Source: a virus
Taxonomy: Duplodnaviria > Caudoviricetes
Strand: one strand, 5' to 3'
Length of the DNA stretch: 52,086 bases
Virus record (IMG/VR): IMGVR_UViG_3300027362_000002
Location: 1 to 52,086 of that record
Position numbers and translations under genes: made by a program. This document shows positions 1 to 52,086 of the stretch, one piece after another (the first letter of the stretch is position 1; every line of letters begins with the position of its first letter). The notes under the pieces were generated by a model. The model saw only the letters and a program-made list of their open reading frames with translations. It was not told the DNA's origin and did not search any database.

Positions 1-127
1 GAATTCGGCGGGAACCTGAGTGCCGACGAAATCGACATCCAGTCGTTCATTGACGCTGCAAATGCGTGTGATGTCCCGACGACATTTAACGTCAAGTACA
101 TCAGAGACGGGGATGAGGTCATCCCGA
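1..127. repeat. Terminal direct repeat, left copy (assembly circularisation overlap)
   Basis: Identical to 51960-52086 and falls inside an open reading frame. Confidence 0.97.
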
Positions 128-1818
128 TCGAGGTCGAGGAGCCTCGCTATATCTGCGGCATCGTCGCCAAAACAGACGCTAACGCGGGGGATGTATTCGA
201 GGAAATCATCGCTTCGATGGCCGGGCAATACGGCTGGAGCGGCGGCAAGTTGAGGGTTCGGGCCGGTACCTACACAGCGCCAGTTGCCACTGTCACAGAG
301 TCATGGGCGAGTGGCAAAGAACCGATCAGCATACAGCCGGCTACCGGGATGGCGGACACCTACAACGTGCTCCGGCCGACGATCTCTGATAAGGATCGGG
401 ACTACGTCATCACGCCGATCGCGCAAATTCGGGCCGATGCCTACGTCACGGCTGACGGTCAGGAGTTGCCGAGCGAAATTACGCTGAGCGGGGTTACCTC
501 GGGCTGGCACGCGCAGGATATCTGCGAGGTCATGCTGCTGGAGGGCCGGCAGGCGATGACCGCTACGCTGCCGCTGAACATGCGGGCGTTTGCGCTTGAA
601 CTGTTCGATGTCATCGAGGTCACACTACCGGCTTACGGGTGGACGGCAAAGACATTCGAGGTCCGCGTCTGGCGATTCAGCGCGTTCGGTGGCATCGTTC
701 TATTGCTGCGCGAGATCGCCGCGACGAGCTATGACCCGGCAACACTGTTCACGCTGGAGGATTTGGCAGATAACACGGAGCTTCCCAAACCGTGGGTAGT
801 CGATCCTGTCGAGGGCCTGATGGTCACGTCGGGCGCGTTCACGGAAACCGCGCAGATTGTCACGCGAACACTGGTGACGTGGAATCTGCACAGTCAGGCA
901 GCGGTACGGCAAAACGGCCGTATCGAGATTCAGTTCGTCGATACCGGAGAACTTGGTCCGCAATTTGTTCGTTGGGTCAATGATCTAGGCGAAGAGGTTA
1001 TCTGGCTCGATGATGATGGCACCGGGGCCGCGTGGTTCAGTGCTGACGGATCGGTCCCTGTCATCCTCGAATGGGTCAACGACAACGGTGTGCTCCTGTG
1101 GGAAAACGACATCGAAACCACGCTTGAGTGGTATGTCGATGTATTCCGTGCTTCGGTCCCGGCTGGTGATTGGCAGGCCATCTATGAGCCCGGCGGAAGC
1201 ACATCTCACCTGATCGTCGGCCTATCTCCGGGCCATTCGTTCCTGTTCCGCGCGCGGGCCATCAACTCCATCGGAGTGCGCTCTATATGGTCGACGCAGA
1301 TCAGCATCGTTATTCCGATTCAACCGCTGGTGCAAACGACAGGTATTGCACAGGGGTCGATGACGGAGGTGATTACTACCGTTGTTGAAACTGACACGTG
1401 GACAACAACGATACCGAGCATACAGGATCGGAAACTCGGCCAGACTTCATACTACAACACTAGCGGCGGTGTCGTAACTATTGAGTTTAGTCTCGCGTCT
1501 CAGCGCAGGGTTACGACACCGACTGACACGCTATCGCTGGATGTCGTTGCGTTCCTATCAATTGTCGAGACGGGCGACGGTTTGCCGGGCGGCGGGATAC
1601 TTGTAGGGCCATTGGATGACGGTATCTCACAGGTCGAAAACATGGGGCCAGGAGAGTCGCGCACATTCACTGAGTCTCATGTATGGTCACTTGAATTGGA
1701 CGACGGTCACAGTGTCGCGGCTGAATCTATACTGCGCACGATACCTGGTGCAAGCGTAGTTGGAATCGAAATAGTTACCAGCAATCTAGCGCTTCGAATG
1801 ACTGTCATAAAACGATAG
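1..1818 (+). CDS. Tail tip / host-specificity protein (lambda J-like), 3' part of a 922-aa gene starting at 51009 and wrapping the origin
   Basis: Frame 1 (EFGGNLSADEIDIQSFIDAANACD...) is continuous with ORF 217-1818 and with the ATG at 51009. Contains an FN3-like motif (GLSPGHSFLFRARAINSIGVRSIWS) and follows the NlpC-like gene. Confidence 0.88.
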   Translation, partial: EFGGNLSADEIDIQSFIDAANACDVPTTFNVKYIRDGDEVIPIEVEEPRYICGIVAKTDANAGDVFEEIIASMAGQYGWSGGKLRVRAGTYTAPVATVTESWASGKEPISIQPATGMADTYNVLRPTISDKDRDYVITPIAQIRADAYVTADGQELPSEITLSGVTSGWHAQDICEVMLLEGRQAMTATLPLNMRAFALELFDVIEVTLPAYGWTAKTFEVRVWRFSAFGGIVLLLREIAATSYDPATLFTLEDLADNTELPKPWVVDPVEGLMVTSGAFTETAQIVTRTLVTWNLHSQAAVRQNGRIEIQFVDTGELGPQFVRWVNDLGEEVIWLDDDGTGAAWFSADGSVPVILEWVNDNGVLLWENDIETTLEWYVDVFRASVPAGDWQAIYEPGGSTSHLIVGLSPGHSFLFRARAINSIGVRSIWSTQISIVIPIQPLVQTTGIAQGSMTEVITTVVETDTWTTTIPSIQDRKLGQTSYYNTSGGVVTIEFSLASQRRVTTPTDTLSLDVVAFLSIVETGDGLPGGGILVGPLDDGISQVENMGPGESRTFTESHVWSLELDDGHSVAAESILRTIPGASVVGIEIVTSNLALRMTVIKR

Positions 1819-1826
1819 GAAATAAC

Positions 1827-3332
1827 ATGCCACTACCGCACATCTTCGCCACGCTGACGAGCCCGGCCAACGCTAACAAACTGGATGCGAATTTTGATGC
1901 TCTAGAATCTGCTACTGGTTCTGTGTTGCCTTCTACGGTGACGGCCGCTCAGGTCGAGACCATCCTCGCGGCCAGTGGCTACATCCGCTTCGTATCCGGC
2001 GTGACGTATAACCTAGCAGACGATATAGCAATACCTGCGAATAGCAAAATCGTGGTTGAGAAGGGCGCGACGGTTATCAATACTGGCGGCCGTTTCACAG
2101 CTTACGACGTTGATAACGTCGAGTGGCATATAGACGGGTGGGTGAAGTCAGTCTCGATGGTTGCAGCGTCGTACCAGACTGGGTGGAGCACATCGTCTCC
2201 ATACGTTGAGCGAGGATTCATCGAATTCGGCTCGTCTACTGCTGCCGCAAGGTCGGGATTTTTGGTTCATGGAACAGGGAAGGTCAGCGCAGATTGGACC
2301 GGTACGCCCAATGTTTCCGACTTTGCGAATCAGATGAATACGAAGGGCATAGCAGCATGGAACCCAGCAAACGTGCTAGTAGAAGGTCTCGACATTTTCG
2401 GATTCAACGGTGAAGCGGTGTACGCATTTTTCTTCGATGCCTCGTCGAAGAACATAGTATTCCACAACAACAACGTGCATGATACTCGGTTCAATGCACT
2501 CAATTTCAACGCCGCCACTAATGGCGGAGGCTGCAAGATACACAATAATCGAGTGAAAAATGCCTATGCAATTGAGTTGTCCGTTGGTGAATGCACAGAC
2601 AACTATGTAGATTCCTGCATAGGCTTTGGCATATGGACCGGAGTTGGTGCAGGTTATGGCCAAGTGGTCATCAGCAGGAATACCGTTATCAATACTGGTC
2701 CGACCGCAGGGGCACACGGAATTGCTGCCGTGTATGCGAGCGGAAGCCCGGTCACTGGTGTAGATATATGCGATAACATCATCGTGAATTCCAACGATTA
2801 CAGCATCTACGTAGACTACATACGCGAGTTCACGATTCGCGGGAACAAGTGCATAGGATCGGGTCAGGGCGCAGGCGCTTATGACATCGGAGTAAATCAT
2901 TCCCTACGAGGGTCTGTATCCGAGAACACCTTCCTGTCGCCTGGGGCGTTCGCTCAATCTGGCCGAATTGGTATTGGAGCAGGAAACTACGACGTTTCGA
3001 TATGCCCAGATAGCAATATCTATCTCGCTACCACAGGAACCGCGCCGCCAGTTGTCGGTAACGGCGTGCAGACGGTAGCGTCTACAGCGACCATGACGCT
3101 GCCTGTTCTCGGTAGCATCTTCTCGATCAGCGGCGCGAACGCAATCACAAGCATACCTGCAACGAATCAGGCAGGCAGGACTGTAACGCTGGTTTTTTCA
3201 GGAAGCGGCGCAGTGCTGACGGATGGCGGGAACCTAAAACTCGCTGGAGACCTTTCAGCAACGACTGACGATACAGCTACGCTCGTCTGCGACGGTACGA
3301 ACTGGCACGAAGTCTGTCGGTCTGTGAATTGA
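1827..3332 (+). CDS. Tailspike / receptor-binding protein with parallel beta-helix (pectate-lyase-like) repeats
   Basis: Asn/Gly-rich beta-helix-type repeats (NIVFHNNNVHD, VVISRNTVIN, VDICDNIIVN, FTIRGNKCIG); directly after the tail tip gene. Confidence 0.8.
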   Translation: MPLPHIFATLTSPANANKLDANFDALESATGSVLPSTVTAAQVETILAASGYIRFVSGVTYNLADDIAIPANSKIVVEKGATVINTGGRFTAYDVDNVEWHIDGWVKSVSMVAASYQTGWSTSSPYVERGFIEFGSSTAAARSGFLVHGTGKVSADWTGTPNVSDFANQMNTKGIAAWNPANVLVEGLDIFGFNGEAVYAFFFDASSKNIVFHNNNVHDTRFNALNFNAATNGGGCKIHNNRVKNAYAIELSVGECTDNYVDSCIGFGIWTGVGAGYGQVVISRNTVINTGPTAGAHGIAAVYASGSPVTGVDICDNIIVNSNDYSIYVDYIREFTIRGNKCIGSGQGAGAYDIGVNHSLRGSVSENTFLSPGAFAQSGRIGIGAGNYDVSICPDSNIYLATTGTAPPVVGNGVQTVASTATMTLPVLGSIFSISGANAITSIPATNQAGRTVTLVFSGSGAVLTDGGNLKLAGDLSATTDDTATLVCDGTNWHEVCRSVN

Positions 3333-3441
3333 TGACTACGTAATGGTCGCATACTGTTAACCTGTAAGAGTTGACAATAGACGCCTCCCAAGAAGGAGCC
3401 AAGAATGCCGCATTGTTGTGGGATTGAGTGAAGGGTAAGTC

Positions 3442-3636
3442 ATGATTTCCCTTCTCATCACCATCATCATCTTCGCCATCGTGGCCGGTCTCTTGTACTG
3501 GCTCGTAGGAATGCTTCCAATTCCCGAACCGTTCAGGACTATCATCAAAGTCTGCGCGATCCTGATCTGCATATTGATCGTGCTTGGTGTCGCGTTCGGC
3601 GACATCGCAGTCCCGCGATTGCAGGGCTTGAGGTAG
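3442..3636 (+). CDS. Small two-TM membrane protein (holin-like candidate)
   Basis: Two hydrophobic helices around LPIPEPF; start of the lysis block. Confidence 0.65.
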   Translation: MISLLITIIIFAIVAGLLYWLVGMLPIPEPFRTIIKVCAILICILIVLGVAFGDIAVPRLQGLR

Positions 3637-3642
3637 ATTGAT

Positions 3643-3903
3643 ATGGACGATGACGAGCAGCGTAGTCAATTCTGGATGCGGGTTGCCGGTATCGGGTTCG
3701 CGGTGTGGTCGCTTATGCTTCCGATAGCCGCGCTGATGGTGCAATCCAGCCTTAGCGACTTGGCAAAATCAAATACTGCTATGGCCAGTCGTTTAGAGAA
3801 TTACATACTCGGGATGGAAGCGCGCGTCACGCGGATCGAAGAAAGGCAAAGCGTGGTCATGCGTTCTATTGAACAGTTGCAGCGCGACCCACGGCCGAGA
3901 TGA
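3643..3903 (+). CDS. Single-TM protein with coiled-coil tail (lysis-associated)
   Basis: GAGG RBS, one TM segment, heptad-like C-terminus. Confidence 0.6.
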   Translation: MDDDEQRSQFWMRVAGIGFAVWSLMLPIAALMVQSSLSDLAKSNTAMASRLENYILGMEARVTRIEERQSVVMRSIEQLQRDPRPR

Positions 3904-3910
3904 GCATGCC

Positions 3911-4282
3911 GTGAACGCTCAGGAGAACGACAGTTATCTACAAGCGCTCATCTCGTCACTGACAATTAACGTTCTGATCCCGCTGGTAGGCTTCATAGCG
4001 ATATTCGGCGCATTCGTCTGGGTACTCGCAAAGGCCCAAAAATCCGACGATTTCGACGCATCGGAATTCCTCCGGGACGACAAAGGCAAACTGTCGAAGG
4101 GCGGCTTGTTTGCGTTCATCGCTTGCGCGGCTCATACTTGGGCTCTTATGGTCGAGACGATCAACGGAAGGCTGACGTGGGAATTCACCATGATCTATGC
4201 CCTGACGTGGAGCGGTTCCCTGGTACTCTTGGAGGGCATCAAGGCGTGGCAAGCGAAACCTCCTGTGGTGGAGGATACGTGA
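3911..4282 (+). CDS. Three-TM membrane protein, holin candidate
   Basis: Three hydrophobic segments, upstream of the endolysin. Start uncertain (GTG 3911; ORF open from 3869). Confidence 0.6.
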   Translation: MNAQENDSYLQALISSLTINVLIPLVGFIAIFGAFVWVLAKAQKSDDFDASEFLRDDKGKLSKGGLFAFIACAAHTWALMVETINGRLTWEFTMIYALTWSGSLVLLEGIKAWQAKPPVVEDT

Positions 4283-4455
4283 CTCTTGAAGACGCTTTCA
4301 ATGCCGGCGCGGAAGCGATGGCACGGCAGATCGCTGCGCTTGCGTTGAGTGCGGGCTTCGTCGGGATAGCGATCAAGGTCATGGAACTGGAGCGACCGGT
4401 TATGTATGACAACACCGTCGAAGAGATTGAGCCATGTGGTCCCTACTGTTCATAG
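4279..4455 (+). CDS. Hypothetical protein
   Basis: GGAGG RBS and GTGA overlap with the upstream stop (MTLEDAFNAGAEAMARQ...). Confidence 0.5.
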   Translation: MTLEDAFNAGAEAMARQIAALALSAGFVGIAIKVMELERPVMYDNTVEEIEPCGPYCS

Positions 4456-4647
4456 TAGGAATCTTCGCGGACGGCAGTATCAAGGGCGTAGCTATAGGAG
4501 TGATTCCTGACGAAACAGAGAGAGTGCATCAGGATGGCCGCCGAAGTCAACGACAAGCCTAACACGTACCCGCTGAAGTGGAGCAGAGCTTCATGCTTGC
4601 TGATCCCGAATCCGAAAGAAGTAATCGAGCGCAAGGAGTCGTTATGA
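4434..4647 (+). pseudogene. Small exported-type protein apparently frameshifted at an (AG)4 run
   Basis: MWSLLFIVGIFADGSIKGVAIGVIPDETE continues in another frame as ECIRMAAEVND...SCLLIPNPKEVIERKESL, whose stop overlaps the endolysin ATG (ATGA). Confidence 0.5.
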
Positions 4648-5105
4648 TCGATGAAAAGGTTACGCCGTCGTTTTGGTTGTCAGAGTTCTTGTTGTCCGAT
4701 ACGGCCGTCCGAAAGGGGCTCGATAACATGCCGCACGCGATCCAATTGGCGAACCTGAAGAACATCCTTATGCCAAACATGCAGGCGGTCAGGGACTCCC
4801 TAGGTTGCCCGGTGTTCGTCACCAGCGGCTACCGATCCCCAGAAGTCAATCGGGCTGTAGGCGGGGCACCAACGAGCGATCATGTCCAGGGGCTGGCGGC
4901 AGACTTCAAGGCACCAGAGTTCGGTCCACCGATCAAGGTCGCCCACTACATCCTCGAACACATGGATCTGAAGTTCAAGCAACTCATAGCAGAGGGCCAG
5001 TGGGTTCATATATCATTCCCGGCTATGGGTGAAATGGCGAAGCGAGAAGTTCTAACCGCTCACTTCGGAGACGGGCCAGTGAGCTATACCCAAGGGCTTG
5101 CATGA
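4644..5105 (+). CDS. Endolysin, peptidase M15A family
   Basis: SGYRSPEVNRAVGG..SDHVQGLAAD and WVHIS zinc motifs; AAGGAG RBS before ATG 4644. Confidence 0.92.
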   Translation: MIDEKVTPSFWLSEFLLSDTAVRKGLDNMPHAIQLANLKNILMPNMQAVRDSLGCPVFVTSGYRSPEVNRAVGGAPTSDHVQGLAADFKAPEFGPPIKVAHYILEHMDLKFKQLIAEGQWVHISFPAMGEMAKREVLTAHFGDGPVSYTQGLA

Positions 5106-5572
5106 TTCAACTACTGCTTAGACTGATCCCGACGTGGGGATGGGCTGCACTTATTGCAGGCAGCCTATCACTTGCGTTCGCTTGGCATCTATATGATAGG
5201 CGCCAAGCTGTCGCTCAGGGTAGAGCCGAGTGTGAAGCCGTTCACCAAGCAGCAGTTCTAAAAGCCACGCAACAAGCACGACAGGTCGAAGAGAATTGGC
5301 AATCCGATGCAAAGGTGGCCGAAGATGTGTACAAAGCTGAACTACGCCGGATCACTGCTGATCGTGACCGCGCTATTGCCCGGCTGCGCAACAACGCCAG
5401 TCGAAGTAGTGTGCCCCCGGTTGCCCAACCCGCCGCAGATGCTGGAAGTACCTCCACCGTTTCTGCCTCAGATGGAATTGTTCTTATCGAACTCGCGAGT
5501 GAAGCCGACAGACTCCGCGCCGGCTACCAAGCCTGCATCTCCTACGTCCAGTCGGTGACTAAGACGCCGTAG
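5102..5572 (+). CDS. Rz: i-spanin (Rz-like)
   Basis: N-terminal TM plus coiled coil, after the endolysin; ends ADRLRAGYQACISYV. Confidence 0.85.
   Translation: MIQLLLRLIPTWGWAALIAGSLSLAFAWHLYDRRQAVAQGRAECEAVHQAAVLKATQQARQVEENWQSDAKVAEDVYKAELRRITADRDRAIARLRNNASRSSVPPVAQPAADAGSTSTVSASDGIVLIELASEADRLRAGYQACISYVQSVTKTP
5325..5558 (+). CDS. Rz1: o-spanin lipoprotein (Rz1-like) embedded in Rz in the +1 frame
   Basis: Signal peptide with lipobox LLPG-C and a Pro-rich mature part; fully nested in Rz. Confidence 0.8.
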   Translation: MCTKLNYAGSLLIVTALLPGCATTPVEVVCPRLPNPPQMLEVPPPFLPQMELFLSNSRVKPTDSAPATKPASPTSSR

Positions 5573-5680
5573 CTTCACTATTTCGTCGATGCAGTCTTGC
5601 AGTAGTCGCAGCTTGCGATAACCATCCAGCGGCATGTCTATGGGCAGCGCAGTTCGTAGCCTGTCCAGGATGTCCATCAA
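5468..5680 (-). CDS. Hypothetical protein
   Basis: MDILDRLR...DEIVKLR pattern also seen in ORF 10767-11102; coupled to the upstream ORF. Confidence 0.5.
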   Translation of the reverse strand: MMDILDRLRTALPIDMPLDGYRKLRLLQDCIDEIVKLRRLSHRLDVGDAGLVAGAESVGFTREFDKNNSI

Positions 5681-5874
5681 CTGTTCTCAAGCGGAACGGA
5701 TGGAAACGGCCATTCACCAATCTCCCACGGATCGGGCTCCGGCCCGGGCGGCGGTTGAGGCTCCGTAGGCTTGTTAGGCACCGCGGGTAGCGGATCGGTC
5801 TCGTCGAGTGGCTTGATGTTCATGTGATATTCCAATCCTAGGTTGGGGCGCGGCCGTGGCAACGGTCCCACCAA
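5677..5874 (-). CDS. Hypothetical Pro-rich protein (start may be 5823)
   Basis: Tiles the leftward operon. Confidence 0.4.
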   Translation of the reverse strand: MVGPLPRPRPNLGLEYHMNIKPLDETDPLPAVPNKPTEPQPPPGPEPDPWEIGEWPFPSVPLENS

Positions 5875-6044
5875 GCATTCAACGCAGACAGAAGCCTGGA
5901 TACGTGGCTATCACGCGCACAAAATGTCATGTCAGGTATCGTCCCCTCATGTGGCCATTCGATGTCTGGAACATGGAGTGGGCCATTGGAGAACCGCACG
6001 ACTTCACCCGTTGCTGTCTGTTTGCGAATTAACTTTGTGTTCAT
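5838..6044 (-). CDS. Hypothetical protein
   Basis: Tiles the leftward operon. Confidence 0.45.
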   Translation of the reverse strand: MNTKLIRKQTATGEVVRFSNGPLHVPDIEWPHEGTIPDMTFCARDSHVSRLLSALNAWWDRCHGRAPT

Positions 6045-6213
6045 TGCATATCCCGTTCTTGTTCACCATCACGTGAATCCGAGTGCAGTAGAGCCTCTGG
6101 CATTTGCTGTAGTGCGTCATGGTAGAGTGCCGGCAGTCAGAGCAACTAGGCGTGCGCTTGGACGAGTAGCCGAATCTGGCTAATTTGCTAAGGCGGGCCT
6201 CGTTCTCTGTCAC
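6004..6213 (-). CDS. Small Cys-rich protein
   Basis: CxxC...C...CxxH pattern; GTGA overlap with the upstream stop. Confidence 0.5.
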   Translation of the reverse strand: MTENEARLSKLARFGYSSKRTPSCSDCRHSTMTHYSKCQRLYCTRIHVMVNKNGICNEHKVNSQTDSNG

Positions 6214-6671
6214 GGTTTTATATGCGTTCCATCACTCGCCTTTAAGATGTCTTCGACTTCATCGGCCATGACAGCTCTGAATGCATCTGGATCGTCTATC
6301 ATCACATAGGCATTGAACAGACTCTCCATTACCATGAAAGCTCGAAGCAAGTGAGGCAATCGAGAACCATTCACAGAATTCGGATGGACACAGGTTGGAT
6401 CGTGATCTAGCCCCATGAATGCACTACAAACAATTGGCGTGACATCGCCAACATCAACATAGTCATAACTAGGGTGCGCTGCGAGCAATAGCTTTTCGCT
6501 GCGTCTTATGGCCTTCTTGGCGTCCCTGAATGCTTTGATGCAACAACGTATGCCAACTGACGGATCAACGTCATCCGCAGTCAATGGTTGCATTGCACCC
6601 CATGCTACGTTAAGCCCTACGCGAGCAATATTTTCCCATTCCCGATCAGTTAGTTCATATGTCTTCATCAT
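6210..6671 (-). CDS. Hypothetical protein
   Basis: 153-aa ORF with GAGG RBS. Confidence 0.65.
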   Translation of the reverse strand: MMKTYELTDREWENIARVGLNVAWGAMQPLTADDVDPSVGIRCCIKAFRDAKKAIRRSEKLLLAAHPSYDYVDVGDVTPIVCSAFMGLDHDPTCVHPNSVNGSRLPHLLRAFMVMESLFNAYVMIDDPDAFRAVMADEVEDILKASDGTHIKP

Positions 6672-6954
6672 AACCTCTGCATTCGTACTTTCCGCTCGCT
6701 TCGTATTCCTGTCTGGCGCGCTCGCTCTCAGCCGCCAGAGTCTCCAGGATGTACTCTGCTGTACGGTCTAGCCAATCGAATGAGAACTCGGCAGGATCGA
6801 CTCTGAGACCGTCTACCCTGACTGTGGTTATCTCGACCGCCTTCGGGACATCCTCAGTGCTCCAGCGTCCTTCCGTATACATATGACACTCATACTCAAC
6901 GAGTACCTCGGCGTCACTGAGAGGGCAGAGCTTGGTGTTCATACGTTTCTCCAT
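6655..6954 (-). CDS. Hypothetical acidic protein
   Basis: Tiles the operon; GGAG RBS before ATG 6942. Confidence 0.6.
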   Translation of the reverse strand: MEKRMNTKLCPLSDAEVLVEYECHMYTEGRWSTEDVPKAVEITTVRVDGLRVDPAEFSFDWLDRTAEYILETLAAESERARQEYEASGKYECRGYDEDI

Positions 6955-7595
6955 AGTTCACACGGTCCGCCGTGTTTGCTTTTGTATGAGCATCGTTTAC
7001 ATGATTGCTCACTAGGTGTTGGCGTATAGGTTTCGTCAGCCAGCATTGCCTCTGCTTCTGAGTGCCATCTATCACGATGCGCTTCAAGCTCTTCAAGCCC
7101 ATAGTCACGCTCATGCAGCGTCGTTCCGTGGTCTATGTAAACCGCCTTGATTTTGACAGATGATACCTGCTCTGCGCGCGCGCCAATGATGGCGTAAAGC
7201 TGCAATTGATCAGCGTGATAATCCTTAATCTTCCCACTTTTGAAGTCCGTAATGTGAAGCGTGTCATCATCGACGTATGAGGCATCAAGGAAGCCTTTGA
7301 CCCACTGCGAGCTTTTCTCGCAGACGTTCCAGTTCTTGTCTAGTCTGAAATAGCGCTCACATGCCGCACCTTTCTCACGCAACTCGATCAGGGTTTGCTG
7401 GATCCGCAGCAACGGTGGGATGATGTGGTCTATTTGGCGAGATATATAGCGCTCACAATGTAAGTGCAGATTACTGCCTCTACGCATCCAAAACGTAGCC
7501 TTTGTAGGCAGCCTATCGACGTGGTTATGTTTCCACATGCGCGGGCATTTTCTGTACTCCGCAAGGCTTGAATATGACCACTGGCCTGACTTCAC
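6939..7595 (-). CDS. PD-(D/E)XK exonuclease, RecB/Cas4-like
   Basis: WSYSSL..Y..CP, G..LH, LDA...DFKSGK, QLQLYA and C-terminal CxxC...C; GTG start overlaps the upstream TGA. Confidence 0.88.
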   Translation of the reverse strand: MKSGQWSYSSLAEYRKCPRMWKHNHVDRLPTKATFWMRRGSNLHLHCERYISRQIDHIIPPLLRIQQTLIELREKGAACERYFRLDKNWNVCEKSSQWVKGFLDASYVDDDTLHITDFKSGKIKDYHADQLQLYAIIGARAEQVSSVKIKAVYIDHGTTLHERDYGLEELEAHRDRWHSEAEAMLADETYTPTPSEQSCKRCSYKSKHGGPCELWRNV

Positions 7596-8119
7596 GCCGC
7601 TTCCATCGCTTCTTCGTCGTTGACCCAAGCATCCGAGAACTCTCGATCCTCGAACAGCGCCGCGAGCCCGGTGATTTGCTTGAGACGCAGCAGTTCGTCT
7701 TTGTCCATGCCGATGTGGCGCAGAATCCACGCGTCAGACATGCCGGCCGTAGTCAACTCAGCGACGATGCTGGACATGAGTTCGATGCTGTGCGAGCCGC
7801 GAGCACGGTTGTGACGGATCGTTGACGCCATCCGGTTCGAGATATCTTTCTCGATCACGACGACAGGCATCAGACCCTTCTCACGCTCCATGATGCGGTC
7901 GCTGCGAAGCATCGTTGTGTAGCGGTGATAGCCGTCAACAATCTCGTACACGTCATCCTCCGCCACGTAGTAGCAGACGATCGGCATGGTGTAGCCGTCC
8001 TCCCAAATCGAAAGTTCTAGAAGCTTCATCTCTGGAGGAGCTACGGCGTTGGGGTTATAAGCATTAGCGCGAATCTTTTCCAGCGGGATCGCGCGCACGT
8101 TGTAGACTGGGCTATTCAT
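7592..8119 (-). CDS. ibrB: IbrB/YbdM-like ParB/Srx N-terminal domain protein
   Basis: NAYNPNAVAPPEMKLLELSIWEDGYTMPIV, IVDGYHR and RMASTIRHNRARG motifs. Confidence 0.88.
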   Translation of the reverse strand: MNSPVYNVRAIPLEKIRANAYNPNAVAPPEMKLLELSIWEDGYTMPIVCYYVAEDDVYEIVDGYHRYTTMLRSDRIMEREKGLMPVVVIEKDISNRMASTIRHNRARGSHSIELMSSIVAELTTAGMSDAWILRHIGMDKDELLRLKQITGLAALFEDREFSDAWVNDEEAMEAA

Positions 8120-9534
8120 ATCTCAGATTCCTCGATTGCCGCCGCCATCTTCGCTTTGCGGGCCGTGTACTTGTCCAACGCCTTCTGTCGGCTGATGTTC
8201 TGATCCCGCGTGCGGGTCAGGCCCATGTAGGTCATCGCCACATCGTTCTTCATGATGGTGATGCATATAGCTTTCCAGCTGGGGCAATGCCGGAATGGGG
8301 TCGAGTAGTTGCTACTTAGTTCATCTGCGAAGTCAGACTTGATGCGCACCACTTCGTAGAGCCTCGGCTTCGTGCAGCGCTTGCTGACTACGTTTGTGTT
8401 TTCAATCTCTAGACCCTCTTCCTTCATGGCCTGGATCACTTCTGGATTGCGACCCCGGCCTTTCTCTGCCCACTCTTTGCGGAAGCGCGCTATCTGATGC
8501 TCGAACTTTTTTTTCGTTCCACCAGGCAGCGTAGATAGCAGGAATTCTGCATACTGCTTCCATGTGAAATGATCCGGCTTCGTGATCGTGCGCCAGCCCA
8601 TAGCTGTTGTACCGCCATAGATGCCGCCGAAGTTGCAGCCGTTGACGCGGCCGACCATGCGTCCCCAGTTGTTAGGGTCGATCACACGGTACAGTTTCAA
8701 GTCGTTCTGTCCGCTCTGATGGAAAGGGCTTGCTACGCGCATCTGGTCGATCGTCAGACCGGCTTGGTAGTACAGGTCATATATCTTGTTGTAGTCAAAC
8801 CCAAACTTCGCGTTGCACGTCCAAATGTCTTCTGTAATCCAGTCATACAGCGGGTAGAAGTTCATCGTGCGCGGATCGACGCGCTTCGTGTACTTCAGAC
8901 CCTTGTGCATCTCCGTGCGCTTGTCGCTGGTGAATATGATTCGCCGTGTCAGTGATTCCTGGGCGCGCAGGCCGATCATTACAGCGGTCGGTCCGTAGGT
9001 GGTTGCGTACCACTCCGCTAACTGTATGCGAGCATCAAAGCCCTTCGTGCCTTTCACGAACGGATATGGGCAGTTGTCCTCGTTGATGACATATGGCTCA
9101 TCTGGCATCGGACGGACCCAAATGTCTTTCTTGTCGCGGTCCCAAGGAATCCAGCGCGGCTCATACATGCTGACAGCGCAGGCCGCAGAGATTGGAAGAC
9201 ACAGCCAATACCGATGCTTCACGTCATGCAGCGTCCCGAACGCTCGCGCCGCGTACTCGTCGGTGAAGCGATAGCCCGCTTCGTAGTCCTCGTAATAGAA
9301 CCCGAGTTTGTGCAGCAGACCGTTCTTCTTCGCGTACTTGTACGTGAGATTGAGCAGCACGCCAGAGTCTTTGCCGCAGGAGAACGCCACTAGCACGTTA
9401 TCGAAGTCGCGGAAGGCGATCGCGATTCGACGCAGCGCCGCCTCTAGAACATTCGTTCTTGTTCTGGTTGACGAGCGCTGATCTTGCCCTTGGCGATCAA
9501 CTCCGCCCGCTTGATGGTCATATAGATTCGACAT
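8116..9534 (-). CDS. ibrA: IbrA/YbdN-like PAPS-reductase (PP-loop) protein with DUF3440-type C-terminus
   Basis: VAFSCGKDSG PP-loop, GLRAQESLTR, YPLYDW...DIW, QMRVASPF, PSWKAICITIMKND. Start uncertain (ATG 9534; ORF open from 9594). Confidence 0.88.
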   Translation of the reverse strand: MSNLYDHQAGGVDRQGQDQRSSTRTRTNVLEAALRRIAIAFRDFDNVLVAFSCGKDSGVLLNLTYKYAKKNGLLHKLGFYYEDYEAGYRFTDEYAARAFGTLHDVKHRYWLCLPISAACAVSMYEPRWIPWDRDKKDIWVRPMPDEPYVINEDNCPYPFVKGTKGFDARIQLAEWYATTYGPTAVMIGLRAQESLTRRIIFTSDKRTEMHKGLKYTKRVDPRTMNFYPLYDWITEDIWTCNAKFGFDYNKIYDLYYQAGLTIDQMRVASPFHQSGQNDLKLYRVIDPNNWGRMVGRVNGCNFGGIYGGTTAMGWRTITKPDHFTWKQYAEFLLSTLPGGTKKKFEHQIARFRKEWAEKGRGRNPEVIQAMKEEGLEIENTNVVSKRCTKPRLYEVVRIKSDFADELSSNYSTPFRHCPSWKAICITIMKNDVAMTYMGLTRTRDQNISRQKALDKYTARKAKMAAAIEESEI

Positions 9535-9716
9535 GGCGGTCGGCTCTGTCCAAGCGTCAACAGGTTCGAATCGTTCTTCATCAAAGCTATGCATATCAGT
9601 CGGTAACTTCCTACCTTGTTTGCATCTTCTAGGCGACTCGGCGCCTCATCCGGCAAGCCATCCGGATATCCCTTCAAAGTCCAGTTGCGGATGTACTTTT
9701 CTAGCTTCTTTCGCAT
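9444..9716 (-). CDS. Small protein resembling the C-terminal DUF3440 segment of IbrA
   Basis: YI..W..KGYPDGLPDEAP..LE...KVGSYRLICIALMKND parallels SWKAICITIMKND in the neighbouring gene. Confidence 0.7.
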   Translation of the reverse strand: MRKKLEKYIRNWTLKGYPDGLPDEAPSRLEDANKVGSYRLICIALMKNDSNLLTLGQSRPPCRIYMTIKRAELIAKGKISARQPEQERMF

Positions 9717-10065
9717 GCTTCCGCTCCCATTCTGCGATTGCACAATCCGCTTGCGTGTTGGCGTCGTCGCGTTGCCGCTGTGTCAGGTGACCCCACGCTT
9801 CGCGCGTAATGTATTCAGGACAATCGATAGCAAGGAAGCAGGCGGCGTGACCGATCCACGCTTGACGGTTCATTGCCGGCTCGGTTAGGTTGTGTTCGCA
9901 AGCGAGCGGCATCGCGTGCAGCACATTCAGCATTGCTGCTCCGTAGCGACATGCATCGCCAGTAAAATCAATAGCGAGACTTAAATAGCGCCGCTGTTCG
10001 GATTCAGAAACGTCTCGCCACATGCCTATGTCTTCCCAGGTCCAGAATGGGTGATAAATCCGCAT
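9646..10065 (-). CDS. Hypothetical Trp-rich protein (MRIYHPFWTWED...)
   Basis: ATG 10065 overlaps the TGA of the repaired MazG-like frame; GAGG RBS upstream. Confidence 0.75.
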   Translation of the reverse strand: MRIYHPFWTWEDIGMWRDVSESEQRRYLSLAIDFTGDACRYGAAMLNVLHAMPLACEHNLTEPAMNRQAWIGHAACFLAIDCPEYITREAWGHLTQRQRDDANTQADCAIAEWERKHAKEARKVHPQLDFEGISGWLAG

Positions 10066-10329
10066 CACTTCACCGACCTCGCGCGCATAGTAGACTCGCG
10101 CCGCAGTTGTTCGACTAGTCGTAACAGGACAGCGGCCAGATCGAGCGCTTCCCGCTCTACAGATCCTAACTTGTTGGAATGCACAGCAACGCGCAACTCG
10201 TCCCACTCCTCTAACGCTACTCACGAGTGCCTCGTGAGTGCTAGCGAAGTCTCCATAACGATAGTAGGCCTCAGACATGCGGTAGCTTACCTCGTCAATC
10301 AGACAATCTGACGCGATGAGCAGACTCAT
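10065..10329 (-). pseudogene. MazG-like nucleotide pyrophosphohydrolase with a +1 frameshift
   Basis: Removing one base (10223) gives FASTHEALGVALEEWDELRVAVHSNKLGSVEREALDLAAVLLR, with the EExxE...ExxD motif of the all-alpha NTP-PPase fold. Confidence 0.75.
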
Positions 10330-10553
10330 CTAATGAGCCGGTACTCGGTCACCCGTCGTCCGTTCCGTACTACTGGCGTGCGCGTGATCCGACCTACCCC
10401 GTACGGGTAGACAAGCCGGCCGTCGTGGTGCGTCATCTCAGCGATGCGCGCGTGAGGGCAGGTCGAGTGCGAGACCATCATCAACTCCCACGTCGTGGCC
10501 TTGCCGTGTGCCTTGAGGTGATCGAGGATCATGCGGTACTGTGTGCGTTTCAT
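10326..10553 (-). CDS. Winged helix-turn-helix protein
   Basis: TQ..MILDHLK..G..T.WE....ARI.E and NGRRV.EYRL pattern. Confidence 0.65.
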   Translation of the reverse strand: MKRTQYRMILDHLKAHGKATTWELMMVSHSTCPHARIAEMTHHDGRLVYPYGVGRITRTPVVRNGRRVTEYRLIR

Positions 10554-10780
10554 ATCTCCGCCTTGCTGAGTTTCTTTAGCCTGTGATGGTCGTTAGGAGC
10601 TAGTCCTGTGATCGTACCTTTTGCGTAGTACTTACCTGCATCAAGGTCTCGTTCACGAGTCTGTGACGCCACACGGGAAAGATACGCGCTATTCATCTTC
10701 CCAAACATAGGTACAAACCCTACCGGCCAGCCGATGCTGAAGGTGTAGCCGGGGCGCTCCCACGGCCTAGTCTTCTTCAT
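10550..10780 (-). CDS. Hypothetical protein
   Basis: Coupled overlaps on both sides. Confidence 0.55.
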   Translation of the reverse strand: MKKTRPWERPGYTFSIGWPVGFVPMFGKMNSAYLSRVASQTRERDLDAGKYYAKGTITGLAPNDHHRLKKLSKAEI

Positions 10781-11102
10781 TGTTCAATACCTTGTTCAGC
10801 CGAGCACCACGTATCCCGCATATCAGCAACGCCTCGTCTATGTGTTTTCGTTCAATGGCATCGTATGCGACTTGAAATCCAAACTCAGCATCTTTGATTG
10901 CAAGTTTAAGACGCTCAATCTCTTGTTCCATGTCGCCTGCGATGGCAATCGCCCTGCTGCCGGTCTCGCAGTATTTGCTAAGTAGATCAATATCCTTGCG
11001 CAGCCGTTCAATCTCGTCTGCCGCATCGTTCCGTAGATGGAAACGATCCGATGATGTCACTCCATCGCTCATGTGATCCCGCAGCCTGACAACAATGTCC
11101 AT
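10767..11102 (-). CDS. Hypothetical coiled-coil protein (MDIVVRLR...AADEIERLR)
   Basis: Recurring phage motif; ATG overlaps the upstream TGA. Confidence 0.6.
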   Translation of the reverse strand: MDIVVRLRDHMSDGVTSSDRFHLRNDAADEIERLRKDIDLLSKYCETGSRAIAIAGDMEQEIERLKLAIKDAEFGFQVAYDAIERKHIDEALLICGIRGARLNKVLNNEED

Positions 11103-11248
11103 CACACGAACCCCACTGCTACGATGAATAACAGCAGCCAGAATGCCACCAGACCGGCACAGATCAGAGGCCACCAACGATAGCGAGCGTACTTGAGGCA
11201 GATACAGTCTCTGCCCTGGCCTACCTCGCAGTAGGAGCATTTATCCAT
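11102..11248 (-). CDS. Small Cys-containing membrane protein
   Basis: GAGG RBS, CxxC...CxC, C-terminal TM. Confidence 0.55.
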   Translation of the reverse strand: MDKCSYCEVGQGRDCICLKYARYRWWPLICAGLVAFWLLLFIVAVGFV

Positions 11249-11257
11249 GCTTACCTC

Positions 11258-11282
11258 AAAAAAAGGCCGACATACGCCGGCC
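11258..11282 (-). terminator. Intrinsic terminator
   Basis: GGCCGGC-GTAT-GTCGGCC followed by T7 on the minus strand. Confidence 0.8.
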
Positions 11283-11365
11283 GAAGTGACAGCAACGCGG
11301 GGAGAACGCGCGGACATGGAGGAGAGAACCGCCCAGGCGGGAATCCTCGGACATGACTGTCACGG
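11258..11365 (-). ncRNA. Candidate small RNA with anti-Shine-Dalgarno-like CUCCUCC/CUCCC motifs
   Basis: Intergenic; GTGACAG/CTGTCAC closing stem, exposed C/U tracts, ends in the terminator. Confidence 0.4.
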
Positions 11366-11583
11366 GTGAATGATACATGATCCTGTGTCCGATTATGGGA
11401 GCAAACCTGCGCACGCCTTGTAAATCCGAACATCCTTCTTGCTCCGGTTGTGGCCAAGTTACGCGAAACGCGTGTCGCCTATAACACGTTGTGCAGCATG
11501 CTCACTGCTGCGGCTCTTTGATGCGCCGAATGGCGGCCTCTACCGCCTCGGTGCGGGTCGCGGGCCACGGACGGCGCATTGGG

Positions 11584-11682
11584 GCCTAACTGGTCGTTCG
11601 AGCCGAGTGCCCCCGGCGTATCGGTTGTGCTCATTCGTTGCCTTTTCTGGCCGGGTGCACCGGCTCAACTCCAACGTTCGGC
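11584..11682 (+). mobile_element. Solitary integron-type attC site
   Basis: R'' GCCTAAC, 5 nt, L'' GTTCGAGC, palindromic centre, L' GCTCAAC, 6 nt, R' GTTCGGC. Confidence 0.75.
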
Positions 11683-11683
11683 G

Positions 11684-12073
11684 TCACGCGCCGATCGTGA
11701 CAATCTTGGCGGGGTGAACGCGCTCAGCCAGTTCGCTCAGCGGATCAATGCTTTCGTGCGCGGCCTCCGGCATTGGCGCCACGTCGAACCATTCACCAAG
11801 CGTCTCCACCATCATTGATAACCAGCGCTGATGGTTCTCTGGGGTCACGTCTTCGCCAGTCACAGCCTCCAACTTCGGGAACTGAGCCAGCAGATGCGGT
11901 CGGCTCTCGCGCATCACCCGGCCGAGTTGATGTGTCCATACTGGCTCGCCTGCTAAGTGCTGCGCGATACGGTAGATGCCATCCATGCCGCTCGTCCCAA
12001 GTAGTTTCCCTGTGGTCATACTCAGCACATCGCCGATGTGGAATCGTTGTGTGTTCAAATCGTTAGGCATCAC
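11684..12073 (-). CDS. Hypothetical protein abutting attC
   Basis: 129-aa ORF whose stop is adjacent to the attC R' box. Confidence 0.7.
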   Translation of the reverse strand: MMPNDLNTQRFHIGDVLSMTTGKLLGTSGMDGIYRIAQHLAGEPVWTHQLGRVMRESRPHLLAQFPKLEAVTGEDVTPENHQRWLSMMVETLGEWFDVAPMPEAAHESIDPLSELAERVHPAKIVTIGA

Positions 12074-12344
12074 GATTCGCCATCCTCTCGATAGTCCACG
12101 CTAGCGCATCCATCTCGTCCATGCACGCCAGTCGCCATCGGGACCGGTCGCCGTGGATGCCTGAACGGCCAGTATGGCAGTCTTCGCACAACGGGATCGT
12201 GAGCCAGTCCTGCGCACGCTGAGACATCCCTTGGCCTTCCCTGACATGGTGGGCCTGGGTGTGCGATGTCTGCGTCTCGCCAAGCTCTGTGCAGACCACG
12301 CACGGTAGAGCGTGGACTAGGTGCATGTACTGCTTACCTGTCAT
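12063..12344 (-). CDS. Ref-like (DUF968-type) HNH nuclease
   Basis: LPCVVC...AHHVREGQGMSQRA.DW.TIPLCEDCH...GIHG. Confidence 0.75.
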   Translation of the reverse strand: MTGKQYMHLVHALPCVVCTELGETQTSHTQAHHVREGQGMSQRAQDWLTIPLCEDCHTGRSGIHGDRSRWRLACMDEMDALAWTIERMANRDA

Positions 12345-12558
12345 TCTGGATACTTTCAACTATCTTCAGATCCTCGTCAGTCAGTTTTGGTTGAGCCTCC
12401 AAATCTGATGGGCACACATCAATGATGGAGAACTCGCCGAGAGATAGGAAACTCAGCATTGAACGAACAAGTTCGGCTTTTGTCGCAAACCGAGCTACAT
12501 GCTTATAGTCCGTACCTTTGTAGACTTTCATCTCGTAACTTTTGTATTGGTGTGTCAT
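12334..12558 (-). CDS. Hypothetical protein
   Basis: GGAG RBS; ATGA overlap with the NinB stop. Confidence 0.55.
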   Translation of the reverse strand: MTHQYKSYEMKVYKGTDYKHVARFATKAELVRSMLSFLSLGEFSIIDVCPSDLEAQPKLTDEDLKIVESIQNDR

Positions 12559-12938
12559 GCTTGCTCCGTGTGTTGCGCGTGCCAACTTTCCGCGTAGTCG
12601 ATCAGTGACGACATCCGAGACTTGCTCATTTGAGCGGTGTACTCTCTGAGGTTGATGATCTGATGGTCCTCAATACCCGGCACCATCTCTGAGCCTTGTT
12701 TCGTGGCAGCAGAATGGCCGGCAATGAGAAGTATTTTCCAATCATCCTTTGAGCGTCGCTTTCCAAACCATAGAATTCCACTTCTAGCAAGGTCGGTGCA
12801 GATTGCGTGGAATCTAGCTGATTGCTCTGCATTGCGGGTTGCCTCTTTGATCGTGACGACTTGACCTATCTGCGCCTCACGAACAGCGTCTAGCGCGCGC
12901 TTTCTGCGATCCTCGTCGAGCAGGACTATTTGGCGCAT
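12555..12938 (-). CDS. ninB: NinB/Orf-family recombination protein
   Basis: RN.EQ.ARFHA...D.A, W.G.....DWK, MVPG, T..MSK..MS.LIDY..SW. Confidence 0.85.
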   Translation of the reverse strand: MRQIVLLDEDRRKRALDAVREAQIGQVVTIKEATRNAEQSARFHAICTDLARSGILWFGKRRSKDDWKILLIAGHSAATKQGSEMVPGIEDHQIINLREYTAQMSKSRMSSLIDYAESWHAQHTEQA

Positions 12939-13090
12939 TGAAGTCTCTTGATCTTGCGACTCAGACGGCGTAAGCCCTTCTGCTGTTGAACAATGACCTT
13001 CCACGCGTGGTACAGCAGCGCCTGATAGCGATAGCTGTCGGCCAAGTTGCGATCAGCCAGCGTGCGATAGTGCTCGGTCAATTGGTCCAT
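12926..13090 (-). CDS. Hypothetical 54-aa protein (below ORF-track cutoff)
   Basis: MDQLTEHYRTLADRNLADSYRYQALLYHAWKVIVQQQKGLRRLSRKIKRLQCAK fills the gap; ATG overlaps the upstream TGA. Confidence 0.55.
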   Translation of the reverse strand: MDQLTEHYRTLADRNLADSYRYQALLYHAWKVIVQQQKGLRRLSRKIKRLQCAK

Positions 13091-13347
13091 CAGAAAGGTA
13101 TGTCATCATCCATGTCATCGAACGAACCACTTACTTGCGCCGGCCGCTTGGTGCGCGTCACAGGACGTTCCTCTTTCGGCGTGAACGCGAGACTCATGAA
13201 CTTGCCGTTCTTGCCCGTCTTGATCCAAGCTGACAGCCAGAACTCCTGACCGTTCACGGTACAGGTTCCCTTGTAGTCAGGCCAGTTCGGATTCCCGCCT
13301 TCCTTATCGTTGCGGAACAGGATGCCGGAGTTGTCGCGTTCGTTCAT
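13090..13347 (-). CDS. Phage single-stranded DNA-binding protein (short type)
   Basis: SG.LFRN...PDYKG...W.SAW and an acidic DDMDDDIPF tail; near ERF. Confidence 0.8.
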   Translation of the reverse strand: MNERDNSGILFRNDKEGGNPNWPDYKGTCTVNGQEFWLSAWIKTGKNGKFMSLAFTPKEERPVTRTKRPAQVSGSFDDMDDDIPF

Positions 13348-13568
13348 GGCTTGTTATCCTTCATTTGTCCCATGCTGCGCAGGATCATCTCCGGCGACAG
13401 GTACACAGTCTGGTCTCCACGGAACTGCCCGCCTGACACCTCGATGATCTGCCCCAACTTCTCTGGTGCGCACCTGTCAATGGCTAGGGCCGCCAGCACA
13501 TCAGCACGAGCACGATACTTTGTCTCGTAGTGCCAGTCCATATCGCCGCTCCTGACTCGGTACTTCAT
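13344..13568 (-). CDS. Hypothetical protein
   Basis: ATGA overlaps on both sides. Confidence 0.6.
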   Translation of the reverse strand: MKYRVRSGDMDWHYETKYRARADVLAALAIDRCAPEKLGQIIEVSGGQFRGDQTVYLSPEMILRSMGQMKDNKP

Positions 13569-14245
13569 GTCTTCACCTTTGCGGCCTCGCGCTCAAGGCG
13601 CAATTGTTCCTTGATGAACGAGCGAACCTTTGAGTGCGCGCCGAGCCGGTCTGCGAGATAAATCTTCTCGTCGTTCTCGCCGTACTGCCGGACAATGCGC
13701 ATCACGGCAGCCTCTTTGCCTTCCGCAAACTGTTCGATGATGTATTGGGATGCTTCGTCCAGTTCATTTCTGCGCTCATCGGTAAGGTCGAGCGACTTCG
13801 CTGATTCCTTCACCGCGGAGATTTTCATACTTTCGTCTTTGCGCGCGTTCGTATCGTTTCCTGTGACCGCATCCAGCGCGTCATGCTCGACGATTTCGAG
13901 CGCTGACATCCACAGATAGCGCCGCTGGTATGTCTCCACTGCGCCGATGTTTTGTACCTCGTGGCATCCTTTTAACGAAGCGGAGCCGAGTGGACTATTG
14001 ATGACGATTGCTCCGTCAGGCGGTCCAATGCCAATCTCAACATCCACGATGGTCATGTCCGCTTGGTCTTTCTGGAAAGAAACAATCGCGCACAGCCCAA
14101 CTTCGTCAAATATTCTCAGGGCTGGTACGAGGAAATCCGCAAGCTCGAAGTAGTTGTAGCCGGCGAACTTGTTCTGCCCGCTCTTTTTCAGTTCCAGCGA
14201 GTGGAACTGCCTGCGCGCTGCGTTCAGTTTCTGATAGATGTTCAT
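13565..14245 (-). CDS. erf: ERF-family ssDNA-annealing protein
   Basis: IYQKL..AR, KKSG.NKFAGY.YFEL.D, Q.IGA..TY.RRY. Start at 14245 or 14293. Confidence 0.85.
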   Translation of the reverse strand: MNIYQKLNAARRQFHSLELKKSGQNKFAGYNYFELADFLVPALRIFDEVGLCAIVSFQKDQADMTIVDVEIGIGPPDGAIVINSPLGSASLKGCHEVQNIGAVETYQRRYLWMSALEIVEHDALDAVTGNDTNARKDESMKISAVKESAKSLDLTDERRNELDEASQYIIEQFAEGKEAAVMRIVRQYGENDEKIYLADRLGAHSKVRSFIKEQLRLEREAAKVKT

Positions 14246-14289
14246 TTTCCAATTGCTCACACAGTCCAACTGTCTGATACCACTAACCG

Positions 14290-14487
14290 TCACTCATCGC
14301 GCACTTTTAGCATTGAGTCTGCAATGGCGTATGCGTATTTGGCGATTGCAAACCTCGTGCTTTCGTGTGGGAATGCCTCATCTGCCGACAACAACAAGCG
14401 GTCATTTGCTATGGCCGCAAGCGTCTGAGCAGCGAAGTAGTCACGCAAACTTATACCTTCGTCAGGACGCTCGCCGAGCACAATCAT
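14290..14487 (-). CDS. Conserved phage protein (G.SLRDYFAA...AY.IAD.ML)
   Basis: Recognisable recurring phage motif. Confidence 0.7.
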   Translation of the reverse strand: MIVLGERPDEGISLRDYFAAQTLAAIANDRLLLSADEAFPHESTRFAIAKYAYAIADSMLKVRDE

Positions 14488-14729
14488 GGCGTACTCCAAA
14501 AATGCACCAACACCGCCGCCAGCAGGATACCGATCACGGTTGCCACCATCACGCCTGCGGCTTTGTTAGCTTTATGCCCAGTGATCGGGGTTGCGTACTG
14601 CACACGGGTCTGGACCTGTGAGCCGTTCACGTTGCGCAGCATCTTGGATGTGTCCACGTATTCGCTCCAGTCGTAGTCTTCAGCCATCATCAGTCCCATT
14701 TCATCCGAGGTCTGGTCAGGCCGCGCCAC
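14484..14729 (-). CDS. Hypothetical membrane protein
   Basis: C-terminal TM; start uncertain. Confidence 0.5.
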   Translation of the reverse strand: MARPDQTSDEMGLMMAEDYDWSEYVDTSKMLRNVNGSQVQTRVQYATPITGHKANKAAGVMVATVIGILLAAVLVHFWSTP

Positions 14730-14923
14730 TCAACCGATAATTGACCGTATTGTTTGTTGCTCTTGCGAAAGTCTGCTTCAGAATTGGAGTCTCCGATTGA
14801 CACTGCCCATGACCAGTAACAACCGTTCCAGTACATCCGCGTATTAGGATTGCGGCTTAATGATGCGTTGTACCAACCTACTCGCGTAGGATTGGCCTTG
14901 CTCCACGGCGTCATCTTATCCAC
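14690..14923 (-). CDS. Hypothetical Trp-rich protein
   Basis: TPW...P.RVGWY...YWNG..W...WRGL pattern. Confidence 0.6.
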   Translation of the reverse strand: MDKMTPWSKANPTRVGWYNASLSRNPNTRMYWNGCYWSWAVSIGDSNSEADFRKSNKQYGQLSVEWRGLTRPRMKWD

Positions 14924-15278
14924 GATCGTGCATCCATGCGGCTAGAACCATCGCATTGAACTTGCCGTCCATCTGCGTCCAATGAGGGTGGGGCCGGCGG
15001 AGTAAGTCTGCCTCGCGCCGATACGTATCTTCTAGCGGCACCCGAAGGTCGGCCCCGTAAACTTCACCATGCGCGTCACTGAGCGTGTACCCAGGTGTCT
15101 GAGCGAGGCGGAACTCGCGCGAGACCTTGACTAGACTATCAAGAAATGGACTTGGGTAGATGATGCCGTCTTTGGCCATCAGCAAAGGCACCGGATATGC
15201 GCTCTGCTCGTGCGGGTTGTATGTATACCTCGCGCGAGTGCAGAAATAGTCGCACATATCGTGATCTGAGTATGTCAT
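14916..15278 (-). CDS. Hypothetical protein
   Basis: ATGA coupling with the upstream ORF. Confidence 0.6.
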   Translation of the reverse strand: MTYSDHDMCDYFCTRARYTYNPHEQSAYPVPLLMAKDGIIYPSPFLDSLVKVSREFRLAQTPGYTLSDAHGEVYGADLRVPLEDTYRREADLLRRPHPHWTQMDGKFNAMVLAAWMHDRG

Positions 15279-15853
15279 AACCATTCCTCGAAACACTCAT
15301 TGACCAACAACGCAAAATCATCTCGTGCCGCAACCCATGCCGCATCCCATGCCGCAGCCCGTGCCGCATCCCATGCCGCATCCCATGCCGCATCCAATGC
15401 CACAGCCCGTACCGCAGCCCATGCCGCATCCCGTGCAGCAGCCAGTGCAGCAGTCCGTACCGCATCCAGTGCAGCAGCCCGTGCCGCATCCCGTGCCGCA
15501 TCATCGCCAGTCATTATCCAGTCGAGCACTACGTCAGGCGCATTCCATAGATGCACCACAGACAAAGCCTGCATGCGAGCGTAATATCTCAGCATATCCG
15601 TTGCATTCATGCTCGCTATGATCGTTCGGTCCCAACAGCACACCTTGTCATTGTGCGTTGTTACTATCCTGTCAACGTCCACCAAGTGCAGAATCTGCCC
15701 TGGCGCGTGTTGCAGTGCATCGAACGGATGCAAAGAAGCATGCAGACCTTGCTGACACATGATAGGCGCAACAGGCGAAACAAGCTTCACACCTACAGGC
15801 GGGATCGGAGAGCCGTCGCGCAAAGTATTTCCTGTGAAGTGCCACGCTCTCAT
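15275..15853 (-). CDS. Phage protein with AARD/AAWD tetrapeptide repeats
   Basis: C..GLHAS...DAL..A N-terminal domain followed by the repeat tract. Confidence 0.75.
   Translation of the reverse strand: MRAWHFTGNTLRDGSPIPPVGVKLVSPVAPIMCQQGLHASLHPFDALQHAPGQILHLVDVDRIVTTHNDKVCCWDRTIIASMNATDMLRYYARMQALSVVHLWNAPDVVLDWIMTGDDAARDAARAAALDAVRTAALAAARDAAWAAVRAVALDAAWDAAWDAARAAAWDAAWVAARDDFALLVNECFEEWL
15325..15502. repeat. Degenerate 12-bp tandem repeat (TGCCGCATCCCR type)
   Basis: Visible tandem units encoding A-A-(R/W/L)-(D/A). Confidence 0.85.
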
Positions 15854-16176
15854 GAGAGTTCCATTCTGATGAATTCAGCCTCGTGCGCGTCTTCGTGCCG
15901 CAGGGCCATAGTTGACAGCGCCTCACACGCCAGATCATCCCCGAATTGGGCCTGACGCGAGACAATCGTTATGAAGTCCAGTAGTAAGCCATCGTCATCT
16001 AGCAGCATCTTAATCACCACATCGTAGGCAGCGGTCGTCGTATCACCGTGCTCTGACCATGCCGGAGTCGAGATGTGAATAGTCGGGTCTACCCTCAGTG
16101 CGTATAGGAATTCATCGCACAGGTGTTGCCTGACGTTTTCTGCGGTCAGCTTCATGCCCGAGTCCAATAGACGCAA
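15850..16176 (-). CDS. Hypothetical protein
   Basis: Tiles the operon; start may be 16155. Confidence 0.6.
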   Translation of the reverse strand: MRLLDSGMKLTAENVRQHLCDEFLYALRVDPTIHISTPAWSEHGDTTTAAYDVVIKMLLDDDGLLLDFITIVSRQAQFGDDLACEALSTMALRHEDAHEAEFIRMELS

Positions 16177-16364
16177 TGCTCGGGCCAGTTCACTCGCCGG
16201 TTGATAACGCCCCCATTAGGCTTCGGTAGAGTTATCCAACACATCGACACAGGGAGTGGCGCGAGCTTGTATTCGTACAAGCATCTACCGTCACCGCTCG
16301 GGTGCAGGTTTCCGTTCTTGCTCATCTTCCAGGCGGCGTTCTTGCATCCAACACAAGTTTTCAT
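16152..16364 (-). CDS. Small Cys-rich protein
   Basis: CxxC...C...C pattern. Confidence 0.55.
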   Translation of the reverse strand: MKTCVGCKNAAWKMSKNGNLHPSGDGRCLYEYKLAPLPVSMCWITLPKPNGGVINRRVNWPEHCVYWTRA

Positions 16365-16405
16365 GCTGTCAGCGTACACTCTATGAGAGACATTGGAATA
16401 GGGGT

Positions 16406-16660
16406 TTACACCGAGATTCCGATAGACGCCAACTTCTCGCGCGCATACCGGATATTCTCAGTTCGCCATCCCGGACAAAACGGGCGCTCGTGCATCTCGC
16501 CATCGGTCCATACGTCGCCGCAACCAGCGCATGTCCAAGTCGTTCCATACCATTCCTGGAACTGGCCGAGCATGCGTCTTGGCCGGTCACAAGTCGGGCA
16601 GTGATTGACAGCGCAGAAGGTCTCGCTGTATCGTGTCCAATTGATGTGGATATGAGTCAT
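16406..16660 (-). CDS. Zinc-ribbon protein
   Basis: CPTC...CAGCGD. Confidence 0.65.
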   Translation of the reverse strand: MTHIHINWTRYSETFCAVNHCPTCDRPRRMLGQFQEWYGTTWTCAGCGDVWTDGEMHERPFCPGWRTENIRYAREKLASIGISV

Positions 16661-17045
16661 GCGCAGAGCTTCCAGGTTAGACGGCAATCACGCAGAGATA
16701 GTCGATGCGTTGCGCAAGATCGGGGCTAGTATTCTTGATCTCTCTCGGGTTGGACAAGGATGCCCAGATCTTCTGTGCGGGATGCGCGGTCGAAACTGGC
16801 TTCTGGAAGTGAAGGACGGGTCAAAATCTCCATCAGCTCGCCAACTGACGGACCAACAGTCTGACTTTCGGGCGAAGTGGCGCGGTCATTGGGCCGTGGT
16901 TCGCTCGCCTGAAGAGGCAATCGAGGTAGTAACGCGGGGTTCACCAGATCCATCAATGCACGCACCAGACCCCCGGCCCCTAGTGGGTGAACGACCATTA
17001 GGTCTCGATGTCTACGAGACACCCTCACCGAGACAGTTACTGTAG
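16659..17045 (+). CDS. VRR-NUC-type PD-(D/E)XK nuclease (resolvase-like)
   Basis: D.NH.EIV.ALR..G, G.GCPDLL, LLEVK, LT..Q..F...W.G, VVRS.EEA. Confidence 0.85.
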   Translation: MRRASRLDGNHAEIVDALRKIGASILDLSRVGQGCPDLLCGMRGRNWLLEVKDGSKSPSARQLTDQQSDFRAKWRGHWAVVRSPEEAIEVVTRGSPDPSMHAPDPRPLVGERPLGLDVYETPSPRQLL

Positions 17046-17082
17046 ATTCGCCTGCTGTCAGTGGTTTGCGTGGCATGTCCAT
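16726..17082 (-). CDS. Putative ribbon-helix-helix DNA-binding protein
   Basis: MPRKPL...TVTVSVRVS...G...VRALMD; its 3' part is antisense to the nuclease gene. Confidence 0.45.
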   Translation of the reverse strand: MDMPRKPLTAGESTVTVSVRVSRRHRDLMVVHPLGAGGLVRALMDLVNPALLPRLPLQASEPRPNDRATSPESQTVGPSVGELMEILTRPSLPEASFDRASRTEDLGILVQPERDQEY

Positions 17083-17293
17083 TCCTTCAGCCAATCGACG
17101 CCCATCTGTTCGATGTTCCGCGCCGCCATCTCGCACGCATCCAGCCTGCCATAGTTGACAGCCATACAGACGCGCTCCCCGCCCGTGGCATAGCCGGCCT
17201 TGTAATACCGCCCGTCGTACCAGCATACAGCCCGCAGGCCACGGTGAGCGGCGGCACGGGCCAGATCAGCGGTCGGCGGCAGTTCGTGTGATT

Positions 17294-17503
17294 TCACGCA
17301 ACCCGCCACACTCGACGGCCGTTGCTCGTAGATACGCAGCGTATCCGTATTTTCGCCGCCGATGCCTGTACCCGGACCGTATTTACTGCTGAGGTAGTGA
17401 AAAATGAGTCGCCAACTTTCATCTCAGCCATTTGTTCAGGAATAGATGGTCCCCGCTTTTCCTTCGCAGGAATCGGAATATCACTTACGATCTTCAGTTT
17501 CAT
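17294..17503 (-). CDS. Small basic phage protein
   Basis: IPIP...M.VGDSF...G.RVWR motif; GGAG RBS. Confidence 0.65.
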   Translation of the reverse strand: MKLKIVSDIPIPAKEKRGPSIPEQMAEMKVGDSFFTTSAVNTVRVQASAAKIRIRCVSTSNGRRVWRVA

Positions 17504-17540
17504 ACGTTCTCCACTCAAGTTAAATGTAGGTCGAGCGATT

Positions 17541-17735
17541 TCACGGTGACAGCACACGATCTATCGCGCGCCTCAAGTCAAGTTCCTCAGTGTCGAACCA
17601 CGTCGTGCGCCTATCTCTTAGGTCGTTCAGGATGTCTCGCCAACTGGCGGTGCCTGTCATCACATAATTCGAGTACGCTTGGCGTAGCTCATCGTTTGAT
17701 GGCTGTTCAGTCCTCATGCCGTAATCGTAGTGCAT
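17541..17735 (-). CDS. Hypothetical protein, first gene of the leftward block
   Basis: ORF adjacent to the divergent control region; start uncertain. Confidence 0.45.
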   Translation of the reverse strand: MHYDYGMRTEQPSNDELRQAYSNYVMTGTASWRDILNDLRDRRTTWFDTEELDLRRAIDRVLSP

Positions 17736-17777
17736 AAAAAACACTTCGTCATTCGGGTAAACCCTAACAAAAACCCC

Positions 17778-17806
17778 TTGCGCTATGCTTTTTCTTGGAG
17801 TAGAGT
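17778..17806 (+). promoter_or_regulatory. Sigma70-like promoter
   Basis: TTGCGC-N17-TAGAGT, 11 bp downstream of a GGGTAAACCCTA motif. Confidence 0.55.
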
Positions 17807-17812
17807 CTCTCT

Positions 17813-18240
17813 TGTCAGATCGGCAGTCTGATGTATGCATTGCTAAGCTCGATATGTTTAGATCGGGCATGTTTGGAAGGACGTGTACTAGCAATGCGCA
17901 CGCCCGACTGCCCATGCCAGGGACTTGCCCGATCTAAGCGGTCGAGCTTTTCTTTTTGGTGCTGACTGGATGCAGGTAGACCGCTCGCAAGGCCGCCGTA
18001 ACTGCATCGAGGGACAACGGGGGAACCTTCCCAAGTCAAACCGAGATGAGTGACCCGCGAGGGTCTCAAGGGATCGGTAGAAGGGTCGTCGCAATGACGA
18101 ATAACCCTTGAGTCGAGCACGCATTGCGTGATGCTCGGGCCATTGACGTACCGTGGGCTGGCTCCGTTACTGATAGGCACTCACTTAACCGTGTCACGCG
18201 GTTAGGTGAGTATTTGCCAAAAACCCCCGGAACTCCACCA
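17813..18240 (+). ncRNA. Candidate structured leader / ncRNA
   Basis: Long stem 17845-17869 with 17926-17949 followed by a U tract; several hairpins with GCAA/GCGA tetraloops; no convincing ORF. Confidence 0.55.
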
Positions 18241-18284
18241 CCCTGATAGCCACTGAACCAGTAACTCTTCCAGAGCTTAGGCAA

Positions 18285-18479
18285 GTGTACCAAGTACAGA
18301 TCGATCTATGGTTACAGCCATTGTTCGTTCCTCCGAGAAGGCCGAAACCAGAGCACACTACTCAATGCAAAGACTTCTCATTACCGTGCTGCGACTGCCA
18401 AACTCCACCGTGGGAAGAGTGCGAGCACACGATAGGTGTAAACCCTACTTCACATGCTCTTGATGAGCGAGTACAGTGA
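18285..18479 (+). CDS. Possible small Cys-rich protein
   Basis: CCDC...CEH pattern; GTG start with a weak RBS. Confidence 0.35.
   Translation: MYQVQIDLWLQPLFVPPRRPKPEHTTQCKDFSLPCCDCQTPPWEECEHTIGVNPTSHALDERVQ
18449..18477 (+). promoter_or_regulatory. Sigma70-like promoter for the ncRNA array
   Basis: TTCACA-N17-TACAGT next to TAGGTGTAAACCCTA; the predicted start coincides with the first stem. Confidence 0.55.
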
Positions 18480-18480
18480 C

Positions 18481-18933
18481 TGACGAGTGCTTTGATGGTG
18501 GCGAATTGCACAAGCTGGGTGCCTCTATGCAAGGCGAGGCAGGTAGGATTGCGGGGAGGATTGAGGGGTGCGTGGGAAACTGCCGACACGTTTCAATCGC
18601 CCGAAGAGCCTGCTCCTGGGATCAGCTCCAGGACGCCACCTTCAAAGCATTTCACGAGAGTAAAGTGAGCTGACGAGTGTTTTGTGGTGTTGTCCTCGTT
18701 CAAGACCTTAGCGGGTCTGAACATTGTCCTAGTAAAGCTCTGGTTGATCGCGGAGTCGAACGGGTAGCAAAGACAGCACCACAAAGTATTGCTCGAGTTG
18801 ACGAGTGTTTTGATGGTAGGCCGAGAGTCAGCTTAACCCTTGGCGCGGCATGGCGCTGTGGCTGAAGAGTGGGGCAGAATCATGTCGGTTGCCTCTCAGA
18901 TAGGCGCAAGGAACGGCCTACCTTCAAAGCACT
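18481..18933 (+). ncRNA. Array of three stem-closed RNA cassettes
   Basis: TGACGAGTGYTTTG(A)TGGT at 18481, 18671 and 18799; each 5' arm pairs over about 19-20 bp with its own 3' arm (18634-18652, 18772-18790, 18914-18933). Confidence 0.7.
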
Positions 18934-19131
18934 ACACGTTGATCGCCGAAGAGGCAGGGCCGCTCGGAATTGGTGTGTGCTTAGGTGCCATTAACGCGCC
19001 AGACATCTGTGAACATATCCTCTTGTCTGGAAAAGGGACGCGGCCCTAGGCAACCGAAACACCAGCAACGGTGCCGCGCTGATGACATGCGCGCCGGATT
19101 AGGTAACCGGCACCAACAATAGAGGTGGCGT

Positions 19132-19332
19132 ATGAAATCGAAAGTCACGCAATCATCAGAATCAGAATCGACGATGGGTCGGTGGAACATGAAAAACAAG
19201 AAACAGCCAGACGGGCATCGTAAGGCCCCGGCTAACGGCAGGGCTAAAGTCTATGTTGCAATCCCACCTCCTACGGGATGGCCTGGAGGCTCGCCTGAAG
19301 ATAATGGTTGGAAAGGCACATTCACCAAGTAG
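19132..19332 (+). CDS. Hypothetical protein
   Basis: GAGG RBS before ATG 19132. Confidence 0.4.
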   Translation: MKSKVTQSSESESTMGRWNMKNKKQPDGHRKAPANGRAKVYVAIPPPTGWPGGSPEDNGWKGTFTK

Positions 19333-19355
19333 GATCGCATTTCGAGGACTGTCGC

Positions 19356-19709
19356 ATGACACCATCTTGGCTTGACTCCGACGCATGGGACGCATTCGTC
19401 GAGGTCAGACGCAAGAAAGGACATCACGCACCACTAACCGACACCGCAAAGAAGCGAATACTGATCAAACTCGCAAGGGCGCACGCCGATGGGTATGATG
19501 CCACTGAAATACTGTGGCAGACCGTCGAAGCCGGCTGGTCATCGGTCTACGTCAACGAGCGCTCCCCGAGGCGCCAGGAACGTCAAGAATCCACGAACGA
19601 ATACCTGCAAAGGGTAGCTGACCAAGTGGCCCAGGAAAGGGCGCTACGGGCGCCTATTCCTGATGCGGTGCGTGCTCAGTTGCAGAGCTTGAGGGTTATT
19701 GGGAAGTAG
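19356..19709 (+). CDS. Short protein resembling the C-terminal domain of phage replication initiators
   Basis: W.AF.E.R.K...PLT..A...L..L....G.D..E.....V..GW..VY; GAGGA RBS. Confidence 0.6.
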   Translation: MTPSWLDSDAWDAFVEVRRKKGHHAPLTDTAKKRILIKLARAHADGYDATEILWQTVEAGWSSVYVNERSPRRQERQESTNEYLQRVADQVAQERALRAPIPDAVRAQLQSLRVIGK

Positions 19710-19923
19710 TTTTAGCGAGTGCCGCTCGCGCTTCGTCTGTTTTGATGTTCGGCGCAAATGCTTCGCAGGCGCAGCACAGCCAATCCAGATGCCTCGCAAG
19801 TTCCAAATTGATAGCGCGAAGGCTGTCTCGCTGACGTTCTAATTCTCGGTTAGTCCATTCAAGATTGGCTCTTGAAGCATTTACAACGTCGTTGATGGAT
19901 ATTTTGAGCGGGTAGAATCTCAT
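19696..19923 (-). CDS. Hypothetical protein
   Basis: GGAG RBS; ends ARAALAK, a common phage motif. Confidence 0.6.
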   Translation of the reverse strand: MRFYPLKISINDVVNASRANLEWTNRELERQRDSLRAINLELARHLDWLCCACEAFAPNIKTDEARAALAKTTSQ

Positions 19924-19927
19924 CGCA

Positions 19928-20128
19928 TCACTCCATGTCGATCAGTTTTTGCATCTTGTCCAGCCACAACCGATCGTCGTATGAAGGACTGTATTTCTGC
20001 GACAATGTGTCGTGGACCTCGATCAGCATGGCGCGTAGTTCGGCATTGATGGCGCGCAGTCGGTCTCGTTCGTCGATGCAGACTGCAAGTCGCTCGGCGT
20101 CGCTTGCTTCTGGTGGAAGATGGTTCAT
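19928..20128 (-). CDS. Hypothetical protein
   Basis: Shares RD.LRAIN.EL with the downstream ORF. Confidence 0.55.
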   Translation of the reverse strand: MNHLPPEASDAERLAVCIDERDRLRAINAELRAMLIEVHDTLSQKYSPSYDDRLWLDKMQKLIDME

Positions 20129-20196
20129 TGCTTCACCCCTTCGAGTAGTGCCTGATCGGCACATTGAACCCGGCGGCACCGGGTCGGATGTGACGA

Positions 20197-20412
20197 CTAG
20201 ACTTGCATCGGCTCGATTGCGAACAGTGCAGCGTCCTCGACCGTGTACGTGCCATCGTCTGTGCACGAGTGGAAGATGTGATCATTCGAGCAAAGTTGCA
20301 CGAAGTCGTTTGCGGTTTTCCAATCGACAAACCGCAGGTGATCGTGATACAACCGACCTCGCAAGATGCCAGACTGAAAACGCTTTGAGTAGCAGACCTG
20401 GAAGCGGTACAT
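20197..20412 (-). CDS. Hypothetical protein
   Basis: AGGAG RBS upstream. Confidence 0.55.
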   Translation of the reverse strand: MYRFQVCYSKRFQSGILRGRLYHDHLRFVDWKTANDFVQLCSNDHIFHSCTDDGTYTVEDAALFAIEPMQV

Positions 20413-20487
20413 TGTTCAATCTCCTGATAGCTGGCAGCCCAAAAGCCCGCCTAAGCGAGCTTGTTTGGGGTAGACTGTGGTGGAGTC

Positions 20488-20742
20488 CTATTCCGGTTCC
20501 AAGTGTCCGGCCGGAGGCGTCCTATTCCAACCCGCGCAGCATGCCGTCATCGCCGCGTCGTCAGCTTCGTTCCAGGCGGCAACACCGCGCTCGTCGTAGG
20601 CGTCATCGTTCGACAGTGCGAGCACTTGAGCCGCGCAGTGCTCCGGCGTAAGAGCGTGGCGCTCGAATACATCAATTGCCGCAGCAACGCCACGCTCAAT
20701 TTCAGCGGTGCTTGCCCCGCTGTCGTAAATCCACAATGTCAT
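20488..20742 (-). CDS. Hypothetical protein
   Basis: AGGAG RBS; first gene after the leftward promoter. Confidence 0.7.
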   Translation of the reverse strand: MTLWIYDSGASTAEIERGVAAAIDVFERHALTPEHCAAQVLALSNDDAYDERGVAAWNEADDAAMTACCAGWNRTPPAGHLEPE

Positions 20743-20767
20743 CGTTATCTCCTAAGTGTCAGACTCA

Positions 20768-20795
20768 ATTATATGCGTTAAGCACGACGATTCAA
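20768..20795 (-). promoter_or_regulatory. Sigma70-like promoter
   Basis: TTGAAT-N16-TATAAT, 11 bp from TAGGTACAAACCCTA. Confidence 0.65.
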
Positions 20796-20834
20796 GCACA
20801 ATCTACTAGGTACAAACCCTAATGTCGAGACATT

Positions 20835-21026
20835 ATGAAACCTGAGCCCACGAGGCCGCTACTCATCAAACGCTACGGTGAGTGGCATGTATTCCTAGAT
20901 CGCCGAGGACTCAGGCCGTTCACGCTCGATCGCCCAGCCGGAACCGGAGCGACACCAGATCAAGCGTGGGTTGACGCATGCCGGCGCAACTCAGTTCCAA
21001 TCCAATCATGTCTAGACAAACGGTAG
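20835..21026 (+). CDS. Hypothetical protein
   Basis: 63-aa ORF before the Q-like gene. Confidence 0.45.
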   Translation: MKPEPTRPLLIKRYGEWHVFLDRRGLRPFTLDRPAGTGATPDQAWVDACRRNSVPIQSCLDKR

Positions 21027-21093
21027 AGGCTCTAGTGGTCGTGTGGCTCATAGCCGGCGCTTGCGCTGCGGTGTACCTGATCGTGTTTGCCTG

Positions 21094-21513
21094 ATGGCCA
21101 GAATCCAATGGGTCGATGTCCGCCTAACAAACTGGGCACGCTGGCGCATCGGTGGCCGTAGCGGTGGTCTCGGCTACAGCCACGTGAACCTAGATGTCCC
21201 GGTGGTTGATGGCAATGGCTACGATGCGCAGTCAATCATCCCGATCGACGATGCCGAGGCGTCGGTTACTGATTCTGCGATATCCGGGTTGCCGAGTGAG
21301 TTGCGGCGCACAGTCGAAGTCTGGTATCTCCACCCTGGATCTATAGCCACCAAGGGATTACTACTGGCGTGTGAACGGGTGACCATATACACGAGGCTCG
21401 ACAGGTCGGACAGGCTCATAGCTGCATGGTTAGGCGAGAGAAGCAGAATGCAGCAGGCTGAACGCGAGCGGGTAGAGAAACTCCAACGTGTTACAATTTT
21501 GTCTGCACATTAG
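21094..21513 (+). CDS. Q-like late antiterminator / activator
   Basis: RL.NWA.W...G.GY, D.AI..LP..LR......Y and a C-terminal HTH; immediately before the late operon. Confidence 0.75.
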   Translation: MARIQWVDVRLTNWARWRIGGRSGGLGYSHVNLDVPVVDGNGYDAQSIIPIDDAEASVTDSAISGLPSELRRTVEVWYLHPGSIATKGLLLACERVTIYTRLDRSDRLIAAWLGERSRMQQAERERVEKLQRVTILSAH

Positions 21514-21554
21514 ATGGTTTGTGTTATATTCCGCCAAATGTGTGTCATTCCGTC

Positions 21555-21728
21555 ATGTGGAACCTCACAGATTCAATCAAGAGTATCGAGGCAAAGCAGG
21601 ATCGAATCCTCGCCATGTTGACCACGCTGCTCAAATCTCTCGCCGATGAGGACGAGGAACATCTCTCGCTCACGCTCGACGGTGGTAACGCAGGTGCCGA
21701 GCGAGACCAGACGCAGAGTCTCGGCTGA
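21555..21728 (+). CDS. Hypothetical protein
   Basis: Its TGA overlaps the HNH ATG. Confidence 0.5.
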   Translation: MWNLTDSIKSIEAKQDRILAMLTTLLKSLADEDEEHLSLTLDGGNAGAERDQTQSLG

Positions 21729-22006
21729 TGCACACCACAGACAAGCGTATCCGTGGTCGCAGGCTACAGACCATCAGGGCAGAGCACTTCAGACTGCTCC
21801 CGCTGTGCGTGATGTGTCAGGCCGAGGGCCGAGTCAGGCTCGCACAGGTGATCGACCACAGAATAGCACTCGCAAATGGCGGCAAAGACGAGCCAGACAA
21901 TAGGCAAGGACTATGCGCCGAATGCCACGAAGTCAAGACAGCTATAGACTTAGGCTACCGTCAGCGCGTTCCCATCGGGGCAGACGGGTATCCAGTTGGC
22001 GGATAG
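21728..22006 (+). CDS. Packaging-associated HNH endonuclease (HK97 gp74-like)
   Basis: PLCVMC...IDHRIAL..GG.D...N.QGLC..CH..KT; upstream of terS. Confidence 0.88.
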   Translation: MHTTDKRIRGRRLQTIRAEHFRLLPLCVMCQAEGRVRLAQVIDHRIALANGGKDEPDNRQGLCAECHEVKTAIDLGYRQRVPIGADGYPVGG

Positions 22007-22048
22007 GGACGGCGGGGGGTGATCTTGGACTTTTCCACAAAGTTATGG

Positions 22049-22070
22049 GAAACCGGCCGCCAAACGTTTC
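22049..22070. other. Candidate cos site
   Basis: GGCCGCCAAA core flanked by GAAAC/GTTTC between HNH and terS, after a G run. This is the usual cos position in HK97-like phages. Confidence 0.55.
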
Positions 22071-22116
22071 TTCAAAAGTGCCCCGCCCATAGTTTTCACA
22101 TTGTGAAACGTTCAAC

Positions 22117-22521
22117 GTGAAACCCGGTCGAGTTTCCAGCGCTGCGCTGTCTGTCGTCGAGACTGACGTTACCGGCACGAGCAGGCCCCGGGCCCCTGCG
22201 GAGTTGACGCCAGAGCAGTCTCGGGAATGGGCTGTAGTCGTCAACCGGATGCCGGCCGATTGGTTCGGGGCCGAGACCTATCCGCTGCTGGTGCAATACT
22301 GCCGGCACGTAGTTTCGTCAGATCGGGTAGCGCAGCTCATTGCGGCGGCCGAAGCTGGTGATCAGTTCGATGTCCGAGAGTACGATCAACTGCTCAAGAT
22401 GCAGGAACGCGAGGGACGCGCGATGTCAGCGCTCGCTACTCGGATGAGGCTGACGCAGCAGACCACGTATGACAAGAGCAAGCGCAAACCGAGCGCCGCT
22501 AAACGGCCGTGGGAGGTTTAG
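22117..22521 (+). CDS. terS: Terminase small subunit
   Basis: P.AP.EL.....EW, LL..YC, A..LA..MRLT; correct position. Confidence 0.82.
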   Translation: MKPGRVSSAALSVVETDVTGTSRPRAPAELTPEQSREWAVVVNRMPADWFGAETYPLLVQYCRHVVSSDRVAQLIAAAEAGDQFDVREYDQLLKMQEREGRAMSALATRMRLTQQTTYDKSKRKPSAAKRPWEV

Positions 22522-23177
22522 GCTGCGCCCGCGATCGCCCGAAACGGGTTTGGGCGCTTGCCGCTTGGCTGAACGCTCACGAGTTCGTCGAACAAGCCGC
22601 GCGATTGAGAACGATTCTCGGTATCGATCTTTGCCCATATATCGTTGACCAGCGACTCGAAAAACGCTGTGGTCTGCTCGCACACCGAGATATCGAACGA
22701 CTCGATACGGTTATTCGGGTTCAGATTCATTGAGCTTCGGATGCACACGGCAAGTGTGTCGCCGCGGATCGTGGCGAACTTGGCATGACTGTTCACTGCC
22801 CGGAACGCATCGACGCCGAAGCCTTTAACTAGGATTGACGCAATCTCTGGCCGGCGCGAGAACATCGACGGGTCGAGAACGAACCGGATCGAGCGGATGA
22901 GTTTGTTGCGAATGAACTCGAACGAGCGCTCGGTGTCGTAGATGCCCATTGTCCAGGTTGCGATGCAAACGTCACTCGGGCCGCACTCGTTCAGCACGTG
23001 TTCGATCATGTCAACGAGACTGAACTGTCCGTTCGTGATGCCGCAGATTTCGTCGCCTGCGGTGATATGCCCGATCAGCGCGGCGGCGTTATCTGTGCCA
23101 CTCCGGCGAAATACCCGGCGCTTGGCCGTTGTCCGCATGACTTGTGATTGCACGGCGGTCGCTGGCAGCTTGTCCAT
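22518..23177 (-). CDS. Phospholipase D-like (Nuc-type) nuclease
   Basis: SHAKF...SSMNLNPN.RIE, a single HxK...SxN motif, plus IATWT. Confidence 0.75.
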   Translation of the reverse strand: MDKLPATAVQSQVMRTTAKRRVFRRSGTDNAAALIGHITAGDEICGITNGQFSLVDMIEHVLNECGPSDVCIATWTMGIYDTERSFEFIRNKLIRSIRFVLDPSMFSRRPEIASILVKGFGVDAFRAVNSHAKFATIRGDTLAVCIRSSMNLNPNNRIESFDISVCEQTTAFFESLVNDIWAKIDTENRSQSRGLFDELVSVQPSGKRPNPFRAIAGAA

Positions 23178-23178
23178 T

Positions 23179-23352
23179 TCAGATTTCCCTTTTCGGTCGT
23201 CCATGAGGTAGCGGCCCGATGCCCGCCAAGCGCAGCGCCCGGCGGACACTAGAGACTGCGACATCGTGGCGCTTGGCTGCTGCCGTCACAGTGGAGCCGT
23301 GCAGCACGAGGCGCACGGCGAGGGTTACGGCTTGGGATTGTCGGCCACTCAT
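23179..23352 (-). CDS. Small HTH protein, 57 aa (below ORF-track cutoff)
   Basis: MSGRQSQAVTLAVRLVLHGSTVTAAAKRHDVAVSSVRRALR. Confidence 0.7.
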   Translation of the reverse strand: MSGRQSQAVTLAVRLVLHGSTVTAAAKRHDVAVSSVRRALRLAGIGPLPHGRPKREI

Positions 23353-23358
23353 GGCGTC

Positions 23359-23532
23359 TCAAAGCGCAATCGTCACCGTGCGAAACACTTGGAATCCGCT
23401 TGCTGTGTTGCGCACGTAGCGCAGGGTCTTGCCGTTGCAGCTGAGATCTACCGTTACCCAACACTTTGCGTCACCGCTGATGCGGACTGATTGCCCGGGA
23501 TTCAGGCTGGCGATTCGTTGGCTGTTGGTCAT
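23359..23532 (-). CDS. Hypothetical 57-aa protein (below ORF-track cutoff)
   Basis: AAGGAG RBS; MTNSQRIASLNPGQSVRISGD... Confidence 0.7.
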   Translation of the reverse strand: MTNSQRIASLNPGQSVRISGDAKCWVTVDLSCNGKTLRYVRNTASGFQVFRTVTIAL

Positions 23533-23553
23533 TTGATCTCCTTGTGAGTATTA

Positions 23554-23582
23554 AATATAGCGCATGATGCGCGGATAGTCAA
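23554..23582 (-). promoter_or_regulatory. Sigma70 promoter with a palindromic operator in the spacer
   Basis: TTGACT-N17-TATATT; GCGCAT-N-ATGCGC at 23560-23572. Confidence 0.75.
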
Positions 23583-23594
23583 GGATTATTTTCG

Positions 23595-25121
23595 GTGCGA
23601 GTGAAAAAACTTTCTGAAACTCGCGGTGAACGTAACGCCGAGTGGATCGAAAAGCACTGTTACATACCCGAGGGTCTGCACGTCGGGCGGCCTGTCAAGT
23701 TGACTGATCCGCAGCGTGCGTGGCTCAAGCGTATCTACGATACGCCGACACGGACGTTCATCCTGTCGATGGGGCGCAAAGGCGGGAAAACGGCTTTTTC
23801 GGCATTCCTACTTCTCCTCCACCTGTGCGGACCTGAACACGTAGCCAATGGGCACCTGTTCTCGGTAGCAACATCTCGGGACCAAGCCGCGATCTTGTTC
23901 GCGCTGGCTGCGAAGATGGTGCGCAAGTCACCTGACATCGCGGCGTTCGTCACGGTCAGAGACACGCTAAAGCAATTGATCTGTCGTGAACTAGGAACGA
24001 CGTACACGGCGCTATCGGCTGAGGCGTCGACAGCGTTCGGTGTCAGCCCGGTGTTCGTCGTCCACGACGAGTTAGGCCAAGTCAAGGGGCCGCGGTCGGT
24101 GCTCTATGAGGCGATGGAAACCGCCAGTGCAGCGCAGCAAAACCCGCTGTCGGTAATCATCTCGACTCAGGCGCCGACCGATGCCGATCTGCTGTCGGTG
24201 CTGATCGACGATGCGCTCAGCGGCGTTGATCCTCGGGTCAAGGTCGAGATTTACAGTGCGCCGATCGACGCCGATCCGTTCGCCGAGGAGACGATCCGTC
24301 TTGCGAATCCGCACTATGACGATTTCATGAATCGGGAAGAAGTGTTGCGACAGGCAAACGACGCCAAGCGCATGCCGAGCCGCGAATCATCGTATCGAAA
24401 CTTGATTTTGAATCAGCGGGTCGAGGCGAGGAATCCATTCTGCCCCCGGTCGGTGTGGTCAGAGAACGGAGCCCAGCCACTCGGGGAATTGCGCGGCGCG
24501 AAGGTTTACGCTGGCCTCGATTTATCGAGCACGAGCGATTTGACGGCGTTGGTGCTAATAGCGAAGTTCGGCGATGCGTGGGACGTGTGGCCTACATTCT
24601 GGCTACCCGGAGAAGGGCTGGCAGAGAAAGCGCGCCGCGATCGGGTGCCGTATGACGATTGGGCACGTAGTGGGCACTTAATCACGTCTCCGGGTTCGTC
24701 GATTGAATACGAATTCGTCGCTGAACACCTCCGCGGTGTGTTCGATCGCTGCGATGTGCAGGCGATAGGTTTTGATAGATGGAATATGCGGCACCTAAGG
24801 CCGTGGCTCGAACGTGCCGGATTTACAGAAACCGAGTTGGCGAAGTTCGTCGAGTTCGGACAGGGATTTCAATCGATGTCACCGGCCCTCAGAGAACTCG
24901 AATCTCTACTGCTCGCACGGAAACTCAGGCATGGCAATCATCCGGTACTGAATATGTGCAACCACAACGCTACGGTGCTGACCGATCCGGCCGAGAACCG
25001 CAAATTCGTCAAGAAGCGCGAGACCGGGAGAATAGACGGTCTCGTTGCACTCGCAATGGCAATCGGAGTTATGCCGACCGCGCCCGAGGCGCCTAAAGAG
25101 TATCAGGTTTTCTTTGCATAG
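23595..25121 (+). CDS. terL: Terminase large subunit
   Basis: Walker A GRKGGKT, Walker B VVHDELG, nuclease GLDLS...DLTA, RIDG.VALAMA. Confidence 0.96.
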   Translation: MRVKKLSETRGERNAEWIEKHCYIPEGLHVGRPVKLTDPQRAWLKRIYDTPTRTFILSMGRKGGKTAFSAFLLLLHLCGPEHVANGHLFSVATSRDQAAILFALAAKMVRKSPDIAAFVTVRDTLKQLICRELGTTYTALSAEASTAFGVSPVFVVHDELGQVKGPRSVLYEAMETASAAQQNPLSVIISTQAPTDADLLSVLIDDALSGVDPRVKVEIYSAPIDADPFAEETIRLANPHYDDFMNREEVLRQANDAKRMPSRESSYRNLILNQRVEARNPFCPRSVWSENGAQPLGELRGAKVYAGLDLSSTSDLTALVLIAKFGDAWDVWPTFWLPGEGLAEKARRDRVPYDDWARSGHLITSPGSSIEYEFVAEHLRGVFDRCDVQAIGFDRWNMRHLRPWLERAGFTETELAKFVEFGQGFQSMSPALRELESLLLARKLRHGNHPVLNMCNHNATVLTDPAENRKFVKKRETGRIDGLVALAMAIGVMPTAPEAPKEYQVFFA

Positions 25122-25129
25122 GAATCGCA

Positions 25130-27019
25130 ATGCTTAGAGCATATTCTACATTCGAGGTTAAGTCGTTCGATGACGCCGGAATCATCGAAGGAATCGCTAG
25201 TACGCCATCGACTGATCGCATGGGAGATATCGTCGATCCGAAGGGCGCGCAGTTCAAATTGCCGATTCCGCTTCTATGGCAGCACGACTCTAAACAGCCT
25301 ATCGGTCACGTCATCGCGGCCAAGGTTACCGATGCCGGGATCAGCATCAAAGCGCAGATCGCCCGCGGCGTCCTACCATTCATCGATGAGGCGTGGGCGC
25401 TCATCAAGTCAGGTCTTGTCCGCGGTCTGTCAATAGGATTCAACGACATCGAGACCGCTGACATCCAAGGTTCAAGATGGGGTCGACATTTCCTCAAGTG
25501 GGAATGGCTCGAACTCTCGGCCGTGACGATCCCAGCGAACCAAGATGCAAGTATCCAAACAATCAAAGCGGCCGCGACCGGCCGAGATCCACCCGGCGTT
25601 TCGGGTACCCAGAAACAAACCCGCTCCGGCGGGTTTTTCAATTCCCGAACGAAAGGTAATACCATGAAAACGCTATCTGAACTGCGCGAAGAGCGCACGC
25701 AAAAGGCCGCGCGCCTGAATGAACTCAAGGAACTGTGGACGTCGGAAGACCGCCGCAGCACGGACGACGAGGCGTCGGAATTCGACTCCCTTACCGACGA
25801 GGTTAAGGCGCTCGATGACGACATCCGCCGCATGCGATTCGACCAGATAAACTCGTCGAACGCCAAGGCGGTCGACGGCACGAACCAACACGCCGGCACT
25901 TCTAGTCGCGGGCATGTTTTCGTCAAGGCGCAGGACCAGGACGAGAAGTTCAAGGGCCAAAACTTTACGCGGATGATCATCGCGCGGGCGATGAGCCGGC
26001 AACTCGATGTTTCCCCGGTGGCCATCGCCGAGGAGCGTTGGGGTAAAACCAATCCGACGCTTGTGCGGCTGATCAAAGCTGCGGTTGCCGGCGCAGGATC
26101 AGGCTCCGGCGAGTGGGGTGCGGAACTGGTCACGGCGGATACTCGCTATACCGGTGACTTCCAGGAATTCCTGTACTCGTTGACGGTGTTCGACCGCCTG
26201 CCGTTACGCAGCGTGCCGGCCAACGTCATGATCAAGGGCCAAGACGGACAGGGGACCGGCTACTGGGTTGGAGAATCGAAGGCAATTCCAGCCACGTCAT
26301 TCGATTTCATGAATGTAAGCCTGACGCCACTGAAAGTGGGCGCGCTTACTTCAGTTCCCAACGAATGGATGGCCGACAGCGATCCTTCTGGTGAAATGCT
26401 GGTGCGTGACGCATTGGCTCAAGCCAGTGCACAGCGTATCGACACGACGTTCCTGTCGGCTACGGCAGCTAGTGCAGGGGTTTCCCCGGCTGGTCTGCTG
26501 AATGGCGTAACCGCCCTTACATCGGCCGGCGACGACGCAGACTCGGTACGGCAGGATATCCGCTCGCTCTACGCCCCATTCATTGCGGCGAAGAATTCGA
26601 GCGGCCTGACGTTCGTCACCACGCCGAGCCTAGCCAAGAGTCTTTCGCTCATGGTCAACGCCCTTGGGAATATCGAATTCCCGGGCCTGACTTCGAATGG
26701 AGGCACGCTGATGGGCGATCCGATGATTACTGGAGATAATGTCGGTTTTAACGATATTATTCTCCTGAAACCATCGGATATATATCGCATCGGCGATACT
26801 GGCGTCCAAGTGTCGATGTCTCGTGAGGCGACGATCGAGCAGGACTCGGCGCCGCAGGGTGCGAGCGATACGCCTGTAGCGGCGTCGGCTACGCTGATGT
26901 CGATGTTCCAGACTGAGAGTACGGCATTCAAGGTGGTCCGCAGAATCAACTTCGCCAAGCGCCGCACGTCTGCGGTGGCGTGGATCGGCGATGCCAACTA
27001 CGGTGCACTCGCGACCTGA
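25130..27019 (+). CDS. HK97-family prohead protease fused in frame to the major capsid protein
   Basis: Protease motifs (LLWQH...PIG, GLSIGF, ELSAVTIPAN) then a coiled-coil delta domain and HK97-fold capsid; internal RBS and ATG at 25664. Confidence 0.92.
   Translation: MLRAYSTFEVKSFDDAGIIEGIASTPSTDRMGDIVDPKGAQFKLPIPLLWQHDSKQPIGHVIAAKVTDAGISIKAQIARGVLPFIDEAWALIKSGLVRGLSIGFNDIETADIQGSRWGRHFLKWEWLELSAVTIPANQDASIQTIKAAATGRDPPGVSGTQKQTRSGGFFNSRTKGNTMKTLSELREERTQKAARLNELKELWTSEDRRSTDDEASEFDSLTDEVKALDDDIRRMRFDQINSSNAKAVDGTNQHAGTSSRGHVFVKAQDQDEKFKGQNFTRMIIARAMSRQLDVSPVAIAEERWGKTNPTLVRLIKAAVAGAGSGSGEWGAELVTADTRYTGDFQEFLYSLTVFDRLPLRSVPANVMIKGQDGQGTGYWVGESKAIPATSFDFMNVSLTPLKVGALTSVPNEWMADSDPSGEMLVRDALAQASAQRIDTTFLSATAASAGVSPAGLLNGVTALTSAGDDADSVRQDIRSLYAPFIAAKNSSGLTFVTTPSLAKSLSLMVNALGNIEFPGLTSNGGTLMGDPMITGDNVGFNDIILLKPSDIYRIGDTGVQVSMSREATIEQDSAPQGASDTPVAASATLMSMFQTESTAFKVVRRINFAKRRTSAVAWIGDANYGALAT
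25617..25638 (+). terminator. Terminator-like hairpin inside the protease-capsid ORF
   Basis: AAACCCGC-TCCG-GCGGGTTT followed by TT. Confidence 0.5.
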
Positions 27020-27031
27020 TCTACAGGTATT

Positions 27032-27062
27032 GCCCCGAGCGTTCGCGTTCGGGGCTCTTTTT
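27032..27062 (+). terminator. Intrinsic terminator after the capsid gene
   Basis: GCCCCGAGCG-TTCG-CGTTCGGGGC followed by TCTTTTT. Confidence 0.75.
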
Positions 27063-27072
27063 CGAGGTAGTA

Positions 27073-27318
27073 ATGCAAAAGACAAAGATGGTTGCGGTCC
27101 ATGCGTTTCGATACGCTGGTCGTAATCTATGTATCGGAGACGAATTCATGGTCGACTCACGAGATACCAAGGTACTCGTGATTCTTGGTAGAGCAGAAAT
27201 CGCTGGTGTCGTGCACGCAGAAACTGCGAACGACATCATCGTCAGACAATTAGAGGCCGAGCTGGTCGGCACAAAACCGAAGCTGCACTATCGGCGCCGC
27301 GACATGGTGGCTGAATGA
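27073..27318 (+). CDS. Hypothetical head-region protein
   Basis: GAGG RBS; ATGA coupling to the portal gene. Confidence 0.7.
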   Translation: MQKTKMVAVHAFRYAGRNLCIGDEFMVDSRDTKVLVILGRAEIAGVVHAETANDIIVRQLEAELVGTKPKLHYRRRDMVAE

Positions 27319-28712
27319 ATCCGATATCCCGCGCCATCGCTGTTATTGGGCGTGTGCTCAAGGCGAACCCTCCATTGCAGGGCGTAGACGCGCGTGGTGG
27401 CTGGTGGCCCGTGGTTCATGAGAGTTTTACCGGGGCATGGCAGCAGGGTGTAGAGGTACGCCAAGATTTGGTGATGGCGAACTGGACGGTATTCGCCTGC
27501 ATGACACTCATCGCTGGGGATATCGGGAAACTGCGCTTGCAACTCGTCGAGCAGGATTCGCTCGGTATCTGGTCCGAGACCACGAACCCGGCATTCAGCC
27601 CGGTACTCAGACGGCCGAACCGATATCAAATTCGGCAGAAATTTATCGAGTCATGGATTCTGTCGAAACTCGGGGCAGGGAATGCATACATCCTCAAGGA
27701 GCGAGACGCGCGTAACGTCGTTGTTGCGCTGTACGTGCTCGACTCTCAACGGGTCACGCCTATGGTGGCGCCTGATGGGGCGGTTTACTACCAACTCCAG
27801 GATGATCTGTTGGCACAGGTACCGATGGGCCTTCCCGCGGTTCCGGCGAGCGAAATCATTCACGATCGTGCATGGTGCCTGTTTCACCCGCTCGTTGGGT
27901 TATCTCCACTCTACGCCTGCGCACTCGCCGCGACTCAAGCACTGAAAATACAGACTTACAGCGAGAAGTTGTTCGCCAACATGGCGCGGCCGAGCGGCAT
28001 CTTGACAGCTCCGGCGCAGATCAGCGAGGAAACCGCTAAGAGGATCAAGGAACATTGGGAGCGTAACTACGGCGTCGACAATCCGGCCAACATCGGCAAG
28101 GTGGCCGTTCTCGGCGACGGGTTGAAATACGAGGGTATGACGATGAATTCGGTCGACGCCGAACTCGTCAAGCAGTTGGAAATGACTGCGCCAATGATAT
28201 GCGCGACGTTTCACGTTCCGCCGCATATGGTCGCTGCGGCCGCGGTTCCGCCGGTCAACAACGTAGAGGCGTTGGAGACTGCCTACTACAGCAAAGCGTT
28301 GCAGCCTTTGATTGAAAGCATCGAGGCGCTGTTGGATGATGGGCTCGGTCTGGCTGCACCGATCGCTGGTCGGCAACTCGGGACGTATTTCGATCTGGAT
28401 GACCTACTCAGAATGGATCAGAAAACGCTGATGGAGACCCTAGGAGTTGGCGTAGATAAAGCGATCCTTGCTCCGAACAATGCGCGGCGGCGCCTCAATT
28501 ACGGGCCTGTTGATGGAGGGGATTCGCCGATGATCCAGCAGCAGAATTACTCGCTCGCTGCGCTTGCCAAGCGAGACGCTGGGCCTGATCCGTTCGGCAA
28601 GGCTCCTGCTGCGGCGCCTAAGACAGATATGCCGGCTGACGATTCTGCCGCCGAGGAGGCGCGAGAATTTATCGCGCACATCATGAAGGGCTTGGAATGC
28701 GCGCCGAACTGA
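27315..28712 (+). CDS. Portal protein, HK97 family
   Basis: VFAC..LIA.DIG.L, LRRPN.YQ, GNAY, GLSPL, PSGIL, F.VPP, N.AR..LN..P..GGD. Confidence 0.95.
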   Translation: MNPISRAIAVIGRVLKANPPLQGVDARGGWWPVVHESFTGAWQQGVEVRQDLVMANWTVFACMTLIAGDIGKLRLQLVEQDSLGIWSETTNPAFSPVLRRPNRYQIRQKFIESWILSKLGAGNAYILKERDARNVVVALYVLDSQRVTPMVAPDGAVYYQLQDDLLAQVPMGLPAVPASEIIHDRAWCLFHPLVGLSPLYACALAATQALKIQTYSEKLFANMARPSGILTAPAQISEETAKRIKEHWERNYGVDNPANIGKVAVLGDGLKYEGMTMNSVDAELVKQLEMTAPMICATFHVPPHMVAAAAVPPVNNVEALETAYYSKALQPLIESIEALLDDGLGLAAPIAGRQLGTYFDLDDLLRMDQKTLMETLGVGVDKAILAPNNARRRLNYGPVDGGDSPMIQQQNYSLAALAKRDAGPDPFGKAPAAAPKTDMPADDSAAEEAREFIAHIMKGLECAPN

Positions 28713-29968
28713 CGATTCTTGGCGATTCAATCGTTGCCTCGGTCAAGGGCTACGTGGCAAACGCTTTGGCCGCTGTGGTTCCGAGACTAGATGCTGTCGA
28801 GAAGTCACTTCGGGAATTGCCGAAGCCGGAGCGCGGCGAAAAGGGAGACAAGGGCGACAAAGGAGATAGCGTAGAAATTACGCAATTGATATCTGTCGCC
28901 GAGAACGTGACGCGGGATGAGGTCACCAAGGCGTTTGAATCCGCGCGCGTCAAATTGAGCGCAGAAATCTCGGCGCTGCCGAAACCACAGGACGGCCGAG
29001 ACGGCAAAGACGGGGCTCCGGGGCGAGACGGCAAAGATGCCACGGTTGATTACGCTGCTGTCGTCGCGCAAGTCCGGGCGCTGATCCCGGACCCGAAGGA
29101 CGGGCGCGACGTGGATATGGCGCAGGTGCGATCGATCGTTGAGCAAGTGACGCGATCCGAGGTAGCCGCTGCTGTAGCCGTCATACCTAAACCGTCCGAT
29201 GGGAAAGACGGGGCTCCGGGCCGAGACGGTGATCGAGGCGCCGATGGACGGGACGGAAAAGACGCCGACTCAGTGGCGATTACTGCCGATGTGATCGCTC
29301 GGGTATCCGCAGTGCTCGACGCCATTCCTGTTCCAAAGGATGGGCACAACGGGATAGATGGCTCCCCGGGCCGTGATGGTGTCGATGGCAAGGACGGGGC
29401 ACAAGGCAAGGATGGTGCGCAAGGGATTTCTGGCGAACCCGGCCGTCCCGGAATAGATGGCGCTACAGGCGAACGCGGTGCTGATGGCAGGCACGGTAAG
29501 GATGGGGCGCCAGGGAAAGATGGCGAACGCGGTGCTGATGGAAAATCCATCACGCTCGACGATGTGCGTCCGCTACTCGACGCTGAACTGGCACGTATGG
29601 CGCTGGAATACGAACGCCGAACCGCAGACATCGTGCAACGGGCGATTGCAGCGTTGCCCGCGCCGAAAGATGGCGCTCCGGGCCGTGACGGCTGGTCGCC
29701 TGACGACATCAGTTTGAGCGTGCACGGCCGGACGTTGGTGGTCGATTTCAAGAACGGGACGCATGCTGTTTCACGTGAAACGCAGATAGAAGGTCTGGTT
29801 CTCGATGCTGGCGTTTACAAACCTGCGACACATTATGTTAAGGGAGACGGAGTTACCTACGGTGGTTCTTTGTGGATCGCTCAACGCGATACAGAGTTAT
29901 CACCGGGCGGTAGCAATGGCGATTGGCGTCTAGCAGTGAAGCGCGGTCGAGACGCGAAAGGGGCATGA
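28697..29968 (+). CDS. Collagen-like (G-X-Y) repeat protein with a small aromatic C-terminal module
   Basis: GRDGKDGAPGRDG tracts; Y.KGD.VTYGGSLWIA...W.L.VK. Confidence 0.8.
   Translation: MRAELTILGDSIVASVKGYVANALAAVVPRLDAVEKSLRELPKPERGEKGDKGDKGDSVEITQLISVAENVTRDEVTKAFESARVKLSAEISALPKPQDGRDGKDGAPGRDGKDATVDYAAVVAQVRALIPDPKDGRDVDMAQVRSIVEQVTRSEVAAAVAVIPKPSDGKDGAPGRDGDRGADGRDGKDADSVAITADVIARVSAVLDAIPVPKDGHNGIDGSPGRDGVDGKDGAQGKDGAQGISGEPGRPGIDGATGERGADGRHGKDGAPGKDGERGADGKSITLDDVRPLLDAELARMALEYERRTADIVQRAIAALPAPKDGAPGRDGWSPDDISLSVHGRTLVVDFKNGTHAVSRETQIEGLVLDAGVYKPATHYVKGDGVTYGGSLWIAQRDTELSPGGSNGDWRLAVKRGRDAKGA
29767..29782. promoter_or_regulatory. parS-like palindrome
   Basis: TGTTTCACGTGAAACG, a 15/16 match to the chromosomal parS consensus TGTTTCACGTGAAACA. 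Confidence 0.45.
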
Positions 29969-30162
29969 ATATGGATCATGGCGCAACAGTCAATATCACT
30001 GCCGAGCCGTCGGTGATTGAACAGCCGAATGAGGCCAAGGCCGCGCCGGCCACGCTTCGGATGACGATCGAGATCATCCGGGCTGGTACAGGCAAGCGCG
30101 AGGTTTACGAGTTGGTCGGCACGGAGTCGACATCACCAGCAGAGGGCAAATCATGGCAGTAA
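29965..30162 (+). CDS. Hypothetical protein
   Basis: Coupled ORF in the late operon. Confidence 0.55.
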   Translation: MNMDHGATVNITAEPSVIEQPNEAKAAPATLRMTIEIIRAGTGKREVYELVGTESTSPAEGKSWQ

Positions 30163-30545
30163 CACACACGACTGCGGTACGCACGGCTACCGCCGATTTC
30201 ATCGTCGATCAGATCGACCCGGGCGGCCCCGGAAAACTCAAGTTCCGGCTCACCGGCTCGGCGGGCTCGCCAGGTACGGCTGCTGCGACGCTGACGTTCG
30301 CGGCGACGGCATTCGGTGCGGCGTCCGGTGGGACAGCCACAGCGGCGGCGATCACGAGCGATACCAACGCGACAGGTAATGCGTCGCCAGTGGCAACTGC
30401 GACGCTGGAAACCGCTGGTGGCACTGTGATCGTTCACTGCGAGGTCGCTGCCGCTGCCTCGGATATCAATCTGACCGGCGGCCTGACGATCGGCGCTGGC
30501 GATACCGTGAGCTGCTCGTCGTTGACCTATTCGGCGATGCCGTAA
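30153..30545 (+). CDS. Putative virion structural protein (Ala/Thr/Gly-rich)
   Basis: Beta-rich composition; late operon. Confidence 0.65.
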   Translation: MAVTHTTAVRTATADFIVDQIDPGGPGKLKFRLTGSAGSPGTAAATLTFAATAFGAASGGTATAAAITSDTNATGNASPVATATLETAGGTVIVHCEVAAAASDINLTGGLTIGAGDTVSCSSLTYSAMP

Positions 30546-30547
30546 TT

Positions 30548-30931
30548 ATGGCGATGACCTTGCGTCAGGCGGAGAAGCGGATTCTCGCCCTAGACACTGC
30601 TGTTACTGCGTTGCAGGCTGCGGTATCTGCATTGCAAGGCGGGGTGCCTGTTCCGTCGTCAAACTCGGTACTATGGCGCCGTCCGTTGATCGTGCTTTCT
30701 AATGAGCCCGTCGATTCGACGGTAAAAAGCGGCGTGGTCAGGTGGTCGTGGGTCGGTGAAGGCGTCATGCCGGCGGTGACGTATCGACTCGATGGCGGAT
30801 CGGCAAAACCCGCTCCGTCGACTGGTGTTGCATGGGGCCCGCTGACTGTAGGCCCGCATCGGATAGATTTATACCTTGCTGGCAGTTCGTCCCCCGAGGC
30901 GACGACACTCTGGCGCATTCTGGCGGCGTGA
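30548..30931 (+). CDS. Putative structural protein (coiled coil plus Ig-like)
   Basis: N-terminal heptads; TYRLDGG...L.VGPH.I.L. Confidence 0.55.
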   Translation: MAMTLRQAEKRILALDTAVTALQAAVSALQGGVPVPSSNSVLWRRPLIVLSNEPVDSTVKSGVVRWSWVGEGVMPAVTYRLDGGSAKPAPSTGVAWGPLTVGPHRIDLYLAGSSSPEATTLWRILAA

Positions 30932-30932
30932 T

Positions 30933-33239
30933 ATGCAATTCACAAATAAATTCGGTACGAAGAGCGGGACGATAAATTTAGCTGACCTGGATACGAACTT
31001 CGATGAGGTCGGCGATAAAAGTGACACCATAAGTTCTACGGTGGCACAGAAAGCAAATACATCTTATGTAGATGCACAGATACTCGCTGCGAAAGACCGA
31101 CGAAACCATACGTTCACCGATGATGCGAGCAATATATTATTCTCGGACGGGAGCACACTCCAACAGTGGCGCGCATCTATCGAGGCGTTGATCGGAGGTC
31201 AAGCCAGCGCTCCAGTGGTTACCACCGATCCAGGCGTACCAACTGGGACAAAAACGGTAGGTTCTACACTGACTTTCGGGACATTGGGATCAGTCACTGA
31301 CGGGTCTGGTGGCGCACATACGGACCGGAGGCAGTGGAACCGTGTAAACTTGACGGCCGGAACCAGTACGCCGATTCCAGGTTATCTGATGTCGGCGTCA
31401 ACGCCGACTACGTATGTGCTTGCAGCGTCGGACCTAGACTTTTATATCTCCGGTTCACAACAGGCGCAGGATAACGTTAACGGGCTCTTGTCGAATATCC
31501 GAACAAGTGTGGTGACAGCCATCATCACAGGTACTCGACCGACAAATTCAGTTGCCCCGACTATCAGCCCGAGCGGTACACAAGACCCGGGAACGCAATT
31601 AACTTGTTCTACCGGTACTTGGGCTAACGCTTCGACATACGGATATCTGTTCTACGACAATGGAGTGCCTGTCGGGTCGAGGTCAGCTACTGCTACGTAC
31701 ACCCCACAATCCGAACAGGCCGGGCACACGATCACCGCCGATGTCCTAGCTACATCGTCCCTCAGTGTTCCTGCCGCGGCAGCAGTAGCAGCGTCGAATT
31801 CGATCACGATCAGTGGAACGAATACCGTTGTCAATACGGTACTGCCGACCATCACGAGAGCCAATGGCGAAGGCGCCGGGATCATATTTAAGGGGTTCAC
31901 ATATCCGATCGTTGCCGGAACATGGACACTCAATGGAAACTCGGCTACTCCAGCCAATGTGAGATGGGATTTCTACAAGAACGGTGTTTTTTACGCCTCG
32001 AATGCTTCGCCATCATTCAACGTCGATGCAAACTATCTGGTCAATGACATTTTCAAGTTGGTAGAGACAGTAACTATCAGCGGGACTTCGTATGCATCTA
32101 GTCTGACATCGGCCACAGCTTATACAGTCAATGCGGCTCCAGCGACGTTGACGGTACAGGTCAATACCGCATCGGCGACGTTCACTCAGGGGGCCGTGAT
32201 AACGCCGTATGTACCGGTGACGGCAACGGGCGGGACTACCCCATACTCCTATTCGGTCAACTCATCGCTCCCAAGTACTCTATCGCTCAACACGAGTAAC
32301 GGAACGATCAGCGGTACGGCAAATACAGTTGGGTCCGCTTCATATACGATCACCGTCACAGACGCAGTTGCCGCTAGCGTTAACGGGAGCACGCAGATAG
32401 CTATCCAATCTGCGGTAGCGGTATCTGTCTACGCGTCTCTCGACGCGATTGTATCCAATGCCTCGCAGGTAGGAGGAACACACGCTTTACAGATCGGAGT
32501 ATCTAGTCCTAACCAATTTCCGTTACTTTCATCGATATCAGATACATTGGATGGGGGTATCACATTCACGGGAACTGTCGACGGAACTACTCAACGGTTC
32601 GGTAAAAAAACTCGTGGCGGTAGAACGGTCTACAAGTTCGCGTACAAGATTACAGATACATTGCAGGGTGGTCGCATCCGGGTAGAGGACTGGATGAACT
32701 GGTTCAACAAGCCATTCACGAATGGGCAGGTATTCTGGATCGCCATCGAACAGGAGATTCTTTCTGGAGCACTAGCTGCCACAGATAACCAGATGATGTG
32801 GCAGATTCATACGCCGGACCAAGAACTGTCTGTCATCATCCAGTGCAATGTGGGGAATGGGGAACTCTCACTGCCGTATCGCTATAGCCCGGATTTAGGC
32901 GGAACAGAACAGGGCGGTGTATTGACCACTCTGTCAACCACAGCCGGCGTATTCCAGAAATGGGTTTATCGCCTGAAGCACGGTTACGCAGCTGGAACCG
33001 GGCAAGTACAGGTCTGGAGGGATGGTACGCAGGTTTACTCCAATACGTCGATGCAACTCGGCGCACCATATGCCAGTGAGGGCGGCTATTTCAAACTCGG
33101 GTGGCATAACACTGCCAATGATGGAGGCTCGTTCGACACCGGACAAGTAGATCGATGCATGTATATCCGCAAGTGCATTACTGCCGTCGACGCAGGCAGT
33201 CAGTACAGCGTCACTGACCTTATGGCACTGTTGACCTAA
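30933..33239 (+). CDS. Multi-Ig-domain protein with a C-terminal polysaccharide-lyase-like jelly-roll
   Basis: Ig-like repeats (G..LTCSTGTW; ATGGTTPYSYSV..LP..LSL...GTISGT); C-terminal WQIH...VQVWRDG...YFKLG. Confidence 0.7.
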   Translation: MQFTNKFGTKSGTINLADLDTNFDEVGDKSDTISSTVAQKANTSYVDAQILAAKDRRNHTFTDDASNILFSDGSTLQQWRASIEALIGGQASAPVVTTDPGVPTGTKTVGSTLTFGTLGSVTDGSGGAHTDRRQWNRVNLTAGTSTPIPGYLMSASTPTTYVLAASDLDFYISGSQQAQDNVNGLLSNIRTSVVTAIITGTRPTNSVAPTISPSGTQDPGTQLTCSTGTWANASTYGYLFYDNGVPVGSRSATATYTPQSEQAGHTITADVLATSSLSVPAAAAVAASNSITISGTNTVVNTVLPTITRANGEGAGIIFKGFTYPIVAGTWTLNGNSATPANVRWDFYKNGVFYASNASPSFNVDANYLVNDIFKLVETVTISGTSYASSLTSATAYTVNAAPATLTVQVNTASATFTQGAVITPYVPVTATGGTTPYSYSVNSSLPSTLSLNTSNGTISGTANTVGSASYTITVTDAVAASVNGSTQIAIQSAVAVSVYASLDAIVSNASQVGGTHALQIGVSSPNQFPLLSSISDTLDGGITFTGTVDGTTQRFGKKTRGGRTVYKFAYKITDTLQGGRIRVEDWMNWFNKPFTNGQVFWIAIEQEILSGALAATDNQMMWQIHTPDQELSVIIQCNVGNGELSLPYRYSPDLGGTEQGGVLTTLSTTAGVFQKWVYRLKHGYAAGTGQVQVWRDGTQVYSNTSMQLGAPYASEGGYFKLGWHNTANDGGSFDTGQVDRCMYIRKCITAVDAGSQYSVTDLMALLT

Positions 33240-33313
33240 ACGACCATGATTCGCTGGTACGTCATGCCCGACGAGACCGGGTCTCGCTATCCTTGATGGA
33301 TTGAAAGGCTGAT

Positions 33314-33835
33314 ATGGGACGATATTTCGTAGCCAACGGACCGATGCCGACAACTGCTGCGCAAGCTGTGGTTACGACTGGTACTGCGATCAAGACGCTG
33401 CTCCAGATCAAACTAGGGGCAAGCACAAACGGAACGGGCGAAATCGTCGAATGGGGAATCTCGTTCGATGGGTCTGCCGCCGCAACTCCGATCAAGTGCG
33501 AACTGTTGAGTACGAAAGCTATAGGAGCGACTATCACCGAATTCGTGGCGGCAGACATCATAAATCTCGGCGATCCGAATGCCGGAGCCGTGACTGACGA
33601 CTTCCCGCTTGCGCTCACTGCCGCTGGAGATGAATCAGGCTACACCGGATCAGCGGAGGGGTCTATTGTTGCTACGCGAATGTTCGATCCGCAACTCGTC
33701 GCACCAACGAATCAGTATGTGAAACAGTTCCCACTCGGCGAACGGCCGACATTCAACAGCAGCGAGTTCATCAGGATTCGCGTCACGGCAGGTACTGCTG
33801 TCAACGCTTATTGCTACATCATATTTTCTATTTGA
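33314..33835 (+). CDS. Putative structural protein
   Basis: Beta-rich 173-aa ORF in the late operon. Confidence 0.6.
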   Translation: MGRYFVANGPMPTTAAQAVVTTGTAIKTLLQIKLGASTNGTGEIVEWGISFDGSAAATPIKCELLSTKAIGATITEFVAADIINLGDPNAGAVTDDFPLALTAAGDESGYTGSAEGSIVATRMFDPQLVAPTNQYVKQFPLGERPTFNSSEFIRIRVTAGTAVNAYCYIIFSI

Positions 33836-33838
33836 AGC

Positions 33839-34381
33839 ATGAGCTTCTTCATCGTCCCGATCGAGGGAGCCGGGACAAAAGCTGACCCAAGACGCCCTAA
33901 GTACATCCCGGCACTCGGCGTGCAATGGTCGATGTGTGACTTGGATGAGGCCGCAATCGTGTGGGCAGCTACCTCGCCATCGCAGGATACCGCTGTTGAT
34001 GCGAATGCCGACGCTACGCTGATTCCACCGCTTCAGAATTCGGTCAATGTCGCGCAGACACAGGCCGCACTAGAGGCGCTGAATATCCCGGCACAGTGGA
34101 TCACGTCTGCGATGACCTACCGAACGGTGCTTCGGGTAGTCGTCGGTATCGCTCAGTTCATCCAACGCACTGAGGGGCTGGGGCAGAAACTCACGCTAGC
34201 CGGCCGGCTAGATCTGACGATGTCGCAGATCCCGGTTGCCATCCGGGATGCTCTGCTCGCGGCTGCTGACTCTCTGAACATAGACCGCTCGGCCATAGTA
34301 GGCACGACGACCGTGCGTGAAGCATTGCGCGACTTGGGTCAGCAGTTCGCCCGCCGCAGAATAGTGATCGGTGATCTATGA
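33839..34381 (+). CDS. Hypothetical protein
   Basis: 180-aa ORF in the late operon. Confidence 0.65.
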   Translation: MSFFIVPIEGAGTKADPRRPKYIPALGVQWSMCDLDEAAIVWAATSPSQDTAVDANADATLIPPLQNSVNVAQTQAALEALNIPAQWITSAMTYRTVLRVVVGIAQFIQRTEGLGQKLTLAGRLDLTMSQIPVAIRDALLAAADSLNIDRSAIVGTTTVREALRDLGQQFARRRIVIGDL

Positions 34382-35613
34382 GCACCACTCTTGCATCGGA
34401 CGACTTCAACAGGTCGAACGAGAATCCGATTGCTGGTAATTGGTCGAAGCCGGCGTCTAATCCACCAGAAGCCGGCAAAATCCTTTCAAACGCTATCGTC
34501 GGGTCATCGGCCAGCGTCTCTGCAACAGCGTACTATAACGCAATTGCTTGGCCCGCTAATCAATGGTCGCAGGTGACTGTCGGCACGGTTAGCAGTGGTC
34601 GAACCCCCGGACCCGCTGTTCGCGTATCGGCGTCGGTGCATACCCAGTACAACATTGAACCCCATACGACAGCCGCGTCTTACACGATGTGGAAGTACGT
34701 TGCCGGGGTGACGACAGAGCTTGCCGCTTCTACCAACGCTATTGCCAGCGGAGATGTGGTTCGGCTCGATGTGTTTGGGCAGACTCTCATTGGGTTCAAA
34801 AACGGCGTAGCGAACCTATCGGCCACCGATAATACGATTGCAGAGGGCAATTCTGGCATTAAGCTGATCCTGAGTACAGATCCTAATGCCGACGACTGGT
34901 TTGGTGGTGAAACAAAAGACCTTTACTACGATGCCGCGGTAGAGGTCCAAAGGACCGGGACAACCGACCCACAGACGTGGACCCATACGCCAGCCGGTAC
35001 GCCGAAAGGTATCGTCGTCGCTATCTGCCACGGGACGGAATCGACTGATCTGGTATCGACAGTAACGTACGGTGGTGTTTCGATGGCGCGGGTTCGCTCC
35101 GACGCCGCGACATCAACGGAACCGGGTCGAACCTATCTGTACTTCCTGGGCGCTAGTATTCCGACCGGCAATCAAACGGTCAGCGTTGATCTAGCCTCGG
35201 CTACGGCGACCGACATTCACTTCGTGTCGATCTCGCTGGCTGGCGTAACCGGGAACATGGAGGTCATCGACAACGACGGCCAGAACGGGGTCGCGGCTAA
35301 TCCGTCACTGACCCTGCAATATGGCGGGCGGACAGCGTTGGCAATTGCTGTGCTGTACTCTGGTGTCACCAACGTAGTAACTGGCGTCGCGCCGAATGCG
35401 AACTGCGTGCTTGTCCATGATTTCGACATCGCCGCATTCGGCTCGTCTGTGTTCCGGCAGCGAGCATCAGGAACTGCTGATTTCGTAATCGGAGCTACGG
35501 TCGCATCGGACGATGTGGCCTATAGCTGCCTGGCTGTGGCTGAGATTCCGTCGGCTCGTCTGCCGCCCGGAGTATTCCTGAGGCAAGCGGTGAAACGCGC
35601 AGCGTATTACTAG
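34378..35613 (+). CDS. Putative structural protein with two beta-sandwich (lectin-like) domains
   Basis: SDDFNR...W, GD.VRL.V.G, KNGV pattern; Ser/Thr-rich. Confidence 0.6.
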
Positions 35614-36137
35614 CGGCGAACCCTATGGCAAATAATTGCATTGACATAGGTCGTGGATGTCTGGAATTCGGCCGCAAGTGCAACCTGCGAGATTCCGCCG
35701 GCAGCGTAGCGCTGTCGCATCTCTGTGACTTGCGAATCGGTGAATCTGGAAAACCCGTTTCGCTCCCCATTGCAGGGCGCGTTCTTGCGGCGACCCTTGA
35801 TGTCCATGTCGCGCGTATTCTCAGCATGCGTGCCGAGGAACAAATGCTTTGGGTTGACGCATGCCCTGTTATCGCATGTATGGCAGACGCAGATACCGCT
35901 CGGAATCTCCCCGAAATGGATACGGTAACTCATTCTGTGAGCCAACACGACGGAAGTTCCATCCCAGGCCCTGCCATAGTATCTACTCGCAGATTGACTA
36001 TTCCAAAGCCAACACGCGGAGTCTGCTCCTTTGTGCACATGGCTCCAAAATCGTGCGATTGGGTCGCCGCCTGTGCCTATAGGGCCCCATCGAGCCAAAG
36101 ACCCACGTTTCCCACTTTCGCTGCGCGTCAGTGCCAT
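35610..36137 (-). CDS. HNH homing endonuclease with a C-terminal HTH
   Basis: [30 protein letters not shown]...N..DM; inverted in the late operon. Confidence 0.9.
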
Positions 36138-36143
36138 TGACAG

Positions 36144-36152
36144 ATTATAGCA
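36144..36152 (-). promoter_or_regulatory. Extended -10 promoter, likely leaderless HNH mRNA
   Basis: TGCTATAAT ends 6 nt before the ATG; no RBS. Confidence 0.55.
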
Positions 36153-36162
36153 CGGTGGTGAT

Positions 36163-37482
36163 ATGGCACGCTTAGGCCGCGGGCAACCGTTTAAACCGCT
36201 TGTCCAGAAATTCAAGGTCAAGGGCGTCCACTCAGCGACCGGAGCCCTTGCGGCTGGTGCGGCGACAATTGCCGGTACGGCAGCGCATCTCACGCTGCAC
36301 ACGTCGACCGGTGCCCTAGCGGCCGGCGCTGCGATAGTCGCTGGTGCGGCTGTACGCACGACGATTCATACGTCGACGGGAGCACTGGCGGCTCAGGCGG
36401 CAACGGTAGTTGGTAGCGCAGCGCACCTAACGCTCCACACGTCAACTGGTGCTTTAGTTGCCGGCGCGGCAACGGTAGCCGGCACGGCTGCACAGACACA
36501 CGCATCTACCGGGGTACTGGCTGCTCAGGCGGCTACGGTCGCTGGTTCAGCCGCGCACCTGACGCTCCATACATCGACAGGGGCATTAGCCAGCGCGGCA
36601 TCGACGGTAGCCGGCACAGCAGCGCATCTCACGCTGCACACGGCGACGGGAGCACTGGCGGCGGGTAGCGCTACGGCTGCGGGTTCGGCAAACCGCGTCC
36701 TCACGCATACGTCGACCGGAGCATTGGCGGCTGCGGCTGCGGTAGTCGCTGGCTCGGCAACGCATCTCACGCTCCACACCTCAACTGGCGCGCTTGCATC
36801 TGGTGCCGCTACCGTTGCAGGCTCGGCCAAATATCTGCACGATGCGACGGGCTCGCTCGCCGCACAGTCTGCGGCAGCCGCCGGCTCGGCGGCTAGAACC
36901 GCCCTGCACACATCTACAGGTGTGCTCGCGGCTGGTGCGGCTACTACTTCTGGATCGGCCTCGCGCAGCGCTCCACTGCATGATGCGACGGGCTCTTTGC
37001 TCGCTCAGTCTGCAAGCGCGGCTGGTATCGCCGATCACAAGACGTTGCACACCGCGACCGGTGCAGTTGCGGCAGGTGTGGCGGCGGTTTCCGGCACGGC
37101 GGCGCGCATACACGCGTCGAGCGGCATTTTGGTCGCTGGGCTATCGGCTGTATCCGGTTCCGCGTTGCATCTCAGGTTGCACGCCGGCACAGGGAATCTC
37201 AGCGCACAAGCGGCAGCGGTGGTCGGCGCCGCGATGCGGTTCGGACTGCACATTGCGACGGGCTCACTAACGGCCGGCAGTGCAGACGTTGACGGCCAAT
37301 CGCTAATTGGCGAAGTCGTCATTCACGGGATCATTTCGGCGGCGCGCAAGGCACGGACCGCGGAACGCGAACGTCATAACGAGCACGCAATGGCGCGGAC
37401 GAACGAGCCAACAGGACGACGCAACAACCCGCAAGGGGCGAAACGCACGAACACGCATACATCGAGACGCATCAAACCATGA
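36163..37482 (+). CDS. Repeat fibre-like protein with 16 units of 21-24 aa ([23 protein letters not shown])
   Basis: Repeats counted directly; basic C-terminal tail. Confidence 0.75.
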
Positions 37483-38096
37483 TCCCGAAAATCATCGCAC
37501 CGCCAGAGACCGAGCCGCTGACGATCGAGGAATGTCGCGCCCATCTCGAGGTGCAGCCCTACGTGGTCGATACCGATGGTGTCGGTACGCATCCACACGA
37601 CGATATGATTATGGCGATGCAAGGGTCGGCGCGCGAATTCTGCGAACTGTTCACGGGCTTGGCGATCGGCCAGCAGACACTGGAGATAGCACTAGATGCA
37701 TTCCCGTCCGCTGAGATAGAGTTGCCGCGTCCGCCAGTCGTCGCTATCGTGAGCGTCAAGTATTACGATGCTGACGAAATACTACAGACATTGGCAGACA
37801 ATCTCTACGTGCTGGACAACTACCAACTCCCCGGATGGCTGCTACCGTCGATCGGCACCACTTGGCCGGCGACCCTAGGAGCTGCAAACGCCGTGAAGGT
37901 CCGTTATCTCGCGGGCTATGGCGTCACGTCGGACGGTGGCGAGCCTCTACCGTATGCCATCAGGGCGGCGATGCTGCTGATGCTCGGGCACCTGTACGCG
38001 AATCGTGAATCGGTTGCAGCAGGAACGATAGTCGAGGTGCCGCTCGGCGTCGAGGCGCTACTCCGCCCGCTGCGTATCCGTTTGGGGATGGCGTGA
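37479..38096 (+). CDS. Head-tail connector (gp6-like)
   Basis: PP..EPLT.EE.RAHL, P..IRAA.LL..GHLY.NRE. Confidence 0.9.
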   Translation: MIPKIIAPPETEPLTIEECRAHLEVQPYVVDTDGVGTHPHDDMIMAMQGSAREFCELFTGLAIGQQTLEIALDAFPSAEIELPRPPVVAIVSVKYYDADEILQTLADNLYVLDNYQLPGWLLPSIGTTWPATLGAANAVKVRYLAGYGVTSDGGEPLPYAIRAAMLLMLGHLYANRESVAAGTIVEVPLGVEALLRPLRIRLGMA

Positions 38097-38431
38097 AAGC
38101 AGGACCGCTGCGTCACTTCGTCACCTTCGACGAACTCGTGGTCGACATCGATTCGGACGGCAACCAACTAGAGTCATGGGTTCCTGCGTTCGATGGGCAG
38201 CAGTTGTCGGCAGAGATCGCTCCACTGAGCGGGCGAGAACTGATCGCTGCGCAGGCTGTTCAGTCGAAGGTTTCGACGCGGCTCAAGGTTCGGTATCGCC
38301 CGGGGTTTAAGGCGAGCATGCGTGCGATCCATTTTGATGTGATCTACAACATCGAGGCTGTAATTCCAGACCCTGAAAGCGGTATAGGATGGTTGACGCT
38401 GATGTGTACGTCTGGCACGAATGAAGGATGA
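38093..38431 (+). CDS. Head closure / head-tail adaptor
   Basis: AG.LRH.VT, A.I.PLSGRE...AQ, RYRPG....MR, YNI.AV.PD. Confidence 0.9.
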   Translation: MKAGPLRHFVTFDELVVDIDSDGNQLESWVPAFDGQQLSAEIAPLSGRELIAAQAVQSKVSTRLKVRYRPGFKASMRAIHFDVIYNIEAVIPDPESGIGWLTLMCTSGTNEG

Positions 38432-39041
38432 CGGGAAGTCCAAATGGGTCGGTCGGTGGGCGGGCCGCACGGTAGTCTGCGTTGCCAGTGGTCCGAGCCT
38501 CACGGCCGAGGATTGCGAACGCATCCATGCCGCAGGACTGCCTGCCATTGCAGTTAACCTGTCGTTTCGTCGTGCACCGTGGGCTGATGTGCTGTTTGCG
38601 ATGGATGCTCGTTGGTGGCAGGAATACCGGGCTGAAGTCGATAAGACATTCCGCGGCGAGCGTATGACGACAGTTGCCACGGGGCGGCGACACGGTGCGC
38701 AGACGACCTATGGTTCGACATGGTATCGGTCGATGGGCAATTCCGGCGCTGGAGCTATCTCGCTCGCGGTGGCCGGCGGTGCTGCGCGGATCATCCTGCT
38801 CGGATTCGATGGTCAAAAAACAGGCGGGCGCATCCATTGGCACGATGACTACCCGGAGCCGATGAGCAACGCGATTAGCATGAAGATGTGGCCCGGCAAG
38901 TTCGCCAAAGCGGCGGCCTACGCGAAGCGGTGCGGCAGTGTCGTCGTGAACTGCTCACGCGAAACCGCGTTGACGTGTTTCGAGCGTGGCGATTTAGATC
39001 AAGAGTTAGGGTTAGTCTCTATTCCTGAACTGGCAGCTTAG
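38421..39041 (+). CDS. Maf/DUF115-like protein (sialyltransferase-like Rossmann fold), putative glycosyltransferase
   Basis: TVVCVASGPSL, IAVN, D.LFAMD..WW, NSG..AI.LA...GA.RIILLGFD. Confidence 0.7.
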   Translation: MKDDGKSKWVGRWAGRTVVCVASGPSLTAEDCERIHAAGLPAIAVNLSFRRAPWADVLFAMDARWWQEYRAEVDKTFRGERMTTVATGRRHGAQTTYGSTWYRSMGNSGAGAISLAVAGGAARIILLGFDGQKTGGRIHWHDDYPEPMSNAISMKMWPGKFAKAAAYAKRCGSVVVNCSRETALTCFERGDLDQELGLVSIPELAA

Positions 39042-39077
39042 ATGCAAGATCAATGCTCCACTATTGGAGTCATTTTT

Positions 39078-39428
39078 ATGGATTACGAGTTTACGGTATC
39101 GTTCAAAGTAGAACATAGCAAGAAGGATCGCATGTTCGTTGCTTATGCAACCTATGGAAACAGGATTAGCGAGGGCAATGGCACGTCACTGAACGTTGCG
39201 TGCCGCAATGCCTTGCGAGCACTCCCGCTCGGCAGTCTGCTTCCTGTTCAATTATCGATAGGGAACGAAAGTGAATACCCATATCGAGTGATCGCCGGGA
39301 AAAAGAACTGTCATAGATGCAAGATTGAAGAAGAAGGGACCACGCTTAATGGCGAGAAAATGCTACGTGTACGATATGACAACGGCGACACGGGATACGA
39401 AGACCCTAAATTCTTGATGAAGTGTTGA
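39078..39428 (+). CDS. Hypothetical protein (AT-richer insert)
   Basis: GGAG RBS before ATG 39078. Confidence 0.55.
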   Translation: MDYEFTVSFKVEHSKKDRMFVAYATYGNRISEGNGTSLNVACRNALRALPLGSLLPVQLSIGNESEYPYRVIAGKKNCHRCKIEEEGTTLNGEKMLRVRYDNGDTGYEDPKFLMKC

Positions 39429-39616
39429 GCGACATGATTCTGAGATTGAATGGTGAGCGTGGCAATACGCTAGAAGTGACGGAGAACGACAATCATCTTC
39501 TCGTATACATTATCGAAGAAAACGATTCGGGCATCTTCCGCCTAACAACATCACAAGCGAGGGCATTAGCTAACGCGCTCGTGATTTGGTCAGATGAGAT
39601 CGATTCGAGGCGGTAG
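39422..39616 (+). CDS. Hypothetical protein
   Basis: LT.SQAR.LA.AL motif. Confidence 0.55.
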   Translation: MLSDMILRLNGERGNTLEVTENDNHLLVYIIEENDSGIFRLTTSQARALANALVIWSDEIDSRR

Positions 39617-40361
39617 CGGTCTAGGCGACGCGATCTATGTGCAGGCCATCGCTCGCCATCTGGTACGAAAAGGCGAACGGCTGCAAGTCTGCTCGGCGTG
39701 GCCTGACGTGTTCCGGCCTTTGGGCGACAGCGTGGAGGTGGTGCCGTTCAGGCGCGGTGGCGTCGATATCTTGGCTCACTACTCGCTGCGCAAACCGATT
39801 GATGGGACGACGCAGTTTCAGGACTGCTGCATTCAGGCAGGGATCACAGAGCCGGTGGAGTTGCGACTCGACTGGCAACCGTCGAGCGTGCCGATCATGC
39901 GTAATGGATTGCCGGTGGTCTGCGTGCAGTTGCCGCGGGCGCCGATGAATCGGAGAGATGGATTCGGCTCTGAGCTGCTCCCTGACTGCCGGGTGATCCA
40001 AACGCTGATCGACGAACTTTCAGGCCGCGCTCTTATTGTGCTGATCGGGTCAGGAAAACCGCTGTTCAAGTTCACCGGTATCGATGTCGATCTGTCGAAT
40101 TCAACGACAGTGCCCGAGTTGTTCGACATGGCTCATATGGCCGACGCATTCATAGGCTACCCATCGTTCATCATTCCGTTGGCTGAAGCTCTAGACAAAC
40201 CATCGCTGCTAGTCTGGTCGAGTCGCGGTCTGCGGGCGCCGCAAAAGTACGTCAGGCAGATCACGCCGCGCAAGGTGCTGCATAAACCATCATCGCACCA
40301 TGTTGTCGACGACTGGCCGCGTGAAAGGATTCTCGGGGCGCTTGGTGGCTTACTTCTGTGA
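39594..40361 (+). CDS. GT9 (ADP-heptose transferase)-like glycosyltransferase
   Basis: N-terminal GLGDA; DLSN.TTV.EL..M...ADAFIG.PS...LAEAL.KP, the GT9 C-terminal signature pattern. Confidence 0.7.
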   Translation: MRSIRGGSGLGDAIYVQAIARHLVRKGERLQVCSAWPDVFRPLGDSVEVVPFRRGGVDILAHYSLRKPIDGTTQFQDCCIQAGITEPVELRLDWQPSSVPIMRNGLPVVCVQLPRAPMNRRDGFGSELLPDCRVIQTLIDELSGRALIVLIGSGKPLFKFTGIDVDLSNSTTVPELFDMAHMADAFIGYPSFIIPLAEALDKPSLLVWSSRGLRAPQKYVRQITPRKVLHKPSSHHVVDDWPRERILGALGGLLL

Positions 40362-41016
40362 TCGGTCAGTGGTGCGAGGGGTGATCGGCGGCAAACGTGT
40401 AGCAATCGTCGGCAGCGGTCCGGGGTGTCTAGATAACGAGCCGGGGTTCATCGACTCGCACGAGGTCGTGGTTAGGATCAACAACTACAAGCTATTCTCG
40501 CAGACCGGGCGCCGGGTCGATGTCTACTACTCATATTTCGGTGGGGCGATCAAGAAAACTCGCTATCAACTACTCGACGATGGCGTGAAACTGTGCGTCG
40601 CGAAGTGCCCTAACGCGCAGTTCATGCAGTCTGCATGGCACCGGAAGAACCGTAAATTGAACGGTATAGATTTCAGGATGATCTACGAGCGGCGCAAAGG
40701 ATTCTGGTTTTGCCCGACCTACGTTCCCACGGTCGAGGAGTTCATGAGCTACTTCACGCTGCTCGGCGATCATGTGCCGACGACTGGGTTTTCTGCACTG
40801 CTAGATGTGCTGTCGTGTGAGCCGGCCGAAGTTTTTATGACTGGGTTCGATTTTTTTGACTCGGGGATTCACAACGTGACAGAGCGCTGGCGTCTGCAAA
40901 ATGTCGATGATCCGATCGGGCACGTACCGGAGACGGAACGGCAGTGGCTGGCAGCGCACCTATCGCGCTATCCGATCACGACGGACAAGAGACTGACCGA
41001 GGCGCTGTTGAGATGA
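40345..41016 (+). CDS. GT29 (sialyltransferase/Kdo-transferase)-like glycosyltransferase
   Basis: Sialylmotif L-like KRVAIVGSGP...IDSHEVVVRIN, S-like PTTG..AL...GFDFF, VS-like H....E. Confidence 0.78.
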   Translation: MAYFCDRSVVRGVIGGKRVAIVGSGPGCLDNEPGFIDSHEVVVRINNYKLFSQTGRRVDVYYSYFGGAIKKTRYQLLDDGVKLCVAKCPNAQFMQSAWHRKNRKLNGIDFRMIYERRKGFWFCPTYVPTVEEFMSYFTLLGDHVPTTGFSALLDVLSCEPAEVFMTGFDFFDSGIHNVTERWRLQNVDDPIGHVPETERQWLAAHLSRYPITTDKRLTEALLR

Positions 41017-41071
41017 CAACTAGGGTTAACCCTTAAAAACAATAGAGTCGTCTGATGCTAAAACATCAGAC

Positions 41072-41908
41072 ATGACAAAGACATCAGACTCTGGCGCTTC
41101 GATGAATTACGATTCTGGCCCTAAGCGTCATTGGAGACGTTGGGTATGGAACAGAATAACAGAACGTGTTGTATCACCTCGTGATGCTTTAGTGCTCTAT
41201 CTTGCTGGTCTTCATGACTTCGATAGAGCTATCGCAAAAACTCGCGGCTTTCATGACAACAACCTGATTGCCATAGAACGCGACAAGAGTACACGTGAAC
41301 ATTTGCGACAAAATGGCGTCCTCACGATAGATGCGAACTTGTTCGATGCAGTGCTACCAGCGGCGACCAATCGGCATATAGACGTTGTATTTGCTGATTT
41401 GTGCAGCGGACTTACTGCGCATGTGGTAAGAAGTTTAGTGCTGTGGATGTTCGTACCAACGATGTTTGATTGCGTGTTTGTTTTCAATATGCTTCGTGGA
41501 AGGGATGCAGAATCTAATCGATTGCGTTCCTATATGAAAGATGGCGCAACTCATGAAGAACACTACAAACATAGAGGATGGGTGTTATTCAACATAATGG
41601 TGGGGCGCGCTATCAAATGCACTGAGACAATAGAACTTACAGATCAACTATATGAGAGTGCGTCTATGCGCGTATGGGATCTGTCAAACCCGGCGTTTCA
41701 TTCGTACAGGAGTACATCTAACCAAACGTTTGACACTTTGGTTTTTAGAAACCCTATAGGTGGTTGTGTTGTTAGCGATGAAAATAGGAATCGCGCTTGG
41801 AATGAAATGAAGAAAAGTGTGGCGCGCAATGGATTGAATAAAACTCCAACGTATAGAGCAACGGCAGCGATCATGGCGCATCGCACAATGAGAAATAATG
41901 GCAAATGA
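41072..41908 (+). CDS. Divergent SAM-methyltransferase-fold protein (AT-richer insert)
   Basis: VLYLAG, LIAIERD, IDVVFADLCSG. Confidence 0.5.
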   Translation: MTKTSDSGASMNYDSGPKRHWRRWVWNRITERVVSPRDALVLYLAGLHDFDRAIAKTRGFHDNNLIAIERDKSTREHLRQNGVLTIDANLFDAVLPAATNRHIDVVFADLCSGLTAHVVRSLVLWMFVPTMFDCVFVFNMLRGRDAESNRLRSYMKDGATHEEHYKHRGWVLFNIMVGRAIKCTETIELTDQLYESASMRVWDLSNPAFHSYRSTSNQTFDTLVFRNPIGGCVVSDENRNRAWNEMKKSVARNGLNKTPTYRATAAIMAHRTMRNNGK

Positions 41909-42381
41909 TCTACGAATACAACGGATCGCTGTACCCGGACTACCTAAAGGGCGGGAATGCGATGCAGTTCATTGCGCCGGCTGCGCTGCATTTTTGCAAA
42001 GGGTACGGGTTGGATATCGGCGCTAGTAAGTGGCCGCTACCTGGCGCTGTGCCGATTGACTGGCAGAATGGAGGCGATGCACTTGATCTGCCGCGTGATC
42101 CGTGCGACTACATCTTTTCGAGCCATTGTCTCGAACATCTGGTGAACCCGATCGCGGCGCTAGAGCATTGGAAAGATATCCTTCGGCCAGGCGGCGTGCT
42201 GTTTCTCTACCTCCCGCATCCAGACATGGAATACTGGCTACCCCAGAATTGCCGCAAGCATCTACACTCGTGGCGTCCGGCTGACATGGCTAAGATCGTC
42301 TCTGATCTTGGGTTCTTCAACGTGATTCATTCCGAACGTGATCTGGCGTGGTCATTCGCTGTCGTGGGGTTCAAGGCATGA
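41905..42381 (+). CDS. Class I SAM-dependent methyltransferase
   Basis: GLDIGA, DYIFSSHCLEHL, W..ILRPGG.LFLYLP. Confidence 0.88.
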   Translation: MIYEYNGSLYPDYLKGGNAMQFIAPAALHFCKGYGLDIGASKWPLPGAVPIDWQNGGDALDLPRDPCDYIFSSHCLEHLVNPIAALEHWKDILRPGGVLFLYLPHPDMEYWLPQNCRKHLHSWRPADMAKIVSDLGFFNVIHSERDLAWSFAVVGFKA

Positions 42382-42926
42382 CACTCGCCGCCAAGATCGT
42401 CTCGCACTACGGACCGGCCGCGCTCAACAAGTCCGTGCTCAGCATCCGCGATGGTGGCGGCGTATTCGAGCGAGTGCTCGGCGGAAGACAATACAAACGA
42501 GTGCTCGAAATCGGCACCTATCGTGGGGTGTCTGCGGCCGAGATGTCGCAATACTGTGATCGTGTCACCACGATCGATCTGGTACACGGCAAACTTGAAC
42601 GTATGGGTGAGACGTGGGACCGGCATGCATTCTGGTCTACGCTCGGACGCGAGAACATCGATCTGATCCTCGTTGAGAACGACAGGCAGAAGGCTCGCGC
42701 TATCAACAGCCTACAGTTCGACTTCGCGTTCATCGACGGGGCGCACGATGACCCGGACGTGATCCGCAGCGACTTTGAACTTGTGCGTCGCTGTGGGGCG
42801 GTATTGTTCCATGATGTCGACCGACGTGGCAAGCGCGAGCAGGACTACGTGATCGATTTCGTCGAGAGTCTGCCGGCGCATCAGGTGCAGAAACTGGATA
42901 TCTTTGCCATATGGACAGATTCATAG
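42378..42926 (+). CDS. Class I SAM-dependent methyltransferase (Methyltransf_24-like)
   Basis: VLEIGTYRGVS, FDFAFIDGAH, VLFHD. Confidence 0.88.
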   Translation: MTLAAKIVSHYGPAALNKSVLSIRDGGGVFERVLGGRQYKRVLEIGTYRGVSAAEMSQYCDRVTTIDLVHGKLERMGETWDRHAFWSTLGRENIDLILVENDRQKARAINSLQFDFAFIDGAHDDPDVIRSDFELVRRCGAVLFHDVDRRGKREQDYVIDFVESLPAHQVQKLDIFAIWTDS

Positions 42927-43555
42927 CCGCATTGCCGGCCGAGGCCGATGGTGACTTGATGCTGTGCAGGCAGCACGGCATAGCGTACCAGCGCGACCGC
43001 TCGCACATCGTGGCCTACGATGAGGACTATTACAATAAGTGCCTGAGTTACGAAGATCAGGAGATCGCGCGCAAGATCAATACTGGGAGAATCAATCTTG
43101 TCGCCGATTGGTTCGGTACCGGTAAGGTGGTCGACATTGGCATAGGCTCAGGCGAGTTCATGAAGCTCCGGCCGAATACCTACGGTTACGATATCAACCC
43201 GGTCGCGATCGAATGGCTGAAGCGCAATGATCTGTGGGCGCAACGACTCAATGAGTTCGGGGCGCACACGTATTGGGACGTGATCGAACACCTGTCTGAT
43301 CCAGAGCGATACTTGCAGCACGTTCCGCTACACGGGTTCGTGTTTGCCAGCATGCCGCTGTTCCAGGATTTGGATTCAATCCGCAAGTCAAAGCACTATC
43401 GGCCCGGCGAGCACTTGTATTATTGGACGGTCGATGGATTCGCTGACTGGATGACGCTGCACGGGTTTATGATGCTCGATCGTCAGACGTTCGAGATAGT
43501 CGCTGGCCGCGACTCGATCTACAGTTTTGCGTTCAAGCGCTACGGGTGGACATGA
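42911..43555 (+). CDS. Class I SAM-dependent methyltransferase
   Basis: VVDIGIGSG, YGYDINP, WDVIEHL.DP, EHLYYW. Confidence 0.85.
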   Translation: MDRFIAALPAEADGDLMLCRQHGIAYQRDRSHIVAYDEDYYNKCLSYEDQEIARKINTGRINLVADWFGTGKVVDIGIGSGEFMKLRPNTYGYDINPVAIEWLKRNDLWAQRLNEFGAHTYWDVIEHLSDPERYLQHVPLHGFVFASMPLFQDLDSIRKSKHYRPGEHLYYWTVDGFADWMTLHGFMMLDRQTFEIVAGRDSIYSFAFKRYGWT

Positions 43556-43754
43556 CTTGAGTTACTTGCACCAACTCAGCTAAGCACAGTGGGCATAGAC
43601 GCCCTGGCAACATAACCATTCCATCGGGTACGCCGAGTGCCTTTATCTCATCGTCGCGGACGCAGATCAATCGCACAGCAACTATGTCACCGTGCTTTGT
43701 ACAGTGATCCAGAGGTGCATCAGGCATCACTTTGCGGTGCCACCAGTTTTTCAT
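43533..43754 (-). CDS. Small zinc-finger-like protein
   Basis: CTKHG...CPLC; ATGA coupling. Confidence 0.55.
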   Translation of the reverse strand: MKNWWHRKVMPDAPLDHCTKHGDIVAVRLICVRDDEIKALGVPDGMVMLPGRLCPLCLAELVQVTQVMSTRSA

Positions 43755-44125
43755 TTGATACGACTCCCAACTTTGACGGCGCGCTTTATGCTTGCGCTCA
43801 ATACATCCATCTCAGCCGCAATTCGCAGCAGACCAACAGCAAAGGAGCCATCTTTACGACAGTCGGCAATGTCTTCGCGCAACATCTTAGTGATGTCAAT
43901 CCGCAAGACAGGTGGCGCAACATCTTCTCTGTTAGTGGCGAAGACTGTCAATGCATTCCGCGGCATCCGCCCAGCACCCTCTTGCATTTCGCCCCACACG
44001 GCAGGAATCCAGAAGTCAAGACCATCAAGCACAAGATCAGCACACTTCTTGCAGAATGCGTTTGCTACAGCGCTAGAGAGTTCGGGCTGTCCAAACTCCC
44101 AGCCTGACCAATTACGTCTACTCAT
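43751..44125 (-). CDS. Hypothetical protein (inverted insert)
   Basis: AAGGAG RBS before ATG 44125. Confidence 0.6.
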   Translation of the reverse strand: MSRRNWSGWEFGQPELSSAVANAFCKKCADLVLDGLDFWIPAVWGEMQEGAGRMPRNALTVFATNREDVAPPVLRIDITKMLREDIADCRKDGSFAVGLLRIAAEMDVLSASIKRAVKVGSRIK

Positions 44126-44190
44126 AGGCCAAACTCCTTTAGTAACAATGTTTGCACATGGCACGAAAAATCACATAGGTACAAACCCTA

Positions 44191-44691
44191 ATGCGCGTTG
44201 AACTGCAACTCCACGGACTAGAAGGCGTGCTGGCTACGTTGCAGTCGCTGCCGCCCGAAATCGTGAGCAAGCGCGGCGGGCCTGTGAAAGCTGCGTTACG
44301 TAAAGGCGCGCTAGTCATCCTCAAGGCTGAGCAGGCGAACCTCGCAGCGGTGACGGCCAATGCAACGGACGATGATAAGCGCTTGAGCACGGGCTTTTTG
44401 TCTAAAAACCTTATTGCCTCGCGCGGCAAGGCACCGACCAGTGGTAAAGGTGAACGCTACCTAGTGCGCGTGCGGCGCAAGACGTACCCTGATCGTAAAG
44501 GCAAGCCGGTAACGACACTCAAGGTTGCGCAACTCCTCGAATACGGTTCGAGTCAACAACCGGCCGAGCCGTGGATCAGGCCGGCGTTTCTGAGCAAAGC
44601 TGCCGATGCGATCCGCACCGTCGAGTCCGAGCTGGTCAAGGGCATCGATCGGATCGTCAAGAAGTTGGCGGCGCAAAACAAGGGTCGATGA
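44191..44691 (+). CDS. HK97 gp10-family tail-completion protein
   Basis: GL......L..L, ALRKGA, TG.L, LEYGS...PA.PW.RPAF. Confidence 0.9.
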   Translation: MRVELQLHGLEGVLATLQSLPPEIVSKRGGPVKAALRKGALVILKAEQANLAAVTANATDDDKRLSTGFLSKNLIASRGKAPTSGKGERYLVRVRRKTYPDRKGKPVTTLKVAQLLEYGSSQQPAEPWIRPAFLSKAADAIRTVESELVKGIDRIVKKLAAQNKGR

Positions 44692-44822
44692 TGCGGGTGC
44701 TGTTGCTTTTGTGTCTGTTGTCAGCTTGCGGCGGCGGCGATCCCGAAGAGCGCGAGGAGCAATTGGCCTGCGTCACATACTCGATCGAGGGTTCGGACGT
44801 TCCGGGCAAAATTTGTAGGTGA
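44688..44822 (+). CDS. Small lipoprotein
   Basis: MMRVLLLLCLLSA-CGGG lipobox; coupled to both neighbours. Confidence 0.65.
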   Translation: MMRVLLLLCLLSACGGGDPEEREEQLACVTYSIEGSDVPGKICR

Positions 44823-44825
44823 GTG

Positions 44826-45194
44826 ATGTTTCCACCAGTATTCCAGACACTGAAGGCTTCGGCTGACGTGAAAAACATCGTTGGATCGAATCCGCCTCGA
44901 ATCTACCGTCATGGTAGTGCGCCGCAGGACACATCGCGCCCGTATATCACATGGTCCGTCATCAGCGACGTACCGGAAAATCAATTGAGCGATCTGCCGA
45001 CAGCAGACAGATCGACTGTGCAAGTCGATTGCTGGCATCAGACTGATGCCGGTATTGAACTGCTGGCTGAAGCTGTGCGCGATGCGGTCGAACCATACGC
45101 ACATATGACAGGTATCCCGATCGACCTACGCGAGACCGAGACGAAACTTTTTCGGATAGGTCTGCAATTCGACTTTTGGGTAGGAAGAGAATAA
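44826..45194 (+). CDS. Tail terminator (DUF3168-like)
   Basis: RIY...APQ...PYITW, VQVDCW; correct position. Confidence 0.85.
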   Translation: MFPPVFQTLKASADVKNIVGSNPPRIYRHGSAPQDTSRPYITWSVISDVPENQLSDLPTADRSTVQVDCWHQTDAGIELLAEAVRDAVEPYAHMTGIPIDLRETETKLFRIGLQFDFWVGRE

Positions 45195-45203
45195 AATCTC
45201 TTC

Positions 45204-45839
45204 GTGCCGGCGATAAATGACACAGGAGTTAAGGTTTGCACACAGTGTGGTTTATGCAAACCATTTAATGATTTCTATCGTATACCGACTGGTCGTCCGA
45301 TGCCAGCGTGCAAGTCCTGTCATAAGGCATATGTAGCCGAAAGATATAGGTCTAATCCTGAAGTGCGCGCTAGCGTTATAGCTCGCTCGACATTGGCAAA
45401 CATAAAAGCCTCAGTCCGTCGATCTGAGCGTGCTGCTGCAAAGTATCGAGACGATAAGGCTACGCGCGAGCGGGTGGCGAGAAATCAACGTGAACGATAT
45501 CAGCGAACGAAGTCAGATCCACTTGACAAATTGCGGCGTGCTATCGGCTGCGGTTTAAGAAACTCGATCAGGCGAAACAAGTCTGGTCGCAAATGTTTTG
45601 ATGTAGTTGGCTATTCCGCTGAGGAACTGAAGGTTCACCTTGAGCGCCAGTTTGTTGGATCGATGTGTTGGGAAAACTATGGTGAATGGCACATTGATCA
45701 CATAACACCGGTTTCAGCATTCGATTTCACTATTGACCCATTAAACGTGGCAAGGAGAGTTTGGGCGCTTCCAAATCTGCGGCCACTTTGGAAGTTAGAG
45801 AACATGAAGAAACATGCGAAAGTGACGCTTCTTCTTTAG
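45204..45839 (+). CDS. HNH homing endonuclease with an N-terminal zinc finger
   Basis: KVCTQCG..K...F...CKSC; HLE.QF...M.WENYG.WHIDHI.P...NLRPLW..EN..K. Confidence 0.85.
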   Translation: MPAINDTGVKVCTQCGLCKPFNDFYRIPTGRPMPACKSCHKAYVAERYRSNPEVRASVIARSTLANIKASVRRSERAAAKYRDDKATRERVARNQRERYQRTKSDPLDKLRRAIGCGLRNSIRRNKSGRKCFDVVGYSAEELKVHLERQFVGSMCWENYGEWHIDHITPVSAFDFTIDPLNVARRVWALPNLRPLWKLENMKKHAKVTLLL

Positions 45840-45865
45840 GGATATTCGTATCAGTTCACCCCCCG

Positions 45866-45893
45866 AAGGGCCTCGATGAGGCCCTTTTTCTTT
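45866..45893 (+). terminator. Terminator-like hairpin before the tail tube gene
   Basis: AAGGGCCTC-GAT-GAGGCCCTT followed by TTTCTTT. Confidence 0.6.
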
Positions 45894-45907
45894 GTAGGAG
45901 GCCTATC

Positions 45908-46405
45908 ATGGCTGTAATTGATAATGCATTCGAAACCAAGGGCTCGCACCTCTACTTCGTCGACAGCTTGACGACAACAGATCCGACGGTGACGCAACTC
46001 AGTTGCCCAACTGGAATTACCGGGGTCAATGGCGGCACGAAAGACACGATCGACACGACGTGCCTCAGCAATATCACGTCTAAACGTACGTCGATAGGCG
46101 GCTTCGCCGACACGAGCGATGTATCGGTGCCGTTCATTCTCTACGCTGGAGACGGTTCGCATCAGGCGTTGTTCACGCTGCAAGAAGCGAATTCTCAAGT
46201 CAATTGGATGGTGGGTCTTAGCGACTCGGCTAACGCGCCGACTGTCGATACCGACAATCTGCTCGTTCCGCCGCCTGACCGCACGACGTTTCAGTTCGAC
46301 GCGACCATCTCAAACCTGACGATCGACTTAGCGACGAATGAAGTTGTCCGCGGCACCATGACGCTCAAGCCGAGCGGTGCGACCACTGTGCATTGGGCGG
46401 TGTGA
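45908..46405 (+). CDS. Major tail (tube) protein
   Basis: AGGAGG RBS; TKG..LYF, I.TTCL...G..D; correct position. Confidence 0.88.
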   Translation: MAVIDNAFETKGSHLYFVDSLTTTDPTVTQLSCPTGITGVNGGTKDTIDTTCLSNITSKRTSIGGFADTSDVSVPFILYAGDGSHQALFTLQEANSQVNWMVGLSDSANAPTVDTDNLLVPPPDRTTFQFDATISNLTIDLATNEVVRGTMTLKPSGATTVHWAV

Positions 46406-46785
46406 TGCTGAGCGAATCACTGTTCATCAGCGACACCATCCACGAGCGAGACGTTACGCTCTCAGACGGCAGCGTCCACAAGCTCTATTTCAAGGAGCTG
46501 CCGGCGATCGAGTTCCGGCGCTTCGCGCGGTACGAGCAGTCGAAGGACGAGGACGAGCAACTCGGTAGCATGGCGCGGCTCATCGCCGCGTCCCTGTGCG
46601 AGCCAGATGGTAAGTCGGCGCTGACGTACAAACAGGCGCTGAACCTCAAGTCATCGGCGGCGAATGCCATCGCTAATGTCGTGCTCGAAATCAACGGTGT
46701 AGGTGAAGCGGGAAAAGTCTTGCCGCCGGAGGAGAGCGATGGATCTGGCACGTCCTCGCCCTTGCGCTTGGCGGCCGGACAGTAG
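46405..46785 (+). CDS. Tail assembly chaperone (G-like)
   Basis: Between the tube and tape-measure genes; slippery site near its end. Confidence 0.85.
   Translation: MLSESLFISDTIHERDVTLSDGSVHKLYFKELPAIEFRRFARYEQSKDEDEQLGSMARLIAASLCEPDGKSALTYKQALNLKSSAANAIANVVLEINGVGEAGKVLPPEESDGSGTSSPLRLAAGQ
46710..46716 (+). other. Programmed -1 frameshift site G GGA AAA
   Basis: X XXY YYZ heptamer in the correct phase; the -1 frame is open to 47036. Confidence 0.85.
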
Positions 46786-47036
46786 CCGAGTGGCAGTCTG
46801 CGATGACCCAGGCCGAGTTCATGGCCTGGGTCGCGTTCTACCGTCAACAACCGTTTGACGATTTCCATCGCATCCACCGGCCCGCTGCGCTCATCGCGCG
46901 CAGCATCGGAGGCGGCGACGTGAAGGCCATGCTCGACTGGCTCGCACCCGAGCCTGTCCCGGAAGGCTATTCGGCGGCTGATGTGAAAACAATGGCGGCG
47001 TTCGGCGTGAAACCACCTATAGAAAAGAGAGCATGA
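46716..47036 (+). CDS. Tail assembly chaperone T portion (expressed as a G-T fusion)
   Basis: SLAAGGERWIWHVLALALGGRTVAEWQSAMTQAEFMAW...PF. Confidence 0.82.
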   Translation, partial: SLAAGGERWIWHVLALALGGRTVAEWQSAMTQAEFMAWVAFYRQQPFDDFHRIHRPAALIARSIGGGDVKAMLDWLAPEPVPEGYSAADVKTMAAFGVKPPIEKRA

Positions 47037-47037
47037 C

Positions 47038-49425
47038 ATGAGTTTAGGTTCGATCATCATCGATCTGTTGATGAAGACCGGCTCGTTCGAGACGGACACC
47101 AAGCGCGCAGAGAACAGCTTGAAACGTCTCAAGAAGACGGCCCAAGACTCAGGCAAAGGTATCCGCGATTCGTTCGCCGGTAACTTGCTTGCGGATCTGT
47201 CGCAACAGATCGGGCGCGCGCTGGTCAATGTGCCTCGCGAGATTCTTCGCGGTGTCGATGCCCTGAATGATCTGCGCGACGCTACTGGCGCGAGCATAGA
47301 AACTCTTAGCGCGCTAGAAGATGTTGGCGCACGGACGGGAACGTCATTCGATGGCATGGCCAGTTCTCTCGTCAAATTCAACAAGGCGCTGAGCGATGTA
47401 GACGGTAAGAACGAAGTTAGCCAAGTATTCAAGGCGCTAAGCCTTGACGCCGAAGCACTCAAGCGGGCAGACCCTGCGGAATCTCTTCGGCAAACGGCTG
47501 TTGCGTTGTCTCGGTTCGCAACTGACGGTGAGAAGGCGCGAGCGATCCAAGTACTGTTCGGCAAGAGCATTCGTGAGTCTGCGCCGTTCCTTGATGAGTT
47601 GGCGAAGCAGACGAAACTCGTCGGCACTGTCACCACGGAACAGGCGCAAGCGGTTGAAAAGTTCAACCAACAGATTTCATCGCTGCAAAAGAATGTGCTC
47701 GATGCCGCGCGCGCGTTTACGACTGATCTGATCCCTGCGCTCAACTCGTTTTTCAAGAATCTAAACGACGCAGGCGGTATCAGCGGAAGTATCGCGATGC
47801 GACTCGGCCTGAACGAGTCCGGTGTGCTCACGACGAAACTTAATACGCTTAACCAGCGTATTAACGTCGTTGGCGACAGCATCGTGCGAATGAACACCGA
47901 GTTCGAGCGCAGCGGTAAAAAGGATTCGTTGCTTTCGGAGCGCATCGATCATGCGCGCCTGAAATTGGCCGCGCTTCAGAGAGAAGCGGCCGGCGTATCA
48001 GATGCGCTAAAAGGTGTTGCGGACAAATTGGCACCACGCGAGCCTGGATTTTTGGGGCGTAGCAGGGTAGAGGGCGTCGCTCCGCTGCCGACGCTGCAAG
48101 TGCCGCCGGTTCCAAAATCAATCACCGGCTCCAAGGCTATCGGCGAAGCTCAACGCTACATCGAGGCTCTGCAAAAGCAGGTCGACAAGACGCGCGATCT
48201 ATCGGCTGCCGAGCAGACATTACTCGACATCCGGCGCGGACTCACAGGGCTTACTCCAGCGGGCGAGAAGCGGATCAAGGAACTGGCTGCGCTGATCGAC
48301 TCAGCCAAAGCTCTCAAAGACGAACAGCAGGCACGCGAGTCGGTTGTCGCATGGGTTCAGCGCCAGCAAGATGCGCTCGAATCCGAAACCGAAGCCATCA
48401 TCAACGGTAACGCTAGGCTGCGAGAAGAGATCGCACTCATCGGAGCCGAGGGAGAGGCGCGCGCTGCGATCATCAAGGCCCAGCAACAGGCGCTGATCAC
48501 AGAAAAGGAAGCTGCGCTCGCAGCGGAGTTAGCAGCGTCTGCCGAAAACGCCAGGACGAGAGCACTACGCGAGCAGGTTGTAGTGTTACGTGAACGCCAA
48601 TTGCTCACGACGCAAAAGGGCGACCAGGAGAACTTTGAACGCGTCAAGGATGAGATAAAGAAACTCGACGAGTCATTCAAATCGAGCACAACGCAAATGA
48701 GCGAGTTCGCTCTTGAGGCAAGCCGGAATATCCAAGACGCTCTAGGCGATACGTTATTCCGCTCGCTCAAGGGCGATTTCCAGTCGATCGGCCAACTGTG
48801 GTCAGACTTGATTCTCAGGATGATCGCGCAGGCGGCTGCCGCCAAACTCAATAAAGCGCTGTTCGGTGACGACTTGGTGAGTGGTCTTGTCGGCGCTCAA
48901 TTAAATCTAGCCTTGAGCGGTGGACAGCCGAAAACATCAACTACGGGAGACTTCGCACGCGAGGACAGGGCATTAGCTGATCTGACACGTTCGCTCGATT
49001 TGACGACTGAACAAGCACTCTCACTGATCAGGGCAACGAAGCCAACCACTGACGTAATGGGAGCACTGGCTGCGCAAACCAGTTTGGCCGGTGAAGCGCT
49101 ATCGCTCATCCCGATAATCATTCGGTCGTTTGGCGAATCTGCAAGTTCCGGTATCAGTTCAGCATTCGGGGCCATCTTGAATACTGTCATCGGCTCGTTT
49201 GGTTCGACCGCGACACCGACTACCGGCGATTTCGCGCGACTTGACCGTGCGCTGCCGCAATCTCTCTCCAAGACTGCGGACGGCGGCGTGAGCATCGTGC
49301 AAAACATCGCTGTTGGCTCCAACGTTAGCCGCAACGACGTGGTTAACGCGATGGTGGCTGCCAAAGAGCAGGCGAAAGCGGAAATTATCCAGCTTCAACG
49401 TAGCGGCCAGTTCGCAAACGTATGA
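47038..49425 (+). CDS. Tape measure protein
   Basis: MSLGSI.IDL...T..F start; long Ala/Leu helical ORF after G-T. Confidence 0.92.
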   Translation: MSLGSIIIDLLMKTGSFETDTKRAENSLKRLKKTAQDSGKGIRDSFAGNLLADLSQQIGRALVNVPREILRGVDALNDLRDATGASIETLSALEDVGARTGTSFDGMASSLVKFNKALSDVDGKNEVSQVFKALSLDAEALKRADPAESLRQTAVALSRFATDGEKARAIQVLFGKSIRESAPFLDELAKQTKLVGTVTTEQAQAVEKFNQQISSLQKNVLDAARAFTTDLIPALNSFFKNLNDAGGISGSIAMRLGLNESGVLTTKLNTLNQRINVVGDSIVRMNTEFERSGKKDSLLSERIDHARLKLAALQREAAGVSDALKGVADKLAPREPGFLGRSRVEGVAPLPTLQVPPVPKSITGSKAIGEAQRYIEALQKQVDKTRDLSAAEQTLLDIRRGLTGLTPAGEKRIKELAALIDSAKALKDEQQARESVVAWVQRQQDALESETEAIINGNARLREEIALIGAEGEARAAIIKAQQQALITEKEAALAAELAASAENARTRALREQVVVLRERQLLTTQKGDQENFERVKDEIKKLDESFKSSTTQMSEFALEASRNIQDALGDTLFRSLKGDFQSIGQLWSDLILRMIAQAAAAKLNKALFGDDLVSGLVGAQLNLALSGGQPKTSTTGDFAREDRALADLTRSLDLTTEQALSLIRATKPTTDVMGALAAQTSLAGEALSLIPIIIRSFGESASSGISSAFGAILNTVIGSFGSTATPTTGDFARLDRALPQSLSKTADGGVSIVQNIAVGSNVSRNDVVNAMVAAKEQAKAEIIQLQRSGQFANV

Positions 49426-50024
49426 CAACTTATTCGTGGCCCGCCGCGCTGTGTCCGAGTTCGATGGAATGGCGAATCAATCGGAGCGGAGCGCAGTTCC
49501 GGTCGCCGTTCAATGCCGCTCTACAGGCTATCGATTTCGTCGGGGACTGGTGGTCTGTGGCTTTCGCCGTACCTCCGAATCCAACTGCCGATGGCGTCGA
49601 TGCCGAATTGTTGTTGCAGTCTCTCGCTGGTGGCGGCAATCGGCTCGCGGTGTATCACTACACGCGGCCTATTCCTTTAGGGACCATGCGCGGATCACCT
49701 ACGGTGCAGACGCAGGCGGCTCGTGGCGATGCGCAACTCGTCCTCACAGTCACATCTGGGGCGACGCTCAAGGCGGGTGATTTCGTCAAGACCGGCGGAC
49801 AACTGTTCAGGGTCTACTCGGACTGCACCGCTGCCGCGACGACATTAACCGTTCCGCTCGTTAACCGAGTGCGCGCGACCATCGCCAGCGCTACGGCGGT
49901 GATCTGGGACAGCCCGACTATCGACATGATCATGCCGGAGATGAGTTTCGGACGAGTCTATGTGCCTAACCCTGGAGGCGCACTAGCTGAAGCGACGCAG
50001 TTCGCTCTTGAGGAGGCGCCGTAA
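49422..50024 (+). CDS. Distal tail protein
   Basis: Follows the tape measure gene; FRSPF...Q, LKAGD. Confidence 0.7.
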   Translation: MTTYSWPAALCPSSMEWRINRSGAQFRSPFNAALQAIDFVGDWWSVAFAVPPNPTADGVDAELLLQSLAGGGNRLAVYHYTRPIPLGTMRGSPTVQTQAARGDAQLVLTVTSGATLKAGDFVKTGGQLFRVYSDCTAAATTLTVPLVNRVRATIASATAVIWDSPTIDMIMPEMSFGRVYVPNPGGALAEATQFALEEAP

Positions 50025-50599
50025 TGCGCGACTTGCTCGCTGGCACGTTGACCGCGATCGCCGCAGGTACGGCAAAGCTCGTCCTGTTAATCGAGATGCA
50101 GTTCACGGGTGGAACTGTACGCCTTGCTACCTCACGGATGCCGATCGAGTATGACAGCCAGACGTGGGTTGCGATCGGAATGGCCGGTGCTATCGACGAA
50201 GTTGTGGATAAGGCTACCGAGATTTCGGCTCAGCGATTCACGCTCACAGGCTGCGATCCGGCCATCATGGCGATCGTGCTCGGCGAGCTTGTCCGAGGTC
50301 GTCCGGTGATCATCCGCGCTGCGTGGTTGGATGCTGATACTGAGGCGATCATCGAAGCGCCGATCATTTGGACAGGCAATCTCGATACTGCGCAACCGGT
50401 ACACGATCCAGTTAGTCAAACGGCGAGCGTTTCTGTGGTCGCCAACCATCGTGGCGTGTTATTCAACCGCGCCAAGCCCCTCCGGTACACGCACGCCGAT
50501 CAGCAAAGAGTAGTTCCGGGCGATATGTGCTTGGAGTACATCGTAAGTCAATCTAGTAAGCAGGACGTGTGGCCGTCTGCATCGTTTGGGCAGCAATGA
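50024..50599 (+). CDS. Minor tail / hub protein
   Basis: RYT..DQQ...PGD..LEY...W C-terminus; correct position. Confidence 0.7.
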   Translation: MRDLLAGTLTAIAAGTAKLVLLIEMQFTGGTVRLATSRMPIEYDSQTWVAIGMAGAIDEVVDKATEISAQRFTLTGCDPAIMAIVLGELVRGRPVIIRAAWLDADTEAIIEAPIIWTGNLDTAQPVHDPVSQTASVSVVANHRGVLFNRAKPLRYTHADQQRVVPGDMCLEYIVSQSSKQDVWPSASFGQQ

Positions 50600-51009
50600 G
50601 CCGCATTCATCACTGGCAGTCTGCCCTCGCTGCGCTCATTGCGCGCCGCATGGAGGTTCCGTTCGAGTGGGGTAAACATGATTGTGCGTTATGGGCCGCT
50701 GACGCCGTACAGGCCGTGACCGGCGACGATCCCGCTAACGATCTGCGCGGCACGTACTCGACGCCAACTCAAGCGGCCGACATCATGCGCAGCTCAGGCG
50801 GCCTTACATCGCTCGCTGATAGCAAACTCGGGCCACGCATCAAGCCGACATTCGCTCAATCCGGAGATATCGTGCTGTGTGTCGTCAATGGCCGTGAAGC
50901 ACTTGCCGTCTGCACTGGCAGGCACATCATGGCGCAAGGAGAGTCTGGCCTCGTCGCTGTGCCGATGTCGTCGGCTGCGCTGGCGTGGCGATGCACTAGG
51001 GGCGACTGA
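50596..51009 (+). CDS. NlpC/P60-like tail assembly protein
   Basis: PFEWG.HDCAL.AAD.V.A.TG.D, A..GD. Confidence 0.8.
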   Translation: MSRIHHWQSALAALIARRMEVPFEWGKHDCALWAADAVQAVTGDDPANDLRGTYSTPTQAADIMRSSGGLTSLADSKLGPRIKPTFAQSGDIVLCVVNGREALAVCTGRHIMAQGESGLVAVPMSSAALAWRCTRGD

Positions 51010-52086
51010 TGCCGGCGATCATCCCGTTCATCCCGGCGATCGTCGGTGCTATTGCGCTCGAGTACGGGGTGATAGCTGCCGCTGCCGCTGCTTTAGTTGC
51101 CTCAATCCCAGTAGGTGACTATCAGCGGCGCAGGGCGCAGCGCAAAGCGCGGGACGCGTTCAATGCAAGTCTGAGAGATCGGCTCGTCATGACGGCCGTG
51201 TCGGACGCGGCCCGCGGTCGGTGCTATGGCCGCGTGCGCAACTGTGACGGCGTGATATTCAAGGCTACCCACGGCACACAGAGCGAGTTCTACACGTTGG
51301 TTCTCGCGCTCTCGGCAGGAGAGATAGACGCTGTTGAGCAAATCTGGCTCAATGATATCGTCGTTCACAACGAGTCGCCAGATGCGCCGAGTTCTGCGCC
51401 GCTTCTCAGCCCAACAGGATATGTCCAAGTCGCCCCTTATCTGAGGGAGGATTTCAGCAGTGAGTTTGCGACGATTCAGATCGTCGCCGGTAATGGATCG
51501 GTGGCGCTGGCTAATGAGCCGATAGAGGGCTCGGTATGGATATACATAGTCACCAATCCTGGAACAGATGCAGCAGAAGTAACTCATATTACGTCATTCG
51601 CGGTTGAAGGCTCTACGGTAACCGTGACGGATGCCATTATCGATGGGTTAGCGTCCGTCGTCTATCAAGCGGTGGCCGGCACACAGTACGTGCGTATCCG
51701 GCCATATCTTGGGGTTTCAGGTCAGGACATCAGCGCCGAACTCGATGCGCTGGTGCCGACGCTCATCAATACGGGCCAGCATCGGTTCGACAAAATCGCG
51801 CTACTGCTGGCGACGCTCGAATACACGCAGGATGCATTCCCGGCTGGTGTTCCACAAATCACTGCTGTAGTTCGTGGTGCGAAGTGTTTGGACCCGCGCG
51901 ATGACAGTGTTGCGTGGACGGAAAATCCCGCCCTGATCGCTCTTGATTGGGCGATGTATGAATTCGGCGGGAACCTGAGTGCCGACGAAATCGACATCCA
52001 GTCGTTCATTGACGCTGCAAATGCGTGTGATGTCCCGACGACATTTAACGTCAAGTACATCAGAGACGGGGATGAGGTCATCCCGA
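51009..52086 (+). CDS. Tail tip / host-specificity protein, 5' part (absent from the ORF track because it runs off the end)
   Basis: ATG overlaps the upstream TGA; YGRVR, GEIDAVEQIWLND, VRGAK..DPR....WTENPAL...D. Confidence 0.88.
   Translation, partial: MPAIIPFIPAIVGAIALEYGVIAAAAAALVASIPVGDYQRRRAQRKARDAFNASLRDRLVMTAVSDAARGRCYGRVRNCDGVIFKATHGTQSEFYTLVLALSAGEIDAVEQIWLNDIVVHNESPDAPSSAPLLSPTGYVQVAPYLREDFSSEFATIQIVAGNGSVALANEPIEGSVWIYIVTNPGTDAAEVTHITSFAVEGSTVTVTDAIIDGLASVVYQAVAGTQYVRIRPYLGVSGQDISAELDALVPTLINTGQHRFDKIALLLATLEYTQDAFPAGVPQITAVVRGAKCLDPRDDSVAWTENPALIALDWAMYEFGGNLSADEIDIQSFIDAANACDVPTTFNVKYIRDGDEVIP
51960..52086. repeat. Terminal direct repeat, right copy
   Basis: Identical to 1-127. 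Confidence 0.97.

Follow-up and report, generated by a model that had tools for sequence, protein, structure and literature searches.

RNase III stems flank the 16S and 23S rRNAs, and RNase III sites are present in the T7 early mRNA. A helix of 19–21 bp makes about two turns, which is the size that RNase III needs, and the enzyme itself requires little sequence specificity. Correia elements are dispersed bacterial MITEs with homologous interiors, and they form RNase III-sensitive hairpins when transcribed. Integron attC sites, which measure 57–141 nt, form strand-specific hairpins in arrays and combine a conserved base with a variable centre. In phages, the TIGR arrays described in the sections of Faure et al. 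2025 (PMC12045711) drawn on here consist of tandem units with a palindromic closing stem, and they are transcribed and cut into single units. According to the same sections, each TIGR unit contains two 8–12-nt spacers flanked by box C/D motifs, the stems are variable, and the array adjoins a gene for the Nop-domain protein Tas (PMC12045711).

The window analysed here is the whole stretch of DNA of 52,086 nucleotides, and the record is a complete 52,086-bp phage genome with direct terminal repeats. A preliminary description of this DNA had proposed a promoter-led array of three non-coding RNA cassettes, each closed by a conserved stem. The three units consist of the following elements.

18481–18503, plus strand: unit 1, conserved unpaired TGAC followed by the 5' arm (18485–18503)
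18504–18633, plus strand: unit 1, interior of 130 nt
18634–18652, plus strand: unit 1, 3' arm, 18 of 19 positions paired (2 G·U, 1 U·U)
18671–18694, plus strand: unit 2, TGACG followed by the 5' arm (18676–18694)
18695–18771, plus strand: unit 2, interior of 77 nt
18772–18790, plus strand: unit 2, 3' arm, 19 of 19 positions paired (4 G·U)
18799–18823, plus strand: unit 3, TGACG followed by the 5' arm (18804–18823)
18824–18913, plus strand: unit 3, interior of 90 nt
18914–18933, plus strand: unit 3, 3' arm, 19 of 20 positions paired (1 G·U, 1 U·U)

Comparison with known systems

The array resembles the RNase III stems of the rRNA precursor and of T7 in having two-turn, long-range helices that flank a cargo and would be repeated along one transcript. 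The internal helix mismatch and the setting of a putative RNA from a phage early region are further points of likeness. In contrast to those stems, each unit encloses a unique cargo of 77–130 nt, the units lie 8–18 nt apart, and conservation is strict in the sequence of the outer stem as well as in the 5' tail.

The stem-closed, non-CRISPR repeat-and-cargo layout in a phage is shared with TIGR-Tas as presented in the sections of Faure et al. 2025 used here (PMC12045711), but the stems of the present array are conserved in sequence, and its 77–130-nt interiors carry no repeated motifs. As far as those sections define the system, TIGR-Tas was ruled out because the interiors share no motif and a Nop domain is lacking; a search of the complete genome with PF01798 gave no matches at E ≤ 0.1, and the control matched in four archaea. 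The layout is not that of CRISPR either, as the preliminary description had maintained: an inverted pair surrounds each interior, the interiors measure 130, 77 and 90 nt, and no CRISPR-DR family reached its gathering score.

Correia-type elements are similar in their unit size of ~100–170 bp, their terminal inverted repeats of ~20 bp, their conserved outer ends and the RNA hairpins that they form if transcribed. The array differs from them in consisting of three adjacent copies with unrelated interiors and no further copy, and the adjacency of all three copies together with the unrelated interiors does not fit a MITE-like element. The likeness to integron attC sites lies in the strand-specific hairpins with a conserved base. 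However, there is no RYYYAAC / GTTRRRY core, no integrase and no cassette ORF, and the spacing is 8–18 nt. An integron attC or cassette array was ruled out because the arms lack the core and Phage_integrase (PF00589, tyrosine recombinase) gave no matches in the complete genome. A retron msr-msd was likewise ruled out, since the reverse transcriptase domain PF00078 has no match in the complete genome.

Structure of the array

The three motif copies (TGACGAGTGYTTTG…) reported at 18481, 18671 and 18799 were located exactly there, all on the plus strand. When the 19-nt motif was used as an IUPAC pattern with at most one mismatch, the whole 52,086-bp genome gave three forward matches and no reverse match, and the reversed control gave none in either direction. 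Each motif copy was said to pair with its own downstream arm, and this is the case for 56 of the 58 stem positions. A script that counted pairs position by position over the three units gave 49 Watson-Crick pairs, 7 G·U and 2 U·U, but no A·C. In a MAFFT alignment of the whole units, the arms were misaligned. The U·U common to units 1 and 3 occupies the same stem position in both, and at this position the 5' arm of unit 2 is one base shorter than those of units 1 and 3. The differences between units had been described as compensatory or G-U, in accordance with the seven G·U and absent A·C pairs and with the distal pairs, which are fully compensated.

The helix is 19–21 bp long in each unit, and neighbouring units are separated by 8–18 nt. 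The outer ~15 bp are alike in all units, save for exchanges between G-C and G·U and the loss of one pair in unit 2. An unpaired 5' (C/U)UGACG is also common to all units. The inner 4–6 bp, on the other hand, are specific to each unit and fully complementary, namely GGCG/CGCC in unit 1, GTTGTC/GACAGC in unit 2 and AGGCCG/CGGCCT in unit 3. In units 1 and 2, ACGAG or CGAG follows the 3' arm at a distance of 4–5 nt, and it is seen again just inside the 5' motif.

Folding of positions 18470–18960 as RNA gives the three closed modules that had been predicted, with a z score of -4.45, and none of 100 shuffles folds as well. To place these stems among the others of the window, long-range stems with at least 17 pairs, at most one mismatch and an interior of 40–260 nt were counted, which yields 10 on the plus strand and 6 on the minus strand. 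Only four of them have at least 18 pairs and at most four G·U, and these are the three units and a hairpin at 17855–17940. Comparison DNA from other phages and bacteria comprises 4,696,700 bases with both strands counted; it has 336 long-range stems (at least 16 pairs) and a single two-unit tandem, but not one array of three units. Based on the fold z score, the census of stems in the window and the lack of a three-unit array in these 4.70 Mb, the three-unit layout is real and rare.

The sole other tandem pair of stems in the 4.7 Mb is situated on the minus strand of locus L039 (oriented 4464–4934). Its stems have 17 and 16 pairs around interiors of 213 and 189 nt, and it may be a coding repeat. 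After unit 3 of the array there is a weaker, fourth long-range stem at 18955–19046 (plus strand), where ~8–10 GC-rich pairs (AGGGCCGC/GCGGCCCT) enclose ~75 nt. This stem carries no conserved motif, and the fold of its region (z -0.91) is no better than that of shuffles.

Interiors, promoter and coding capacity

The interiors of 130, 77 and 90 nt are mutually unrelated, as originally stated, with local alignment z scores of -1.31, 0.04 and -0.64 (300 shuffles each). The further claim that each interior folds into hairpins did not hold. The fold z scores of -0.79, -1.67 and +0.92 for units 1, 2 and 3 are at chance level, and 36, 12 and 165 of 200 shuffles, respectively, fold as well. The search for antisense targets of the array within the phage gave 13 nt as the longest complementarity, and ARAGORN identified no tRNA or tmRNA gene in the window. 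There is no support for the interiors as functional cargo from a fold signal, similarity or long complementarity.

A promoter had been placed directly before the first stem, at the following site.

18449–18477, plus strand: sigma-70-like match TTCACA-N17-TACAGT, 9 of 12 matches to the consensus

The sequence is present as described, but its status as a promoter was not borne out, since the match is at chance level: one sigma-70-like match is observed in 17500–19500, compared with 1.2 ± 1.1 in shuffles. A start from this site would fall at ~18483–18486, at the base of stem 1, and a start at ~18484 would leave the conserved CTGAC of unit 1 outside the RNA. No promoter-like sites are present inside any interior, and no terminator-like sites were found on the plus strand in 18222–18480 or 18934–19131.

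The preliminary description had named a reading frame conserved in homologues as evidence against its proposal; among the three units, no reading frame is kept. The motif reads DECFDG in units 1 and 3 and lies in another absolute frame in unit 2, stops occur between the units, and the frames of 62–69 codons that overlap the units stop at the unit borders. A coding repeat was rejected because the motif frame differs between units, and the array is non-coding. A separate GTG frame of 31 codons is present at 18568–18663 (plus strand) in unit 1, with GGGGAGGA 7 nt before its start. It crosses the 3' arm of unit 1 and ends in the spacer, and it may represent a small basic peptide or chance.

Strand and kind of molecule

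On the plus strand, each of the seven non-Watson-Crick pairs of the transition type is a G·U; on the minus strand, where only unit 2 passes the stem filter, they would be A·C. The ratio of 7 G·U to 0 A·C corresponds to a one-sided binomial probability of 0.008 if the pairs are assumed to be independent, an optimistic figure because the G·U pairs are partly common between units and possibly go back to one event. The covariation of the array is that of three paralogous copies within one genome. The G·U bias points to a single-stranded molecule of the plus strand. As G·T pairs are tolerated in single-stranded DNA too, the strand bias cannot separate RNA from plus-strand ssDNA. The proposed selection on plus-strand RNA is supported as far as single-stranded plus-strand structure is concerned; RNA is the simplest reading of this structure. 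A strand-specific single-strand structure is supported for the array, as opposed to a coding repeat or protein-binding sites.

Known RNA motifs that resemble parts of the units were compared with them. A hammerhead, to which CUGACGA could belong, was rejected: the helix is not followed by GAAA, and Rfam gave no ribozyme match here. Box C/D motifs (CUGA, UGAUGG) were rejected because these bases lie in the regular helix and are missing from unit 2. On reading the sequence, a K-turn did not fit.

The strand bias also bears on a reading in which the units are invertons, that is, three invertible segments whose inverted repeats are read by a site-specific recombinase. Inverted repeats of 19–21 bp around 77–130 bp do resemble small invertible switches, and the two arms of a unit would stay alike through exchange inside the repeats. 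However, every difference between arms is of the G·U type on one strand, the interiors are free of promoter-like sites, and neither the Resolvase domain (PF00239, serine recombinase; no matches in the complete genome) nor Phage_integrase is encoded. The last two findings do not agree with an invertible switch. With no recombinase in the phage, inversion would depend on a host-encoded enzyme, and we regard it as extremely improbable.

Distribution of the array

The preliminary description had allowed that Rfam might already cover the element. This is not so for Rfam 15, which gives no match in the window at or above the gathering threshold, and only two irrelevant matches in 18000–19400 at E ≤ 10. 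Searches with blastn gave no match for 17900–19400 and 17930–18230 against phages, nor for 18223–19131 against E. coli genomes. The sole match of 17800–19131 to plasmids is 37 nt long (E 0.03) and lies outside the array. A scan of IMG/VR with the 5' motif produced 62 single matches, taken to be due to chance, none of which has a closing stem; the best downstream complement among them is 16/18, compared with 17–18 in the window. The junction pattern CAAAGYA-N5-35-TGACGAGTGYTTTG occurs in 28 GTDB genome contigs and 35 JGI metagenome contigs, about the number expected by chance according to our own, uncomputed estimate, and in none of these is there a closing stem.

The array is present in none of 80 loci around related terminases, where two borderline 16/18 matches have three motif mismatches and were judged to be due to chance. 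Contigs from four distant freshwater runs do not cover it, and the neighbour proteins of the array have no kin in IMG/VR. It is also absent from the corresponding position in all 26 relatives that carry the upstream RNA module described below (0/26), and in none of these 26 are two adjacent long stems found downstream of that module. Full-text literature searches brought up no description of such an array. In the part of PMC10690425 drawn on here, 10,006 candidate viral structured RNAs are catalogued and listed in supplements, and these may include the array or the module. Among the collections searched, the array is an orphan confined to one genome.

An orphan array, absent from 26 of 26 related loci and from every collection searched, would fit selfish or neutral DNA, in which tandem MITE-like inverted-repeat copies or the local duplication of a palindrome, inserted where non-coding DNA tolerates it, give rise to incidental hairpins. 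The conserved outer ends and variable inner parts are like those of terminal inverted repeats, and the recurring ACGAG/CGAG beyond the 3' arms of units 1 and 2 and inside the 5' motif is in keeping with such an origin. Yet there are only three copies, adjacent to each other on one strand with none elsewhere in the genome, and the genome has no transposase, integrase or resolvase. Simple duplication should leave interiors that are alike, whereas those of the array are unrelated, and a 7:0 ratio of G·U over A·C is unexpected for a purely double-stranded element. We therefore consider selfish or neutral DNA an unlikely explanation.

A conserved structured RNA upstream of the array

Two features precede the array on the same strand.

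17855–17958, plus strand: long hairpin (17855–17874 with 17921–17940), terminator-like hairpin (17930–17944) and T-rich tract, just before the module
17962–18222, plus strand: structured RNA module of ~255 nt with covariation, 260 nt upstream of the array; the locus type is defined by this module

The contigs from the freshwater runs matched the window at 17964–18064 only and diverged on both sides. Relatives of the module were retrieved from IMG/VR by a motif from the contig overhangs and by two further patterns. This resulted in 46 IMG/VR loci with 32 distinct sequences (loci L210–L254, for example L211:4076–4328 on the plus strand and L223:9055–9310 on the minus strand), and 26 relatives are usable for context.

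Of the 38 pairs in the RNAalifold consensus of 17 members, 18 show compensatory double changes, and the covariation is above all 500 shuffles and all slid controls. In the module 96.6% of cells are paired, compared with 35–41% when the partners are slid, and the covarying pairs include conserved G·U pairs. The module is characterized by several GNRA-type hairpin loops, a long-range closing pair of 3 bp and an invariant 3' UAGGUGAGU. No Rfam match to it was detected in the window or in L211, and none at gathering score in nine loci. A search of 401 genomes of one bacterial order gave one uninformative 35-nt match (E 2e-4). The module is a structured RNA family outside Rfam 15. It has stronger support than the array and constitutes a separate lead.

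The module is usually situated 30–110 nt upstream of an early gene; 21 of the 26 relatives have an ORF (at least 60 aa) whose start is no more than 110 nt from the 3' hairpin of the module. In the window, the first plausible gene (19132) follows the module at a distance of 913 nt, and the array occupies the middle of this stretch. Because the array is absent in 26 of 26 relatives, where 21 of 26 have an ORF close behind the module, it gives the impression of an accessory element by which the leader of this phage was interrupted or expanded. It need not be an independent, promoter-led unit.

In many relatives, a perfect TTGACA-N17-TATAAT promoter lies upstream of the module, followed by a hairpin RNA of ~165 nt. 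This arrangement is found at L211:3812–4005 (plus strand) and at the same position in L217, L230, L245, L216, L232 and others. The ~165-nt hairpin has a conserved stem base (GAGTGGCATCAG.../...TGCTGTTGCTC) and compensated distal pairs. A second long-range stem overlaps it and ends in a T-run, and it seems that either stem would preclude the other. At that position (17855–17958), the long hairpin and T-run of the window are different ones. Between the module and the array of the window, AACTCCACC occurs twice, at 18231–18239 and 18401–18409 (plus strand). In locus L243, the Proteo-phage-1 RNA (RF03044, 69 bits) is present at 6680–6761 (plus strand), ~1 kb from the module and on the opposite strand. 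Its presence near the module suggests that phages of this group have proteobacterial hosts.

Genome setting and downstream genes

The phage DNA is present in groundwater and freshwater-sediment metagenomes (23 sequencing runs), and there are no RNA runs among these 23. At least 14 metagenome runs contain about half or more of the sampled words (a fraction of ≥ 0.5 in 11 runs and of 0.44–0.48 in three). The early genes form a leftward block from ~6.2 to 17.9 kb that encodes an ERF-type annealing protein, NinB and a PD-(D/E)XK nuclease. Packaging and tail genes run rightward from ~21 kb and include HNH, both terminase subunits (small and large) and a tail tube protein. The large terminase shares 71% identity with its counterpart in Pseudomonas phage PAJU2. 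The array sits in a gap of ~1.2–1.4 kb (17.9 to 19.13 kb) in which there is no credible gene. As the genome has direct terminal repeats and lacks an integrase, a resolvase and a reverse transcriptase, the phage is probably virulent or non-integrating.

Two frames follow the array.

19132–19332, plus strand: 66-codon ATG frame behind GAGGTGG, the first plausible gene after the array
19308–19709, plus strand: ORF133, a 133-aa protein whose likeness to phage replication initiators (O-like or primosomal) is confined to their C-terminal part

The frame at 19132–19332 has no family match. ORF133 matches phrog_678 with an E value of 1e-12 at profile positions 220–304 of 346, and only one homologue was found among 5.8 billion proteins. 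It is the only replication-type gene found in the window; among the 58 window ORFs scanned there is no primase or helicase. In several relatives, the ORF after the module encodes a protein of 118–123 aa that likewise corresponds to the C-terminal part of initiator or primosomal proteins only. The protein at L211:4425–4790 (plus strand, 121 aa) and ORF133 cover only the C-terminal third of the initiator families (phrog_678, phrog_9474), and no N-terminal origin-binding part was found near either of them.

The position of the array directly upstream of this gene would be compatible with hairpins of plus-strand ssDNA that act in replication, either as signals for single-strand initiation or primosome assembly, or within the displaced strand of an R-loop at an origin beside this gene. 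An initiator-like protein that keeps the C-terminal part only leaves origin recognition unexplained, and a conserved stem base with a single-stranded 5' tail resembles the ssi sites of plasmids that are read by primase. The cumulative GC skew has its minimum at ~17–18 kb, which is also compatible with an origin-proximal signal, but the minimum is not independent evidence because it coincides with the switch in gene direction. Several observations disagree with such a signal: the array is missing in related phages with the same gene type, its three units are all on one strand, the scanned ORFs include no primase or helicase, and interiors of 77–130 nt are far larger than those of known ssi hairpins. 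A role as ssDNA in replication appears quite improbable.

The same location could alternatively mean that the stems act only in cis, as RNase III or stability elements of a leader that tune the mRNA of the downstream replication genes, with the interiors as filler. The lambda N leader and the T7 R sites are parallels for such a function. In agreement with this, the frame at 19132, which has a good Shine-Dalgarno sequence, begins 200 nt after the array, no terminator is situated between them, and the interiors have neither a fold signal nor relatives. However, a single stem would suffice for this purpose, three preserved unit-specific helices around 77–130 nt would be hard to keep if the interiors were irrelevant, and related phages have the same gene type without such a leader. 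A function in cis alone is conceivable but, in our judgement, rather unlikely.

Proposed processing of the array

The explanation that we prefer, to which we assign a probability of roughly 35%, is that the array belongs to a leader or precursor RNA of the plus strand and that a dsRNA nuclease cuts the stems. The three units would be carried on one plus-strand transcript, a long non-coding leader or precursor that spans between the 255-nt RNA (17962–18222) and the replication-type genes at 19132 and 19308; the array is co-oriented with the upstream module and with the downstream genes. Each unit would fold into a helix of 19–21 bp around its unrelated interior of 77–130 nt. One common factor probably reads the shared outer stem and the 5' tail, because the outer ~15 bp, the U·U and the unpaired (C/U)UGACG are alike across the units.

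The likeliest factor would be RNase III, the double-strand-specific host endonuclease. The nearly uninterrupted helix of ~20 bp that marks an RNase III substrate is found in all three units, in which 18/19, 19/19 and 19/20 positions are paired. Given its low sequence specificity, RNase III alone does not account for how strictly the outer stem and the 5' tail are conserved, and the conserved outer stem together with (C/U)UGACG hints at a more specific reader. Cleavage would yield three discrete RNAs, freed from the downstream mRNA. As related phages do without the array, it may be an accessory insert in the manner of a non-coding 'moron', with a cargo that could work in trans, for example as antisense, decoy or sponge RNA. 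Transcription, cleavage and any action of the released pieces are inferred.

A more specific version of the processed leader would make the array a new kind of 'stem-and-cargo' array. It would then be a polycistronic non-coding precursor and an accessory module inserted after the conserved early structured RNA, with the stem base and 5' tail as the processing signal and with the interiors released as trans-acting RNAs; we hold this version to be doubtful. If it is true, the exchangeable interiors of 77–130 nt could serve as antisense, decoy or anti-defence RNAs, and the array would represent a third viral repeat-and-cargo RNA architecture beside CRISPR and TIGR arrays, one that needs no dedicated phage protein. 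Should the units be processed, several unrelated small RNAs would be obtained from one transcript via host dsRNA processing, and non-coding accessory cargo would be present in the phage early region, where anti-defence functions tend to sit. The 255-nt RNA of these freshwater phages of proteobacterial type offers a testable handle on the control of early genes or replication.

Other features of the genome

The early region also contains a pair of genes for a PAPS-reductase/DUF3440 protein and a ParB_N protein at 7592–9594. In the late region, two methyltransferase-domain proteins and a weak sialyltransferase-like match are found at 40300–43555.
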